Shown piece after piece: positions 1-64,000 of a stretch of DNA of 64,000 nt. Made by a program: the position numbers and the translations under genes. Source of the DNA: an uncultured delta proteobacterium (lineage in GTDB: Bacteria; Myxococcota_A; Polyangia; Polyangiales; Polyangiaceae); contig CAWJCS010000004.1 of the NCBI GenBank assembly GCA_963841435.1, forward strand, positions 64,001 through 128,000. The letters run 5' to 3'. Below the pieces are notes generated by a model that saw nothing but the letters and a program-made list of their open reading frames with translations, searched no databases and was not told where the DNA came from. Each line of letters opens with the position of its first letter. Position 1 is the stretch's first letter.

Positions 1-2181
1 CGAGAGCTCCTGCAGAGCGCCCAGGCACCAGTAAGGAATCGCGTCTTTCTGCCCGCCGAACACCAGCGCGAGCAGGACGCCGATGATTGGCGCCTGCAGC
101 AGCATGATGGCCGTGCCCCCGACGTCGCGCGCCTTGACCTTGAGGTAGCGCCCGAACAGGAGCCCGAACTGCCCTCGACTCGGTGCACGACCGGGCACGC
201 CGTGTTGGCTGCCACCCGTGCCGACGGCGCGACGCCCGGCGTACATGCGCTGGAAGATCGGGTTCTCGGGGTTCATGAACTCCGCGTTCCATTCGCGCGC
301 GGCCTGCATGCGCGCCCGGAAGCGCGGCGTCGACGGATCCTGGGCACGCATGGCCTCGTAGATGGGGCGCTCGCGCTGGTTCAACATGTCGAACATGTCG
401 CGCGGATTGTCGACGACGCCGGGCTTGCCGAGCCGGTGCAGCATCGAGCCGAAGAACTGATAGCCGTCCGACGGCGGCCCATAGAACATCGTGATGCCGC
501 CTTGCCCGAGCACGAGCGCGAGGTTGAATTTCTCGAACTCGGCCTTTGCGGGCTGGTGGATCGTGGTGATGATCGTCTTGCCCGTCTGCTTGGCGAGATC
601 GTGGAGCAGGTTGACGAGCCCCGCCGTGTCGTCGGCGGCGAGCCCGCTCGTCGGCTCGTCGAGGAACATGATCACCGGATCGGTGACGAGCTCCATCGCG
701 ATGTTGACGCGCTTGCGCTGCCCACCCGAGAGGATCTTCTTTTCGGGGCGGCCGATCTGCAGGTGAGCGACCCCTTCGAGGCCGAGCTGCGCGAGGGTCG
801 TTTCGACGCGGCGCGCGATTTCCTCTTCGGTGTAGTCGGGGGGGAGGCGGAATTTCGCGCTGTAGCGCACGGCCTCCCAGACCGTGAGCTCTGGGTGCAC
901 GATGTCGTCCTGCGGGACGTAGCCGATCGAGCCGCGCAGGGCGTCGTAGATGGCGTAGAGATCCTCGCCGTTGATGCGGACCTGACCGGTGGTCGGGGGC
1001 AGGTAACCGTTCAGCGTCAAGAGTAGCGTCGTCTTGCCCGCGCCGCTCGGCCCCATCAGCGCGATGAAGTCGCCCGGCAGCGCCTTGAAGCTCACGTGGT
1101 CGAGCAGCGTCTTGAGCTCGCTCGGGTTGTCCCGGTCCGGCACCTGCGACACGAGGTCCCAGGCTTCGATCTCGTAGAGGGGCCGGCCCGCCCAGTCGGC
1201 CTGGTCCTCGACGATGACCTCGACGCCCCGCCCCGACACCGCAAGGACGAGCGGCATCGGCCCGATGAAGACCTTCTCGCCGTTCTGGACGGGAACGCGC
1301 TGGCCCGGCGCGAGCCGCTGGCCCCGCACGTAGGTGCCGTTCGCGCTCGAGCGATCCTCGAGGAACAGCTGCCCGCCGATGCTGTGCAAGATGGCGTGGT
1401 GGCTCGAGACCTGTGGGTGCGGGATCTTCACGTCGTTGTCCGGCGTGCGCCCGATGGTCTTTTGCGTGGCGCCTCCCCCGCCGAGATCCACCTGGCCGAT
1501 CACCGTTTTGTGGCGCGGTTTGGCGGGACTCTCGGCTGCTGGCGGCTGACCCGCCGGTGCGCTCGAGAACTGTGCGGCGAGGCCCGTCGGCGCTTGCGCC
1601 GCCGCCTGCGCGCCGGGAGCCACTCCCATGGCCTGGCCGAGCTGCAGCACGAGTGCCGCGGGCAGCACGACCGGGCCGAGCGCGACATAGGCCTGCGGTG
1701 CGAGCGGCGTCGGCCGCTCGGGCGTCAGGCGCGCCCGGTCGAGCCAGGTGCCCGAGGTCGAGCCGTGGTCGACCACGGCGAAGGGGTGAAGCTCGAAGCT
1801 CGCGTGGCGTCCCGAAACGTTCGGGTGTTGGACGACGACGTGGCACTGGTCGGGGTCGCGACCGAACACGAGTCGCCCCAGCTGCTTCGGCGCGCGGCCC
1901 ACGCCGAGTAGCATCAGTGCCACGGCGGGGTGCGCGTTCGGGATGGGCGTCTGCCCGACGACGAACTGAGTGCGAAGATCGAACGGTACCGTGGCTCCCG
2001 CGGCGAGGGGAGCACCGTTCGCGAGCGTCGGCCCGGTGCCGAGATCGACGAGCAGCAGCACGCCGCCCCCCTGGTGTACGATGCGAGCGTGCTCCGCCGC
2101 GACGCCGGGCCCGCCCAAGCGGATGTCGGCATGAGGCGCACTCCCGACGACGATGGTCTGCTTGCCGAATCCGGGAACCAT
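1..2181 (-). CDS. FHA-domain ABC transporter ATP-binding/permease protein (three FHA-like domains + ABC ATPase; runs off window start)
   Basis: Not in ORF track; translated by hand from ATG 2181 ([14 protein letters not shown]...). FHA motifs [21 protein letters not shown] and [21 protein letters not shown]. Walker [10 protein letters not shown], signature LSGGQRKR, Walker [11 protein letters not shown]. Confidence 0.92.
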
Positions 2182-2258
2182 GCACCGGCTCTAACAGACC
2201 CAAATCCCCGATGGAACCGGACGTGGCGAAGCGGCGCGCCGCGCCTTATCTTGTGAGT

Positions 2259-3491
2259 ATGGGTCAGGCATACATCATCGACGCCGTCCGAACGCCCCGA
2301 GGGCGTGGGAAGGCAGGCAAGGGTGCGCTGAGCGCCATCCACCCGCAGGAGCTCCTCGCGCAGGTGCTCCAGCAGATCGTGCGGCGCAACGACGTGCACG
2401 CCCAGGACATCGAAGACGTCGTGGTCGGCTGCGTCTCCCAGGTGAAGGAGCAGGGCGCGAACCTCGCGCGCAACGCCGTCCTCGCGGCTGGCCTGCCTGA
2501 CGCAGTGACGGGCGTGACGCTGAATCGCTTCTGCGGGTCGGGCCTTCAGGCCTGCAATTTCGCAGCGCTCGGCGTGATGGCCGGGCAGCAGGATCTGGTC
2601 GTGGGAGGCGGCGTGGAGAGCATGTCGCGCGTGCCGATGGGCTCGGACGAAGCGATGATGGATGGTCTCAATCTCGAGCTTCGCAAGAAGGTGTTCCAGG
2701 TACCCCAGGGCATCAGCGCCGATCTCATCGCCACGCTCGACGGCCTGTCTCGTGAAGACGTGGACCGCTTCGCGCTCGAAAGCCAGGCACGCGCCGCTCG
2801 TGCCATCGAGGAGGCGCGTTTTTCGAAAAGCCTGTTCCCCGTGCTCGCGGCCGACGGCACCGTCGCGCTCGATCACGACGAGCACCCACGGGCCGACACG
2901 ACGCTCGAGGGGCTCGGTTCCCTCGACCCCGCCTTCGCCAAGCTCGGCGCGATGCCCGCTGGGCCCGCCGGCGAAACGCTCGACGCACTGGCGCTCGCCC
3001 GCTACCCCGAGGCGAAAGCCATCCGGCACGTGCACCACGCCGGCAACTCGAGCGGCCTCGTCGACGGCGCCGCCGCGGTGCTCTTCGCCTCCGAGGACTA
3101 CGTGAAGAAGAGCGGGCTCAAGCCTCGCGCCCGCGTGCGCTCCGTGGCGACGCTCGGGACGGAACCGGTGATCATGCTCACGGCGCCCGCCCCCGTTTCG
3201 GAGCGTGCTCTCAAGAAGGCGGGGATGAGCGTGAAGGACGTGGACCTTTTCGAGATCAACGAGGCCTTCGCCGCGATTCCGCTCGACACGATGCGAAAGC
3301 TCGAGCTGGACCACGAAAAGGTCAACGTCAACGGTGGGGCCATCGCGCTCGGGCACCCGCTCGGCGCGACCGGGGCCATTCTGCTCGGCACCGCCTTGGA
3401 CGAGCTCGAGCGCCGGGGGCTCGGGACGGCGCTCGTCACCCTGTGCATCGGCGGGGGTATGGGCATCGCCACGATCATCGAGCGGCTCTGA
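2259..3491 (+). CDS. Acetyl-CoA C-acyltransferase (thiolase)
   Basis: [48 protein letters not shown] motifs; start re-called to ATG 2259. Confidence 0.96.
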
Positions 3492-3531
3492 GCGCCCGGC
3501 CGGCCGCCTCGAAAAAAAACAGCACCCGACC

Positions 3532-3559
3532 TGTTCAACCGGCGGCGGCGCCGTTCGAT
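3532..3559 (+). promoter_or_regulatory. Possible ECF42-type promoter (TGTTCA-N18-CGAT) for the YciI-sigma pair
   Basis: Imperfect match to the ECF42 TGTCGA/CGAT-type motif, about 50 bp upstream of the YciI gene. Confidence 0.3.
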
Positions 3560-3611
3560 TACTGCTCGAACGCCGGCCCAATGGGGGTTGGCCTTCCGAA
3601 GGAGAATGGTC

Positions 3612-3968
3612 ATGGAATACGTGCTTTTGATTTACGAAAACGAGGCCGAGGCGAAGGGCATGAGCCCCGAGGCGAAGGGCAAGATGTTTCAGGAGTATGG
3701 CGCCTTCACCGAGAGCATCAAGCAAAGCGGCGCCATGCGCGGCGGACAGCCGCTCGAAAGCGTCAGCACCGCGACGACCGTCCGCGTGAAGGGCGAAAAG
3801 ACGCTGCGCACGGACGGCCCCTTCGCCGAGACGCGCGAGCAACTCGGTGGCTTCTATCACATCGAGGCCAAGGATCTCGACGAGGCGGTGAGCATCGCGG
3901 CGCGTATCCCGGCGTCCCGTTCGGGGTCGATCGAGGTGCGGCCCGTCATGAAGATCCCGGGCATGTGA
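3612..3968 (+). CDS. YciI/DGPF-domain protein
   Basis: ATTVRV...[16 protein letters not shown]...IEVRP; GGAGA RBS upstream. Confidence 0.93.
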
Positions 3969-5251
3969 GCGCCCTGTCGGCGGCCTTGCTCCGCGGCCCG
4001 AGTGCTAGCCTCGGGCCCGTGGACGCGGCCGTCTTCGGTGAGCTTTACCGGCGTGAGTCGGGAGCGATCGTCGCGCGCATGATCCGCGTGCTCGGCGGCG
4101 ACTTCGCGCTCGCGGAAGAGGCCGTCCAGGACGCGTTCGAGGCGGCTCTCGCGCAGTGGCGAAGCGACGGCACGCCGCCCAACCAGCGCGCGTGGCTCCT
4201 GCGCACGGCGCGCAACAAGGCCATCGATCGCCTGCGGCGAGCGCGCTTCGAGGTGCCCGCCGCCGACGAGGCGCTGCTCGACGCGCTGAGCCGCGATCCT
4301 TTCGAGGACGACGCCCCACCCACCGAACAGGATGACCGGCTTCGCCTCATCTTCACCTGCTGCCACCCTGCGCTCGGGCTCGAAGCACAGGTGGCGCTCA
4401 CGCTTCGCACCCTCTGTGGCCTCGGCACCGAGGAGGTGGCGCGCGCGTTTCTCGTCGAGCCGGCGACGATGGCGCAGCGCCTCGTGCGGGCCCAGCGAAA
4501 GATCAAGGTGGCCCGGATTCCGTATGCCGTGCCGGGGCGCGAGGACCTCGACGAGCGGCTCGATGCCGTGATGAGCGTCGTGTACCTGGTCTTCAACGAG
4601 GGCTACGCGGCGACGGCGGGCGACGTCCTCGTTCGGCGCGAGCTCTGCGCCGAGGCCATCCGCATCGGCCGTCTGCTCGAGGCGCTCATGCCCGAGCGTC
4701 CCGAGCCGGCGGCGCTCCTCGCGCTCATGCTGCTGCACGACGCGCGTCGCGACGCGCGCATCGACGCCGCGGGCGAGCTCGTGCTGCTCGACGCTCAGGA
4801 TCGCACGAAGTGGGATCACGCGCAGATCGCCGAGGCGCTGCCGCGCGTGGAGCGGGCGCTTCGCGTGGGGGCGACGCCTTACGCCCTGCAAGCCGCGATT
4901 GCGGCGCTCCACGCGCGCGCGCCGCGTGCCGTCGACACGGATTGGCCCCAGATCGCGGCGCTCTACGCGGCGCTCGAGCGCCTCACGCCGACCGCCGTCG
5001 TGCGGCTGAATGCCGCGGTCGCGCTCGCCATGGCCTGGGGGGTCGAGCGGGGGCTCGAGGCGCTCTCGCGTCTCGAAGCGAGCGGCGAGCTCGGTCAAAA
5101 TCACCTTTACTTCGCGGCGCGCGCCGAGCTCTTGAGCCGTGCAGGTCGCGATGACGAGGCGCGCGGCGACTACGAGCGCGCGCTCGCGCTCGCACGGAGC
5201 GAGCCCGAGCGGCGCTTCCTCGCGAAGAAGCTCGGACGGGCGGCGAGCTGA
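3965..5251 (+). CDS. ECF sigma-70 factor with C-terminal TPR-like extension (ECF42 type)
   Basis: AEEAVQDAF, WLLRTARNKAID, DDRLRLIFTCCHPAL, FNEGY, TDWPQI; GTGA overlap with the DGPF gene is the typical ECF42 context. Confidence 0.9.
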   Translation: MSALSAALLRGPSASLGPVDAAVFGELYRRESGAIVARMIRVLGGDFALAEEAVQDAFEAALAQWRSDGTPPNQRAWLLRTARNKAIDRLRRARFEVPAADEALLDALSRDPFEDDAPPTEQDDRLRLIFTCCHPALGLEAQVALTLRTLCGLGTEEVARAFLVEPATMAQRLVRAQRKIKVARIPYAVPGREDLDERLDAVMSVVYLVFNEGYAATAGDVLVRRELCAEAIRIGRLLEALMPERPEPAALLALMLLHDARRDARIDAAGELVLLDAQDRTKWDHAQIAEALPRVERALRVGATPYALQAAIAALHARAPRAVDTDWPQIAALYAALERLTPTAVVRLNAAVALAMAWGVERGLEALSRLEASGELGQNHLYFAARAELLSRAGRDDEARGDYERALALARSEPERRFLAKKLGRAAS

Positions 5252-5275
5252 CGGCTCGGCGCCGCCGCCTGCGTT

Positions 5276-5692
5276 TTACGGTGGGCACTCGCTCGTGCCC
5301 ACGTAGTGGAGCCGCAGCGTATCCTCCGCGAGATCCACGACGACGTCGTCCGAGCCGCCGGCTTCGAGGAAGGCGTTCGTGTAGTCGCGGCGCGCGATCT
5401 CGCCGCCGTTGCCGTTCCGGACGATGACCGAGATGCCCTGGTCGCGCGGGACGTACTCGACGGAGTACGGCTGCATTCCGCCCGGTCCGCCACCAGCGAC
5501 GCCGCTCGCCGCCGAGCCCGTGGCCCCCGCGCCCGACAGGATGCAACCGCGACCGACGAGAGTTTCCGTGCCCTGCCGCGTGTAGAATTCCTGGTACGAG
5601 AGGTACGGATCATCGCCACCGCAGCCTGCCGCGAGCGCCCCGAGCAGCCACCACCACGAAGCCCCCGAGCATCTGCTGGCACCACGGCTCAT
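5276..5692 (-). CDS. Hypothetical lipoprotein
   Basis: Signal peptide with lipobox LAAGC; co-oriented with upstream FHA genes. Confidence 0.7.
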   Translation of the reverse strand: MSRGASRCSGASWWWLLGALAAGCGGDDPYLSYQEFYTRQGTETLVGRGCILSGAGATGSAASGVAGGGPGGMQPYSVEYVPRDQGISVIVRNGNGGEIARRDYTNAFLEAGGSDDVVVDLAEDTLRLHYVGTSECPP

Positions 5693-5774
5693 GACCTCAC
5701 CTCACGGCCTTGAGTTTCCCCCTCTCGAGCCGGCCTTCAACCTCTTTCCGGCGGGCGGGGGCGTGTGGGTAGAG

Positions 5775-8042
5775 TCAGCCCACGCGGGCGCTGAACTCGA
5801 CCGGGCCGAAGCGAACGATCGAGCCCGTGGGGATCGGCGTCCAGACGCCCGGCGAGAGGCGCGCACCGTTGACCAACGTGCCGTTGTTGCTGTTCTCGTC
5901 GCGGACGAGGAGCTGGCCGTTGTCGAGGCGCACCGTGGCGTGAACGCTGGAGACGCGCGGCTCGTTGAGCACGATGGCGCATTTTTCCGTGTCCCGGCCG
6001 GCGCGCATCTCCTGGCCGGAGAGGATGGTGAACAGTCCGGCCGAGCCCTGGAGCGTGGCGCTCGAGCCGCCGTACGGGCTCGGGGGCGCGTCCTGGGGAG
6101 GAGGCGTCGCGACGCCGAGCGCCGCCGCCTGGCCCGGGGCCCCGTACAAGAACTCGGGGCTCGGAGGCGTGCCGGGTGCTGCTCCGTAGCCGCCACCACC
6201 TGGAGGAGGACCACCGCCGTACCCACCGGGCGGGTTGCCGCCGCCGTAACCGCCGGCAGGACCGCCGCCGCCGTAACCACCGGGCGCACCCCCATAGCCA
6301 CCGGGCGCACCCCCGTAGCCGCCGGGGGGCCCGTAGCCCGGACCCGCCGGGGCCGGCGGCGTCGGACCACCGCGCTTCTTGCCGCCGCCGCGGAGCAGCA
6401 CGACGAGCAAGAGCGCGACGACGACGACGCCGAAGGCGCCACCGAGGATCAGCATGAGGTTGAGCGGCGGCGTCGTGCCCTTGAGCTGGATGATGCTGTC
6501 GGCGGTGACGCCGCTCGTGCGGTGCGCGCGGTTGTCGTAGAGCACGAGCCGCACTACGGCTTGCTCGCCGGAGCCGTGCAGGATCTTGTCCTTGTCGGGC
6601 GCCATGAGCTCCACGTACGTGTCGCTCGCCTCGATCGCCGTGCCCTTCATGCCCATCGCGATGAGCTGCTGCTGGGTCCGCTTGGCTTGCTCGATGTTCG
6701 CGCCCGCGAGCGCTGTCGGTAGCGGCTGCCCCGCCGGCAGGAAGTAGACTTCGGCGCGAGACTTGTCGCCGCCCCAGCAGAAATCGCCGTACACCCGGAA
6801 GCGCCCGCCGGGGTAAACGCCCTCCCGCTTGGCGATTTCCTGCGAATACTGCAGGTTCACGTCGAGCGGCCAGGTCGTCGGGTCGATGCCGATCGGCACG
6901 TCCTTGAACGTGTTGTCGCCGAGCAGCGGCGTGCTCATGTCCTTGAAGAACAGCTTGAAGCTCTGCGTCACGCTCGGGGCGACGCAGGAGACGCGCCACC
7001 TCACGAGGCTCATCTTCGAGAAGCGCTGCCGCACGGTGCCGACGATCGCGGGCGCGCGACTACCCTGACCCTCTTGCACCACCGTGAAGAACCCGCCGAT
7101 GTCGGGGTTCGCGAGGTTCTGCATGAACTCGAGTGAGTTCTGGCGAAACTCGTCGAGCGTCCGGAGCGGGAAGTAGACGCTGATGACGGGGACGGGCGAC
7201 TTCGGCAGCGCCGTGTTGTCCTCGGGGAAGCGGCCGTTGGCGAGATACTGCTGGAGCTGCAAGGCGCCCGGGCCCGTCGTCGCTGGGTCGGCACCGCCGA
7301 AACCGCTCGAGAGCACGACCATCGCCTGGTGCAACGGCACCTTCACGTCCTCGCCGACATTGCCGAGCGAGCCGAAGCCGTCCGTCGCCGCCGACTTGAT
7401 GATCGTGAGCAGCGAGCGGTTGCGGCCGCTGTTCGGGTAGGTCTCCGTGGCGGCGGAGATGAACGCGGCGCCGCTCTTCTGGGCGCCCGCCATCCACTTC
7501 GAGTCGCGCACGACCTGGCGGTCGTTGAAGAACATCAGGTCGACGATGTCGCTCGGTCCGAGGCTCGCTATGAACTGCTGGGCGACGGCCTTCGCGTCCT
7601 CGAACGATTTGGACATGCGCCGGTCGGCGTCGATGAGGATGAGCCAGGCGGTGCCCACACCGGGCTGCTGCTGGCTATCGCCCCACGACGCGTGGCTCAC
7701 GTACTTGGCGGGGAAATCGCTGCCTTCGACCGCCACGGTGAAGATGGCGTTGGACGCCGGGAAAGGGAACGGCGTGTAAAGGGCGAACGGACGCTCGAGC
7801 GCCTGGCTCATGCAGTCGAGCTGGGCGTTGCCCGTCATGCGGGCGCAGGTCGTGGTCGCGTCGCTGATGCGCTTGCTCTGTGCGACCTCGACCACCGTGG
7901 TGAGCACGGGGTTGCCGTTCTGCGACGCGGCGCGCGGGTCGATGCGCAGGATGCGCGCCTGCGGCGCCGCCAGAGCAGCGCCCGCGAGGAGCGAAGCCGC
8001 GAGCCCGGCCGCCAGCGCCTGCAATAGTCGGGAAGCCCGCAT
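5775..8042 (-). CDS. Membrane protein: signal peptide, VWA-like ectodomain, TM helix, Gly/Pro/Tyr linker, C-terminal FHA
   Basis: WLILIDADRRM (VWA-like), TM ILGGAFGVVVVALLLVVLL, FHA GRDTEKC..EPRVSSVHA..DENSNNGT. Confidence 0.85.
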   Translation of the reverse strand: MRASRLLQALAAGLAASLLAGAALAAPQARILRIDPRAASQNGNPVLTTVVEVAQSKRISDATTTCARMTGNAQLDCMSQALERPFALYTPFPFPASNAIFTVAVEGSDFPAKYVSHASWGDSQQQPGVGTAWLILIDADRRMSKSFEDAKAVAQQFIASLGPSDIVDLMFFNDRQVVRDSKWMAGAQKSGAAFISAATETYPNSGRNRSLLTIIKSAATDGFGSLGNVGEDVKVPLHQAMVVLSSGFGGADPATTGPGALQLQQYLANGRFPEDNTALPKSPVPVISVYFPLRTLDEFRQNSLEFMQNLANPDIGGFFTVVQEGQGSRAPAIVGTVRQRFSKMSLVRWRVSCVAPSVTQSFKLFFKDMSTPLLGDNTFKDVPIGIDPTTWPLDVNLQYSQEIAKREGVYPGGRFRVYGDFCWGGDKSRAEVYFLPAGQPLPTALAGANIEQAKRTQQQLIAMGMKGTAIEASDTYVELMAPDKDKILHGSGEQAVVRLVLYDNRAHRTSGVTADSIIQLKGTTPPLNLMLILGGAFGVVVVALLLVVLLRGGGKKRGGPTPPAPAGPGYGPPGGYGGAPGGYGGAPGGYGGGGPAGGYGGGNPPGGYGGGPPPGGGGYGAAPGTPPSPEFLYGAPGQAAALGVATPPPQDAPPSPYGGSSATLQGSAGLFTILSGQEMRAGRDTEKCAIVLNEPRVSSVHATVRLDNGQLLVRDENSNNGTLVNGARLSPGVWTPIPTGSIVRFGPVEFSARVG

Positions 8043-8998
8043 CAGACGATCTTCACGATGGCGACGTAGCCACCGAACCGCACAACGTCGCCGTCCTTCA
8101 GCTCGTGCTTCTTGCCCCGCTCCAGCATCAAATCACCCACGAACGTTCCGTTCGTGCTGCCGATGTCCTCGACCTTGATGCGGCCGGGGCGCGCCGCAGC
8201 CCAAAGGACGGCGTGGCGCGACGACGCCGTGCCGTGCTCGAGCTCGATCTGGGCCCCCGACCCCGCGCCCTTGCGCCCGACGAGCGTCTGACCCTGAAGG
8301 ATCGGGTACGACACGCCGAGCTCGCTACCCTCGTAGCTCACGAGGAAACCCGCGAGCACGCGCGGCGCGTTCGGGTCAACCTGTTCGGGATCGAGCGACG
8401 GCTGTTGGCGCTCCTGAGGGCGGGGCGAGGGAGGCGGTGCTACCGGCACCATCGGCGGCTGCTGCGGACGCTGCGCGCCGTAGTCGTTCGGCATGGCGGG
8501 CGGCGGACTCGTGCCCGGATACTGATTTTGTCCCCACGGGGGCGCGGCCGGCGGGGGCTGCTGGGGAGCGCCGGGATAGGGCGTGCCGTAGCCGCCCTGA
8601 TATCCCGGCTGCGGAGCTTCCTGGCCGCCTGGGTTCGGTCCCACCGTGGCGCCGAACGGGTTCGGTCCCTCGGGCGGTCCGTAGCCTGGTTGCGGGCTCG
8701 GCGCGTAGCCGCCCTGTGGCTGATAACCACCTGGCGCCGGCCGCGGCTGTCCCCACCCCGCGTTCGGATCGCCCTGAGGCGGTGGTTGCTGGGGCGGCGA
8801 GCCATAGCCCCAGTTCGGCTGGCCCTGTGGCGCTGGCTGAGGCGAGCCGTAGCCGCCCGGATTCTGGGGAGCCGGCGCCGGCTGCGGGTTGGCAGCTGGC
8901 TGGGATTGTGACGGCGTTTTCTGAACGGGCGCCCCGCACGACAAGCAAAACTTGTTCGTGGGTTGGTTCTGGGCGCCGCAGCGGGCGCAAACAATCAT
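8042..8998 (-). CDS. Zinc-ribbon / Pro-Gln-rich / FHA domain protein
   Basis: CARC..FCLSCG; C-terminal VGRK..SSRHA..DIGSTNGT; 1-bp overlap with next gene. Confidence 0.88.
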   Translation of the reverse strand: MIVCARCGAQNQPTNKFCLSCGAPVQKTPSQSQPAANPQPAPAPQNPGGYGSPQPAPQGQPNWGYGSPPQQPPPQGDPNAGWGQPRPAPGGYQPQGGYAPSPQPGYGPPEGPNPFGATVGPNPGGQEAPQPGYQGGYGTPYPGAPQQPPPAAPPWGQNQYPGTSPPPAMPNDYGAQRPQQPPMVPVAPPPSPRPQERQQPSLDPEQVDPNAPRVLAGFLVSYEGSELGVSYPILQGQTLVGRKGAGSGAQIELEHGTASSRHAVLWAAARPGRIKVEDIGSTNGTFVGDLMLERGKKHELKDGDVVRFGGYVAIVKIV

Positions 8999-9082
8999 GC
9001 GAAAACTCCGGTCCGCGAGCATTGCCCCAGGCCGCGTCCGGGGCAAGCGCGAGGCAGCATAGCCTCCCCACCCCCTCCGAGC

Positions 9083-9442
9083 CTAGCGGTCCTTCTCGTC
9101 CTGGACGCGGGCGGCTTTGCCGGAGAGGTTCCTGAGGTAAAACAAGCGGCCACGGCGTACGACGCCGCGTGAGACGACCTCGATGCGCTCCAGACGAGGA
9201 GAATGGAGCATGAAAATGCGCTCGACGCCCACGCTGAAGCTCACCTTGCGGACGGTGATCGTGGACCTCACGCCCGCCCGGTGGCGCTTGATGACCACGC
9301 CACGGAAGACCTGCACGCGGAGCTTGTCTCCCTCGACGATCTTGTAGTGAACGGCGATCGTGTCGCCGACTCTGAAGTCCGGGAGATCCTTACGGATTCC
9401 AGCAGCTTCGAGGGCCTGGATCTTGGAAAGCGTGGCGAACAT
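9083..9442 (-). CDS. rplS: 50S ribosomal protein L19
   Basis: [40 protein letters not shown]. Confidence 0.97.
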
Positions 9443-9591
9443 CGAGGGGGGCCTCTCTTGGAGAGCGGGCGCGGGATTATGCACCCTCGAGGGGGCCCGT
9501 CAAGCGGATCGGCCTCGGATTTCCCCGCAAGAGCCGCTTTCACGCCCGCTCGGCGGTTGTCTCCGTCGCTGGACCATGGGATGGGCGCTCC

Positions 9592-11887
9592 ATGATCATT
9601 TCTGCTCTGTCTCGTCCACTGCTGCTCTCGGCCGCCGTGCTTGGAGCGGGGTGTATGGCCGGGCCCCAGGCGGGCGCGCCCCCGGCCGGCGCGCCGCAGA
9701 CGATGTCGGCGGTCACGGTGGACCCAGGCCCGCCCACGAGCGCCGCCGGGACACCGTACCAGTGGAAGAACGTCACGATCCTCGGCGGTGGGTTCGTGAC
9801 GGGCGTCGTGTTCAGCCCGGTGACGGCCGGAGTCGTCTACGCGCGCACCGACGTGGGCGGCGCGTACCGCTACGACCCGAAGGCCGAGGTCTGGATCCCC
9901 ATCACCGATCATTTCGATCGGAAGTCGAACTTCATGGGCATCGAGAGCATCGCGGCCGATCCGGTCAACGACGAGAAGGTCTACGCGGCCGTCGGGACGT
10001 ACACGCAATCGTGGGCGGGCAACGGCGCCATCCTGCGCTCCAAGGATCGAGGCAACACCTGGGAGCTGACGGACATGCCCTTCAAGATGGGCGCCAACGA
10101 GAACGGCCGCTCCAACGGCGAACGCCTCGCCATCGATCCCAACCAGCCGGCCATCCTCTATTTCGGCTCGCGCAAAAATGGCCTCTGGCGGAGCGAGGAT
10201 TCGGCCGTCACGTGGAAGAAAGTGGAGAGCTTTCCCATGCAGGAAGACGCAGAGGGCCTCGGCATTCCCTTCGTCGTGTTCGATGCCAAGCGAGGCGCGA
10301 AGGGCAAGCCCACGCCCGTGATCTACGCCGGCGTGTCGCGCACCGACGTGTCGCTGTATCGGAGCACCGACGCCGGCAAGACCTGGAAGCCCGTGCCCAA
10401 GCAGCCGGCGGGGATGATGCCCGCGCACGCCGAGCTCGACGGCGCGGGGATGCTCTACCTTTCCTACGGCAACCTGCCGGGCCCGAGCGACGTGACGGAC
10501 GGCGCCGTCTACAAGCTCGACCCGCGAAGCGGAGCGTTCACCGACATCACGCCACAGAAGCCGAAGAAGGACGACTCGGACAGGTTCGGCTACGCGGGGC
10601 TGTCCGTCAACACCGCTCACCCGGGCACGGTCGTGGTCACGACGATCGACCGCTGGACGAAGGGTGACGAGGCGTATAGGACGACCGACGGCGGCAAGAC
10701 GTGGAAGCCGATGTTCGCCAAGGCCACGTGGGACATCGCCGGAGCGAAGTATCTGTACTGGCATCGCGACAAGCTCGGCGTGCCGCACTGGCTGGGGGAC
10801 ATCGACATCGATCCGTTCAACCCCGCGCACGTCATGTTCGTCACCGGTGCGGGCCTTTGGCGCACGACCGACGCGACCGAGGTCGACAGCGACAAACCGG
10901 TGCACTTTCGCTTCGCGCCCCAGGGGCTCGAGGAAACCGTCGTCAGCGTGCTCGCGAGCCCGCCCGCAGGCCCGCCGCTTTTCAGCGGCATGGGTGACAT
11001 CTGCGGCTTCCGCCACGACGACCTCGCCACGGCGCCGAAGGACGGCATGTACTCGGACCCCGTTTGCAACGGCACGACGGGCCTCGACTTCGCGGAGCTA
11101 GCGCCGGATCTCGTCGTGCGCGTCGGAACGGTGTGGGGCGAAGGCAAGCACGGCGCGTACTCCGAGGACGGCGGTGTGAGCTGGAAAGCGTTCGGCAGCG
11201 AGCCCAAAAACGGCAGCACGGGGGGCAACGTCGGCATCAGCGCCGACGGCAAGACCGTGGTGTGGGTGATCAAGAAGGAAGTGCCCGTGGTCTCGAGCGA
11301 TTGGGGCCGCACGTGGACAGCGATCGAGGGCCTGCCCGTGCCCGTCGACGCGCCCGACTGGGTCCCCGTGAATCTGCGCATCGCTGCTGATCGCGTGAAC
11401 CCGCAAAAGTTCTACGTATACGACAGCGCCGAGGGACGCATCTACACGAGCAGCGACGGCGCACGCCATTTCCAGGCGACCGCGAGCAACATGAGCGGCC
11501 TGCCCGACTACGCTCGCTCGTCCGGCTCGATCCGCGCCGTGCCCGGCCTCGAGGGGCACGTGTGGCTCAGCACCGGCAAGGCGGTCTTTCGCTCGACCGA
11601 TTCTGGCGCGAGCTTCACCGAGCTCTCGAACGTCCAGGAAAGCCACGCCATCGGCTTCGGCAAGGCAGGCCCGCGGCGCGCCCATCCGGCGGCCTATCTC
11701 GTCGGCACCGTGAGTGACGTTCTACGGATTCTTCCGCTCCGATGACGCGGGCGGGACGTGGGTGCGCATCAACGACAATCGCCATCAGTTCGGGTTCGCG
11801 GGCGTCATCACGGGTGACGCGCGCGTGTTCGGACGCGTGTACGTCGGCACGGGCGGTCGCGGCATCCTGGTCGGTACGCCGCGCTGA
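9592..11887 (+). CDS. GH74 xyloglucanase-like lipoprotein (apparent frameshift near 11720)
   Basis: GGGFVTG, YARTDVGGAYR, GRSNGERL, GLEET, MGDICGF, BNR repeats. The +1 frame gives the conserved end RSDDAG..WVRIND..GRVYVGTGGRGI to TGA 11887. Confidence 0.9.
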
Positions 11888-11977
11888 CGGTCCGATCGTC
11901 AGCGGGCGCGTCGCGCTCGTCGGGTTGCGTCCGGCGTCCGTCGGGCAGGAGCCTTCTGCTATGCTCGTCGCGCATCG

Positions 11978-13577
11978 ATGAGGACGGAGCGCCTGGCCCT
12001 GGTCGCGTCCCTCGCTCTCGCGCTCGCGTGCGGTGAGAGCGCCGGCGAGGCGCCCGCTGCCAGCGGCACGGGCAACGGGTCGGGTGGCAGCGCCGGGACG
12101 GGGCAGGGCGGAACGTTCGACGGGGGGCGGTCAGGTGGGGGCGGGCGGCTCGGCGGGCGGTGCGGGCGGCGCCGGTCAGGCGGGCGGTGCCGGCGCGTCG
12201 GGCGCGACGAACGAGATCGTGACCTTTAGCAACGGTGACTTCTGGAACGACACCACGGGCAAGCACATCGAGGCGCACGGCGCCGGGTTCCTCCGCGCCG
12301 GCGACACCTGGTACTGGTTCGGCGAAGACAAGTCGGGAAACTCGAGCAATTTTTTGGCCGTCAACTGCTACGCGTCGAAAGACCTCGTCACCTGGGAATT
12401 TCAGAACGCCGTCGTCACGCGGAGCACCGCGTCCGAGCTCGCGGCCGCCGACCGCATCATCGAGCGCCCGAAGGTCGTCTACAACGACACCACGAAGAAG
12501 TTCGTGATGTGGCTCCACTTCGAGGGCGCAAACTACGCCGAGGCGGCCGCCGGCGTGCTCACGAGCGACACCGTCGACGGCGACTACCACTACGAAAGCT
12601 CGTTCCGCCCGAAGAACCACATGTCGCGCGACGACAACCTGTTCAAGGACGACGACGGCAAGGCGTACTTCGTGTCGGCCGCCAACGAAAACGCCGACAT
12701 GATCCTCTACGAGCTCAGCGCGGATTACCTGAGCATCGCGCGCCAGCTCGTGACGCTCTGGCCCGGCAGCTACCGGGAGGCGCCCGCGCTCTTCAAGACC
12801 GGCGGGCGCTATTTTTTGGTCACGTCCGCGGCGACCGGCTGGGACCCGAACCAGGCAAGATACGCTTCCGCAACGTCGATCGACGGCCCCTGGTCGTCGC
12901 TCTCGGATCTCGGCGACGGCACCACCTACGACACGCAGCCGAGCTACGTCATCCCCGTGGTGGGCAGCGAAGCGACGACGTTCGTCTACGCGGGTGACCG
13001 CTGGAAGGACCCCGAGCTCCGCGACTCGAAGTACATCTGGCTGCCGCTCGTCGTCGAGGGCTCCACCCTGCGGCTCGACTTCCAAGAAACGTGGCAGCTG
13101 GATCTGGGCACGGGGCGCTTCGCCGCCGTCGACGAATTCGTGCCGCGCACGGACTGGAAGCTCGTGTTCGTCGACAGCGAGGAAACCAACGGCGAGGACG
13201 GCCGCGCGACGAACGCCTTCGACGACTCGAGCTCCACCATCTGGCACACCGAATGGCAGGACGCGCAGCCGCCCCCCCCGCACGAGGTCCAGATCGACCT
13301 CGGCGCGAGCTACGCGCTCACCGCCTTTCGCTACCTGCCGCGTCAGGACAAGGACGCAAACGGCATGGTCAAGGACTACGCCTTTTACGTCAGCGACTCG
13401 ACGTCGAGCTTCGGGACGCCCGTCGCGAGCGGCGCCTTCGGCAGCGGGCGCGGCGCCACGCGCGTCGATTTCCCCGAGAAAATCGGGCGCTACGTGCGCT
13501 TCGTCGCCAAGAGCGAACAGGCGGACAAGGCGTACACCAGCATGGCCGAGCTCGACGTCGTCGGGACGCGGCAGTGA
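11978..13577 (+). CDS. GH43 (subfamily 24-like) + F5/8 type C (CBM32-like) lipoprotein (apparent frameshift near 12117)
   Basis: Lipobox ALAC in the 11978 frame. IEAHGAG, YWFGE, IERPKV, SRDDNLFKDDDG, REAPA, YDTQ and C-terminal AFDD..TIWHT..YVRF in the 12033 frame. Confidence 0.85.
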
Positions 13578-13586
13578 CGGAGGCAG

Positions 13587-15239
13587 TTGGCGTTCGAGCG
13601 TGCCACCGTGCCCTTCGTGGCCTCTCGCGTCCTCTACGACGCCGAAGGGCTCCTCGTCGTCGATAAGCCGCCGGGCCTCGTCGTCCACGGCGGCGACGAA
13701 GCCCTGTCGGGTGACCTCGTGTCACGGCTTGCGGCGCACAGGCGCGCGCAGGGCCGCGACGACTACCTCGGCGTGCACCAGCGACTCGACGCGCCCACCT
13801 CGGGCGTGATGCTGTTCACGACGGCGCGCGAGAGGAACGCCGAGGTCGCGGCGGCCGTCGCCGAGCACAGGCTCGGACGCCGCTACGTCGCGGGCGTCAC
13901 GCTGCGCTCGACGGCGCTCGCCGCGCGGCTCGCGGCGGGACCCGAGCGGCTCGAGCACCGGCTCGCCACCGACCGGGGCGAGACACGTGTCGTCGCGGCG
14001 GGCGGCGTAAAGGCCGCGGCTCGCGTCGAGCTCGTCGAGCGGGTCGGTGCGCGCGCGCTCGTCGCGCTCGAGCCCGAGACGGGGCGCACCCATCAACTCC
14101 GCGTGCAGCTCGCCCACGAGGGTGCGCCCATCGGCGGCGACGCCGACTACGGCGGCGATCGCGCCCCGCGGCTCCTGCTCCATTCGAGCGAGCTGACGCT
14201 CGGCGAGCTGACGTTCGAGACCGCGCCGCCCGGGGCGCTCGCGCGCTGGGTGCGCGGCGAACCGGCGTCGCTCGGCGACGCGCGCGAGCTCGCGCGGGCC
14301 GTCGAGGACGCCGCCGTGCTCCGGGCGCCGCTCGCGAGCTTCACGGACGCGTACCGGCTAGCGAACGAGCTGGGCGACGGCTTGCCCGGCGTCACGATCG
14401 ACCGCTACGGCGACTTTGCCGTGCTCGTCGCCACGAGCGACGAGGCGGGTCGGCGCGCTTCGGAAATCGCCGAGGTGCTGCTGGAGCTCGGCGCGCGCGG
14501 CGTGTACCTGAAGAGGCGTCGCAAGCTCGACGCGCGGCGCGCCGACGCCACGCTCGCCCCCGAAGCACCGCTCGCGGGCGAGCCGGCGCCCGAACGGCTG
14601 CTCGTCTCCGAGCGCGGCGTCCGCCTCTGGGTCGAGCTCGGGCGTGGCCTCTCGACGGGGCTCTTCGTCGATCAGCGGGAAAACAGGCGCCGCGTGCGCG
14701 AGCTCGCGAAGGGCGCGCGCGTCTTGAACCTGTTTTGTTACACCTCGAGCTTCGGCGTCGCGGCGGCGCTCGGCGGCGCGCGCGAGGTCGTGAGCGTCGA
14801 CAGCTCGGCGCCCGCGCTCGCCCGTGCGCGCGAGAACTTCGGCGTTAACGGGGTCGGCGACTCCGCGCACCGTTTCGAGCACGCTGACGCGCTGGACTGG
14901 CTCGCGCGCGCGGCCCGCCGCGGCACGCGTTTCGACATCGTCGTGCTCGACCCACCGACCTTCTCGAGCTCGGCGGGGGGCGCGCCCTTCGCGGTTGGTG
15001 AGCACTACGCCGGCGCCGCGGCGCGCGCGCTCGGCGTCCTCGCTCCCGGTGGTCGTCTGTTCGCCGTCACGAACCACAGAAAGACGAGCCGCGGGCGGCT
15101 GCGCGAGATCGTGCGGCGCGCGGCGGCCGAGGCCCGCGTTGACGTGGCTCAGCTCAAGGATCTGCCCGCGGCGTTCGACTGCCCGGACGGCCCCGACGGC
15201 CCCGTGCCGTCGAAGAGCGTGCTACTCACGCGAAAATGA
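13587..15239 (+). CDS. Fused RluA-family pseudouridine synthase / RlmI-like SAM-dependent methyltransferase
   Basis: VDKPPGL, HQRLDAPTSG, TGRTHQLRV, GDADYG; then GDGLPGVTIDRYG, TGLFVDQRENR, VLNLFCYT, DIVVLDPPTF. Confidence 0.88.
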   Translation: MAFERATVPFVASRVLYDAEGLLVVDKPPGLVVHGGDEALSGDLVSRLAAHRRAQGRDDYLGVHQRLDAPTSGVMLFTTARERNAEVAAAVAEHRLGRRYVAGVTLRSTALAARLAAGPERLEHRLATDRGETRVVAAGGVKAAARVELVERVGARALVALEPETGRTHQLRVQLAHEGAPIGGDADYGGDRAPRLLLHSSELTLGELTFETAPPGALARWVRGEPASLGDARELARAVEDAAVLRAPLASFTDAYRLANELGDGLPGVTIDRYGDFAVLVATSDEAGRRASEIAEVLLELGARGVYLKRRRKLDARRADATLAPEAPLAGEPAPERLLVSERGVRLWVELGRGLSTGLFVDQRENRRRVRELAKGARVLNLFCYTSSFGVAAALGGAREVVSVDSSAPALARARENFGVNGVGDSAHRFEHADALDWLARAARRGTRFDIVVLDPPTFSSSAGGAPFAVGEHYAGAAARALGVLAPGGRLFAVTNHRKTSRGRLREIVRRAAAEARVDVAQLKDLPAAFDCPDGPDGPVPSKSVLLTRK

Positions 15240-15844
15240 CGAAAAACCCCTATCGCGGCGCCGATGCTCGCACGCGCGAGGCCAAGGCGAAGGGCTATCC
15301 CGCGCGCAGCGTCTTCAAGCTCGAGGAGATCGACCGCCGCGTGCGGCTGCTGCGCGCGGGCGACCGCGTGCTCGACCTCGGCGCCGCCCCGGGCTCCTGG
15401 TCGCTCTACGCGGCCACGCGCGTGGGGCCGCGCGGCCTTTTGCTCGCCGTCGACCGAACGCCCATCGAGCAGGCCTTCCCCGAAAATGTCCGCGTCGTCA
15501 CCGGTGACGCGCTCACGCTCGAGACCGCAGCGCTCGCCGAGCACGCGCCGTACGACGTCGTCCTCTCCGACATGGCGCCCAACACGTCGGGCTCGAAATC
15601 GGCCGACCAGGCGCGAAGCTTCGAGCTTTTCATGCGGGCGCTCGAGGTGGCCGTCGAGCTCGTCCGCCCGGGGGGGCACTTCGTCGGCAAGCTCTTCATG
15701 AGCAACGATTTTCAGGCCGCGCGCAGCGCGGTGACGGCGGCGTTCGAGCGCTGTCAGGTGATCCGCCCGGCCGGAACGCGCAGCCAGAGCTCGGAGGTGT
15801 TCCTCGTCGGGCTCGCTCGCCGTGCGCCCGCCCTCGGCACATGA
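15236..15844 (+). CDS. rlmE: 23S rRNA Um2552 methyltransferase (FtsJ/RrmJ)
   Basis: GYPARSVFKLEEI, DLGAAPGSW, VLSDMAPN, VGKLF, RSQSSEVF. Confidence 0.93.
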   Translation: MTKNPYRGADARTREAKAKGYPARSVFKLEEIDRRVRLLRAGDRVLDLGAAPGSWSLYAATRVGPRGLLLAVDRTPIEQAFPENVRVVTGDALTLETAALAEHAPYDVVLSDMAPNTSGSKSADQARSFELFMRALEVAVELVRPGGHFVGKLFMSNDFQAARSAVTAAFERCQVIRPAGTRSQSSEVFLVGLARRAPALGT

Positions 15845-15896
15845 CGCCTGCGCTCTGGTCTCTTTCCGTTCCCGCGCAGCGTGCCACAATGAGCCC

Positions 15897-16505
15897 ATGC
15901 AAGGCGTTGACGACGTGCTCTCTTTCTGGTTCGAGCCGAAACCCGACACGACGGAAGCCGTCGCCAAGCGCAGCAAGTTCTGGTTCGCCGGCGACCCGGT
16001 GGTCGACCAGGAGATCAAGGCTCGCTTCCGCCCGCTCGTCGACGCGGCGCGCGCCGGTGAGCTCGGCGACTGGGCGGCGACGGTGCGCGGCCGTCTCGCG
16101 CTCACGATCCTGCTCGATCAGTTCACCCGCAACGTCTTTCGCGGCAGTCCCGAAGCGTTCGCCAAGGACCCGCTTGCGCTCGAGATTGTGAGGAGTGGCT
16201 GGGACGCTGGCCTGTTCGACGCCTGCGACGCCCTCGAGCGCGTGTTTCTCGCGCTGCCGTTTTTACACGCCGAAGATCTCGAAGTGCAGAAGCGCGGTGT
16301 CGCGCTCGAGATTGGATTGGTGGCGGGCTGCCCCGAGCACTACAAAAGCTTTCTGATCTCCGCCGTCAACTCCGCGCGCCGCCACCTCGACGTCATAGCG
16401 CGCTTCGGCCGCTTCCCGCATCGGAACGCCGTGCTCGGCCGCGCGTCGACCGCGGAAGAGCTCGCGTACCTCGTGTACCTGAAGGACGCCGGGCAGTGGC
16501 TTTGA
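15897..16505 (+). CDS. DUF924 family protein
   Basis: VLSFWF, ILLDQFTRNVFRGS, PFLHAEDL, IARFGRFPHRNAVLGRAST. Confidence 0.92.
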   Translation: MQGVDDVLSFWFEPKPDTTEAVAKRSKFWFAGDPVVDQEIKARFRPLVDAARAGELGDWAATVRGRLALTILLDQFTRNVFRGSPEAFAKDPLALEIVRSGWDAGLFDACDALERVFLALPFLHAEDLEVQKRGVALEIGLVAGCPEHYKSFLISAVNSARRHLDVIARFGRFPHRNAVLGRASTAEELAYLVYLKDAGQWL

Positions 16506-16825
16506 ACGCCAAAATGCGCTGACCTGCGCGAGTTTGGGGGTGGAAATGGCGGGCGCGGCCCGGCGGGGCAGGCGCCGTCGTGTCGCGCCGTTCCACCCGG
16601 GGCGTGCCGCGCCGTCCATCACCCGTGGGAGTTATGCTGTGAGCGGCCGCCGTCGGGTTGGCCGGCACTTCGTGGTCGGGTGAAGGCAAACTTTGCGCGA
16701 AGAAGCTGCCGTGGCACCTCGACGGCGCCGCGCCCCGCGCCGAACCCGGCGATTGTGTTGGTGATGTAACGAGCACGTCGCGGGGCGAGAGCGCTTTTTC
16801 GAAAAGGCGTGTATCGTGGTGTTCG

Positions 16826-17395
16826 ATGCCGACGCACAAGCTCTGGATCGAGCACACCGAGCGTGCCGCTTGGCAGTCCGTCGATGCACTGCGCGACAAG
16901 CTCGCCGAAGCCGAGCAGCGCGCGGCCCGCCTGTCGCCGCCCGTCGAGGGTTGGCCCGCGCTCCTTCAGGCGCTCGACGCGCTGCACGCCGAGCAGAAGC
17001 TCGCGGGCGAGACTCACGCCGAGCGCGTCCGCGCCCTCGTGAGCAAGCTCGGGAGCGCGCTCGTCAGGGTGCGCGAGCTCGAGGCGGAGCTCGAACGCTC
17101 GCGTGCGACGTCAACCGTGCCGCGCTTCACCGGCAGTGAGCCCGTGCCGCGGCGCTCGCTTCCCGACGACGAGCGCGGCGAGCCGTCGCGTGGCCTCGAG
17201 CGGCTCTCGCGCGAGATCGCGCGCCGCCACAGCGAGCTTCGTCAGGGGCGCTTCGATCCCGAGGGAACGCTCGCCGACGTCGAGTCGCGCCTTTCGGACC
17301 TCGTCGATCTCGACCCGGGCGAGCTCTTCGACGCCGCCGCCGACCTTTCGGCTCTCGCGCTCGCCGTCCGGCGGGCCGCCTCGAGCGACGACTAA
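16826..17395 (+). CDS. Hypothetical alpha-helical/coiled-coil protein
   Basis: Amphipathic helical composition from ATG 16826; codon usage fits neighbours. Confidence 0.65.
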   Translation: MPTHKLWIEHTERAAWQSVDALRDKLAEAEQRAARLSPPVEGWPALLQALDALHAEQKLAGETHAERVRALVSKLGSALVRVRELEAELERSRATSTVPRFTGSEPVPRRSLPDDERGEPSRGLERLSREIARRHSELRQGRFDPEGTLADVESRLSDLVDLDPGELFDAAADLSALALAVRRAASSDD

Positions 17396-17446
17396 AAAAG
17401 CCCGAGAAATTGGGCCGGCGCACGGGCCGGGCGGTAGGGCTCGTGG

Positions 17447-19085
17447 GTGGCCCGCCCCCTTCATCGAGCCGCGGCTCGGCCGCTCTTCTTGCTCGGCCTG
17501 GCCGTCGCCTGCTCGGGCACGGAGCCGCCGCTTTCGCGGGCTGTGCGGGCCAGCAGTCTCTTCGGTGGCGAGGGCCAGCGTGACCCGAACCCGGGCGCCG
17601 TCCGTGCCGAGCGCGCCTTCACGAGAACGCCGGATGTCGCCGCGCACCGAGCTCCGGCCGCGTCCATCGCCCGACCACGCTCCGCCGTCACGGACGCGCT
17701 CACCGCGGCGGCCCCCACCGGGACACCCGTGGTTCCGGCGACGGCTCCGGCCGCCGAAGTCGCGGGTGGCGGGGGCCCCGAGCATCCCGCAGCCGCGTCG
17801 CCCGAGCTCGTCGCCACGGCGCGCGAGGTCATCGTTTACGAGGCGCCCACGCGCCGCTCGGAGAAGGTCGGGTACTTGCGGCTCGGCGCCCGCGTCGCCC
17901 GCGACGCGGAGCCCCGCGGACGCGAGGGCTGCCGGGGCGGCTGGTACCGGATCGCGCCCTACGGCTACGTGTGTGCCGGCCCCGCGGCGAGCCTCGATGC
18001 CGAGGAACCGCTCGGCGCGCTGGCGTCGCGTCGCCCTGACCGCGAGGCGGCGCTCCCCTATGCCTACGGGCGTTCCAAGGGTGTGCCGCCCCCGCTCTAC
18101 CGGCGACTGCCGACCGCCGAGCAACAGCGGGCACTCGAAGGGCGCGTCGGCGCCTTGGACCCGACTTTCGGTGATCTCGCGCCCAGCCCCCTGCCGGAGA
18201 GTCTCGCGCGGGGCGAGACTGTGCCGGCACCGCTCGGGTTCGCCCGCGAGTCGGCGAACGCTCCCGTGCGTGCGCTGCCGAACGCGGGGTTCGCCTTGCT
18301 CGAACGTCTACGAGCACGACGGGCGTCGCTTTGGCCTCACGACCGAGCTCGAGCTCGTGCCCCTCGATCGTCTCGCGCGCGTTTTACCGAGCGAATTTCA
18401 TGGCGTGACGCTCGATGCGACGACGACGCTTCCGGTCGCGTTCGTGCGCGCTCGGCACGGCATGCTCTACGAGCCCCTCGAGCCCGTCGGCGTCAAGGCG
18501 CTGCGTGCTCTGTCGTACCGCGAAGCCTTCGCCGTCGCGAAGGAAGCGCGCCTCATCGGCGGGCTGCGTTTCCTGGTCACGGCCTCGGGCGCGCTCGTCC
18601 GTGCCGACGACGTGCAGGTCGTCGAACGACCCGAGGCGCTGCCGCCCTGGGCCACGGGCTCGCGCAGCTGGATCCACGTCTCGATCGGCGCACAGAGCCT
18701 GGTGCTCTACTCCGGCGCGACGCCGGTCTACGTCACGCTGGTCTCGACCGGGTCGGGCCTCATGGGTGACCCGAAGGAGACGCACGCCACGCCGCGTGGG
18801 GAGTTCTTGATCCACACCAAGCACGTCGCCGTCACGATGAGCGGCGAGGAAGTGGGCGACGAGTTCGACCTGGGCGACGTGCCGTACGTCCAGTACTTCA
18901 CCGAGGGCTATGCCCTCCACGCCGCCTACTGGCACGACGCGTTCGGCACGGCGAAGAGCCACGGCTGCGTGAATCTCTCGCCGCTCGACGCGCGCGCCCT
19001 CTTCCACGCCACGGAGCCCGCCGTGCCACAGGCCTGGCACGGCACCTACTCGCGAACCGGGACGCTCGTTTCAATCACGGGCTGA
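17447..19085 (+). CDS. L,D-transpeptidase (YkuD) lipoprotein (apparent frameshift near 18304)
   Basis: Lipobox LAVAC; C-terminal TLVSTG..TPRGEF..DVPYVQYF..ALHAAYWH..SHGCVNL. Confidence 0.88.
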
Positions 19086-19138
19086 CGCTCGCCTCGCGCT
19101 GAGCGATCTCGGAAGAACGGATCGAGGCTAGCGTCGCG

Positions 19139-19693
19139 TCACGCCGGCGGCCGCAGGAGCTCGACGCCCGTTGCCACGAAGCGCACCTCTTCGGCGCTGC
19201 CGTCGGGTGCCTTTTCGCCGAAGCGGGCGCCCTCGGACTCGAGGTGCTCGACGAGCTTGGGTGCGACGTGCCGCACGGTCAGCGTGCCTTCGAGCCGGGC
19301 GCTCGAGCCGGCCGAGTCCGTCGGCACGAAGAAGCCGTAGTCCTTGAACGTGACGCGGCAGCTCGGCGAGCTCGGATCGGCGCTCGCCGCGAGCTCCATC
19401 CAGCAGCCGCGGCGCGAGCAGGCGCGGCGCACGTGCCCTGAAAGTCCCATGGATTGGTCCGCGAAGTCCGCCGGGCGCGCGAGCACGCTCGCGAGCGACG
19501 CCGGCGGCGCGGAGCCGAGCGGTACGCCGAATCGCTTCCAGTCGCCGGCGGCACGAGCTTTTTCCGGCGTGGCGCCGGATCGCCCGTTCGGAGCGGACAC
19601 GTCGGCGGCACCCGCTCGCTCGCTCTTCTCGACCGATCCCGAACGGCAGCTCACGACGAGCACGGCGACCGCGAACGCGCGTACCGTCTTCAT
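19139..19693 (-). CDS. DUF4920-like lipoprotein
   Basis: Lipobox VVSC; CSRRGCWM, VTFKDYGFFVPTD, FVATGV. Confidence 0.85.
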   Translation of the reverse strand: MKTVRAFAVAVLVVSCRSGSVEKSERAGAADVSAPNGRSGATPEKARAAGDWKRFGVPLGSAPPASLASVLARPADFADQSMGLSGHVRRACSRRGCWMELAASADPSSPSCRVTFKDYGFFVPTDSAGSSARLEGTLTVRHVAPKLVEHLESEGARFGEKAPDGSAEEVRFVATGVELLRPPA

Positions 19694-21195
19694 GTGCCGA
19701 GCGCTCCCCGCACGCGGTCCGTCAGGCGCTCGCGGGCGCCCTTGATGGTGTCCCGCGCGAGGAGCACGGGATAGCTCGCTTCACCGTCGGGCATCAGCAC
19801 CTCGAAGCGCAGCGGGCCCTCCGGGGCTACGTCGTTGTCGTTCCAGCGCCCGGCGCCGTGAAAGCAGAGTATCTCACCGACGTACGCGCCGGCGAGCACG
19901 GCGGCGCGCCGTTCCGCAACCTCGGTGGAGGGCGCCCCAGGCACGGCGACGCCAGGCGCGACCAAGGCGAGGAAGCGCTCGATGGCCTCCAGGCTTTCGA
20001 GCGAGCGATCGAGAGGCAAATGCACCGAGCGCTCCGCCCACAGGCCGATGGCCGAGCTCCTGAGCGTGCGTCCGAGCTCCCCCAGGCGCGAAAGCTCCGG
20101 CCAGGTCGCGGGATCCCAGGGCGTCGGGGGATCGATCGGCCTGAGGTGAGGGGCCTCGGGTGGTTCGGCTGCGGGGTGCGGGCTGGGCCCGGCGTCCAGA
20201 CGCAAGGAACGGCCCGCACGCAACGCCTGCTCGACGTGGTCGAGCGGTTCGTAGCCCTCGTTGCCGTAGGAGACGATCAGCGTCGTGGGCTCGGCGACGC
20301 GACCTTGCCAGGTGCCGCCGCGCGCGAGTCGGACACACTCGCCAGCGTAGCACGCGAGCAGCATGGCGAGCGCGTACGGCGGTGTGCGAAGCTCCGGCGA
20401 GGCGACGAGGGCGAGCACGGCGTCGAGGCGTTCCAGGCTCTTCAGCGACAAGTCGTACGGTGCGAAGTGCCACGCCGCGGGCGCGCGCGTCAAAAAGGCC
20501 GCTGCTTCCGTCGCGAGCCTTGGCGCCTCGGGCATGTCGTGCACGAGCAACGTGTCGAGGCGATCGGCGGCGAGGCGCTCGAGCGTGGCGAGCGCCGCCT
20601 CGAGGTTCCCGTTCGCGAGCTCGAGCTCGAGCGGGTCCCACGTGGTGGTACCGGCCGGTCGCGGGCTCCGTAGCGCGATTTTCGGCGACGGCGGGACGCT
20701 CTCGACGGGCGCGGGCGCGGGCTCGGTGGGTACCTCGGAGCGCGGCGGCTCGAGCCGTCCGAGATTGAGGGGCGCGAACGGCGGCCCGAGACGCGCCGGT
20801 GGTGGCACGGACGGGGTCTTGAGCACGAATTGTGGAAACGTTCGCGCGCTCGACGGCGGGGGAGCCGACGGCGGCTCGTTGGGCCTCGACGGCGGGGGCG
20901 CGGGCTCGGTGGCGGGGCGCGGTGGCGGTGGCGGGCTCGTGACGCGCAAGAGCGCGCGCGCCTCCGGAAAGTCTGGGCACTGGGCGAGGACATCCTCGAT
21001 GCGCTCGCGGACCGCCGCACGGTCGAGACGCCCGCGCAAGAACAGGAGGCGCGTCGTCAGATAGGTGAGCGCGGGGCCGAACGCACCCGAGGGTCCGAGC
21101 GCCGCGAGCCGCTGCTGGGCTTCCTCGAAACGCCCAGCGTCGAGGCAACCCTCGACGGCCCGAAGCCTGTCATCGTCGAGCGGGCCTCCGGACAT
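19690..21195 (-). CDS. Hypothetical protein: TPR-like N-terminus, Pro-rich linker, two related C-terminal domains
   Basis: Repeated pattern (Y/L)D.SL.SLE...LALVA...Y.GE...G.W; ATGA overlap with the DUF4920 gene. Confidence 0.7.
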   Translation of the reverse strand: MSGGPLDDDRLRAVEGCLDAGRFEEAQQRLAALGPSGAFGPALTYLTTRLLFLRGRLDRAAVRERIEDVLAQCPDFPEARALLRVTSPPPPPRPATEPAPPPSRPNEPPSAPPPSSARTFPQFVLKTPSVPPPARLGPPFAPLNLGRLEPPRSEVPTEPAPAPVESVPPSPKIALRSPRPAGTTTWDPLELELANGNLEAALATLERLAADRLDTLLVHDMPEAPRLATEAAAFLTRAPAAWHFAPYDLSLKSLERLDAVLALVASPELRTPPYALAMLLACYAGECVRLARGGTWQGRVAEPTTLIVSYGNEGYEPLDHVEQALRAGRSLRLDAGPSPHPAAEPPEAPHLRPIDPPTPWDPATWPELSRLGELGRTLRSSAIGLWAERSVHLPLDRSLESLEAIERFLALVAPGVAVPGAPSTEVAERRAAVLAGAYVGEILCFHGAGRWNDNDVAPEGPLRFEVLMPDGEASYPVLLARDTIKGARERLTDRVRGALGT

Positions 21196-21312
21196 GCCAA
21201 CGGACAGGGTCGCGCGACGGCGACGGGGACGCAATTCGCGCGTACTCTGGGCCGAGTTTCCGCGCAGGATCGTCCGGTCGCGCCCGGCCCGCCGGAGGGG
21301 GGGCGCGGCCGC

Positions 21313-23403
21313 TCAGGGGGCCTTCGGTTCGAGCGATTTCGCGCAGCGAAAGCCGATGCCGTAGCTGAGCGCGCTCGGGGCCTGCGCGTAGCGGAACGAG
21401 GGCCGGAGCCAGCTCGCGTAGCTGCCGTTGAACGCTCCGCCGCGGATCACGCGCCGCTCGCCTGTCGCGGGGCCGGTCGGATTCTTTTCGGCATCCGGGC
21501 CGTAGGGGGCGTACCAGTCGGCGACCCACTCCCACACGTTGCCGACGACGTCATAGGGACCGAAGCGCGAGCGGCCCGCGGGGAATTTCCCGACGGGAGC
21601 CGTGCCGGCATAGCCATCGTCGTCGGGGTAGAGCGCGGCGAAGGGAGCACCGTGCCGCTTGCCCCACGTGACGCATTCGCCGCCGCACGCGTTCAGGTGC
21701 TTGGCCGTCGGGGCGTCGTCACCCCACGGGTAGACGCGACCGTCGGGCCCGCGTGTCGCGTACTCCCATTCGGCTTCGGTCGGGAGGCGTTTGCCCTGCG
21801 CCTCGCAGTAGATGCTCGCCATCTCGTGGCTGACGCAGTTGATCGGGTGGTCGGAAAGCTCGGGCTTTCCGAACGTGCAAAACCCCGCGTAAAGCCGCTT
21901 GTCCTTGGGCGTGATCTCCGGCCAGTCGAGCTCGTTGGTCACGCGCTTGCACTTGCCGATGTCGGAGCAAGCTTTGTATTTCCCGGCCGTCGTCTCGTAA
22001 AGGTCGATGCAGTAGGCGTTGAGCGTGACGTTGTGGCTCGGCTTCTCGTTGTCGAGCGCATCCTTCGCGTCGGAGCCCTGGAAGAACTGACCTGCCTTGA
22101 TTGTCGCCATCTCTTCGGGGCAGGTCGGCTCGTCGGCCACGCTCTTCGCGGGGGCAGGTGCCGGCACGCTCGAAAACGACGGGAACGGGGCCGCCGGGCG
22201 CACGCTCTCGTCGCTCGCGCCGCGCCGCGCGATGAAGATGCCCCCGACGCCCAGCATGCCGACCACGACGGCGCCGAGGATGACGAGCCCGGCCTTGCCC
22301 GCGGAGGGGCGCGCGACGTCGCCGCTCGTCGCGCTCGAGCCGTCGGTCGTCGGGGAAGTGCGGGCACCGAGCGCCCCTGGCGCGAGCTCGGTGGGCGCCG
22401 TGCTCGGACGCACCCGGCCCCCCGCCGCGGCCACGCCGCTCGGCACGGCGGCACCGGGGAGCGCCGGGAGCCCCTGCAGCGCCTGACCGAGCGCCGCCCA
22501 GAATTCGCCGGCCCGCGGATAGCGGTCCTCCGGCTTCACCGAGAGGGCCTTTTCGAAGACTGCTTCCACGGCGTCGGGCAGCGCCACGCCGAGAGCGCGC
22601 GGTGTCGGCCGCTTCACGGGGTTGCCCGAAGAGAAGCCGAGCTGCACGAGATCGTCGCCCTCGAGCGCCACGTGCCCGCACAGCATCTCGACCGCCACGA
22701 GCGCGAGCGCGAACACGTCCGTCCAGGGGCCCGTGGCGCCATAGCTGCGGCTGAACTGTTCGGGCGCGCCGTACTGCGGCGTGAACGACGTGACGCCCAT
22801 GCCGGTCTTCGCGAGCGCGGCTTTGAGCTGCGTGTTGTCGCTCATCATCTTGGCGACGCCGAAGTCGAGCACCTTGACGACGGCCTTGCCGTCGCGCGGA
22901 TCGCCCAGCACGAACAGATTCGGCGGCTTGATGTCGCGATGCGCGATGCCGCGACCGTGCGCCACGTCGAGCGCGGCGGCCGCCTGCCCGAGCAGGGCGT
23001 AGACCTCCGAGAGGGTGAACGTGGTGCGCCCCGCCAGTCGCTCGCTCTCGATGAGCTCGTCGAGAGCGAGACCGTCGAGCCACTCGAGCACCATGTACGG
23101 CATCCACTGCCCGTCGGGTGACGTGTACGTCCCGACGTCGCGCGCCTGCACGATGGCCGCGGTCTGGCTCGAAAGCTCGGTGAGCAGCGCCCCTTCCTGG
23201 ATGAACGCCTGCTGGAACAGATCGCGCTGATCGGCGGGGGCCGAGGAGAGCCCGCTGAAGAACTTGATGGCGACCGGCTTTTGCCAGATCGTGTGCATCG
23301 CCCGGTAGACGACGGCAAAGCCTCCCTCGCCCACGAGGCGCTCGACCCGATACTTCTCGGCGACGATGCGGCCGTTCAGGCCCAACGGATCGTGATCGCT
23401 CAT
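21313..23403 (-). CDS. Membrane Ser/Thr protein kinase with extracytoplasmic FGE-sulfatase (SUMF1)-like domain
   Basis: GEGGFAVV, VAIK, HRDIKPPN, DFGVAK, APEQ, TM helix; RLPTEAEWEYA, YPWG, GNVWEW, RGGAF, GFRCA. Confidence 0.95.
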   Translation of the reverse strand: MSDHDPLGLNGRIVAEKYRVERLVGEGGFAVVYRAMHTIWQKPVAIKFFSGLSSAPADQRDLFQQAFIQEGALLTELSSQTAAIVQARDVGTYTSPDGQWMPYMVLEWLDGLALDELIESERLAGRTTFTLSEVYALLGQAAAALDVAHGRGIAHRDIKPPNLFVLGDPRDGKAVVKVLDFGVAKMMSDNTQLKAALAKTGMGVTSFTPQYGAPEQFSRSYGATGPWTDVFALALVAVEMLCGHVALEGDDLVQLGFSSGNPVKRPTPRALGVALPDAVEAVFEKALSVKPEDRYPRAGEFWAALGQALQGLPALPGAAVPSGVAAAGGRVRPSTAPTELAPGALGARTSPTTDGSSATSGDVARPSAGKAGLVILGAVVVGMLGVGGIFIARRGASDESVRPAAPFPSFSSVPAPAPAKSVADEPTCPEEMATIKAGQFFQGSDAKDALDNEKPSHNVTLNAYCIDLYETTAGKYKACSDIGKCKRVTNELDWPEITPKDKRLYAGFCTFGKPELSDHPINCVSHEMASIYCEAQGKRLPTEAEWEYATRGPDGRVYPWGDDAPTAKHLNACGGECVTWGKRHGAPFAALYPDDDGYAGTAPVGKFPAGRSRFGPYDVVGNVWEWVADWYAPYGPDAEKNPTGPATGERRVIRGGAFNGSYASWLRPSFRYAQAPSALSYGIGFRCAKSLEPKAP

Positions 23404-24269
23404 CGGGGACGCGGATCGGGGTTCGAACCTGCCATGCTCCTCCCAACGCTCTCCCGGGACAAGGGGTCTACGCCCAAAAGCGCTCCGCGCTCCGAAAGGT
23501 CCGCGAGCAGCCTGCTCGTCCCATCGAGCACGGATGGGCTCGTCGGGACCCCAAAGCTCTCGCAGGCGAGCACGACGGCCTGCCCGAGCGCGGCCCCAGC
23601 GAGCAAGGCGTCGAGCATGGTGGCGGCCAGGGGCGAAAGCTCGAGGTAGCGCACGTCGTCGTTCGCGTCGCGGTAGACGGCGAGTGCCGTCGGCTCGCGC
23701 ACGGGCTCGCTCCGGTCCGCCTCGTTCTCGGGAAGGCGATGCACGGCGTGTTCGTAGCGCGCGACGACGAGCGACGGCGAGAAAACGAGGCAGGACTCGG
23801 GAGCGAGCTCGAGGCTCGCGGTTGCGCGCGCGTCGGGGCTCGAGGCGACGACGATCGACAGGGCCTCGTGGCGCGCGAGGTCGAGGGCCCAGGCGGGGAC
23901 CCGCGGATCGCGCGGCCAGAGCGGGGCGCAGAAGTCGAGCAGCTCGGTCGTCACGTCGCGCAGGTAGTGCGTGCGGGGGCCGCGCTCCGTGAGGAAGCGT
24001 GCGAAGTACTCGTCGAACAGCGGTCCGAGGCGGGCCATGGTTCGCGGGATCGCGAGCTCGAGCGCGCTCCGAAGCGTGCCGCGCGCGAGCGTGCGGTAGA
24101 CCAGCAACCGCGGGAAATCGCGGCGTATCGCCGTCGCGTCGCGCCCGCTGATGCCGTGGCGCAAGAGGAACGGGTCGAGATCGCTCGGTGCGAGCGCCGG
24201 CCCGAACACGAGCTCCGCCATGGCGTCCTCAAGCGTTGCTTGCACGGCGCTCCTGCCCGAGGGCGGCAT
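23400..24269 (-). CDS. DUF2063-type MNIO partner protein (HvfC/BufC-like); start could be 24221
   Basis: RLLVYR..L...PRT...G..FD.YF..F, DLARHE, LAVYRD...VRYLELSP; directly downstream of DUF692. Confidence 0.8.
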   Translation of the reverse strand: MPPSGRSAVQATLEDAMAELVFGPALAPSDLDPFLLRHGISGRDATAIRRDFPRLLVYRTLARGTLRSALELAIPRTMARLGPLFDEYFARFLTERGPRTHYLRDVTTELLDFCAPLWPRDPRVPAWALDLARHEALSIVVASSPDARATASLELAPESCLVFSPSLVVARYEHAVHRLPENEADRSEPVREPTALAVYRDANDDVRYLELSPLAATMLDALLAGAALGQAVVLACESFGVPTSPSVLDGTSRLLADLSERGALLGVDPLSRESVGRSMAGSNPDPRPR

Positions 24270-25104
24270 CGACCACGCTGCGCACCACGCCGACCTCGGC
24301 GACCAGCTCGTCGAGCGAGGGGACGAGGTTGTCGCGCTCGAGCAACACCGGGACGGGTCCAGTGCGCGCGAGACTGAACGAAAGGAGCTCGAGAACGCTG
24401 GGGATCACGGGGGCGCCGTGGTTGTCGATGAGCAGTCCATCGGGTCGAACGAGGTGCCCCGCGACGTGAATCTCGATCACGCGCTCGAGCGGTAGGGCCT
24501 CGATGAAAGCGAGCGGGTCGAAATCGTGATTGATGGCGTTCACGTAGACGTTGTTCACGTCGAGCAAGAGCCCCGCCTGCGTGCGCTCGAGAATGCCGGC
24601 GATGAGCTCGCTCTCGGCGAGCTCGGGCTCGCCCGGGTGCGCGTAGTAGGTGACGTTTTCTAGCGCCATCGGGCGGCCGAGCCGCTCCGAGAGCTCGTCG
24701 ATGCGGTCGGCGATGCGAGGCACGGCGTCGCGTGCGAAACGGAGCGGCAAGAGCTCGTGAAAGCTCCGTGGCCCCGCGCTCGTGACGGCGAGGTGATCGG
24801 AGTGCCAGGGCGTCTCGAGGCGATCGAGCTCGTCACGCAAGGCCGCCACGAACTCGACGTCCGGCTCGCGCTCGGCGCCGAGCGACAAGGTGAGCCCATG
24901 CGTCACGATCGGGTAGCGGTCGCGCACGCGTCCGAGCGCGGCGGGGTAGTAACCGCCCCGCCGCATGTAGTTTTCGGGGGACACCTCGAAGAAGTCGATG
25001 TCGAGCGTGGGCCCGTCGATCACCTCTTCGAGAAACTCCCAGCGCAGCCCGAGCCCGATTCCGCGCGGCGCGCGGCGTAGCTCGGGACCGGGGATTGTCG
25101 TCAA
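24229..25104 (-). CDS. DUF692 family multinuclear non-heme iron-dependent oxidase (MNIO)
   Basis: GIGLGLR, FEVSPENY, HGLTLSLG, SDHL, LENV, LLDVNNVY, EIHVAGH, DNHG, LLERD. Confidence 0.95.
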   Translation of the reverse strand: MTTIPGPELRRAPRGIGLGLRWEFLEEVIDGPTLDIDFFEVSPENYMRRGGYYPAALGRVRDRYPIVTHGLTLSLGAEREPDVEFVAALRDELDRLETPWHSDHLAVTSAGPRSFHELLPLRFARDAVPRIADRIDELSERLGRPMALENVTYYAHPGEPELAESELIAGILERTQAGLLLDVNNVYVNAINHDFDPLAFIEALPLERVIEIHVAGHLVRPDGLLIDNHGAPVIPSVLELLSFSLARTGPVPVLLERDNLVPSLDELVAEVGVVRSVVDAALGQERRASNA

Positions 25105-25119
25105 TGGACGTCGACGCGG

Positions 25120-25476
25120 CTAGCCGCAGGTGCCCGGACCGCAACCGGCCTTGGCGCCGGCCGCCTTCTTCTTGGCTGCGGGCTTCGGGGCCGCGGGTGC
25201 CGCTTCCGTTTTCGCCGGGCTCGTGGCCGCGGGCGCTTCGGCGGCGGCCGCTGCTGGCGCTGCGGCCGGGGTTGCCGCGGGGGCTTCGGCAGCGGCCGGT
25301 GCATCCATCGCCGGGGCGGCCTCGGCGGCCGCTTCCGGTGCGGGCGCTGCGGCTGGGACCTCGGTCGCCTCGACGGGGCTCGACGCCGGCTCGGCGGGAG
25401 CGGCTGCGCCGCCGCAGGCGGTCGAGCCGAGCGCTGCAAGCGCACTCGCAAAGGCATACTGACTGAGCTTGTTCAT
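25120..25476 (-). CDS. Putative MNIO RiPP precursor: lipoprotein signal, Ala/Pro/Glu stalk, C-terminal CGPGTCG core
   Basis: AAGGAG RBS; MNKLSQYAFASALAALGSTAC; other Cys only at 112 and 117; ends 15 bp before DUF692. Confidence 0.85.
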   Translation of the reverse strand: MNKLSQYAFASALAALGSTACGGAAAPAEPASSPVEATEVPAAAPAPEAAAEAAPAMDAPAAAEAPAATPAAAPAAAAAEAPAATSPAKTEAAPAAPKPAAKKKAAGAKAGCGPGTCG

Positions 25477-25548
25477 GTTCGGAATGCTCCTTGGTCGGTT
25501 TGAGCTCGGGTGGCCCGAGCATACTCAAAGGAAGGACGTTTGAGGGGG

Positions 25549-25574
25549 TACGGCGCCCCGGCGGTCGCGGTTTC
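25549..25574 (-). promoter_or_regulatory. ECF-sigma-type promoter GAAACC-N16-CGTA upstream of the precursor
   Basis: Minus strand reads GAAACC gcgaccgccggggcgc CGTA, matching the AAC/CGT ECF pattern with a 16-nt spacer. Confidence 0.55.
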
Positions 25575-25593
25575 GGTCGGTGTCGTGGCGCAG

Positions 25594-26373
25594 CTATTGC
25601 TTCCTCAGTCTGAGCTCCACGGAAACGCGCGCTTCGCGGGCGATTTTCCTGCTTTCCAGGGCTCGGTCACGGACCAGGGGCGCCCCGTGCCCGTCGCGCG
25701 CGCGGATGTCGTGCGTCGCAAACGACACCACGAGCGGGGTCCGCGTGTGCAGCACGAGCTCTGAGGCCGGAGGCGCTCCGGAGGTCGGACTCGGCGTCAC
25801 CTCGAGCTCGACGCTCGCGGGAGCTCGCATGCCGTGCAGCGAAAGTGTCCCGCGTGCGAGCCACCCGTCCCGGTGGGTCGCTTCGAGCCCGAGAAGCTCG
25901 AAGGTCGCGACGCGCGCGCTCGCGCGAGCCGCCGCGGGAGCTTCGGCGCCGAGGCCGAGCCAGTCGAGCGCTGCTTTCGTGAGCTCGGGATCCACATCGC
26001 CGTCACCCGACAGAAGCTCGAGGGACGTGAGGTCCGCGTCGATCTTGCCGCGCGCCGACGATGGATCGTTCGGATCGAAATCGACGGAGCCGCTCGCTCG
26101 GGTCACCCTCCCCGTGGGGGAGCCCTTGCGGAGAGGCAGCTCGAGCTCGACCTTGGCCCATACGACCGCGTAGCGCGCTCGCTCCCCGGCGGGGAGGCTC
26201 CGCGCACTCGCGGGAGCGGAGGGTGGCGTCGCGGGCCAGGGCTCGGTGCGCTCCGGCTGAGGCGGCTCCCGCCGGCAGGCGACGACGAGCGCAACCAGCG
26301 CGGCCGCGGCCGTCACGGCGCGAGCGGAGCGCTTCTGCGGTCGGCCGCGCGCGGTTCGCCGATCCTTTCGCAT
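25594..26373 (-). CDS. YceI-like lipoprotein
   Basis: Lipobox VVAC; GSVDFDPNDPSSARGKIDADLTSL, ARGTLSLHG, beta-strand pattern. Confidence 0.75.
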   Translation of the reverse strand: MRKDRRTARGRPQKRSARAVTAAAALVALVVACRREPPQPERTEPWPATPPSAPASARSLPAGERARYAVVWAKVELELPLRKGSPTGRVTRASGSVDFDPNDPSSARGKIDADLTSLELLSGDGDVDPELTKAALDWLGLGAEAPAAARASARVATFELLGLEATHRDGWLARGTLSLHGMRAPASVELEVTPSPTSGAPPASELVLHTRTPLVVSFATHDIRARDGHGAPLVRDRALESRKIAREARVSVELRLRKQ

Positions 26374-27887
26374 CAGTGCCAGACTCCGATGGCGAGGCCC
26401 CAGCCGAGGTAGGCGCGTGCGACGTCCAGGGAGCCGGTCAAGCGGAACCAATTTCCTTCCGGGAACGTGCCGAAGACGTCCCAGGGCAAAAGCTTCTGAT
26501 CGATGCCGAGCGTCGCATGCGCGCGTCCGCCGTCCGCATTGTCCGGAAAGCGGGTGGGCTCGAAATAGATGCCACCGCGCAGCTTCGTCCAGCGCAAAAT
26601 CGGCTCGAGCTCCACGGCGAGGCGGGGCGAGAGGCTGAGGTGCCTCCCGGAGCGTTGCGCCTTGCCGTCCAAGAACCCCTCGATGCCGATGCCGCCGTCG
26701 ACGTTGCCCGTGAGCACGAGCGAGCTCGTGATGAGCACGTACCGGCGAGGCAGGGCCTCGAACGTGGCACGGACCTGGCGGTCCACGTCGTCCTTGGCTT
26801 CTTCGACCTCTTCCTCGTCCCTTTCCGCTGCGAGCGCTTCTTCGCGTGCGAGCTCTTGCTCGAGCGCCGTCACGTCGGCGCCGCCGCGGCGTGCGGCCGC
26901 GATGCGTTGCCTGTCCCTTCGCGCGCGCTCGCGCGCCCCGTAGTCGACCCGGCGCCGCACGCGATCGACCACGTCGTCGGGATTGACCCAGCGCGGGTTG
27001 ATGGGGCGCGGGCCGAGCTGCAGCGCGGCACCGAAGTTCAGATCCCACGGCACGGTGACGCGATCGGGTAGATACCGGTCGTCGCTGGGGTCGGCGTTGT
27101 CCGTGTTGAGCTGTTGCCTTCCGCTTTTCGGCGTTTCGGCGTTGACGGCCGTGCGAAACGCAGCGCCGACGCGCACGTGCTCCCAGTTGGGTCGCCAAAC
27201 GAAGCCCGTTTCGAAACCCGCCCCCGTCGTACTGAGCAGATTCGTGCCCTCTTGGAGCACGGTGCTGCGCGTCGTGACGGTGAAGGTGGTCACGCGCATC
27301 CCGAGCCCGATCGCGAGCTGCCCGTCCCCGACTCCGTAGGCGCCGAGCACGTGGTTTTGCACGATCTGCCCGGCAAGGTCGCGCTGCCCGTCGTTCTCGA
27401 GCTCGCTTTGGCCGCGAAAGCTGTACTGCTGGAGATCGGCTGTCGCGGCGAAGCCGAAGTGGTCGATCTGGACGTGCACGGCGCCACCCAGAAAAACGTA
27501 CGGTTGCTTGCCCGTGGGCAGGCACGTCTCGCGCCCCGAGTTGAAGTAGTCGTAGTGCTCGAGCCCGCTCGGGAACGTCAGGCTGCCGCCGAGCTCCTGA
27601 TCGGCGCTCGAAAACGACGTTGGGGCGCGCACCGCGGGCGAGGCGGGGTTTTGGGTGTCGCCGTCGACGCCTTCGGCGATGGCCACGAAGGCGCCGGCGA
27701 GGCCGATCACGCGAGTGCTCGCGAACACCGGGCCTTGGTAGAGGTCGAGCGCGTAGTCGTTGGTGCGAAGGTCGGGCACCGTCGGAGGCCACGCCGCGCT
27801 GCCGTCGCTGCATTGTGCCTGCGCCCGCCCCGTGACGAACGCCGCCGCCGCGGCCGCGGCAAAAAGCCAGGGTCCGGCGGGGCGCAT
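26373..27887 (-). CDS. Putative outer-membrane beta-barrel (FadL/PorV-like N-terminus)
   Basis: Signal peptide ending AQA; TRVIGLAGAFVAIAEG..NPA; alternating strands; ends GWGLAIGVWH. Confidence 0.65.
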   Translation of the reverse strand: MRPAGPWLFAAAAAAAFVTGRAQAQCSDGSAAWPPTVPDLRTNDYALDLYQGPVFASTRVIGLAGAFVAIAEGVDGDTQNPASPAVRAPTSFSSADQELGGSLTFPSGLEHYDYFNSGRETCLPTGKQPYVFLGGAVHVQIDHFGFAATADLQQYSFRGQSELENDGQRDLAGQIVQNHVLGAYGVGDGQLAIGLGMRVTTFTVTTRSTVLQEGTNLLSTTGAGFETGFVWRPNWEHVRVGAAFRTAVNAETPKSGRQQLNTDNADPSDDRYLPDRVTVPWDLNFGAALQLGPRPINPRWVNPDDVVDRVRRRVDYGARERARRDRQRIAAARRGGADVTALEQELAREEALAAERDEEEVEEAKDDVDRQVRATFEALPRRYVLITSSLVLTGNVDGGIGIEGFLDGKAQRSGRHLSLSPRLAVELEPILRWTKLRGGIYFEPTRFPDNADGGRAHATLGIDQKLLPWDVFGTFPEGNWFRLTGSLDVARAYLGWGLAIGVWH

Positions 27888-27971
27888 GCGCCCGCCTACC
27901 ATGAATGCGTGACACGGTGGTTCCGTGCCCCAGCCTTTACCGGGCTTTTTCGGCGTGGCATTCTGGGAGCT

Positions 27972-28553
27972 ATGGCTCGCGCAGAGGCGTTCCTCGTCGT
28001 AGCAGGCTGTGCGCTGTCGGCTCTCGGCTGTGGCAGGACGGCGGGCTCGGCGTGGCTCCGCGACGACAGCGTGCTCTTCGCGGGAGGACCCTCGGACGAC
28101 GCGACCGAGGGTCTCCGGCTCCCGTCCCGCCTTGGCGGTGACGTGCTGCCGGTGTCGGCCGCGGTGGCGGGCGCTCCGAGCGTCTCGCGGCCTCGGCTCG
28201 ACCACGTCGTGAACTTGGGCGAGAGCTACACATTGAACGAGGGCGCTCGGGCGAGCGCGCCGCTTTCGGGCCCCGCCCAAGCGACGGTCGTCATCGTGAA
28301 CCAGGTGACGCCCTCGGCGGCGTACCAAGATGGCTACCTCGTTGCACCGGCGCTCGTCGGGGAACGCGCGCACCGCGGCGCCCCTCGGCGTACCGGGGCG
28401 GTGCGGCATCACGAGGTGCGCTCCGACGGCCCCGAGCGCGATCGGCCGGACCCAGCGGCGCCCACGCCGCGCCCGAGCGTCGAGCGCGACGGCGCGCGGG
28501 GCGTCGCCTTGTTCGTGCGCCGGCCGGTGCGCCAAGTGCCGCCCGTGCACTGA
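27972..28553 (+). CDS. Hypothetical lipoprotein
   Basis: GGGAG RBS; MARAEAFLVVAGCALSALGC. Confidence 0.55.
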   Translation: MARAEAFLVVAGCALSALGCGRTAGSAWLRDDSVLFAGGPSDDATEGLRLPSRLGGDVLPVSAAVAGAPSVSRPRLDHVVNLGESYTLNEGARASAPLSGPAQATVVIVNQVTPSAAYQDGYLVAPALVGERAHRGAPRRTGAVRHHEVRSDGPERDRPDPAAPTPRPSVERDGARGVALFVRRPVRQVPPVH

Positions 28554-28612
28554 GCTTTCGTCGTGCAAGCGAGCGGGGTCGCGCGAACGATTCCGCATAG
28601 TATAGTCCGCGC

Positions 28613-29938
28613 GTGCCATACTCCGCCGAGTTTCGCTGCTTCAACGGCTGCGAGGGCTCCTACCCCGTCACGCAGCCCATCTACCGCTGCCCCAAGTGCG
28701 ATGGCCTGCTGCAGGTCGTGCACGACGTGGAGGCGCTGCGCGACCGGGCCGGCCCCGTGTGGATGCGGCTGTTCGACGAGCGCTACCGCCAGAACGCGTG
28801 GCCCTACGGGTCGGGCGTCTGGGGCAAGCGCGAATGGGTGATGCCCCAGATCCCCGACGAGACCATCGTCAGCATGTACGAGGGCGCGACGAACCTGTTC
28901 TGGGCCGATCGCTACGGAAAGACCCTCGGGCTCGAGGAGCTCTGGGTCAAGCTCTGCGGCAACAGCCACAGCGGCTCTTTCAAGGATCTCGGCATGACCG
29001 TGCTGGTGAGCGTCGTGCGCCAGGCGATCCAGCAAGGCCTGAAAGTGAAAGCGATCGCCTGCGCCTCCACGGGCGACACCAGCGCGTCGCTCGCCGCCTA
29101 CGGCGCTGCCGCCGGCCTACCCGTCGTCGTGCTCCTGCCGCACGGCAAGATCTCCACGGCGCAGCTCGTGCAGCCGCTCGCGCACGGTGCGCTCGTGCTC
29201 GGGCTCGATACGGACTTCGACGGCTGCATGGCGATCGTCCAGCGGCTGGCCGCCGAGGGCATGGTCTATCTCGCGAACTCGATGAATCCGCTACGGCTCG
29301 AGGGCCAAAAGACCGTCGCCGTGGAGATCGTGCAGCAGTTCGACTGGCAGGTGCCCGACTGGGTGATCCTGCCGAGCGGCAATCTCGGCAACGCGTCCGC
29401 CCTGTACGCGGGATTCAAGCTCATGAAGGACCTCGGCGTGATCACGCGCTTCCCGCGCCTCGCCGTGGCGCAGGCGGAAAACGCCAACCCACTTTATCGC
29501 GCCTGGAGCGCGGGCAAGCGCACCGTTGACCCCATCCAGGCGAAGAGCACGCTCGCCACGGCCATCCAGATCGGCAATCCCGTGAGCGCTCCGCGCGCCA
29601 TCCAGGCGCTCGAAGCCATGAACGGCATCGTCGAGCAAGCGAGCGAGGAGGAGCTCTGCGAGGCGGCGGCGCGGGCCGACCGCACCGGCATGTACACCTG
29701 TCCGCACACCGCGGTCGGGCTCGCGGTGCTCGAGAAGCTGGTGTCGCGCGGAACGATCCAGCGCGGCGAGCGCGTCGTGTGCGTTTCCACCGCCGCCGGT
29801 CTCAAGTTCACCGAGTTCAAGGTGCGCTACCACGAGCGTGCCATCGAGGGCGTCTCGGCGAGCCTCGCGAACCCGCCCGTCAAGCTCCAGCCGAACTACG
29901 GCAACGTTGTCGACGCCATCAACCACCGCTTTTCCTGA
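28613..29938 (+). CDS. thrC: Threonine synthase
   Basis: [51 protein letters not shown]. Confidence 0.95.
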
Positions 29939-29986
29939 GCTCTAGCGGCGCCGGGCGCACCTTTTGCGCTCGCCACGCTGCCGCCG

Positions 29987-32372
29987 TCAGGGCGCGCTCT
30001 CGAACGTCGCGCCCAAACACGCCGTGTAGAGCACGGCGCCGTTCGCGGGAACGCCCTCGCCCATGTAGCGCAGCATGCGTCGCTCGGAGGGCTGACAGCC
30101 GCTGACGAGCGATGCCGAGCCGATGCCCAGCTCGGGATCGACGTAGCAGTAGCCGTACAGGTTCGGGTCCTCCGAGCCGGACTGGCAGGCTCGTTGCGCG
30201 CTGCCCGTGAGTGCCGCGAGCTTGCAGAAGCAGAAATCGTGACAATCGATGCCGGTCGAGCCGCCGCATTGATCCGTGGCCGCCAGCTGCGCGAGCACGG
30301 CGCTCGGCAGCTTCGCGTCGCCAGCGCCCAGGGTCTCGCGTCCGTGGCTCGCATCGCAGCTGCAGGCAGCGCCGTTCTTGCGCGTGGCCTCCACGACGGC
30401 GCAGGGCACCTGACCGAAATCGGCAGCGTTTGCGTCGCGCTCGACGGGCAGCTGGCGTGGGAGGCACTGGCCGCCGAAGCGCTCGGTGAAGACCTCGAGA
30501 ATGGCCTGGACCGCGGGGTTGTAACCGTAGGAGGGGTCCGCCGCGGGCGCGAGGCCGGCGGCCGGGGCCGTGTGCTTGGGACAAATGCTCGCGACGATGG
30601 CGTTTTCCCCGATGCCGCGCAGGACCTCGAGCTCGCGGACCGCCGGGTACGCCTTGGCCGCGACCTGTATGCCGTCGCCGCCCGAGGCTCCCGCGTAATC
30701 GCAGAGCGGACGATTGTTGGACTGCTCGTCGGCGTTGCAATCGCAGCTCGCCTCGTTCTGAGCGGTGCAGCGTCGTGGCTCGGGCAGATCGAACGTGCAG
30801 GCGTACTGCAGGTCGTCGCCGTGTGCGATGTTCTGTTCGTGGCCGTTGATGGGATTGGCATGGCGATCCGTTCGACGTGGCTGGCGCGAGCGGCACGTGA
30901 AGCAGCGGGTGGTCACCGCTTCTCGGTGCGAACGACTCGCGCATCAGCGGGTCGCTCGGTTGTCCGCCGTCCTTTGCGCCGAGCACGACGTCCCAGCGGC
31001 CGTTCATCTCGAGCTCGCCGGCGGTCATGAACTCGAGCCCGGCGCCGTCCCAGCTCGCCGGGGTGGAGATGTCCTGCCAGGGAACGCCGACGATCCCGGC
31101 AAGCAGGACGTGGCTCGCGTCGCGCGGCGGCGTGCCCGGCGGCGCGGCGAACAGGGGGTTCGGGACGAGCTCGCCCCTGCGGTTCGGGACCTCTTTCTTC
31201 GTCAGCCCGTCGACGTAGCGCTGCACCGGGTAGAGCAAATCGAGCCCGAAGCGCCGGCGCTGGTCGAAGCAGCGCGCGTTCGGCTGATCCTCGTCGATGC
31301 CGAGCTTCGCGTAGTCGTCGGTGGGCTCCTTCTTCGAGCACTCCGCGTCGGCCTCGTTCGGCACGCAACCCGCGGGCGCGGGCGCGGCGCAGCTGTGGCA
31401 GCAGCGGTCATCGGGGTTCTGGCAGGCCGACGACGCACGGGGTAGCCGGGTTGCTAGCGTCGTGGCGAGCCACCCCTGCGAACCGTCCTCGTCGGTGATG
31501 GAGCAGTCGTTTTCGTCCGTGAGCATCACGATCGCGACCAGCGAGTCCGGCCGCAAGAAGGCGTGTCGCTGCGCGAGGATGGTTTCGTTCACGGGACCCT
31601 TGGTCGTCACGATGGCGTGCGCGTTCGTAGCGAGGGCGGACGACACGGAGAGTGGCGGCTCGGGGTCCACGAGGAAGCGGTACCAGGCTTCGAGCTGGCC
31701 CTCGAAGCCGCAGCCGAGCTCGCCCGTCGCGATCACCTGATCGGAAAAGTCGCCGATCAGCGTGCCGAGGTTCGCCTCGCCGGGAGGCGAGTTCTTGTCC
31801 TCTCCCGGGTCCCAGGCGAGAAATCCACTGCCGTTCCAGGAGGGCAGGGGGCCGCGCACCGCGGGATTCGCCGTCGGCAGGAGCTCGGCGCGGTCGTCGG
31901 CCGTGCGCGAGGCCGTGCCGCTGTCCTTCTGTGCGTCGCACTCCACGCCGCCGTGCGCGCCGAGGCTCGACGTGATGACGCCGACGTGGATGTCCTTGAC
32001 GGCTCTGAGCTCCGGCCGTCCATGCGCGCAACTCCCCTGTGTGTCGGTGACCTCGCCGTTCGGCTCGCCCTGGTCGTCAACGCAGTTCGGCGTGACGAGC
32101 CGTTCGAGCAGCACGGGAACCGCCTGCGACAGGATTTGCTGCTTGTCGACCATCGACATCGAGTTATCGACCATGAACAAAAGGTCGAGCTTTTCGACGC
32201 TGCGGTGCGGCACACTCCGCACGAGCAGATTCGTCGTCAACGGGCGGGTCAGCCCGACGGGGCGATCGAGACACGCCGCGACAAGCGGCGCGAAGGCGAC
32301 GAGCGCGGCGACTCCGAACGGTGTGCGACGACGGTGGCGAGCGTGGAACGCGGGCGAATGAGCGAGCGACAT
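29987..32372 (-). CDS. Cys-rich VWA-like lipoprotein (apparent frameshift near 30860-30875)
   Basis: Lipobox VAAC; DLLFMVDNSMSM (MIDAS), GCGFEGQLE, LTDENDCS; continues in ORF 29987..30916. Confidence 0.8.
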
Positions 32373-32538
32373 GAGACGCCCTGCTCGCAAGGCCCGTGCC
32401 CTCTGCAATAACCGCACAAAGTCCGCTGACCCACGCGCCGGCGGTCGCCAACGGAGTTTCGCAGCGGGCCTGAACGGCCAACCCGGGTGGCGTCCGGCAG
32501 AGCGAGGCGCCGCCGCCTCGCGGCTCTGTCGAGCCCGC

Positions 32539-33579
32539 TCAGAACGTCAGCCGGGCGTTGGCGCCGCCGCTCTTCGGGCCGACGTAGGGCACGAAGTCCA
32601 GCCGCGCGCGTTCGAGGTGCCGCTGGTGCTGCGCCGCAGCCGGCGGGGGCTCGTCGTCGCTCGTGAGGAGCACGATGCCGGTCACCCCGAGCGTGATGGC
32701 GACGCCGAACGCCATGTCGGCGATGAGCGCGCTACGCTCGGTGTCGTCGGCGGACTTCGTCGTCGGGGTCTTCTTGAAGTCGCTCTTGGAGCTCAGCGCC
32801 TGGACGCCGAAGATCGTACCGACAACGGTGGCCGCGCCGGCGATGCCGAGCGTCACGTACGCAGGCACCATGCTCTTTTCCTCGCGCGGCGGAGGCGGCG
32901 GCGGGGGAGGCGGCGGCGGGGGAGGCGCCGCGGCCACGACGGGCGGGGGCGCCTCGCGCACTAGCGAGATGGTCTGCTTGAGGCTGTCGCCTCCCTTGAC
33001 GTTGAGATCGACGTCCTTGGGCTGGTAGCCCTGAGCGGAGACGGTGATGCGGTGCTGGCCCGCGGTGAGCTTGAGGGTCATGGGCGGCTCACCGGGCACT
33101 GGGGTGCCGTCCACGGCGACCATCGCGACCATCGGGTTCGTGTCGAGGGTGACCTCCGCGATGAGCGTGGCCTTCAGAGCGTCGAGGCGCGTCTTGGCGT
33201 CCGCCAGCTTCGCATCCCCGGCTTTGGCGGCCTCAGGATTGGCCAGGAAGTCTTGATAGGCCTTGATGGCCTCGTCGACCTTGCGATCGGAGTCCAGCGA
33301 CTTGGCGATCCAGTAGTCGGCCTGCGGCGAAGGGATCGCATCGTTCGCCTGGTGGAAGGCGTCGATGGCCGCGGCGTAGTCCCCCGCGTTGAAAGCTTTC
33401 TCGCCCTTGGCGTAGGCCTTGCGAGCGGCGTCCTTCTGCTTCTTGGTCGGCGGTTTGGCGGCTTCCGCCTTGGCGGGAGCCTCGTCGCCCGCGTGTGCGA
33501 GCGGAATTGCCGAAAAAGTCAGACCGAGCCCGGCGAAGAGGCCCACGAGGACGTGTGCCGAGAGAGCCTTGTGCTGCAT
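32539..33579 (-). CDS. TPR + PEGA domain protein
   Basis: Signal peptide; TPR AYAKGEKAFNAGDY; PEGA VAVDG..AGQHRITVSAQGY; Pro linker and hydrophobic C-terminus. Confidence 0.88.
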   Translation of the reverse strand: MQHKALSAHVLVGLFAGLGLTFSAIPLAHAGDEAPAKAEAAKPPTKKQKDAARKAYAKGEKAFNAGDYAAAIDAFHQANDAIPSPQADYWIAKSLDSDRKVDEAIKAYQDFLANPEAAKAGDAKLADAKTRLDALKATLIAEVTLDTNPMVAMVAVDGTPVPGEPPMTLKLTAGQHRITVSAQGYQPKDVDLNVKGGDSLKQTISLVREAPPPVVAAAPPPPPPPPPPPPPREEKSMVPAYVTLGIAGAATVVGTIFGVQALSSKSDFKKTPTTKSADDTERSALIADMAFGVAITLGVTGIVLLTSDDEPPPAAAQHQRHLERARLDFVPYVGPKSGGANARLTF

Positions 33580-33705
33580 GAGATGCCTCCGCCGCCCGAA
33601 ACCCCGAGCGGTACCCGAGAGGCTAGTCTGCACGGGACCGAGCGTACAAGCCCCGGGTTCGCCTATAGTGTTTCCAGGGCCGCCCCGGCCGAGCGCCCAG
33701 TATCC

Positions 33706-36700
33706 ATGCCGCCGCCCTCGCCACCTTCGGACAGCGAAGCCACCTCCGGCGACGAACGGGAGGGGAAGCCAGGAGCGCCCCGCCCCTCCGGGCATGCGCC
33801 TGCCGGTACGGTCCACCGCACGTTGCCGCCGCCCGAATGGCTGGGGCGTGACAGTCCGAGGTCGGCGGCGTCGCTCGCGCTCGAGCGCTATCAGCTCGGG
33901 GCGGCAGTCGCCCGTCGCAGCGGCCCTCGCGCCGAGCTGACGAGCCTGTTCGCGCGCATCGAGGGCCCACCGACCGACGAGCAGACGGAACGAGCTGCGG
34001 CGGTCGCGCTTTCGCGCGCTCTTGCGACGCGCGGCACGCAGCTCGATGTCGCGACGCGTCTCGCGCGCCGCGCGCTCTTGCTCGGTGACGATCCCGTGTT
34101 GCGCGAGGAGCTCGCGGGGTGGTTCGTGTCGCTCGGCGAGCCGGCGCTCGCGGCGGCGACGCTCAGGCCGCTCGTGGCGCCGACGGGTGGCCCCGAGGCC
34201 CAAGCCCTGCTCGTTCGCATCGGCGTGCTGCTCGCGCGAGCGGGGGAGGCCAGGGCCGCGAGCGATGCTTTGGCGGACGCCGTCGACGCCGATGCACAGG
34301 ATCCCGTGGCGGCGGAGCTGCGCGCGTCGATCGCAACCTGGGCGCCCGCGGCGGTGGCACCCGAAGAGGCGGCAGCCGCCTACCTCCTCGCGGCCAAGCG
34401 CCGCGAGGCGAAGGGGGACCGCTCGGGCGCCTTCGAGGCGTTGATGCGGGCGTTCGAGATTGCGCCCGCGCACGCCGACGCGGCCGAGACGCTCGCGAGC
34501 GCGCTGCTCGCACGCGGTCGTGCGGGCGCGGCCGACGAGGTTCGTCGCGAGCACGCGGACGCGCTCGACGAGGGGCGGCGCGGCGCGCACGTGCAGCGCC
34601 TCCGGCGCGCGGTCAAGGACGGCGACCTCGCGCGGGCGCTCGGCGCGGCATTCGACGCGCATCTCGACGCCGAGATCGACCTGCGCAGCGTGCTCGCGGC
34701 GATGGACCCCGAAGACGGCGCCGAGGGCGCGACGCTCGGCATCGACGGCCTGCTCGAGCGAGCGGGCATGCACGAGTTGCTCGCGGCGCGTGTCGAGGTT
34801 GCGTCGGATTTTCTCGCGGGGCGCGAGCTCGCGCGAGCGCGCGTGGCGCTCGGTTCGAACTCTACACGGGCCCGCTCGGTCGCCCCGACCGCGCCGTCGA
34901 GGCGTGGATCGAGGCGCTCGTCGCCGATCCCGGCTGCGACCTCGCGCACGACGCGCTGCGACGGCACGCGGTCGCGACGCGCGATCATGCGCCGCTCGTC
35001 GAGGCGCTCGTGCGCGTGGCGAGCCACCCGACGCCCGGCGCCCAGTCCGAGCGCGTGGCTTGCTTGCGCGAGCTCTTGACGCTCACCGAGGAGCGCATTC
35101 AGGACCCGGGTCTCGCGCTGTGGGCGACCGAACAGCTTCGGGGGGTGCTCGACGCGAGCTCCGAGCTCACGTCGGCCGCGGACCGGCTCGAACCGCGCGC
35201 CAAGCTGCAGGACGACGCGCTGTCGCTCGCCCGTGAGGAGCTTTCGCAGCTCAAGGGCGCCGAACGCGCGGGCCCGCTCGGCCGCATCGCCGCGATCTTG
35301 CGGGGGCGCCCCAACGCCGCGGACGCCTACCTCGAGACCCTGCTGGAGCTCATCGAGATCGCGCCGGACGACCGCAACCACGCGCAGGCGGCGGAGCGTG
35401 TCCTTGCACGGCTCGGACGGCATGCCGAGCTCGAGGGGTTGCTCGAGGGGTTCCTCGCTCGCGCGAGCTCGGCCGTCGAGCGCGGACGGCACCGGCTCGC
35501 GTTGGCGACGCTCAAGCGTCGCCGCGGCGACACCGACGGCGCGCTCGAGGAGCTGATGCCGCTGCTCGTCGAGCCGGGCGCGCATGGCGCTGCCTGGAAC
35601 TTGGCGCTGCTCCTCGCCGCGCAACGCGAAAAGCTCGCGCCCCACGCCCAGGCCCTCTTGCGCATCGCCGGGCAGCTCTCGCCGTCGCTCCGGGCGGTGC
35701 TGACGGCCGTGGCCGCGGAGGAGCTCCTCGAGGCCGGTGACATCGATGCCGCGAGGGCCGCCGCGGAGCAGGCTTGTCACGCCGATCCGTCGCTCGCGCG
35801 TCCCGCGGCCGCGCGGGCGCGCGTCGGCGTCGTGCTCGGCGGGCGGCTGGGCGCCGAATCGATCGAGCGCGCGATGAGCATTGTCGTGCCCCGTGCGTCG
35901 CTCTGTTCGGCGCTGGCGCGGTTCTACGACGACCTCGGCGAGTCCCCGCTCGCGGCCGCGTGGGCGCAGCGGCAGAGCGCGCTCCGTCCCGGAGATCTCG
36001 CCGCCGCCGAGTGGCGCCTCTCGCGCGCCACCGCCGGCGACGACGGTGCTCGACTCGCCGACACGCTCGCCTGGGTGCTCTCGCAACCTCAAGCGCTCGG
36101 ACCCGCCGCCAGCACCATCGCAAAAGGCCTCGCGCGGCTCTCCGTGCTGTCGCCCGGGCGAGCGGCCGCGCTCTCGCGCCGAGCGCTCGACGTGCTCGGT
36201 CCGCGCGACGCCGAGCTCCGAGGCGCGGCGCTCGGTGTCGCCGACACCGTGGGGGAAGGTGGGCTCGGCATTGCGGTCATCGAGCGCTGGCTCGGCAGCG
36301 GTTCACTCGGTGCGGAGCGCGGCGCCGTGCTGCTCGACCTCGCGCGCCGCCGAAAGTACGCTGGGGACGCCGACGGGGCGGCGCGGGCCCTGTACCGCGC
36401 GCTCGGCGAGGGCGCGTCCGCGCGGGAAGTGATGGAGGAGCTCGACGCGGCGCTGCCGACGCGCGGCTCGGACGGCGAGATTGCGCTTTTGCGAGCGCGC
36501 GCCGAGGCGCTGAGCGCGCTGCCCGAGGCCGATCAGCAGGGTACGGCGCGTGCGTGGCGCGAGCTCGGTGCCGCGCTCTTCGACCTCGCCTCCGACCCCG
36601 CGGGCGCGCAGCGCGCCTGGGAACGCGCGATGGCGCTCGACGCGGAGCATGGCGTCGAGAACTTCGCGAGCGATCTGATTGCGTGCGCGGGCGAGGCGGT

Positions 36701-39700
36701 CGCGCTCGAGCGCCTCATCGAGCACGGTAAGCGGCGTGGCGAGACCAGCGAGGCGGCCCGGTTCTTCGCGATCGCGGCAGGGATCGCCTTCGGGGCCGGC
36801 CGCTCGCGCGAGGCGTTCGAATGCGCGAAGCTCACGCTCGAGGCCGATCCCACGCGCGGCGACGCCATCGCGATCGCCGAGCGCGCCGCGAGCGAATCCG
36901 ATCTCGACGCGCTCGACGCACTCTACGATCGCATGGCGGGTGCCGCGCTCGGACGCTTCGGAGAGCGCGCCGTGCGTTACCGCGCGGCACGTCAGCTCGA
37001 GCGACGTGGCGCGCTTGCGCGCGCGCTCCACCAGGCGACCCTGGCATTCGAGTCCGTGCCGTCCGAGGGCGTCGTTTTCGTCACGCTCGCGCGCCTGGCC
37101 GACCGCGCCGAGCGGCGCGACGAGATGGTGCGTGCCATCGGGCGCGTCGCCGAGCGCAGCAACGCGGCCGAGCGCTCCGCCTGGCTGCGCCGAGCGGCGC
37201 TGCTTGCCGGCGACAGCGAGGAAGGTGAGCGCCAGCGCATCGACGTTTTGCTCAGGGCGCTCTCGGTGCGCGCCGAGGCCGACCTCATCGCTTCGCTCGG
37301 CACGGCGATCGGCAACTTGGTGCGCGTCGCGCCCGACGAGCGGGACGCAGCGGAGGTGCGCTTTCGCCGCGCCGTGCTGTCGGCGCTTTCGCGGGGCGAC
37401 GGTCCCGAAGGCGCGCGCATCGCCATCGAGGCGGCACGCACGGCCCTGAAGACGTTCGGTGCCGCAGGGCTCGCGGCGCAGGCGATCGAGCGCGCGTCCC
37501 TTTGCGACGGCGACCTCGACGAATTCGGCGCGCTCCTTCCCGACGCTGGGACGCTCGCCGCCGCACCGGAGTCGGAGGCGCTCGTCGCCGCGCTCGTCGA
37601 GCGCTCGAGCGAGAAGTTCGCCGGGGCCGGCGCCGTGCTGCTCGAGCTCGGCGCGGCGATTGCCACGGCGCGCGGCGACGCTGCGCGCGCGGCGGTGCTC
37701 TTGGTCGCGGCCGCGGAGCGCGATCCCGAGCGGCTCGAGCTCGTCCGCCGCGCGGAGCACGCAGCCAAGAAGACGGGGGATCGCGCGCTCGTCGAGCGGG
37801 TGCTCGACGCGATGCCGGACCGCGGCCGCTTCGCGCTGCTCATGGATCTCGCGGCGATGGCCGAGAAGTCGGGCGACGACGGGCGCGCGCTCGACGCGAT
37901 CGAGCGCGCGCGAGTGCTCGTCGATGTGCTGCCCGAGCAGCGCGCCGCGCTCTTCGACCGCTCGGTCCAGCTGCTTTCGAAGCTCGGGCGCCGCGACGAG
38001 CTCGAGGCCCTGCTCGCTAACGAGATCGAGCGTCCGGATTCTGACGCCCGCCCTCGTGCCGCGCGTGGCGCGCGAGCTCGCGTCGCTCATCGGAGCGCGG
38101 GGACGGCCGCTCGCGGCGCTCGAGGTGCTCGAGGCCGCGCTCGAGAAGCACCCCGACCATCCCGAGATGTTGAGCGACACCGCGACGCTGGCGAGCCAGG
38201 CGGGCGCGCGCGAGCGGCAAGCCTGGGCGCTCGGGCGTCTCGTCGATCTGGGCGTCGAGCCCGAAGAACGCGCCTCGCAGCTCCGCGAGCTCGCAGCCTT
38301 GCTCGACTCGCTGTCGGACGACGTGGGGGCCCTCTCGCGCTGGTCCGAGCTCTACGCCCTCGAACCGAACGACCAGGAAGCGCTCGCTGCGCTCGAGCGC
38401 GACGCCGAGCGGCGCGGTGACTTCGAAGCGCTCGCTCGCCTGCTCGATCGCCGAGCGACGCTCGTGGGCCGCGTCGAGGACGTGCGGCGCCTGCGCCTGC
38501 GGCGCGCCGCCGTGCTCGAGCAGCGGCTCGGGCGGTCGGACGAGGCTCGCGCGGACCTCGAGGCGCTCGTCGCCGCCACCGGAGACCACCTGAGCGAGCT
38601 GCGCGTGCTCGCCGATCTCGACGAGCGGCTCGGCGATCCGCTGCGCGCGGCGCCGCTCTGGCTGCGCGCGTCGGGCCTCGCCGCCGATCGCGACGAGGCG
38701 GCCGAGCTGTCACGCCGCTCCTGCCAGGCGTACCTCGCGGGCGGCGACATCGAGAGCGCACACCGTGTGCTCGAGGGCATGGGCACCTGGGTCGAGCGCG
38801 AGAAGCTGCTCGAGCTCGGCGTCGAGATCGAACGCCGCCGCGAGAACCCGGCCGGCCTTTCGGAGGCGCTCGACGAGCTCGTGACGCTCTCGCGCGAGCC
38901 GGAGGAACGTCGCGCGGCGTTGCTCGTGGAGGCTGCGCGCGCGTCGCTCGCGGCAAGCCAGCCCGGGCGCGCACTCGAGCTCGCGGGGCGCGCGGCGCGC
39001 CTCGCTCCGACGCTCGCCGACGCCCAGCTTCTCGCGCGCCACCTCGAGTACACGGAGCGCGGCCCCGACGCAGGCGGCGATCCTCGCGACGTGCTCGCGG
39101 CGTTGCGCGGCGTCCGTGGCACGCTCACGGCCGAGCAGGAGGAGCTCCGCAGCTTTCTCATCGCCGAAGCGCTGGAGCGCGCCGGAGACGGCGACGCCGC
39201 GCTGTCGTTTCTCGAAGGAGAGCGCGCGCGGCTCGGTCCGCGGCCACTGCTCGCGCTCGGTATCGCCGAGCGACGCGCCGCACGCGGCGAATCGTCCGCC
39301 GCTGTGGAAGCGTTCGAGCACGCTCTCGGCGGGGACCTCATGGGCCTGCGCCGACCCGGCGAGGTGGCGCTCGGCGCCGGCGAGGTGGCGCGCCGTGCGG
39401 GCGACTTCGATCGCGCGGAGCGCTATCTCGAAAGTGCGGCGCTCGACCCCGCGCTCGCGCCCGCGGCCGAGAGCGCGCTCGAGGTGTTGCGTGCCGACCG
39501 CGCCGCGGAGCGGGAGCTCGCACAGAGCGGAGCGCCGCCCAAGAAGGCCGGCGGCTCCGAGCCGCCTCCCATTCCTCTGGTGAGGACGGCGCCGTTCCGC
39601 TCCGAGCGCCCCTTCGCGGAGCCCGAGGTCGTGCGCGCCCATGTCGTCATCGACGAGGATGACGAGCCCCCAACGACGCTCAGCGAAGCACCGCCGGCCG

Positions 39701-41049
39701 CCCCGGATGCCGTCCGGGCTGCGCCCGCGATCGCTCCGGAGTCGCCGGGGCCCGCGTCGGCGGCGCCACCGACGAGCGCGCCGGCCCGCCTCGTTCCGGA
39801 GCTGTCCGTGCCGCCCATCGTTTGGGAGATGAGGCACCCGCCGAGCATCTCGGACGCGACCTCCGACGCGAGCGGCCTCGTCACACAGAAGCCGCCGAGC
39901 CCCCGTGCCGCGTCACTGAGCGGGACGTTCGTCGGCAACACCGAGACGGAGGTGAAGCTGCACATTGCGCTCTCCGAGGGCTCGCGCGAAGCGGGGCTCG
40001 AGCTCTGCCGGGTGCTCGAAGGGCAGACCGATCGCGTCCACGACCTGGTCTGGGTGTGCCGGCGGCTGGCGCTCGTCACGCCGGGCGATCCACTGGTCCT
40101 CGCGCGCCTCGCGCGCGCGGCACGCGACGACCGCCACATCGCGTACGCCGTCGCCGTCGAGCACGTGCTCGATCTCGTCCGCCCCGCGCCCTCGCCGCCA
40201 CGTCCGCCGTCGCTCGACGGGCTCGACGTGCATCCGGATGCCGTGCGGGGCCTGCTGTTCCGCGAAACGACGAGCCGAACGCTCGACGCCCTGGCGCTCG
40301 TCTGGGACACGGCGGAGCACCTGTTCCGGCGCGATCCCGGCGCCTACGGCATCACGGGGCTCGAACGCATCGCGCCAATGGCGCCCACGCCGCTCGCCCA
40401 CGCCTACGCCGGCGCGGCACGCGCGCTCGGGTCGCTGCGCACGCCGCTCTTTCAGCGCCGCACCGCCGGCCCCGTCACCGTCGGCGTCGCGCTCCTCACG
40501 CCGCCGTCGGTCGTGCTCTCGGGCGACGTGCAGGCGGAGACGCCCGAGCTCCACTTCCACCTCGGCGCGATGCTTGCTGCTGCGTCCCCGCAGCTCGTGA
40601 TGCTGTTCGGGTTGCCCGAGTCGCAGGCCCGCTCGGTGCTCTCGGCGCTCGGGTTCGCTTTCGGACCGACGCGGCCCGACGCGAGCCGGCTCGGGCCGGC
40701 ACTTCGTCTCGCGGAAATGCTCTGGGAAGCCATCCCCGCTCGCCCCCAGCGGCGGTTGCGCGAGCTCTGCGACGATCCGGAGACGCTCGCCTTCGACCAG
40801 GCGATGCTGCAGGCGCGGCTCGCGGTGCGCCGCGCGGGCCTGTTCGTGGCGGGTGATTTCGCCGTGGCGGCGCACGAGGTCTGCGCGGAGGAGGGACGCT
40901 CGCCCGACGGGCTACGCTCCCCTCAGGGGTTGTTCGAGCTTTGTGGGGAAAGTCCCTCCATCCAGAGCCTCTATGCCCTCGCGCTGAGCCCCGAGTACGC
41001 AGAAATGCGCTGGCATGGCGCGCGCGGCTCGAACCGCCCGGGCTCCTGA
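33706..41049 (+). CDS. Giant (about 2450 aa) TPR-like helical-repeat protein (apparent frameshifts near 34855 and 38040)
   Basis: Three overlapping ORFs form one helical-repeat sequence; C-terminus RRAGLFVAGD...ALSPEY resembles myxobacterial AgmK-type TPR proteins. Confidence 0.75.
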
Positions 41050-41223
41050 CGCGCCGCGCCGGCCCGCCGCGTCAGCTTTACTCCCCCGCTGTTTGCGACC
41101 ATTATTTCCCCCCGCATGCGAGCTGCCTCCCGGGCCAAGACAGCGCTGTCACACCTGCGGGCGCCGCAGTGTCGTCCAGCGCCGCGACCCGCGTTGGCAC
41201 ACTCGTCGCATGGACGGCTCTTC

Positions 41224-41763
41224 ATGCTCGCGCTCACGGCCATCACCCCGCTTTTCTCGAGCGGCTGCCTGGTCGCCGACGCGCCCGACTACGGCCCGCA
41301 GCAGCGCACGCCGCCCGTCATCGATCCGCTGAGCGTCATCCCCAATCCTGGCCTCTTCTTCACACAGACCTATCTCAAAAAGCGGTCGTTTTCCCTCACC
41401 GTGCATTCGGAAGACGCCGGTGAGGACCTGTGGGCACCGCTCTACGTCGACTATTCGGACCCGAAACTCCTGAGCTGGCAGATCGACTATCCCCTCGCGG
41501 CCTCCTCCGCGGACAAGGCCAAGTCGCTGAGCTTCGACTGGGGGCCGAACCAGCTCATCGCTCCTGGCTGCCATTCGCTCACGCTGCTCGTCGTGCACGA
41601 CAGTGGCTACGACTTCATCACCCGCCTGCCCGTCCCGAAGAAATCCGACGGCGACATCGCCCAGGTCACGTGGTGGATGACCATCCCCAAGGACCCGGAC
41701 GACCCCCGGGTTCCGAAAGAATGTCCCTCCCAGGAGACCGCGTCGTCCGGCGAGACGCCATGA
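41224..41763 (+). CDS. Hypothetical lipoprotein
   Basis: MLALTAITPLFSSGC; ATGA overlap with next gene; start uncertain. Confidence 0.7.
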   Translation: MLALTAITPLFSSGCLVADAPDYGPQQRTPPVIDPLSVIPNPGLFFTQTYLKKRSFSLTVHSEDAGEDLWAPLYVDYSDPKLLSWQIDYPLAASSADKAKSLSFDWGPNQLIAPGCHSLTLLVVHDSGYDFITRLPVPKKSDGDIAQVTWWMTIPKDPDDPRVPKECPSQETASSGETP

Positions 41764-43625
41764 GAGGCTGGGTCCGTCTCGCGCTACTCGCCCCGGTGCT
41801 CGGTGCCTGCGCCGTCACCGAGGTTCCCGCGCCGCAGAGCTCCATCTCGCAGAACCAGTGCGAGAGCGACGCCGACTGCCCGGGTGGCCGCTGCGGCGAC
41901 GGCGCCTGCGTTGCCGGCTCGAGCACGCTCACGAGCTTGCTCGTCGAGGTCACGCCTCCGGCGAGCTTCGGAGTCCTTCCGAGCGTGCCCTTTTACACGA
42001 CGCTCGGCACCAACTCGAAGCTCTGCAAGCACATCGTGCTCGATCCCATCGTCCACCTCACGGGCACGGTCACGCTCGATCCGAGCGACTGCACACCGCA
42101 CTTCGTAGACCCCGAGGATTCCGAACGCCTCATCGACCCCATCGACGGGAGCATCCCGGTACAGGTTTCGTTCTCGCCGAGCACGCGCACACGCGGGCTT
42201 CCGACGCAGACGTACCGTTCGCACGTCGTTTCCCCGGGTGCCATGCCGAGCGGCAAGCACGGGTTCGACATCCAGGTCCCGCCGGGCGACTACGATCTCT
42301 ACATCGAGCCGTTCGCCACGCAAGACACGGCCTGTCAGATCCCGCCGCGCCTCTTGTTGAAACAACACGTCGCCGCGAGCGGTCCGCTCGACATCAAGCT
42401 CGCGGCGCCGTCGGCGTTGACGGTTCCCGTGCACTGGCCCACCGGATCGCTCGGCGACTGGACCGTCGAGCTCGTCGATCCGATCTCGGGTCGCGTGCTC
42501 TCGGCGCCTGCCGCGCTCCGCGATCCCCCGAGCGACGAGCCGAGCGGCGCGCTCTACCAGGCGACGCTGTCGTATTCCCATGTTTTTGCCTACAATTCCA
42601 TGGGTCGGCTCGCCCCCATCGACGACGGCAGCGAGATCGTGCGTCTCCGGCCGCCGGCCGACCGCGTCGCGCCCACGATCCTCGGTCAGCTGAGCGCGGT
42701 TGGCGTCGTGGCGGGCACCGCGGGCGGCATCGCGCTCACCACCCCGCTACCGGCCAACGTCCGCCTCGAAGGCCAGACCGCGGAAGCGGGCACGACCCGA
42801 CCGGTCTCCGCCGCCGTCACGCTCGTCGCGACGCGCATCGACGGCATGGATCAGCAGGTGTTCGGATCCTTCTCGCGCACGGTCCAGGTCGGTACGGACG
42901 GTCTGTTCTCCGAGGTCATCCCGCCGGGCGAGTACCTGGTCGATGCCATCCCCAAGGTCGACTCGCTGTCGTGCGGCGAAGCCGGCTGCTCACGGCTCGC
43001 GGCGGTGCGCACCACCTGGACGGTTGGCGCCTCCCCCGACGTGCAGGCCGGCAAGCTGCTCGAGTTTCCCTTCGCCGCGAGCGTCAACGGCGACGCCGTG
43101 AGCAGCTCCGGAGGGTCCGTCGCAGGTGCCGCCGTCCGCGCCACGGCCTCCCCCTTCACCCTCCCCGACGACGTCTGGAACGCCGCCGATGGCCGGTTCG
43201 ACGTGAGCCCCCGGGGTGGGGCGGGTCTCGTGCGCGCCGACGGCCTCTTCGACCTCTACGCGGACTCCGGGACGTTCGATTTCTTCGTCCAACCGGACCC
43301 GAGCACCCGTTTCGGCTGGTACGTACGCCCCCTCTTGAAGGTCGATTCGAACGTTCATCTCCGTCGTGTCACCTTGCCCTTACCCCTCGTGCATCGGGGT
43401 CGCGTGCAGGTGGGGGGGGCGTGCGACGACGCAACGCAGCAAACCGTCGTGCCGAACGCGCTGATTCGCGCCTACGTGTTTCTCACCCCCGAGGGTCAGT
43501 ACTCTGCGGTGGCTCCGAGCGACGGGGCCGTGATCCAGGTTGCCGAAACACGCGCCGACGATAGCGGCACGTTCGAGCTCCTGATTCCAGCATCGTTGGA
43601 CTCACCCGAGCTGCCCTCGCCGTGA
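41760..43625 (+). CDS. Hypothetical beta-sandwich-rich lipoprotein
   Basis: Lipobox LGAC; CESDADCPGGRCGDGAC motif; repeated G.F...PPG.Y units. Confidence 0.75.
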   Translation: MRGWVRLALLAPVLGACAVTEVPAPQSSISQNQCESDADCPGGRCGDGACVAGSSTLTSLLVEVTPPASFGVLPSVPFYTTLGTNSKLCKHIVLDPIVHLTGTVTLDPSDCTPHFVDPEDSERLIDPIDGSIPVQVSFSPSTRTRGLPTQTYRSHVVSPGAMPSGKHGFDIQVPPGDYDLYIEPFATQDTACQIPPRLLLKQHVAASGPLDIKLAAPSALTVPVHWPTGSLGDWTVELVDPISGRVLSAPAALRDPPSDEPSGALYQATLSYSHVFAYNSMGRLAPIDDGSEIVRLRPPADRVAPTILGQLSAVGVVAGTAGGIALTTPLPANVRLEGQTAEAGTTRPVSAAVTLVATRIDGMDQQVFGSFSRTVQVGTDGLFSEVIPPGEYLVDAIPKVDSLSCGEAGCSRLAAVRTTWTVGASPDVQAGKLLEFPFAASVNGDAVSSSGGSVAGAAVRATASPFTLPDDVWNAADGRFDVSPRGGAGLVRADGLFDLYADSGTFDFFVQPDPSTRFGWYVRPLLKVDSNVHLRRVTLPLPLVHRGRVQVGGACDDATQQTVVPNALIRAYVFLTPEGQYSAVAPSDGAVIQVAETRADDSGTFELLIPASLDSPELPSP

Positions 43626-43695
43626 CCCGGCGGCCCGCGTACCGCTGACAGCGAAAGAGCTAGCGGGAGCGCAAAGCCGCGCCTACCCTTGTCTC

Positions 43696-44823
43696 GTGAA
43701 ACGCTCGACCGCGCCGGCGAGCCCGCGGGAAGATCCTCCGAGTGGGGTGCATCCTGATCTAGCGGGCGCTCTGCACGAGGTGTCGAACGCGCTCACGGTC
43801 GTGCTCGGATGGCTCGACGTGGCGAGGCAACGCATGCCCGCGGGGCCCGCGCGCGATGCCGTCGAGGTTGCACGCACGCACGCGCATCTCGGACATCGCA
43901 TCGCGCGCTCTGCGATTGGCGCCGAGCTGCCCGCGCGCGGTAGCAGCCGCCGCCCCGCCCGCTCCGTGGCCCGCGCGGCCGTCATGGCGGTCAGCCCGCA
44001 GGCTGAAGGGCGTGGGGTGACGCTGGTTTTGGAGGAAGGCAGCGACGGTCACGGCCTCGTGCGCGACGTGGGCGCCGTGCTGCAGATCCTCACCAACTTG
44101 CTCCTCAACGCCATCTCGTTCACGCCGCCCGGAAAATCGGTGAGCGTCTCCATTCGCGAGGACGGTCCGACGGTCGTGTTCGCCGTGCGTGACGAAGGGC
44201 CGGGCATCGACGAGGTTCGCGCCGCCTCGCTGTTCTCGAGCTCGGCTTCGACGCGGGAGGGCGGTGCGGGTCTCGGCCTGCGTCATTCGGCCGACCTCGC
44301 GCGCAGCCACGGCGGCACGCTCGAGCTCGCTTCTCGCGGCCCCGGTGCCGTTTTCGAGCTTTCGTGGCTCGTGGGTGAAGCGCTGTCGCAAGCCGGGCGC
44401 GCGCTGCCGCCCCGCCAGCCGAGCGTTGCGGGCGCGCGCGTGCTCGTCGTGGAAGACGACGCGGCCGTGCGCTCGCTCGTCGAGTTCGCGCTCGAGGCCC
44501 GTGGCGCGCAAGCCATCGTCGTCGCGAGCGGTGACGAGTTCGATTCCATCGTCACGGCAGGCGCGCCGTTCGACGCCGCGCTCGTCAACTTGTCGCCGCT
44601 CGAAGGACGCGCGACGCAGGCGCTCGAGATCCTCAAGGCGACGAGCCCGTCGATCGTCACCATTCTCATTAGTGGCGTCGCGGGGGGCGTGCCGCCGGGC
44701 GCGGAAACCCTGGTCTCCGCGTGGGTGCGCAAGCCTTTTGAGATGTCGGAAGTACTGAGCGTGATGGGCACGCTGCTCGCCTCTCCTCGAGGCAAGCTCG
44801 ATTCCGTTCCGATCCTCGACTAG
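43696..44823 (+). CDS. Sensor-less hybrid histidine kinase / receiver protein
   Basis: H-box LHEVSNAL, N-box NLLLNA, DEGPGI, GAGLGL; receiver VLVVEDD..ISG..RKPF. Confidence 0.9.
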   Translation: MKRSTAPASPREDPPSGVHPDLAGALHEVSNALTVVLGWLDVARQRMPAGPARDAVEVARTHAHLGHRIARSAIGAELPARGSSRRPARSVARAAVMAVSPQAEGRGVTLVLEEGSDGHGLVRDVGAVLQILTNLLLNAISFTPPGKSVSVSIREDGPTVVFAVRDEGPGIDEVRAASLFSSSASTREGGAGLGLRHSADLARSHGGTLELASRGPGAVFELSWLVGEALSQAGRALPPRQPSVAGARVLVVEDDAAVRSLVEFALEARGAQAIVVASGDEFDSIVTAGAPFDAALVNLSPLEGRATQALEILKATSPSIVTILISGVAGGVPPGAETLVSAWVRKPFEMSEVLSVMGTLLASPRGKLDSVPILD

Positions 44824-44868
44824 CGGCGCGTCGAAGCGCGCGCTGCCGTCTGCGACCCTGGCCGGTGC

Positions 44869-46743
44869 TCAGTCTGCCTGCGCCGTGCTCGCGAGCGCGG
44901 CCGCGCGATCGAGCATCGCGACGAGGTCTCGTCGTTCCGCGGGCGCGTCCGTGCCGAGCGCGCTTCTCAACAGGGCTCGCGCATCGCCGAGCGATTGCCC
45001 TGAAAGAGCGGGCGATCCGCGCAAAACGAGCGCGGCTTCCGCGACGGCTGCCGCGAAACGCTGATCGGCGCTCGCGCGAGCGAAGGGAACGACACTGTCC
45101 GCGACGGCACGTGACAGCTTCTTGCTGGTGTCGCCGCCCGGCGGCTTGTACCGCACCGAGACGGTGAGAAGCTCCCCGCGCCCAGCAGCCTCGGTGGGCG
45201 CGCCCGCCGTTTGGTATTTGAGCGGATCCACGGCCGGTGCCCCAGCGCTCGCCGGAACGCCGACCGGCACGACCTCGTAGAGCGCCGTCACGCTGTGTCC
45301 GGCTCCGAGATCTCCCGCGTCCTTGCGATCGTCGTTGAAGTCCTCGTTCGCGAGCAACCGGTTCTCGTAGCCGACAAGGCGGTAGCTCTCGGCGCGCGCG
45401 GGATTGAGTTCGACCTGGAGCTTCACGTCCTTCGCCACGGTGACGAGCGTTGCGCCGCCCTGCTGGACCAGCACCTTCCTCGCCTCGGCGAGCGAGTCGA
45501 TGTACGCGTAGTTGCCGTTGCCCTTGTCGGCGAGAAGCTCCATCGTCGAATCCTTGAGATTGCCGTCGCCGAAGCCGAGCACCGTCAGGAATACGCCGCT
45601 TTTGCGCTCGTTTTCGATGAGGCGAACGAGCTCGCCCTGGCTCGTCGTCCCGACGTTGAAGTCGCCGTCGGTCGCGAGAATCACGCGGTTGACGCCGCCT
45701 GGCTTGAAGCTCTGGCGAGCGACCGAGTAGGCGAGCCGGATGCCGTCGCCGCCGTTGGTCGAGCCGCCCGCGCCGAGCGCCTCGAGCGCATCGAGGATCT
45801 TGTCCTGCCGGAGCCCGGTCGTCGGCGGGAGCACGAGCCCCGAGGCGCCGGCGTAAACGACGATCGCGGCCGTGTCCTCGGGCCGAATGGTGCGCGCGAG
45901 CAGCGCGAGTCCACGCTTGAGTAGCGGTAGCTTGTTCGGCTGATCCATCGAGCCCGACACGTCGAGCAAGAACACGAGGTTGCGCGGCGGCGTGCTCTCC
46001 ATCGCGATGGGGCGCGTCCGGATGCCGATGCGCACGAGCCGGTGCTCCGGCGCCCAGGGGCAGCTCGAAACCTCCGTGTGGATCGCGACCGGGTCCTCGC
46101 CCGTCGGGGGCGCGTCGGCGTACGTGAAGTAGTTGAGCCACTCCTCGACCCGAATGCTGTCCTTCGGCGGTAGCCGCCCCTCGGCGAGAAAGCGCCGCGC
46201 GTTCGAGAACGACGCCGTATCGACATCGGCCGAGAAGGTGGAGAGGGGATGCTCCTTCACGCTGAGCAGGGAGCTTTCGACGATGGGCGCGTAGGCCTCG
46301 GTGTCGAACGGCGCATCCCCGCGGGCACCGAGCAGCACGCCGCGCGACGGCGGCGACGCAGCCTTCATGGCCATGCGTCGCGAAGCACCACCGAGCCTGC
46401 CGTGTCCCGAGCCGTACCCGATGCCGCCACCCGACGTGGCGCTGCCGAGCGCCCCGAGGCCGGTGGGCGCGGGCGACAGGGGCGCGGCCGGCGCGGCTTC
46501 AGCAACCGGCGGGGGCACGGCTCGCTGGTTGTCCTTCGGCCCGGCGACGGCGTACCGCTTTCCGGTCGAGCCCTCCTCACCCTTGGCGCGCGTCCCCGTA
46601 CCGCCTTCCTTCTGGTCCCGGGTCGCTTCCGCGGTGGTCGGCGCCGGAGCTACTGTGGTGCAGGCGACGGCCGTGGCCAGAACGAGGAAAAGACAGGTCG
46701 TGGGCGCACGTCGGCCGCGCCCCGGCATAGAGTTCGGGTACAT
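44869..46743 (-). CDS. YfbK-like VWA domain lipoprotein (vWF_A + VWA + DUF3520)
   Basis: STFSADVDTAS, FLLDVSGSM, LATDGDFNVG, YRLVGYENR, FNDDRKDAGD. Confidence 0.92.
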   Translation of the reverse strand: MYPNSMPGRGRRAPTTCLFLVLATAVACTTVAPAPTTAEATRDQKEGGTGTRAKGEEGSTGKRYAVAGPKDNQRAVPPPVAEAAPAAPLSPAPTGLGALGSATSGGGIGYGSGHGRLGGASRRMAMKAASPPSRGVLLGARGDAPFDTEAYAPIVESSLLSVKEHPLSTFSADVDTASFSNARRFLAEGRLPPKDSIRVEEWLNYFTYADAPPTGEDPVAIHTEVSSCPWAPEHRLVRIGIRTRPIAMESTPPRNLVFLLDVSGSMDQPNKLPLLKRGLALLARTIRPEDTAAIVVYAGASGLVLPPTTGLRQDKILDALEALGAGGSTNGGDGIRLAYSVARQSFKPGGVNRVILATDGDFNVGTTSQGELVRLIENERKSGVFLTVLGFGDGNLKDSTMELLADKGNGNYAYIDSLAEARKVLVQQGGATLVTVAKDVKLQVELNPARAESYRLVGYENRLLANEDFNDDRKDAGDLGAGHSVTALYEVVPVGVPASAGAPAVDPLKYQTAGAPTEAAGRGELLTVSVRYKPPGGDTSKKLSRAVADSVVPFARASADQRFAAAVAEAALVLRGSPALSGQSLGDARALLRSALGTDAPAERRDLVAMLDRAAALASTAQAD

Positions 46744-46970
46744 GAATCCTCCAGGGTGTGGGGCCGGCCGGGCCGAGGGACCTCGGTGGCTCGGGATTGC
46801 CTTTCGACGCCCGACTCCCCAAAAAGTTTCGAGCCCGGCCTTCCAGGCGCCCACCCCCCTTGCGAAGCCCCCACCGCCTGAGCTAGACCCCCGAGCCCTA
46901 ACCTAGCTGGAGACGCTCGAACCTCGGCCCTTCCCGGGCCTCCCGAATCCCGAAAAATACGACTCCCCTC

Positions 46971-47054
46971 GCGAAGGTGGCGGAATTGGCAGACGCACTA
47001 GCTTGAGGTGCTAGCGAGGTTACTCTCATGGGGGTTCAAGTCCCCCCCTTCGCA
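46971..47054 (+). tRNA. tRNA-Leu (anticodon GAG), CCA not encoded
   Basis: Acceptor GCGAAGG/CCTTCGC + A; D-loop GGAATTGGCAGAC; anticodon arm CTAGC-TTGAGGT-GCTAG; long variable arm; T-loop TTCAAGT. Confidence 0.97.
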
Positions 47055-47070
47055 CTGTTCGACAACTGAA

Positions 47071-47664
47071 CACGCTGTTCACGCCCGGTGGCTCGGGGTT
47101 CGGTGGGGGGACTTGGAGCTTGCGGGTCACGGGGTCGAGCGCCGAGCGGCGATGCAGCTAGACGGGCGGAACCGTCTCGCCGCTGGCAAGTCCCCCACGC
47201 CGTTGTCGCGGTGAGGCGAGGGGTGCGAGAGACCACGCTGTTCACGCGCGGTGGCTCGGGGTTCGGTGGGGGGACTTGGAGCTTGCGGGTCACGGGGTCG
47301 AGCGCCGAGCGGCGATGCAGCTAGACGGGCGGAACCGTCTCGCCGCTGGCAAGTCCCCCACGCCGTTGTCGCGGTGAGGCGAGGGGTGCGAGAGACCACG
47401 CTGTTCACGCGCGGTGGCTCGGGGTTCGGTGGGGGGACTTGGAGCTTGCGGGTCACGGGGTCGAGCGCCGAGCGGCGATGCAGCTAGACGGGCGGAACCG
47501 TCTCGCCGCTGGCAAGTCCCCCACGCCGTTGTCGCGGTGAGGCGAGGGGTGCGAGAGACCACGCTGTTCACGCGCGGTGGCTCGGGGTTCGGTGGGGGGA
47601 CTTGGAGCTTGCGGGTCACGGGGTCGAGCGCCGAGCGGCGATGCAGCTAGACGGGCGGAACCGT
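47071..47664. repeat. 163-bp tandem repeat, 3 full copies plus a 105-bp partial
   Basis: Units start at 47071, 47234, 47397, 47560; one difference seen (47085); nested inverted repeats in each unit. Confidence 0.97.
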
Positions 47665-48928
47665 GGCAGCGGGCGGCGGCCACAGTTGCGCCATCACCAC
47701 GACCGGCGACCTCGCGTGCTGGGGCTCGAGCACGTCGGGCGAGGCCTCACCGCCGACTGGCACGTTCCAGGCGGTCGCCACGGGCGCCGACCACAGCTGC
47801 GGCATTCGGACGGATGGCACGCTCGCGTGCTGGGGCCTCGACGATCAGGGACAGGCGAGCCCACCAGGAGGGACGTTCACGGAGCTCGCGCTCGGCGCCT
47901 CCCACGGCTGCGCCGTGCACGCCGACGGGACGCTCGCCTGCTGGGGCGGCAACGTCGAGGGCCAGGCGACGCCGCCGAGCGGGACGTTCGAGAGCGTGAG
48001 CGCGGCAACGGCGCATTCGTGCGCCATCGCGACCGGCGGGAGCATCGCTTGCTGGGGGACGACTCCGAGTGGACCGACGCCCTTTACCGGCAGCCTTGCC
48101 TTGCTCGCGTCGGGCGGTGACCGCTCCTGTGCGGTCCGAGCGGACGGGAGCGCTGTATGCTGGGGTAGCTCTGCGCCTCCGCCCTACGGCGTTTTTCGTA
48201 GCGTGGCGATAGGGCCGTCCGGTATGTGCCTCGTACGAGCGGACCGGCAGCTCACGTGTTTCGTGTCGGGCTCGACGCCTCCAAGCGGCACCTTCGACGC
48301 CGTATCAATAGGGGGGCTAAGATGCGGACTCCGCACCGACGGCACCATCGACTGCTGGTGGCTCCATTTCGGGCCCCCGCTACCGCCGAGCACGTACACG
48401 GCGGTCGCCACCGGAAGGGATCACGTCTGCGCCATCGACGCGACGAGCGGGCTTGTCGCCTGCGGTGGGTGGTTCGACGAGCAAGGCTATCCCCACTACG
48501 ACACGTTCACGCGTATCGCGGCCGGTGGGGACCGGACGTGCGGCATCCGCTCGGACGCGACCCTGGCCTGCTGGGCGGTAGACAGCTACCAAGAACCATT
48601 CGACCTACCGAGTGGGGCGTTCTTCGATCTTGCGCTGGGCAGCCAGCATGGCTGCGCGATCCGCACGGGCGGGCTCATCGCCTGCTTTGGCGACGACACC
48701 TACGGTCGAGCCACGCCGCCAAGCGGCCAATTTACCCACATCGCTGCCGGCGATTACCACAACTGTGCGCTGCGCCCGGATCAGTCGGTGACCTGTTGGG
48801 GCCGCAACCTGTACGGCGAGACCACGCCACCGGCCGGCACCTTCCGCAATCTGGAAATCGGAGCCGACTATTCCTGCGGCATCGACACCGACTTCCAGCT
48901 CCGTTGCTGGGGCGCGATCGTGCGCTGA
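47663..48928 (+). CDS. RCC1/BLIP-II-like repeat protein, apparently 5'-truncated
   Basis: About 12 units of (A)G..HSC.I..DG.L.CWG....G..PP.GTF; starts mid-unit at the repeat junction, no signal peptide. Confidence 0.85.
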   Translation: MAAGGGHSCAITTTGDLACWGSSTSGEASPPTGTFQAVATGADHSCGIRTDGTLACWGLDDQGQASPPGGTFTELALGASHGCAVHADGTLACWGGNVEGQATPPSGTFESVSAATAHSCAIATGGSIACWGTTPSGPTPFTGSLALLASGGDRSCAVRADGSAVCWGSSAPPPYGVFRSVAIGPSGMCLVRADRQLTCFVSGSTPPSGTFDAVSIGGLRCGLRTDGTIDCWWLHFGPPLPPSTYTAVATGRDHVCAIDATSGLVACGGWFDEQGYPHYDTFTRIAAGGDRTCGIRSDATLACWAVDSYQEPFDLPSGAFFDLALGSQHGCAIRTGGLIACFGDDTYGRATPPSGQFTHIAAGDYHNCALRPDQSVTCWGRNLYGETTPPAGTFRNLEIGADYSCGIDTDFQLRCWGAIVR

Positions 48929-49191
48929 GCACTCACTCCGTCAGGTGCGCTCTGCGCACAACGTTCGCACCCGGTGCCCCGCGATCCCCCGAAGCGCCGT
49001 TCGCACGCTTCACGCGGGGTAGGGGTCACATGAAGGAGGCCGGTCTCGAGCCCTCCGGGCCTTCGGCCGTCACTTTCGCGCGCCGAAATAGCGAGCGCGC
49101 AGGGCCTTTCGAGCGATATCCCAAATTTCCAGCATTGTCGCTATATCGCAAACGTTGCGCCAGGCGCGATCGAAATGAGCAGTCAGCGGGA

Positions 49192-50963
49192 ATGCTCAGA
49201 GCACATGTGCGCACGTCCAAGCCTCGGAGCGCCGGGGGGATCGAACCCGGCGCGTTCACTCGTCGATCGTCCTTTTCACGCTCGCGGCTCTGTCGTGGCG
49301 GTGTGGTGGCGACCTGGCTGCGCCTCCGGCGCCGGCCAGTCTACTGCCGGAGAACGGGGGTGCGGGCGGGTCCGCGAGTGCCGGTGCCGGCGGGGGAGCG
49401 GGCACTTCGGATACTGGGGGCACGGGTCCGGGCGGCGCGACCGTCGTGGTGGTGCAGACGACGGGCGGAGCGGCGGGCACGGGCCCCGACCCGTCCAAGG
49501 AACCAATGTGCGGCGACGGCGCAGTCGACGCGGACCGTATGGAGGAATGCGACGACGGGGCCGCGACGAGCGGAGATGGCTGCTCGGACCTTTGCACGCT
49601 CGAGCCGGGCTGGGCCTGCCCGTTTCCGGGGCTCCCGTGCGAGGCGGCCGCGTGCGGGGACGGCATCGTTGCCGGCAAAGAGCAGTGCGACTTCGGCATG
49701 GCGCCGCCCGCCGGCTGCAATGCGACGACCTGCACGGTCGAGCCCGGGTACGCGTGCGACACGATGGATTGCCACGCGACGGTGTGCGGCGACGGCGTAG
49801 CCGAGGGCTCGGAGGGCTGCGACGACGGCAACCACGACTACGGCGACGCTTGCACGCCGGATTGCCAACGCGAGCCGGATTGTAGCGGCGCCTCCTGCGC
49901 GACGACCTGCGGTGACGGACTGCTCCTGCCCGGCGACATGACGGAAGCGTGCGACGACGGCAATGAAGCGTTGGGCGACGGCTGCTCCGCCGATTGCATG
50001 GTCGAGCCTGGTTACCTCTGCACGCCCGAAAGCTTGGCGCCCGCGGGCGAACTCGTGCTGCCGATCGTGTATCGCGACATGATCAACCGTCTGGATCCCG
50101 GCGGACACCCGAATTTCGAAGTCGATGCCGGGAGGATGGCCATGCTCGTGCCGGGCATCGTCGGTCCGCTCGGGGCACCGCTCGACGCCGACGGCAAGCC
50201 CGCCTACGCGGCCATGCCGGAGACGGACACGACCAACGCATCGAACGGCTGGACCACCAACGCGACCGACTTTTCGACCTGGTTTCGCGACTCGGACTAC
50301 AGCAAAACGGTGCTCGACACCCTCACGCTGACCGAGACGCCAGCGGGCAGCGGCACGTTCGTGTTCGCCGAGACGGAGTTCTTCCCGCTCGACGGGTTGG
50401 GGTGGAACGATCCGCCGATCAACGGCAGCGCGCACAACTATTCGTTCACCAGCGAGCTCCACTACTGGTTTCAGTGGGTGGGGGGCGAGACGCTCACGTT
50501 CTTCGGCGACGACGACGTGTGGGTGTACGTCAACAAGAAGCTCGCCGTGGACATCGGCGGGATTCACGGCCCCATCACGGCGAGCGTCACCCTGGACGAC
50601 GCCACGAACACTCAGCTCGGCCTCGGGCTCGTGGCAGGCAACGTGTACGAGATCGCCGTGTTCCAGGCCGAACGTCACGTCACGGGCTCGCAATACGAGC
50701 TCACGCTCAAAGGCTTCGACATTGGACGTTCCAACTGCATGAGCGTGTGCGGCGACGGTATCGTGACGCGGGACGAGCTTTGCGACGAAGGAACCGACAA
50801 GAACGTCGGGGGCTACGGGCACTGTTCGCCGGATTGCAAGACGCGCGGCGGCTACTGCGGCGACGGCATCGTCCAGGACGAAGGCGGCGAAGAATGCGAC
50901 GACGGCAACACCCTGTTGGGCGACGGCTGCAATTCGGTGTGCAAGAAGGAAGTCATCCGCTAG
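49192..50963 (+). CDS. Myxobacterial Cys-rich repeat (DUF4215) + fibro-slime/PA14 protein; start uncertain, probable 5' frameshift
   Basis: CGDG..E.CDDGN..GDGC repeats; YRD, FFPLD, HNYSFTSE, GDDDVWVYVN, AERH. The frame extends upstream through SIVLFTLAALSWRC without a start codon. Confidence 0.85.
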
Positions 50964-50978
50964 ACGCCGGCTTCCAGG

Positions 50979-51708
50979 TCACCACTCGACGTCGGGGAGC
51001 TGCCGGAACACCCTGCGCACGCCTTCGCTCCAGTGCTCGCTGAGCTTCACGAATTCGCTGTCACCGGGCTCGAAGCGCCGGCGATAGGCGACTTTCAGGC
51101 TGTCCTTTTCGTACCGAACAACGTCGATCGGCATGCCCACCGATAAGTTGCTACGCATGGTCGAATCGAACGAGACGAGCACGCACTTCGTCGCGTCGGC
51201 GAGGCTCGTTTCGGGGGTGATCACCCGATCGAGGATGGGCTTGCCATACTTGGCCTCACCCGTTTGCAGGTACGGTGTGCCCGGTCCGGCCTCGATGAAA
51301 TTGCCTTCGGCATAGGTGCGGAAGAGGCGCGGCGGCTCGCCCTTGATTTGGCCGCCGATGATGAACGATGCGTCGAAGCGCAGGGTGGCACGCTGGAGCG
51401 AAGGACCGTCTCGCCTCTCGAGATCGCGCGTCGCGTCGGCGACGAGGGTGACGCAATCGAACATCGTCTCCGCACTGTAAAGCGTGGGGCCCGCGTTCGG
51501 GTTCGCGGCGCGCTGCCGGAGCGTCGTGATGATCGCCTGCGTCCCGGCGAGATTGCCCGAGCTCAAGAGCACGATGACACGATCGCCCTCGCGCTCGAAC
51601 ACCGACATCTTGCAAAACTGCGAAAAATTGTCGAACACCCGCGTGAGTTCGCGAATCCGAAGCGAGCACGAGGCCGTCGTCGAGCAGCACCCCTACGCAG
51701 TAGGTCAT
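50979..51708 (-). CDS. Proteasome-type Ntn protease (Anbu-like), apparent frameshift near 51636
   Basis: MTYCVG..ASDSRTHAGV joins DNFSQF..SGNLAGTQ..GGQI..EGNFIE..GEAKYGKPILDR..DSTMRSNLSVGMP. Confidence 0.9.
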
Positions 51709-51957
51709 CGCTCATGCCGCGTGCGAAACGCGCGACACTTCCTCGGTAACAACGTCAACCTGCATTGGATGGCAATCCGGTATCCGGCTCGGATCGACAG
51801 GATACGGCCTTTTTTCGCAGGTCAGGGGGCTTTCGCGTCGGCAACGGCGCCGCGTGGCCTCCAGGCAAGTCCCGCGCCACCTTCTTGGCGCGCGGAGAGC
51901 TCGGCGAACTGCTGCGTTCTGCCCTTCGGTCACGTGCGGCAGCGCCGAGGTCGCCCC

Positions 51958-54900
51958 TCAGCGCGCACGCCGACGCCGACGGCGCGCCACCATCAATGCG
52001 AGAGCCGCGGCGGCGCCCATGAGCCACGGTTTCGACGGGCGGCGCGAGCCGAGGCTGCAGCCGGTGCCCTCCTTTTCGTCGCTGCTTTCCGAAGCGCCCG
52101 TGCTCACCTTGGCTGCACCTGCGAAGGTAGTCTGCGAAACGGTCCCGGGTGCGCTCCCCGTCGGGTCGAACAACAGGCCACCACCGCCCGAGCAGGTGAG
52201 CGTCACGTCCGGCCGGAGCTCGATCTCCTTGGCGATCACGCGGCCGCCGTAAGTGTGACTGTCACCGTCGCCGAGCACCGCCCGCGCCGAGCTCGCGAGC
52301 AGAGTGCCCGAGAAGTTCGACTCCAGGTAGAGCGCCGGTTGCCCGTAATACGCAACGAACGTCGAGGCGGGGGCACCCGTCGTACCCACGAAGGCACCGC
52401 GGTAGACCATCGAGCTCTTGACGAACAGGCGCGTTCCGGGAACCACCACGATGCTCGCCTGCGGCTCGACATCGAGGTTCTCGACCAGATAATCGCCGGC
52501 CGAGAGTGTGAGCTTCGAGCGTGAGTACGCGATGATCTGCCGGTGGGACCCCGGTGCCGCGCTGCCGATGGCGTCCGGCGCTAGGACAACGTCGGACGCG
52601 GGGAGCATGGTCGGGAACGAGAGCGGAGGGTTTTGCACTCCGCCGAGCGAGAGTGCCACGTGCTGCTGGATCGGCCCCGTCACGGTCGTCTGGTTTTGGC
52701 GTGTGACCACGCCGCTCGTTTTGATGAAGCCGTGGACGTTGCCGCGGTCACGGACGGATACGTTCGCGACGCTCGTGATGTCGCCGATGTGAGACTGCAC
52801 GCCGACTTCGGTGAGACCGTTTCCGGCGTTCACGATCGAGCCGTAGGCCGTCGGCCCGCTCATCACCTTCGCGCGATCGGCAACCAGGAACGACCCGCCC
52901 GCCGTCGTGCCGGACACGACGTAGACGGTTTGCTGGGTCGTCGTGACGCTGCCACCGGCCGTGATCGACCACCTGACGACGTGCGTGCCCGGGACCAACG
53001 AGATCACGCCGCTCGCGGGAATCGTTCGGGGTGGGTTCAGGGCCGCGCCGTTCGTCGAAATGACCTGGCCGGTCACGCTCGGCGACTCGGCGCAGCTTCC
53101 TTGAAGCGACGGCGGTGCGAGCGTGACGTTCTGCGCCGCGCCCGTCCCGCACACCGCCGCCGTCACGGCGGGCAGCGTGGTCGGGACCGGCTTGCACGTC
53201 GTGATGGCGGCGCCGTCCGTATTGCAGATAGTCGGGCCGAACGCGATGCCGAGCTGGTGGTGTCCGGTCGGCGCCGTGGAGGACACGGTCATGTCGAACG
53301 TCACCGTGCCGCTGCCGGTCGCGTCGTCGTAGGTGCTGCGCACGTTGCTCGTCGTGATGCCGGGACCCACGCCGACCGTCACGCCCTCCGAGCCGATCGG
53401 GCAATTGTGGACATCGACGGTGACGTCGTGAACGGCCGTTCCGGGGACGGCCTGGACCACGCCCGTCACGCTCGCGTGCTCTTGGGGGCAAAGGTTCGTC
53501 GAGGCGGTGCCACCGCACACGGTGCTCGGGTCATTGCAGCTCGAAACGGCGAGGACCTTCTCTTCGACGAGCGAGGCCGTGATAGCAGTCGCTCGAGGCA
53601 AGGAGTTCGGGCCGATCGCGGCGAGCACGTCCGTGTCCCGGCTCATCACGGGCACCGCCGTGCTCGCGTCGGACGAGAGCTCGACGACGAAACGGTAGCC
53701 ACCGGGTGGCAGGTTCGAGCTCGAGCAGGTCGGGTTGATGAACGTCGTGTACACGCCGTCGTTCGCCATTTCGTCGCCACCGCTGACGCCGTCGTCGTAC
53801 ATCGGGACGGAAATTTGCGTCGCACCGTTGACGAGCTTCGCCGCCACGGAGATGCCGGTCTCGAACGTGTTCTGAGCAATCTCGAGCCTCGCCGTGGCCT
53901 TCACGCGCTGGTTGGCGTGCGCGGTCAACGTGTCGAGCTCGATCTTCCCCCGAACTTCCGAATTCTTGTAGACGGCGAACATGGCGACCTCGGGCGCAGC
54001 CACGCTGCCCCCGACGACGCACGGTGTGCCGCCCTTCGCCCGCATCGTCCAGTGGCCGGGGATCGGGTTCGTGACGCGCCGGGTGCGCGTGAGGTATGCC
54101 GTTTCGGTGGCGGCGGGGACCACGTCCGTGCCGACGAGGTTCCCGTTCGGGTCAACGACTTCGAATCCGTAGTCTGCAAAGCGACACAGGACCGAGTTTG
54201 AGTTCGTGATGAACCCCGGCGCGCGCGCAACCTTCGGCTCGTCGATCACGGTGTATTCCGTCTGCTCGCCCATCCAGACGAACTCCGCCTGCGTGGTGCC
54301 GGGAGGCAGGTCGAAGCTACGCTCGAAGACAGACGGCTTGAGCTCCTGAACGAACATCGCTTCGCGGTAGTCGCGCACGCGGTACGCGAGCCGAGAAGCC
54401 GCCGCCTGGATGCTGACGGGCGTGGGCGAGCCAGGCGGCACTCCCGGCGGGACTGGCCCCATGCCGTTGCCGAAGTCGACCATGCGCAGATCGCCGCCGC
54501 AAAGCTGCGAAATCTGGTCGAGCAGATTGAAATCCGCGTCGCCGAACGCGAGTGAGGAAATCACCATTTGCTTGCTGCCATCGGCAGGCGTGCAGGCGGC
54601 GATGGCCGCGTTGCGCACGGCCTCGGCCGTGTCACAGCCCGTGACGGTCGGACGCCCGTCGGTGAGGAGCACCATGTGCCCGACGGCGTCGTTCGTGCCG
54701 CTCGCTCGGACCTGCGCCGTGGCGTCGTTGATGGCTTCGCACAAGTTCGTGAGGCCACTCGCGGCGAGAGGAAACTCGGCGAGCTCGTGAGGCGTGGTGA
54801 ACGCCGCGTAGGGAATCGAGCGGGTGACGGCGCTGTCGAACACCGAAAGGCCCGATTTGCGTCCGGGCGGCGTGCGGTTGAAGTGCGCGAGGCCGGCGGA

Positions 54901-56016
54901 GAACGCGTGCTCGAACGCGGTGAGATCGAGCGCCGTCAGCCGGTAGTTCATGCTGCCCGACTTGTCGACGACGACCACAACGTCGTTGACGACCTGGTTG
55001 GCGATCAGCGAACCGGTAAACTCGCAGACCGGATCGGTCGGCAGCGGCGCCCACGGCCCGATGGGGTTCGTGAAGCTCTCGTTCTGCGGCACCACGCCCG
55101 GCCCCTGCACGAAGGCGGGCCCCGGATCGTAGCTCATGAGATCCATCCACTGCTTTTTCGCAATGTCCCACTGATTGCCGTAGTTGAGCGCGTTACTGGA
55201 GCCGACGCTCGTCCCACTGGCAAACGGGCCATTGATGGCATGCAACGTCAGGTGGGTGTTCACGTCGCACCACAGATCGGCGTCGCGGGTGCCCATCACC
55301 GAGGTGTGCCACTCGGGGCCGTTCGAGCAGACGCGAAAGCCGTAGAAGAGCGGCTGCGCGCTATCGAGAAAGTACTCGTCCAAGAGATCGTACTTCGAGT
55401 GCCCGGCCTCGTGCGCGAACACGAAGGCGGATTCGGGCACCGACTCGAGCGGGGCCTTGCCGAGCGAATCGACGCAGCGCTCGCGGTTGACCCACTTGGG
55501 GTCCGGCACGATGGTAAACCCGTCGGGACACTTGGCGTGGATGCAGATGCCGCCCGAGCACAGCGTGTGCTCGGTTTGCGTATCGGTGACGCCGTCGGGG
55601 AAGGCTCCCTCGGCCCAGGTGTGCGCGGCCTGCACGACGGCGTCGTTCAGGGCGATCACGTTGCCGCCGGTCGCCACGCCGTCGTCGCGCTTCCACTCCA
55701 CGTCGTAGCGCATCGGCGCATCGCCGTAGACGAACTGGACTTGGTAGACGTAGTGCCGCCCGTTGGTGATGCGCCACATCCGCTCGGCAAAACCTTGCGC
55801 GGAACCGCAGTAATAGGTGATGTCTGCCTGGGTGAGCGGTGGCACCGAACCGTCGGCCACCTGCGGATTTAGCCACACGACGTAGCGATGCCCGCTGCGT
55901 GTGGTGTCCCCGTTGGGACCCTTTCCCTGCACGATGATTTCGGGATGATCGGCTCGCGCTGCCCCTGTGACGAGAATCAACCCTAGCCCGCACAACCCCG
56001 CGGCCACCCTGTTCAT
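51958..56016 (-). CDS. CLCA-like secreted zinc metalloprotease + VWA protein with MYXO-CTERM-like anchor
   Basis: Signal peptide; HEAGH..LLDEY; VVDKSGSM, LLTDG; YDDG..NDGVYT; C-terminal GC..hydrophobic..RRRRRR. Confidence 0.8.
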   Translation of the reverse strand: MNRVAAGLCGLGLILVTGAARADHPEIIVQGKGPNGDTTRSGHRYVVWLNPQVADGSVPPLTQADITYYCGSAQGFAERMWRITNGRHYVYQVQFVYGDAPMRYDVEWKRDDGVATGGNVIALNDAVVQAAHTWAEGAFPDGVTDTQTEHTLCSGGICIHAKCPDGFTIVPDPKWVNRERCVDSLGKAPLESVPESAFVFAHEAGHSKYDLLDEYFLDSAQPLFYGFRVCSNGPEWHTSVMGTRDADLWCDVNTHLTLHAINGPFASGTSVGSSNALNYGNQWDIAKKQWMDLMSYDPGPAFVQGPGVVPQNESFTNPIGPWAPLPTDPVCEFTGSLIANQVVNDVVVVVDKSGSMNYRLTALDLTAFEHAFSAGLAHFNRTPPGRKSGLSVFDSAVTRSIPYAAFTTPHELAEFPLAASGLTNLCEAINDATAQVRASGTNDAVGHMVLLTDGRPTVTGCDTAEAVRNAAIAACTPADGSKQMVISSLAFGDADFNLLDQISQLCGGDLRMVDFGNGMGPVPPGVPPGSPTPVSIQAAASRLAYRVRDYREAMFVQELKPSVFERSFDLPPGTTQAEFVWMGEQTEYTVIDEPKVARAPGFITNSNSVLCRFADYGFEVVDPNGNLVGTDVVPAATETAYLTRTRRVTNPIPGHWTMRAKGGTPCVVGGSVAAPEVAMFAVYKNSEVRGKIELDTLTAHANQRVKATARLEIAQNTFETGISVAAKLVNGATQISVPMYDDGVSGGDEMANDGVYTTFINPTCSSSNLPPGGYRFVVELSSDASTAVPVMSRDTDVLAAIGPNSLPRATAITASLVEEKVLAVSSCNDPSTVCGGTASTNLCPQEHASVTGVVQAVPGTAVHDVTVDVHNCPIGSEGVTVGVGPGITTSNVRSTYDDATGSGTVTFDMTVSSTAPTGHHQLGIAFGPTICNTDGAAITTCKPVPTTLPAVTAAVCGTGAAQNVTLAPPSLQGSCAESPSVTGQVISTNGAALNPPRTIPASGVISLVPGTHVVRWSITAGGSVTTTQQTVYVVSGTTAGGSFLVADRAKVMSGPTAYGSIVNAGNGLTEVGVQSHIGDITSVANVSVRDRGNVHGFIKTSGVVTRQNQTTVTGPIQQHVALSLGGVQNPPLSFPTMLPASDVVLAPDAIGSAAPGSHRQIIAYSRSKLTLSAGDYLVENLDVEPQASIVVVPGTRLFVKSSMVYRGAFVGTTGAPASTFVAYYGQPALYLESNFSGTLLASSARAVLGDGDSHTYGGRVIAKEIELRPDVTLTCSGGGGLLFDPTGSAPGTVSQTTFAGAAKVSTGASESSDEKEGTGCSLGSRRPSKPWLMGAAAALALMVARRRRRRAR

Positions 56017-56062
56017 GCGACGGCTCTTAGGCGTGCTAGCGTTCCTCGTCAAGGGTTTGGGA

Positions 56063-56638
56063 ATGCGTTCACGAAATCTGATCGCGCGGTCAACGGGCGT
56101 GACGTTGGCGTTCGCAATGTTGACGTCGTGTGGTGGCAGCTCCAAGCACGCCGGCACGAGCGCGGGCACCGGGGGAGGCTCGGGCGCGTCGGGCGGCGCA
56201 GGTGCCAGCGCAGGTTCCGGCCGGGCGGGCGGCACGAGCGGAGCCTCCGCGGGCGCGAGCGGTGCTCCGACGGGGGGCTCGGCCGGTTCGCACGTCATCA
56301 GCGACAGGCCCCAGAGCTGCACCACCAACGAGGGCGACCCGGGCATCCTGGTCAACGTGCAGCCGCTGCCTGATGGCCCACGTCCGGAATGCAATGCTCT
56401 CGCACAACCCGGCGATCCGGACGCGCGTTGCCCGAGCGAAGACCTCGTCGAATGCTCGCCGATGGACTGTTATTCGGCCGAAACGATGGCCGGCTGCTGC
56501 CGGCCGGACGGCTTCTGTGGCGTCCTGGAAATCGGCCACTGGGGTCAGGACATCGCGCTCGGCTGCATCAGCCGCGACCCCTGGATCGAAAAAGCCGACG
56601 CCCTCGGCCGCGAGATCGTTCCGATTCGCTGCGATTGA
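56063..56638 (+). CDS. Hypothetical Gly-rich linker, Cys-rich lipoprotein
   Basis: Lipobox LTSC; GCCRPDGFCG motif. Confidence 0.7.
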   Translation: MRSRNLIARSTGVTLAFAMLTSCGGSSKHAGTSAGTGGGSGASGGAGASAGSGRAGGTSGASAGASGAPTGGSAGSHVISDRPQSCTTNEGDPGILVNVQPLPDGPRPECNALAQPGDPDARCPSEDLVECSPMDCYSAETMAGCCRPDGFCGVLEIGHWGQDIALGCISRDPWIEKADALGREIVPIRCD

Positions 56639-56639
56639 C

Positions 56640-56879
56640 GAAAGGAGTAGAGCCCGCGCGACGTAGCGGCACAGCCGCTCGCGCTGTTGCCGATCGCGAC
56701 CGTCAACGACTTGCCGAGCATGCACGTTGATGCCGCGCACCTCGGCGACCGGCTCACCGGCGGGGGGCCGGTGTCGGCGCCGCGGTCGTCCTCCTCCGGC
56801 CCGAAGGTACGACCAGTTGCTCGAGGACTTTCTCGATGCGAGTGGCAGTGCGGCGCGCCACGTCTTTCACGTCCGCCAT
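56640..56879 (-). mobile_element. IS91-family (Y2) transposase remnant
   Basis: Fragments DVKDVARRTATRIEKVL and EVRGINVHARQVVDGRDRQQRERLCRYVAR; the second resembles the IS91/ISCR HA....DR..LE.LCRY..R motif. Confidence 0.65.
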
Positions 56880-57172
56880 CTTCCTCCGAGTGAAGGGCGA
56901 TTCGACGTTACAGCTCGCCAGTCTCGTTCAGGGTCGGGTTCGCCGGCCGGATTCCGCCTCGCCGTCTCGCGCTGCTCCGGCTCGGCGGCTGGTCGATCGA
57001 GCTCCAATTCGCGAAATTTGACTACGTGCCGTTCGGCAGCAAAACGCGCTTGGATCACCCGACACCGAGCACCTCAAGTTGGTTTTGCTGGTCGCGATGC
57101 CCGTCAGGGTTCTAGGCTCGAGCGATTGTCGCTCTGCACACGTCGCTCTGCACATAGAGATGGGAGGATAGG

Positions 57173-58732
57173 ATGAAATACGGACAGCGAATCTCCAACA
57201 CCGCGCTCCGCGCCGCGCCCGCGATGCTGCTCATGTTGCTATGCGCCGGCGAAGCGAGGGCTGGAGATCTGCCCCCCGTGCTCACGATTGGTGGAGCCAG
57301 CTGCGGCTCGACCTACACGTATGCCGTCACCTCCCTGCAGATGTTGGGGACCGGCGATGACGCCAAGATCCTCACGGACAATGGTGGCAACAACGTGAAC
57401 TGGAGCCACAGTGGGTGCACCGTCGCTATCGACGGCAGCACGAGTTGCATCAACTTGGGCATAACTTTTCCGAGCAACCCGGCCTCGGACACGTCGGTCG
57501 TTCAGGCTACCGGAACGGCGAGTATGAGCGGTTCTGAAACGCTGACGGTCACCTCGACGGCCCTCGCCCCGGACAACACTCCTACTACTGATGTTTGCAC
57601 GGGCAACTTCACGTTTCACGTCACCTCTCTTGGCGGCGGCTGGGGTGATCCGCACCTGACCACCGTCAACGGCGTTCACTACGATTTCCAGAGCGCCGGC
57701 GAGTTCACGGCGCTACGCGGCGACAAGGTCGAAATCCAGACTCGGCAGAGTCCGGTGCCGACCGCGAAGGTGCCGATCACGAACGAGTACACCGGCATCA
57801 CGCACTGCGTGGCCATCTACACGGCCGTGGCGGCCAAGCTCGGCTCGACGCGCGTGACGTTGCAACCAAGCCCCGGCGCGGAACCCGACCCGAACAGCAT
57901 GCAGCTTCGCGTGAACGGCAAGCTGACGAAGCTCGGCAACGAGCCGCTCGTCGTGCGAGCCAAACCCGAGGCAGGGGCGAAGCAAGGCAAGGTCGAGGCC
58001 ACCATCACCCAGCACGCGGAAGGCCTCATCGAGATAACGGACGCCACCGGCATGCAGCTCGTCGTGACGCCGAAATATTGGGCCTCCCAGAAGGTCTGGT
58101 ACCTCAACGTCAACGTTTACCAGACTGCGGCGCACGAGGGCACGATGGGAAAGCTCGGCCAGCGGAGCTGGCTGCCCGCACTGCCCGATGGCAGCTCGCT
58201 CGGCCAAAAGCCCGCTTCCGAGAACGAGCGCTATCAGGTGCTCTACGAGAAGTTCGCCGACGCGTGGCGCGTGACGGATGCCACGAGCCTCTTCGACTAC
58301 GAGCCCGGCACCAACACGGCCACCTTCACGCGCGACGAGTGGCCCCGCAACCATCCGCAATCCTGCGACATCGAGGGGCAGACCGCCGTGCAGCCGGCGA
58401 CGGAACAGGTCGCCGAACAGGCGTGCGAAAACGTCGCCAACGCCGTTCAGCGGGCGGATTGCGCGTTCGACGTCATGATCACCGGAAACACCGAGTTCGC
58501 GAAGAGCTACGAGGTCATGCAGGGCTTCGGGCCGCGCGGCTCCGGCTGGTACACCCCCGAGCCTCCCAAGAAGTCGCCGCCCGCCAAGACCCCACCCGAC
58601 AAGACGCCGCCCGACAGGACCCCTGCACCTTGTCCAAGCCCCTGGTGCTGTTGGGCCCTCATCGTCCTCGGCATCGTGCAGCTCCTGCTCCTCGCCTTCC
58701 TCGTGAAACAGGCGCTCTCGAAGAAGTCGTAG
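57173..58732 (+). CDS. VWD (von Willebrand type D) domain surface protein with C-terminal TM anchor
   Basis: Signal peptide; WGDPHLTTVNGVHYDFQSAGEF; FADAWRV..SLFDY; C.FD; Pro linker + TM. Confidence 0.88.
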   Translation: MKYGQRISNTALRAAPAMLLMLLCAGEARAGDLPPVLTIGGASCGSTYTYAVTSLQMLGTGDDAKILTDNGGNNVNWSHSGCTVAIDGSTSCINLGITFPSNPASDTSVVQATGTASMSGSETLTVTSTALAPDNTPTTDVCTGNFTFHVTSLGGGWGDPHLTTVNGVHYDFQSAGEFTALRGDKVEIQTRQSPVPTAKVPITNEYTGITHCVAIYTAVAAKLGSTRVTLQPSPGAEPDPNSMQLRVNGKLTKLGNEPLVVRAKPEAGAKQGKVEATITQHAEGLIEITDATGMQLVVTPKYWASQKVWYLNVNVYQTAAHEGTMGKLGQRSWLPALPDGSSLGQKPASENERYQVLYEKFADAWRVTDATSLFDYEPGTNTATFTRDEWPRNHPQSCDIEGQTAVQPATEQVAEQACENVANAVQRADCAFDVMITGNTEFAKSYEVMQGFGPRGSGWYTPEPPKKSPPAKTPPDKTPPDRTPAPCPSPWCCWALIVLGIVQLLLLAFLVKQALSKKS

Positions 58733-58799
58733 GTGTAGCCTCCGCGTCTCGGCCGGGAGGTGGCGTGATGACCCCCCAGCTGCGGGTCATAGTGACCGC

Positions 58800-60650
58800 G
58801 TGGGCTCTTTGCGATTCACCTGGCTCGCTGTCGGCTGCATGAGCTGCACCACGGCACCGCGCCCGATCGCGCCCTCCGTCGCGCCGCCCCCCATCGCAGT
58901 GAGCTCCGTCGCTCCGCCCGCGGAGCCGCCCCCGACCGACACGGTGCCGCACGGCGACTGCAGCCAGGACGGCTGGTGCTGGGACAATCCGCTACCGTGC
59001 GGCGACGAGCTACGAGCCGTGTGGGGCTCCGCACCGAACGACTACTGGGCGGGCGGCAAGGGAGGCGCGCTGCTGCACTTCGACGGCAGCGGCTGGTCAC
59101 GTGTCGAAGGCGCCACGTCCTCCGACGTGCGCCAGCTCTTCGGACGCGGCCAAAGTGACGTGTGGGCACTAGGCGTCCCCTGGAGCGAGCCGCTGAGGCA
59201 CTGGGACGGAGCTGCCTGGTCCCGCCCGGCGCTCCCCCCGTCACCCCGTGTCGGCGGATTCGGCGAGAACGGGACGCCCTGGGTGATCGACGACAGCGGC
59301 GGCGTGTGGCGCTTCGACGGCTCGCGCTGGAAGGCCAGACTGCCCGCGTCCTGCCACGCCGACGGCTGCGGTTGGTACACGGCTCGCACCGCAAGCGGAG
59401 GCACGCTCACCGGACGCCCGACGGGTGCGGATTGGGACGGCACCCACACGTTCGAAACGCGCCTCCCGGCTCCGACGGGCCGCACCTTCGGCGGAACCCG
59501 CGAATCGCACGTCCTCTTGCTGCAGTACGCCACGGGCGGTTACGTCGAGGCATGGAGCGGGGGCCGCTGGGTGGAGCAGCCGGTACCGGACGCAACGACG
59601 CCGCGTGAGCAGCGGCCCGTCTTGCGCTCGGTCTGGGGAGCGACCGACGACAACGTCTGGGCGGTCGGTGACGGCGGCGCCCTCGCGCACTTCGACGGAA
59701 ACGCGTGGACGGCCTTCGACAGCGGGACGCGCGCCAATCTCACCAACGTCTGGGGAACCAGCCGTGACGACGTGTGGACCGTGGGCGGCACGGCCCTCAT
59801 CCACTGGGACGGGCACGCCTGGGCCCACGCGCGAGCCACCGTCACCGAAAACGCGCTCAACGCGGTCTGGGCGCTCGGCGGTTGCGCCGCGTTCGTCGCG
59901 GGTGATGCCGGCACCGTGCTCCGCCGCGACTGCAAGGCGTGGCAAACCTTGCCGAGCGGCCTGACCAGCGACCTTCTCGGTGTGTGGGCGAGTGACGCAA
60001 ACAACGTCTGGCTCGTGGGAACGCACGGCACGTTGCTCCACTTCGACGGCCGCACGTTCGAGCCGCTCGCCCCGCTGACGGACGCGACGCTGAGGGACGT
60101 GTGGGGTACGGGGCCGCGCAACGTCTGGGTCGTCGGCGACGACGCAACCACGCTTCACTTCGACGGCGAACGCTGGCAAAAAGCGCCGAACCCTTTCCGG
60201 GAGAACCAGAGGCTGTTTCACGTCCGTGGGACCGCACCCGACCACGTGGTCGTCGTCGGGGAGCGAGGCGCGTTCGCCGTCTGGGACGGCCGGAGCTTCA
60301 CCCACCGCCCCGGGCCACCCTGCTGGGGCGTCAACAACCGCTCCGACACGCTGAACACCGTGCTGCCGCTCGGCGTCAACGACTGGTGGGTCGCCTGCGA
60401 CCAGGGCGGCCTCCAGCACGGCGTGCTCGGTGCCTGGGTGAGCGAGAGCACCTCGACCCATCTCAACGGGCTCGCTCGGGTGGAGTCCGAGCTCTTCGCC
60501 GTCGGCCCCTACCAGCTGTGGCAGCGAACAGCCGAGCACTGGCGCCTCACGTCCACCCGCGCCCCCTTCCGCGCCCTCGCCGCCGCACCCGACGGACGCC
60601 TTTTCGCCGTCGGCGAGCACGGCGTGATCTCGTCGCGCGCGGCCGACTAG
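58800..60650 (+). CDS. Trp-rich repeat (beta-propeller-like) lipoprotein
   Basis: Repeats L..VWG....DVWAVG..G.LLH(F/W)DG..W; N-terminal signal with Cys. Confidence 0.82.
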   Translation: MGSLRFTWLAVGCMSCTTAPRPIAPSVAPPPIAVSSVAPPAEPPPTDTVPHGDCSQDGWCWDNPLPCGDELRAVWGSAPNDYWAGGKGGALLHFDGSGWSRVEGATSSDVRQLFGRGQSDVWALGVPWSEPLRHWDGAAWSRPALPPSPRVGGFGENGTPWVIDDSGGVWRFDGSRWKARLPASCHADGCGWYTARTASGGTLTGRPTGADWDGTHTFETRLPAPTGRTFGGTRESHVLLLQYATGGYVEAWSGGRWVEQPVPDATTPREQRPVLRSVWGATDDNVWAVGDGGALAHFDGNAWTAFDSGTRANLTNVWGTSRDDVWTVGGTALIHWDGHAWAHARATVTENALNAVWALGGCAAFVAGDAGTVLRRDCKAWQTLPSGLTSDLLGVWASDANNVWLVGTHGTLLHFDGRTFEPLAPLTDATLRDVWGTGPRNVWVVGDDATTLHFDGERWQKAPNPFRENQRLFHVRGTAPDHVVVVGERGAFAVWDGRSFTHRPGPPCWGVNNRSDTLNTVLPLGVNDWWVACDQGGLQHGVLGAWVSESTSTHLNGLARVESELFAVGPYQLWQRTAEHWRLTSTRAPFRALAAAPDGRLFAVGEHGVISSRAAD

Positions 60651-60905
60651 GAACCGAATTCACCCTTCCCTCCCGCGCGTCGCCCCCGCCGGCGTCAGCC
60701 ACGTCTCCGTGAACCCCACCTCACGCGGTCGCAGGCGCACGACCACGTAGTCGCCACCGAGGTACAGCGTGCCGTCCGCGTCGCGGACCTTCCACGTGCC
60801 ACCGAGCACGATCCTCCAGAAGGAGGCTTTCTCGTTCTGCATTTCGCGCCTGACGATGCTCAGGCAGTAGCGACGGGCGCGACCGCCCTTGCGCGACGCT
60901 CACTT

Positions 60906-61847
60906 TTGCTAAGCTCGTGGCGCGTGGCCCACTCGTCCCTCCTCTTCCCGGCGTCGGCGTGCTTTCTTGTGGTCTCCTGCGCGGCAGCGGGCGACGGGAG
61001 CGCGGGCTCGGGGCAGTTTTCAGGGGACGGCAGCAGCGGCGCGGTCGGCGGCAGCGGGAGCGTGCAGGTGGGCTCGGGCGGCAGCGGGGCAAACGGGGGG
61101 AGCGGCGCCGGGATCAGCGTGGGCGGAACCGACACGGGGAGCACCGACCCGGACTGCGACAACATCCTGGAGGTCACTTATCGCGACTTCGATGAGTCGC
61201 ACCCCGACATGGAGATGGCGTTCGCAGGTGACGTCGTGCGCATCCAGCTCCTCGAGCCCACGCTCGGCGCCGACGGCAAGCCCGTGTTCAAGAGCAGCAC
61301 CGGTTGTCCGCGGAGCGCCGACGACCCGCTCGCTTGCGACAACTGGCAGACGACCAACCCCGTCATCACCAGCGCGGCGACGTTCGACCAGTGGTACCGG
61401 ACTTCGGACGTCAACCGCGAGATCCCGGGGACGCTCGAGCTGACTCCCGACGCCAACGGCTACTACGTCTTCGACACCAACGCGTTCTTCCCGCTCGGGC
61501 CGGACGAAGGCTTCGGCATCACGCCGGCCAACAACGACCAGCACAAAAATTTCCTCTTCACGACCGAAATTCACGTGACCTTCACGTACCGCGCCGGGCA
61601 GGTGTTCTCGTTCCGGGGTGACGACGACCTGTGGATCTTCGTGAACGGGACGCTGGCGATGGACCTCGGCGGCATGCACAGCGCCGAGACCGGCACGATC
61701 GACTTCGACGCTCAGTCCACGCGGCTCGGCATCACGCCGGGCAGCGCGTACCCGATGGACATCTTCCACGCCGAGCGCCACACGCGCGACTCGAACTTCC
61801 GCTTCGAGACGAACGTCAGTTGTTTCGTGCCGGTCGTCGTTCGCTGA
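60906..61847 (+). CDS. Fibro-slime/PA14 domain lipoprotein
   Basis: Lipobox VVSC; YRDF, FDQWY, FFPL, NFLFTTE, GDDDLWIFVN, AERH. Confidence 0.9.
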   Translation: MLSSWRVAHSSLLFPASACFLVVSCAAAGDGSAGSGQFSGDGSSGAVGGSGSVQVGSGGSGANGGSGAGISVGGTDTGSTDPDCDNILEVTYRDFDESHPDMEMAFAGDVVRIQLLEPTLGADGKPVFKSSTGCPRSADDPLACDNWQTTNPVITSAATFDQWYRTSDVNREIPGTLELTPDANGYYVFDTNAFFPLGPDEGFGITPANNDQHKNFLFTTEIHVTFTYRAGQVFSFRGDDDLWIFVNGTLAMDLGGMHSAETGTIDFDAQSTRLGITPGSAYPMDIFHAERHTRDSNFRFETNVSCFVPVVVR

Positions 61848-61864
61848 GCTACTTCATCAGTGCG

Positions 61865-62566
61865 TCAATTGAGATGCAAACATTGTGCGTAGGGGGTGAC
61901 ATACCCCCAGTCGTACTGGTTGGCGTTATCGGCTCGCGCGGTCCAGCGACGCGAATTCGTCAACGTCGGCATGCTGGTAAATGTCCGTACTTTTTGGATG
62001 CTTGTTTCCGGGGTGGAAGTGACGACGGTGGTAAAGAACCCGCCGCCAATCGCGATGTCGCCCACGTTGCAGTCTACCGACGACGCTGCCCAACCGTTCC
62101 TCATGGACACCTGGGTGCCAATCCGCGGCGTGACGGTTGCATTTAGATTTTTCGTGCAGGTAATGAGTACGCTGAACGTTTCGGACATGTTCGTCGAGTT
62201 GTACTCCGCCGAATACCACTGATTCTGATAGGCCGGGTACGTCGCGATGGGAATGAGCTTCGCGGGATCAGGATAGTTCGAGTCGAAGCCACCGCCCGTC
62301 GGGATCCCTCCACTGGGGCAATAGGCGAGGGCACCGCCCCCGTTGTGACTCGGGACGTTGACCGAGCTCAGCGCATAGAAATAACTGGTGAGGCCGCTGA
62401 CTCCGCTCGCGCAGACCGCCCAACCCGTCAGGGCAAGGTACGCGGTGGGATGCTTGTTCACCGTCATGATCCGCCAGCCGTTGCCGACCTGCCTGCTCAC
62501 CCAGACCATCATGTACTGGGCGTGCGTCCGCGCCTCCTCTTCGTAGCCAATCGCGTCGGCACCACT
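61865..62566 (-). pseudogene. Probably 5'-truncated gene with repeated C..G...GGGF...W...C modules
   Basis: CPSGGIPTGGGF and CNVGDIAIGGGF repeats plus a partial first copy; no signal peptide; visibly more AT-rich. Confidence 0.5.
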
Positions 62567-62576
62567 TCAATTCCCG

Positions 62577-63087
62577 GTGCGCGGAGGCCCGAATTCCCGG
62601 CGGCGACGGCAGGAGGGCGGCCGCGGCGGTGTTCCGTCAGCGGGCACCGGAGGCACGACTGGCCTCGCAGGGGGCGGTAGCGGCGACACGGCAGGCGCAA
62701 GCGGCCTGGGAGGGGCCGGCGGCATGGCAGGCGCAGGCGGCTCGGGAGTGGCCGGCAGCTCTGCGGGCGGGGGCGGTGACTCGGGGGGCGCAGTGCCCGA
62801 TGGGAACGAGCCGGTGCCCAGCAGTGGTTGCGAAAAGACGCGCACGCTTCAGAATGGCACCATCAACATCACGTATAAAGCCCTGCGCGGAAATGCATTC
62901 TGCGCGTGCCCGACGCGTACGCTAGCAGCCACCCCTATCGGCTGGTCCTTGCTTGCGCCTGGTCCGGGGGGTCCACCCGACCGAATACTGCGTCTTCAGC
63001 GGCGCACACGGATGGGAGCCGAAGGATCCAGGGCAATCGGCGAGCTGGAACGCCCCCGAAGCCTGGAAGTTCATCACGCAGCTCTGA
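62577..63087 (+). pseudogene. Degraded PHB-depolymerase/feruloyl-esterase-like gene
   Basis: Gly linker + VPSSGCEKT, shifted [16 protein letters not shown], then almost at once the C-terminus [19 protein letters not shown]; catalytic core absent. Confidence 0.65.
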
Positions 63088-63106
63088 GGACGGCGCAAGG
63101 ACGACC

Positions 63107-64000
63107 ATGAGCATCTCGATGACAAGAGGCGCAAGCCGCAGCACGCCGGCCGCGCTGCTCGCCTGGGCGGTGACGGCGCTTTCCCCGGCCGCCTTGGCGG
63201 ACAACCCCATCGTGCAGACCAGCTACACCGCCGATCCCGCCCCCATGGTGTACGACGGCAGGCTGTATCTTTACACCTCGCACGACGAGGACGTCACGGT
63301 GAACGACTTCTTCACCATGAACGACTGGAGGCTCTACTCCACCGTGGACATGGTGAATTGGACCGACCACGGATCGCCGGCGGGCTACAAGACCTTCACT
63401 TGGGGGACGGGCGACGCGTGGGCGCCCCACGGCGTACCGAGAAACGGCAAGTTCTATCTGTACGTACCGATCAACAACTCGACTGGCGCCAAGATCGGAG
63501 TGGCCGTCGCGGACAGTCCCGACGGCCCGTTCACGGACCCTCTCGGGAAAGCGCTCGTCTCGACGGGAAGCGGGGACATCGACCCGACCGTGTTCATCGA
63601 CGACGACGACCAAGCGTATTTGTACTGGGGGAACCCCGACCTTTGGTACGTCAAGCTGAACTCGGACATGATTTCCTATCAAGGAAGTCCGACCAAGACC
63701 AACTTGACCACTGCCGGCTTCGGCACGCGCTCCAACTCCGACCGCGCGACGGCGTACGAAGAAGGCCCATGGTTCTACAAGCACGAGATGCTCTACTACC
63801 TCGTCTATCCGGCCGACGGCACGCCGGAGAAGATCAGCTACACGACGAGCAGCGGCCCGCTCGGCCCCTGGACGTTCGGCGGGGACATCATGGCGAAGGA
63901 GACGGGCGCCGGGTCGAGCTTCACCAATCACCCGGGTGTCATCGACTACCAGGGTAAATCGTACTTCTTCTATCACGATGGCGCGTTGCCGGGCGGTGGC
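63107..64000 (+). CDS. GH43 beta-xylosidase/arabinofuranosidase (partial, runs off window end)
   Basis: Translated by hand: signal peptide, [50 protein letters not shown]. Confidence 0.93.

Follow-up and report, generated by a model that had tools for sequence, protein, structure and literature searches.

A probable captophorin-type RiPP operon in a Polyangia myxobacterium, with a predicted copper-binding lipoprotein product

Described MNIO clusters and their lipidated members

In the HvfABC(X) system of nontypeable Haemophilus influenzae, enzymes of the HvfBC type remove 4 Da from each Cys and still act on a construct with a single motif (-8 Da); in HvfA, two modifications together account for about one bound Cu(I) (PMC11252979). 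The unit of HvfA is AEGKCGEGKCG (10.64898/2026.06.05.730506), and the oxazolin modification has been reassigned to 5-thiooxazole (10.64898/2026.06.05.730506; 10.1101/2025.11.18.689057). Published work on HvfBC-type and MNIO enzymes identifies the Cys-Gly dyad as the preferred site of modification. Clusters pairing an MNIO with a PME1 partner to install 5-thiooxazoles have been named captophorins by Gadgil et al. (10.1101/2025.11.18.689057).

Systems of this kind have been described from 2024 to 2026, and the lipidated oxazolin, the ‘DAG-RiPPs’, the ‘captophorins’ and a lipoprotein CxxxxC cluster were all published in 2025-2026. Lipo-NedABC of Neisseria dentiae yields a triacylated, MNIO-modified oxazolin that has been produced and characterized (-12 Da for three EGKCG motifs); modification takes place in the cytoplasm, and lipidation follows export (PMC13056109). 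‘Cluster X’ of the same work is an uncharacterized cluster of precursors with lipoprotein signals and a conserved CxxxxC (PMC13056109). Antoine et al. list 41 accessions for their ‘CxxxxC’ precursor family, whose clusters are reported with DoxX and, in 54%, with Lactamase_B_2; lipoprotein signals are predicted for about 16% of Buf2 bufferins; and in bufferin clusters the order precursor-MNIO-partner is reported as strict (PMC12452194).

The 64,000-nucleotide stretch of DNA considered here (the window), from a soil myxobacterium of the Polyangia, adds one more cluster to this very large and recently defined RiPP class. It holds a real three-gene operon, precursor, DUF692/MNIO and DUF2063+RRE partner, all on the minus strand. 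We consider it probable that the operon belongs to the captophorin type of RiPP systems (HvfABC/bufferin-like), its product being a lipoprotein with one Cu(I)-binding thiooxazole pair. On that predicted chemistry, lipidated thiooxazole peptides would reach the Myxococcota in minimal form: one copper site on a stalk. The initial annotation recognized no such architecture among characterized MNIO products, a claim of novelty that lipo-NedABC, the lipoprotein Buf2 peptides (~16%) and the lipoprotein CxxxxC cluster in print have overtaken; the rest of its reading, a lipoprotein precursor with one two-Cys tip on a flexible stalk, next to an MNIO of HvfB/BufB type and its DUF2063 partner, is supported by all the comparative evidence.

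The operon and its relatives

The precursor gene (25120..25476, minus strand) encodes exactly the 118-aa lipoprotein-type protein of that annotation: a signal (residues 1-20), a predicted lipidation Cys at position 21, an Ala/Pro/Glu stalk (49% Ala, 19% Pro and 10% Glu over residues 22-104), a basic patch and a core, GCGPGTCG; the tail, PKPAAKKKAAGAKAGCGPGTCG, has a net charge of +5. Upstream sequence places a Shine-Dalgarno motif, AAGGAG (25487..25492, minus strand), 10 nt 5' of the ATG. GC3 does not distinguish the frame (0.76/0.76/0.77); what marks the ORF as more than chance is conservation across genera, which covers the lipobox Cys, the Cys pair at the end and the position of the ORF. 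Both functional ends are kept: Cys occurs only at positions 21, 112 and 117, and C21, G22, C112, G113, G115, T116 and C117 are invariant in all 10 aligned orthologues (40-62% identity). A further conserved block, SPVEATEVPAA (residues 33-43; 25348..25380, minus strand), lies just past the lipobox; P34 and E39 are invariant in the same 10 orthologues and A37, V40 and A43 are kept in at least 90% of them. It may serve in partner recognition or in lipoprotein sorting.

The signal peptide and lipobox, S-T-A-C followed by G-G, occupy residues 1-21 (25414..25476, minus strand). As the initial annotation remarked, the lipobox is non-canonical at -3, with Ser in place of Leu, Val or Ile. Prediction here is by a hand-coded PROSITE-type rule, which the window precursor passes, as do 32 of 37 database relatives. 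The genomic marks of a DAG-RiPP are thus present: a signal peptidase II-type signal, here predicted by rule, a lipobox Cys, and a precursor gene beside that of a RiPP enzyme.

At the other end, the core motif C112-G-P-G-T-C117-G (25123..25143, minus strand) is where both Cys-to-5-thiooxazole conversions are predicted to occur and a single Cu(I) site to form; each Cys is followed by Gly. Conservation of this Cys pair beside orthologues was a test that the initial annotation set for itself, and it held: the pair is present in 10/10 aligned orthologues and in 37/37 database relatives. Motif and enzyme go together. Among the best 30 MNIO loci out of 151 genomes of the same order, 27 have a same-strand ORF with C[GA]xGxC upstream of the MNIO, and in 26 of these 27 locus precursors the last motif lies within 8 residues of the C-terminus. 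No Pfam or NCBIfam model matches the window precursor; with one unit and no Lys-Cys it is passed over, even at E up to 10, by the HvfA-family models (NF050137, NF050188) and by those for the precursors of Buf1 and Buf2 (DUF2282, BufA2). Cousin precursors do match: three exceed the cut-off (19.5) of NF050137, ‘KCGExKCG_twice’ (L025, 40.9 bits; L014, 21.3; L028, 21.1), and since the cousin motifs that match the HvfA (oxazolin) model read SCGEGSCG or KCGEGKCG, the window motif is one degenerate copy of the oxazolin unit.

The MNIO gene (24229..25104, minus strand; 291 aa) starts 15 nt past the precursor stop. The protein matches PF05114 (MbnB_TglH_ChrH) at E 8.4e-86, with 287.9 bits (cut-off 25) over 261 of 263 profile positions. 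Among NCBIfam models it fits HvfB and BufB best, staying under both equivalog cut-offs (267.3 bits vs 360 for HvfB, NF003818; 259 vs 310 for BufB); the ChrH and MbnB models give 35 and 30 bits. The nearest solved structure is 3BWW, a DUF692 protein (E 4.5e-45), and the alignment keeps the blocks HGL(S/T)LSLG, SDHL, EN, LDVNN, IH(I/V)AGH, D(T/N)HG and LLERD. These blocks fit the intact metal-ligand motifs noted in the initial annotation; the ligands presumably are those that we assign from this sequence alignment. The partner (23400..24269, minus strand), of PME1 type, probably begins at Met17 (24221), 8 nt past the MNIO stop. It combines DUF2063 (30.0 bits, cut-off 27.2) with NGO1945_C/RRE (57.1 bits, cut-off 27). 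The PF05114, DUF2063 and NGO1945_C matches all exceed Pfam cut-offs, and the two genes follow directly downstream of the precursor in the order first annotated. HvfC is its best NCBIfam model, under the equivalog cut-off (NF050145; 93.3 bits vs 142), and 3DEE matches at E 0.017.

Set beside HvfABC(X), whose group includes 3BWW, the window shares the order precursor-MNIO-DUF2063/RRE, which is also the order of the bufferin clusters, a Sec-type export signal, and the unit C-G-x-G-x-C-G with Gly after each Cys, a pair that in HvfA makes about one Cu(I) site. It differs in having one unit rather than three, no Lys before either Cys, a lipoprotein-type signal instead of one for signal peptidase I, and an Ala/Pro/Glu stalk of about 90 residues; no DoxX gene is seen, all three proteins fall below the NCBIfam Hvf cut-offs, and the pocket reads R-W/ERD-N, not RR/ERD-F. 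All three genomic hallmarks of the captophorins (10.1101/2025.11.18.689057) are found: an MNIO, a PME1 that carries DUF2063 and an RRE, and, upstream, a precursor that contains Cys. The clade nevertheless matches none of the three captophorin types cleanly, because Gly, Ala or Ser precedes the Cys and Gly follows it.

With lipo-NedABC (PMC13056109) the window shares an MNIO beside a Sec-exported precursor with a predicted lipoprotein-pathway signal; NedA, a betaproteobacterial peptide, has three canonical EGKCG motifs, whereas the window precursor, from the Myxococcota and lipidated by prediction, bears a single degenerate unit on its long stalk. CGPGTC itself fits CxxxxC and lies in a precursor that has a signal peptide and is encoded next to an MNIO; by their published descriptions ‘Cluster X’ and the ‘CxxxxC’ family of Antoine et al. 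resemble the window in signal peptide, in CxxxxC as the proposed MNIO target, and in MNIO plus DUF2063. The latter family's frequent companions (PMC12452194) are not seen here: a Pfam scan of 8 neighboring ORFs found neither a DoxX nor a Lactamase_B_2 gene. The lipoprotein Buf2 peptides, like the window product, are predicted membrane-anchored, MNIO-modified copper peptides, but they have a folded six-Cys domain, Cys-Lys motifs and an MNIO with EWD-D/EWD-A at the pocket, where the window precursor has, besides the lipobox Cys, no more than a pair of Cys at its very C-terminal end. A Buf2-type lipoprotein peptide (L002) on a similar Ala/Pro/Glu stalk occurs in the same genome.

Proposed maturation and its alternatives

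In the maturation proposed here, Cys modification, lipidation, copper binding and choice of membrane are all predicted steps. The 118-aa precursor would be made in the cytoplasm, where the MNIO and its DUF2063/RRE partner would act as a complex to oxidize Cys112 and Cys117 of GCGPGTCG, each becoming a 5-thiooxazole with loss of 4 Da; the N-terminal signal would then direct Sec export; Cys21 would be diacylglycerylated, signal peptidase II would cleave before it, and the new N-terminus would be acylated. The mature product would be a triacylated peptide of about 98 residues, combining an acidic stalk of Ala, Pro and Glu with a Lys-rich patch and a single thiooxazole pair; that pair would form a single high-affinity Cu(I) site, holding copper at the membrane on its periplasmic side.

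The same operon might carry out other chemistry: the MNIO could treat the CxxxxC pair as a unit, forming for example a cross-link or macrocycle, or could modify only one Cys, and the product might be no copper ligand. The pocket gives this some ground. The specificity positions are unlike those of both described groups: against RR and ERD-F in 3BWW and the Lys-Cys type, the window has R-W and ERD-N, and among 30 clade enzymes the residue after ERD is Asn in 20, Gln in 7, another in 3 and never Phe, with the RR pair in 1. As Gadgil et al. (10.1101/2025.11.18.689057) tie these residues to substrate choice, a different outcome at Cys112/Cys117 is conceivable. Nine clade MNIOs tested all fall below the HvfB cut-off (265-301 vs 360) and the BufB cut-off, and two enzymes of other MNIO subfamilies, ChrH and DybH, make macrocycles from a two-Cys motif, CPACGMG. 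Such an outcome is nonetheless unlikely: the window enzyme scores far higher on HvfB and BufB than on ChrH and MbnB, among cousins the motif shades continuously into KCGEGKCG, and FonB pocket variants (R15A, R16A, F250A and F250D) kept the ~305 nm absorbance of 5-thiooxazole (10.1101/2025.11.18.689057). The pocket difference is unreported in the literature searched; together with the Gly/Ala/Ser-Cys-Gly motif of the clade it offers a natural test of published rules of Cys selection.

Two further readings keep the peptide and dispense with the modification or with the lipid. The copper site of FGE is itself a CxxxxC pair, and thiols four residues apart are able to bind Cu(I); the lipoprotein might then act through unmodified thiols that form a stalk-borne Cu(I), metal or redox site, with the MNIO pair acting elsewhere or merely co-regulated. 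Unmodified HvfA took up about 2-3 Cu in competition experiments, yet it did not compete with BCA for Cu(I) (PMC11252979). That the motif ORF lies directly 5' of the MNIO in 27 of the best 30 loci, and that a PME1 partner reportedly nearly always serves just the neighboring MNIO and precursor (10.1101/2025.11.18.689057), make this very unlikely. Cleavage by signal peptidase I, which as for HvfA would yield a soluble peptide, periplasmic or secreted, with no lipid anchor, is suggested by the unusual Ser at -3 and by one relative (L015) with a signal of that type and no lipobox; it becomes highly improbable given that Cys21-Gly22 is invariant in 10/10 orthologues, that a lipobox-like Cys is present in 26/27 locus precursors, and that the nearest relatives with the same CGPGTCG tip (P0025, P0026 and P0035) have canonical L-A-A-C.

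A linked kinase and an upstream neighbor

Downstream, the start of a Ser/Thr kinase gene (21313..23403, minus strand) overlaps the partner stop by 4 nt in an ATGA junction. Pfam matches and alignments to FGE and to orthologues support a kinase domain (residues 18-250) and an FGE-sulfatase-fold domain (residues 430-689); a hydrophobic stretch is read as one transmembrane helix, with the FGE-like domain on the periplasmic side. Aligned to human FGE structures, this domain is without both copper-binding Cys, and it is non-catalytic. The kinase is linked to the partner gene in 12 of 15 same-family genomes examined, across four gene arrangements, a linkage that is unreported in the literature searched; we treat it as a gene linked to the operon and only as a candidate member of the system. 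Its persistence suggests that a myxobacterial Ser/Thr kinase fills the regulatory place of the sigma/anti-sigma pairs of Buf1 clusters.

In true FGEs this fold binds Cys-peptides and copper. One could suppose, as a doubtful extension, that the tethered thiooxazole peptide does the sensing for a signaling module, beyond acting as a copper sponge, with its tip read by the FGE-like domain of the kinase. That domain might sense the metal-loaded or metal-free tip, or copper passed on from it, and the kinase might phosphorylate cytoplasmic targets controlling the operon or an envelope stress response; if so, a RiPP would serve as co-receptor for a eukaryote-like kinase.

Directly upstream of the precursor lies a gene for a YceI-like lipoprotein (25594..26373, minus strand; PF04264, E 1.2e-6, 29.4 bits, cut-off 23.7). 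It is conserved in the same family, with tblastn matches at 15 of 25 wide-flank loci.

The operon and its predicted substrate

The operon opens with a small reading frame (25120-25476, minus strand, 118 aa), the putative precursor, whose ATG has AAGGAG 10 nt 5' of it. The MNIO frame (24229-25104, minus strand, 291 aa) starts 15 nt past the precursor stop, and its partner occupies 23400-24269 (minus strand, 289 aa). In Pfam, the MNIO matches PF05114 over its full length (E 8.4e-86), and the DUF2063 and NGO1945_C domains of the partner each score over their cut-offs. On the NCBIfam models, the MNIO reaches 267.3 bits for HvfB and 259 for BufB, far over ApyH, ChrH and MbnB, and the partner reaches 93.3 bits for HvfC; none of these attains the equivalog cut-off (360, 310 and 142, respectively). 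The closest solved structure to the MNIO is the Histophilus somni DUF692 protein 3BWW (E 4.5e-45), with the conserved His, Asp and Glu blocks aligned; the partner matches structure 3DEE weakly (E 0.017). The initial annotation had described the small ORF, its lipoprotein-type signal, stalk and tip, and its DUF692 and DUF2063 neighbours, and it is right in every detail that can be checked.

Scans of 21000-26600 give no promoter-like sites and five terminator-like sites, a number not above that in shuffled sequences (mean 2.5); none of the five is on the minus strand within the operon. No RNA dataset is listed as holding sequence from 23300-25700; in one soil-metagenome DNA run, a fraction of 0.29 of the sampled words of this interval is present.

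The precursor has Cys at positions 21, 112 and 117 only. Its N-terminus reads MNKLSQYAFASALAALGSTAC, followed by GG; Ala makes up 49%, Pro 19% and Glu 10% of residues 22-104, and the tail, PKPAAKKKAAGAKAGCGPGTCG, carries a net charge of +5. A GC3 test gives 0.76/0.76/0.77 across codon positions and tells no frame apart; with most codons of the GCN, CCN or GGN type, the test is uninformative here. The case for a real gene, and for its predicted role as substrate, stands on comparison.

A search of 151 genomes of the same order, the own genome counted, finds an MNIO match at E <=1e-40 in 125, a tally that counts the unpublished genome G123, from which no locus was taken. At 27 of the best 30 MNIO loci (own included), the same-strand ORF directly upstream contains C[GA]xGxC; locus L013 has an upstream lipoprotein with the variant CGGAGGC, and at L012 and L020 the pattern search upstream gave nothing. 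In 26 of the 27 motif-bearing ORFs a hydrophobic run is followed by a Cys at residue 21-35, and in 26 the final motif ends <=8 residues from the C-terminus; 24 satisfy a stricter lipobox rule in the PROSITE style, coded for this analysis; the L015 precursor has an SPI-type signal in place of the lipobox. The motif is present once in 15 of them, twice in eight, three times in three and five times in one. An alignment of the ten closest precursors (40-62% identity to the window's) is invariant at M1, L13, L16, C21, G22, P34, E39, C112, G113, G115, T116 and C117, with a short conserved block, SPVxAxEVPAA, 3' of the lipobox; the C-terminal Cys pair is thus kept beside orthologues, as the initial annotation would have it.

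The profile of this alignment was compared with a collection of 5.8 billion proteins, the 8000 candidates sharing most words being scored, and at least 37 proteins match at E <=0.001. The terminal motif is present in all 37 relatives listed; 32 of these pass the lipobox rule, and three combine an identical CGPGTCG end with a canonical L-A-A-C lipobox. Names are of little help: 35 of the 37 are unnamed or 'hypothetical', the other two have obviously spurious names, and one of the 37 is labelled Polyangiaceae. Assembled genome contigs yielded three related loci, in one Polyangiaceae MAG and two Myxococcales MAGs.

Tip motif, pocket and published relatives

Haemophilus influenzae HvfA has three AEGKCGEGKCG units (10.64898/2026.06.05.730506), whereas the window's precursor would have one, and that degenerate; it matches neither HvfA model at E up to 10. 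Its cousins bridge the distance. Within the MNIO clade, precursors beside enzymes of 45-50% identity terminate with EASCGEGSCG or EAKCGEGKCG, and on the HvfA domain model NF050137 ('KCGExKCG_twice', cut-off 19.5) L025 scores 40.9 bits, L014 21.3, L028 21.1 and L015 exactly 19.5, equal to the cut-off. The relatives form a graded series (KCGEGKCG, SCGEGSCG, xCGAGTCG, GCGPGTCG); since this series is continuous, the tip GCGPGTCG reads as a single degenerate oxazolin unit. Gly directly follows each of Cys112 and Cys117.

Published chemistry suggests what such a unit might become. With HvfB and HvfC together, each of six Cys becomes 4 Da lighter; HvfA truncated to one unit is still modified, with a loss of 8 Da; the HvfA signal peptide is dispensable for recognition; and the results are consistent with one Cu(I) for every two modifications (PMC11252979). 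The modification has been reassigned from oxazolone/thioamide to 5-thiooxazole (10.1101/2025.11.18.689057; 10.64898/2026.06.05.730506), and the class named captophorins (10.1101/2025.11.18.689057). When an MNIO precursor has a lipoprotein signal, modification takes place in the cytoplasm and is followed by export and triacylation, giving 'DAG-RiPPs'; DybA has been shown to take this route, as has the oxazolin-type NedA, whose three EGKCG motifs together account for a loss of 12 Da (PMC13056109). By homology with these HvfABC, captophorin and DAG-RiPP results, Cys112 and Cys117 of the window's precursor would be modified, the modified precursor would be exported via Sec, and lipid would then be put on Cys21; the outcome would be a tether of ~90 residues bearing a single Cu(I) site.

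The initial annotation did not recognise this architecture among characterised MNIO products. Its novelty is not supported: the operon is of the captophorin/DAG-RiPP kind, and NedA is a lipidated precedent (PMC13056109), differing in its three motifs from the single GCGPGTCG tip here. The operon is best described, on the comparative evidence, as a real and conserved member of that kind with a minimal, single-site design. Antoine et al. (PMC12452194) report ~16% of Buf2 as predicted lipoproteins, a 'CxxxxC' precursor family of 76 proteins, and Buf1-cytochrome c-FGE-sulfatase fusions; 'Cluster X' comprises uncharacterised lipoprotein-signal precursors with a conserved CxxxxC (PMC13056109). The window's clade may already lie inside the 'CxxxxC' or Cluster X sets. 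With those two sets compared by description, all that was not found in print is the pocket signature of the enzyme and the linkage to the kinase; the main text of PMC12452194 mentions neither 'kinase' nor 'YceI'.

Substrate choice has been tied to Arg15/Arg16 of FonB and to Phe250, the residue after its catalytic Asp249; in Cys-Lys (Buf2-type) enzymes Asp replaces this Phe (Gadgil et al., 10.1101/2025.11.18.689057). In our alignment 3BWW reads GLGYRR and LLERDF, and through it the clade positions probably correspond to those of FonB. 3BWW has RR and ERD-F, whereas the 30 clade enzymes never have Phe after ERD (Asn in 20, Gln in seven, His, Gly and Thr in one each) and keep the second Arg of the pair in one of 30 (elsewhere Tyr in 12, Trp in 11, His in three, another residue in three). 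The three other MNIOs of the own genome read EWD-A, EWD-D and EWD-D beside Buf2-like precursors, in agreement with the published prediction (10.1101/2025.11.18.689057). All nine clade MNIOs scored fall under both the HvfB and the BufB cut-offs. Because the pocket residues differ and these scores fall short, the clade appears to form its own specificity subgroup within the HvfB/BufB cluster, paired with a Gly/Ala/Ser-Cys-Gly motif.

The linked kinase

The gene adjoining the partner (21313-23403, minus strand, 696 aa) overlaps the partner stop with its start by 4 nt (ATGA). It encodes a Ser/Thr kinase domain in which HRDIKPPN and DFG are intact, then a hydrophobic stretch, probably a single TM helix, and a C-terminal FGE-sulfatase domain (Pfam, E 2.8e-53).

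Two other chemistries at the tip were weighed. A catalytic FGE might act on the CxP of CGPGTC. The human FGE segment GGSYMCHRSYCYRYR, which we take to hold the copper-binding Cys pair, aligns to GGAF--NGSYASWLRPSFRY in the window's protein, and by this alignment both Cys are absent; moreover, the Pro is not conserved, being Ala, Glu or Gln in relatives. An FGE reaction is therefore rejected. A ChrH-type reaction by the MNIO itself fares no better, as the ChrH model gives it only 35 bits. Modification of the Cys pair by an HvfB-like route is the most likely reading. Complex prediction for the putative periplasmic domain of the kinase (residues 420-696, 6-row alignment) with the precursor tip (residues 79-118, 10-row) gave an ipSAE of 0.00 in two runs, made without controls, a value that speaks neither for binding nor against it.

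The linkage itself was tallied over the 26 loci whose flanks reach 3 kb or more (the window, L035-L051 and L052-L059), and a kinase homologue is present in the flanks of 14. These comprise 12 of 15 genomes of the window's own family, which are relatives rather than independent samples and leave out four further family genomes with weaker MNIO matches; no homologue was found in the flanks in G080, G122 and G146 of the family. In other families the count is 0/8, and in the named MAGs two of three. The link is kept through four gene arrangements: precursor>MNIO>partner>kinase (the window, G150, G103, G138, G073, G093 and L049, as well as G130, where a 1.5-kb gap intervenes); precursor>MNIO with the partner inverted to face them and placed just downstream of the kinase (G126, G034, G118, L050); kinase convergent with partner (G098); and kinase divergent from precursor (G044).

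How surprising this is depends on the domain counted. In the own genome (7.78 Mb), Pkinase is matched 127 times and FGE-sulfatase 14 times (twice in one protein), so a kinase within a few kb would not be rare by chance and an FGE-type one would be. Kinases of the inverted-partner group have only 28-31% identity in the kinase domain; in G034 an FGE-domain ORF adjoins the kinase (Pfam), in G118 the FGE part is matched by tblastn, in G126 Pfam finds no FGE domain, and in L050 there is neither a tblastn match to the FGE part nor room for one. Outside the family, the three genes lie among housekeeping genes (thymidine phosphorylase, acyl-CoA dehydrogenase, rpoC), which places the kinase outside the minimal system. 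A literature search for a kinase-DUF2063 or kinase-FGE link in myxobacteria, judged by titles and abstract starts, gave nothing relevant.

At the four inverted-partner loci (L042 in G126, L043 in G034, L052 in G118 and L050 in a MAG), the MNIO and partner genes converge and their ends overlap; in L042 the partner start follows immediately on the kinase stop. Transcription of a partner apart from its enzyme is unusual for MNIO-partner clusters. In L043 a kinase-PEGA ORF (7695-8987, minus strand) and the FGE-domain ORF (8816-10309, minus strand) overlap in different frames; they may be one gene with a frameshift or assembly error.

Other neighbours and related loci

Directly upstream of the precursor lies a YceI-like lipoprotein gene (25594-26373, minus strand; PF04264, 29.4 bits), and upstream of that an OMP-like gene (26373-~27905, minus strand, ~500 aa) that no Pfam family matches at E up to 1; by coordinates, its stop overlaps the YceI-like start by 1 nt. 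In the closest relatives, a YceI-like gene is beside the operon in 15 of 25 wide-flank loci and an OMP-like gene in four. On the other side, the kinase gene is followed by a Pro-rich protein with weak TPR signals (19690-21234, minus strand, 514 aa), conserved in the five closest relatives. About 1.6 kb beyond the kinase gene, and 4 kb beyond the partner, lies the gene of a DUF4920 protein (19139-19693, minus strand, 184 aa, E 2.5e-15) that has several Cys and an N-terminus like that of a lipoprotein; a search of the flanking regions at related loci (E up to 1e-5) gave no match to it.

The own genome (G000) has three further MNIO loci on other contigs. L001 combines a DoxX-like ORF (read by eye) with a secreted, Buf2-like precursor; the L002 precursor is a lipoprotein whose Ala/Pro/Glu stalk leads to a terminal Buf2-like Cys domain; L003 has a lipoprotein at 56 bits on BufA2, just below the cut-off of 60. 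With the L002 and L003 lipoproteins, three of the four MNIO precursors of this genome look lipid-anchored.

Elsewhere in the order, a subfamily from genomes of 3-5 Mb has a conserved KSDDGPE/D after the lipobox Cys (L014, L016-L019, L021, L022, L025, L028, L031 and L034; L016 has KDD only). The acidic residues presumably resemble the lipoprotein surface-export signal of Bacteroidota; in Myxococcus, Lys at +2 is an inner-membrane retention signal. The motif search found no precursor upstream of the MNIO-partner pair at L012/L055 (G146), L020/L057 (G149) and L058 (G092); the precursors there may be of other types, or small ORFs that were not called, and in G146 a second MNIO lies 2.8 kb off. At L046 (G124), a gene divergent from the precursor operon (7550-8956, plus strand) has a weak Peptidase_M61 match (E 1.5e-6).
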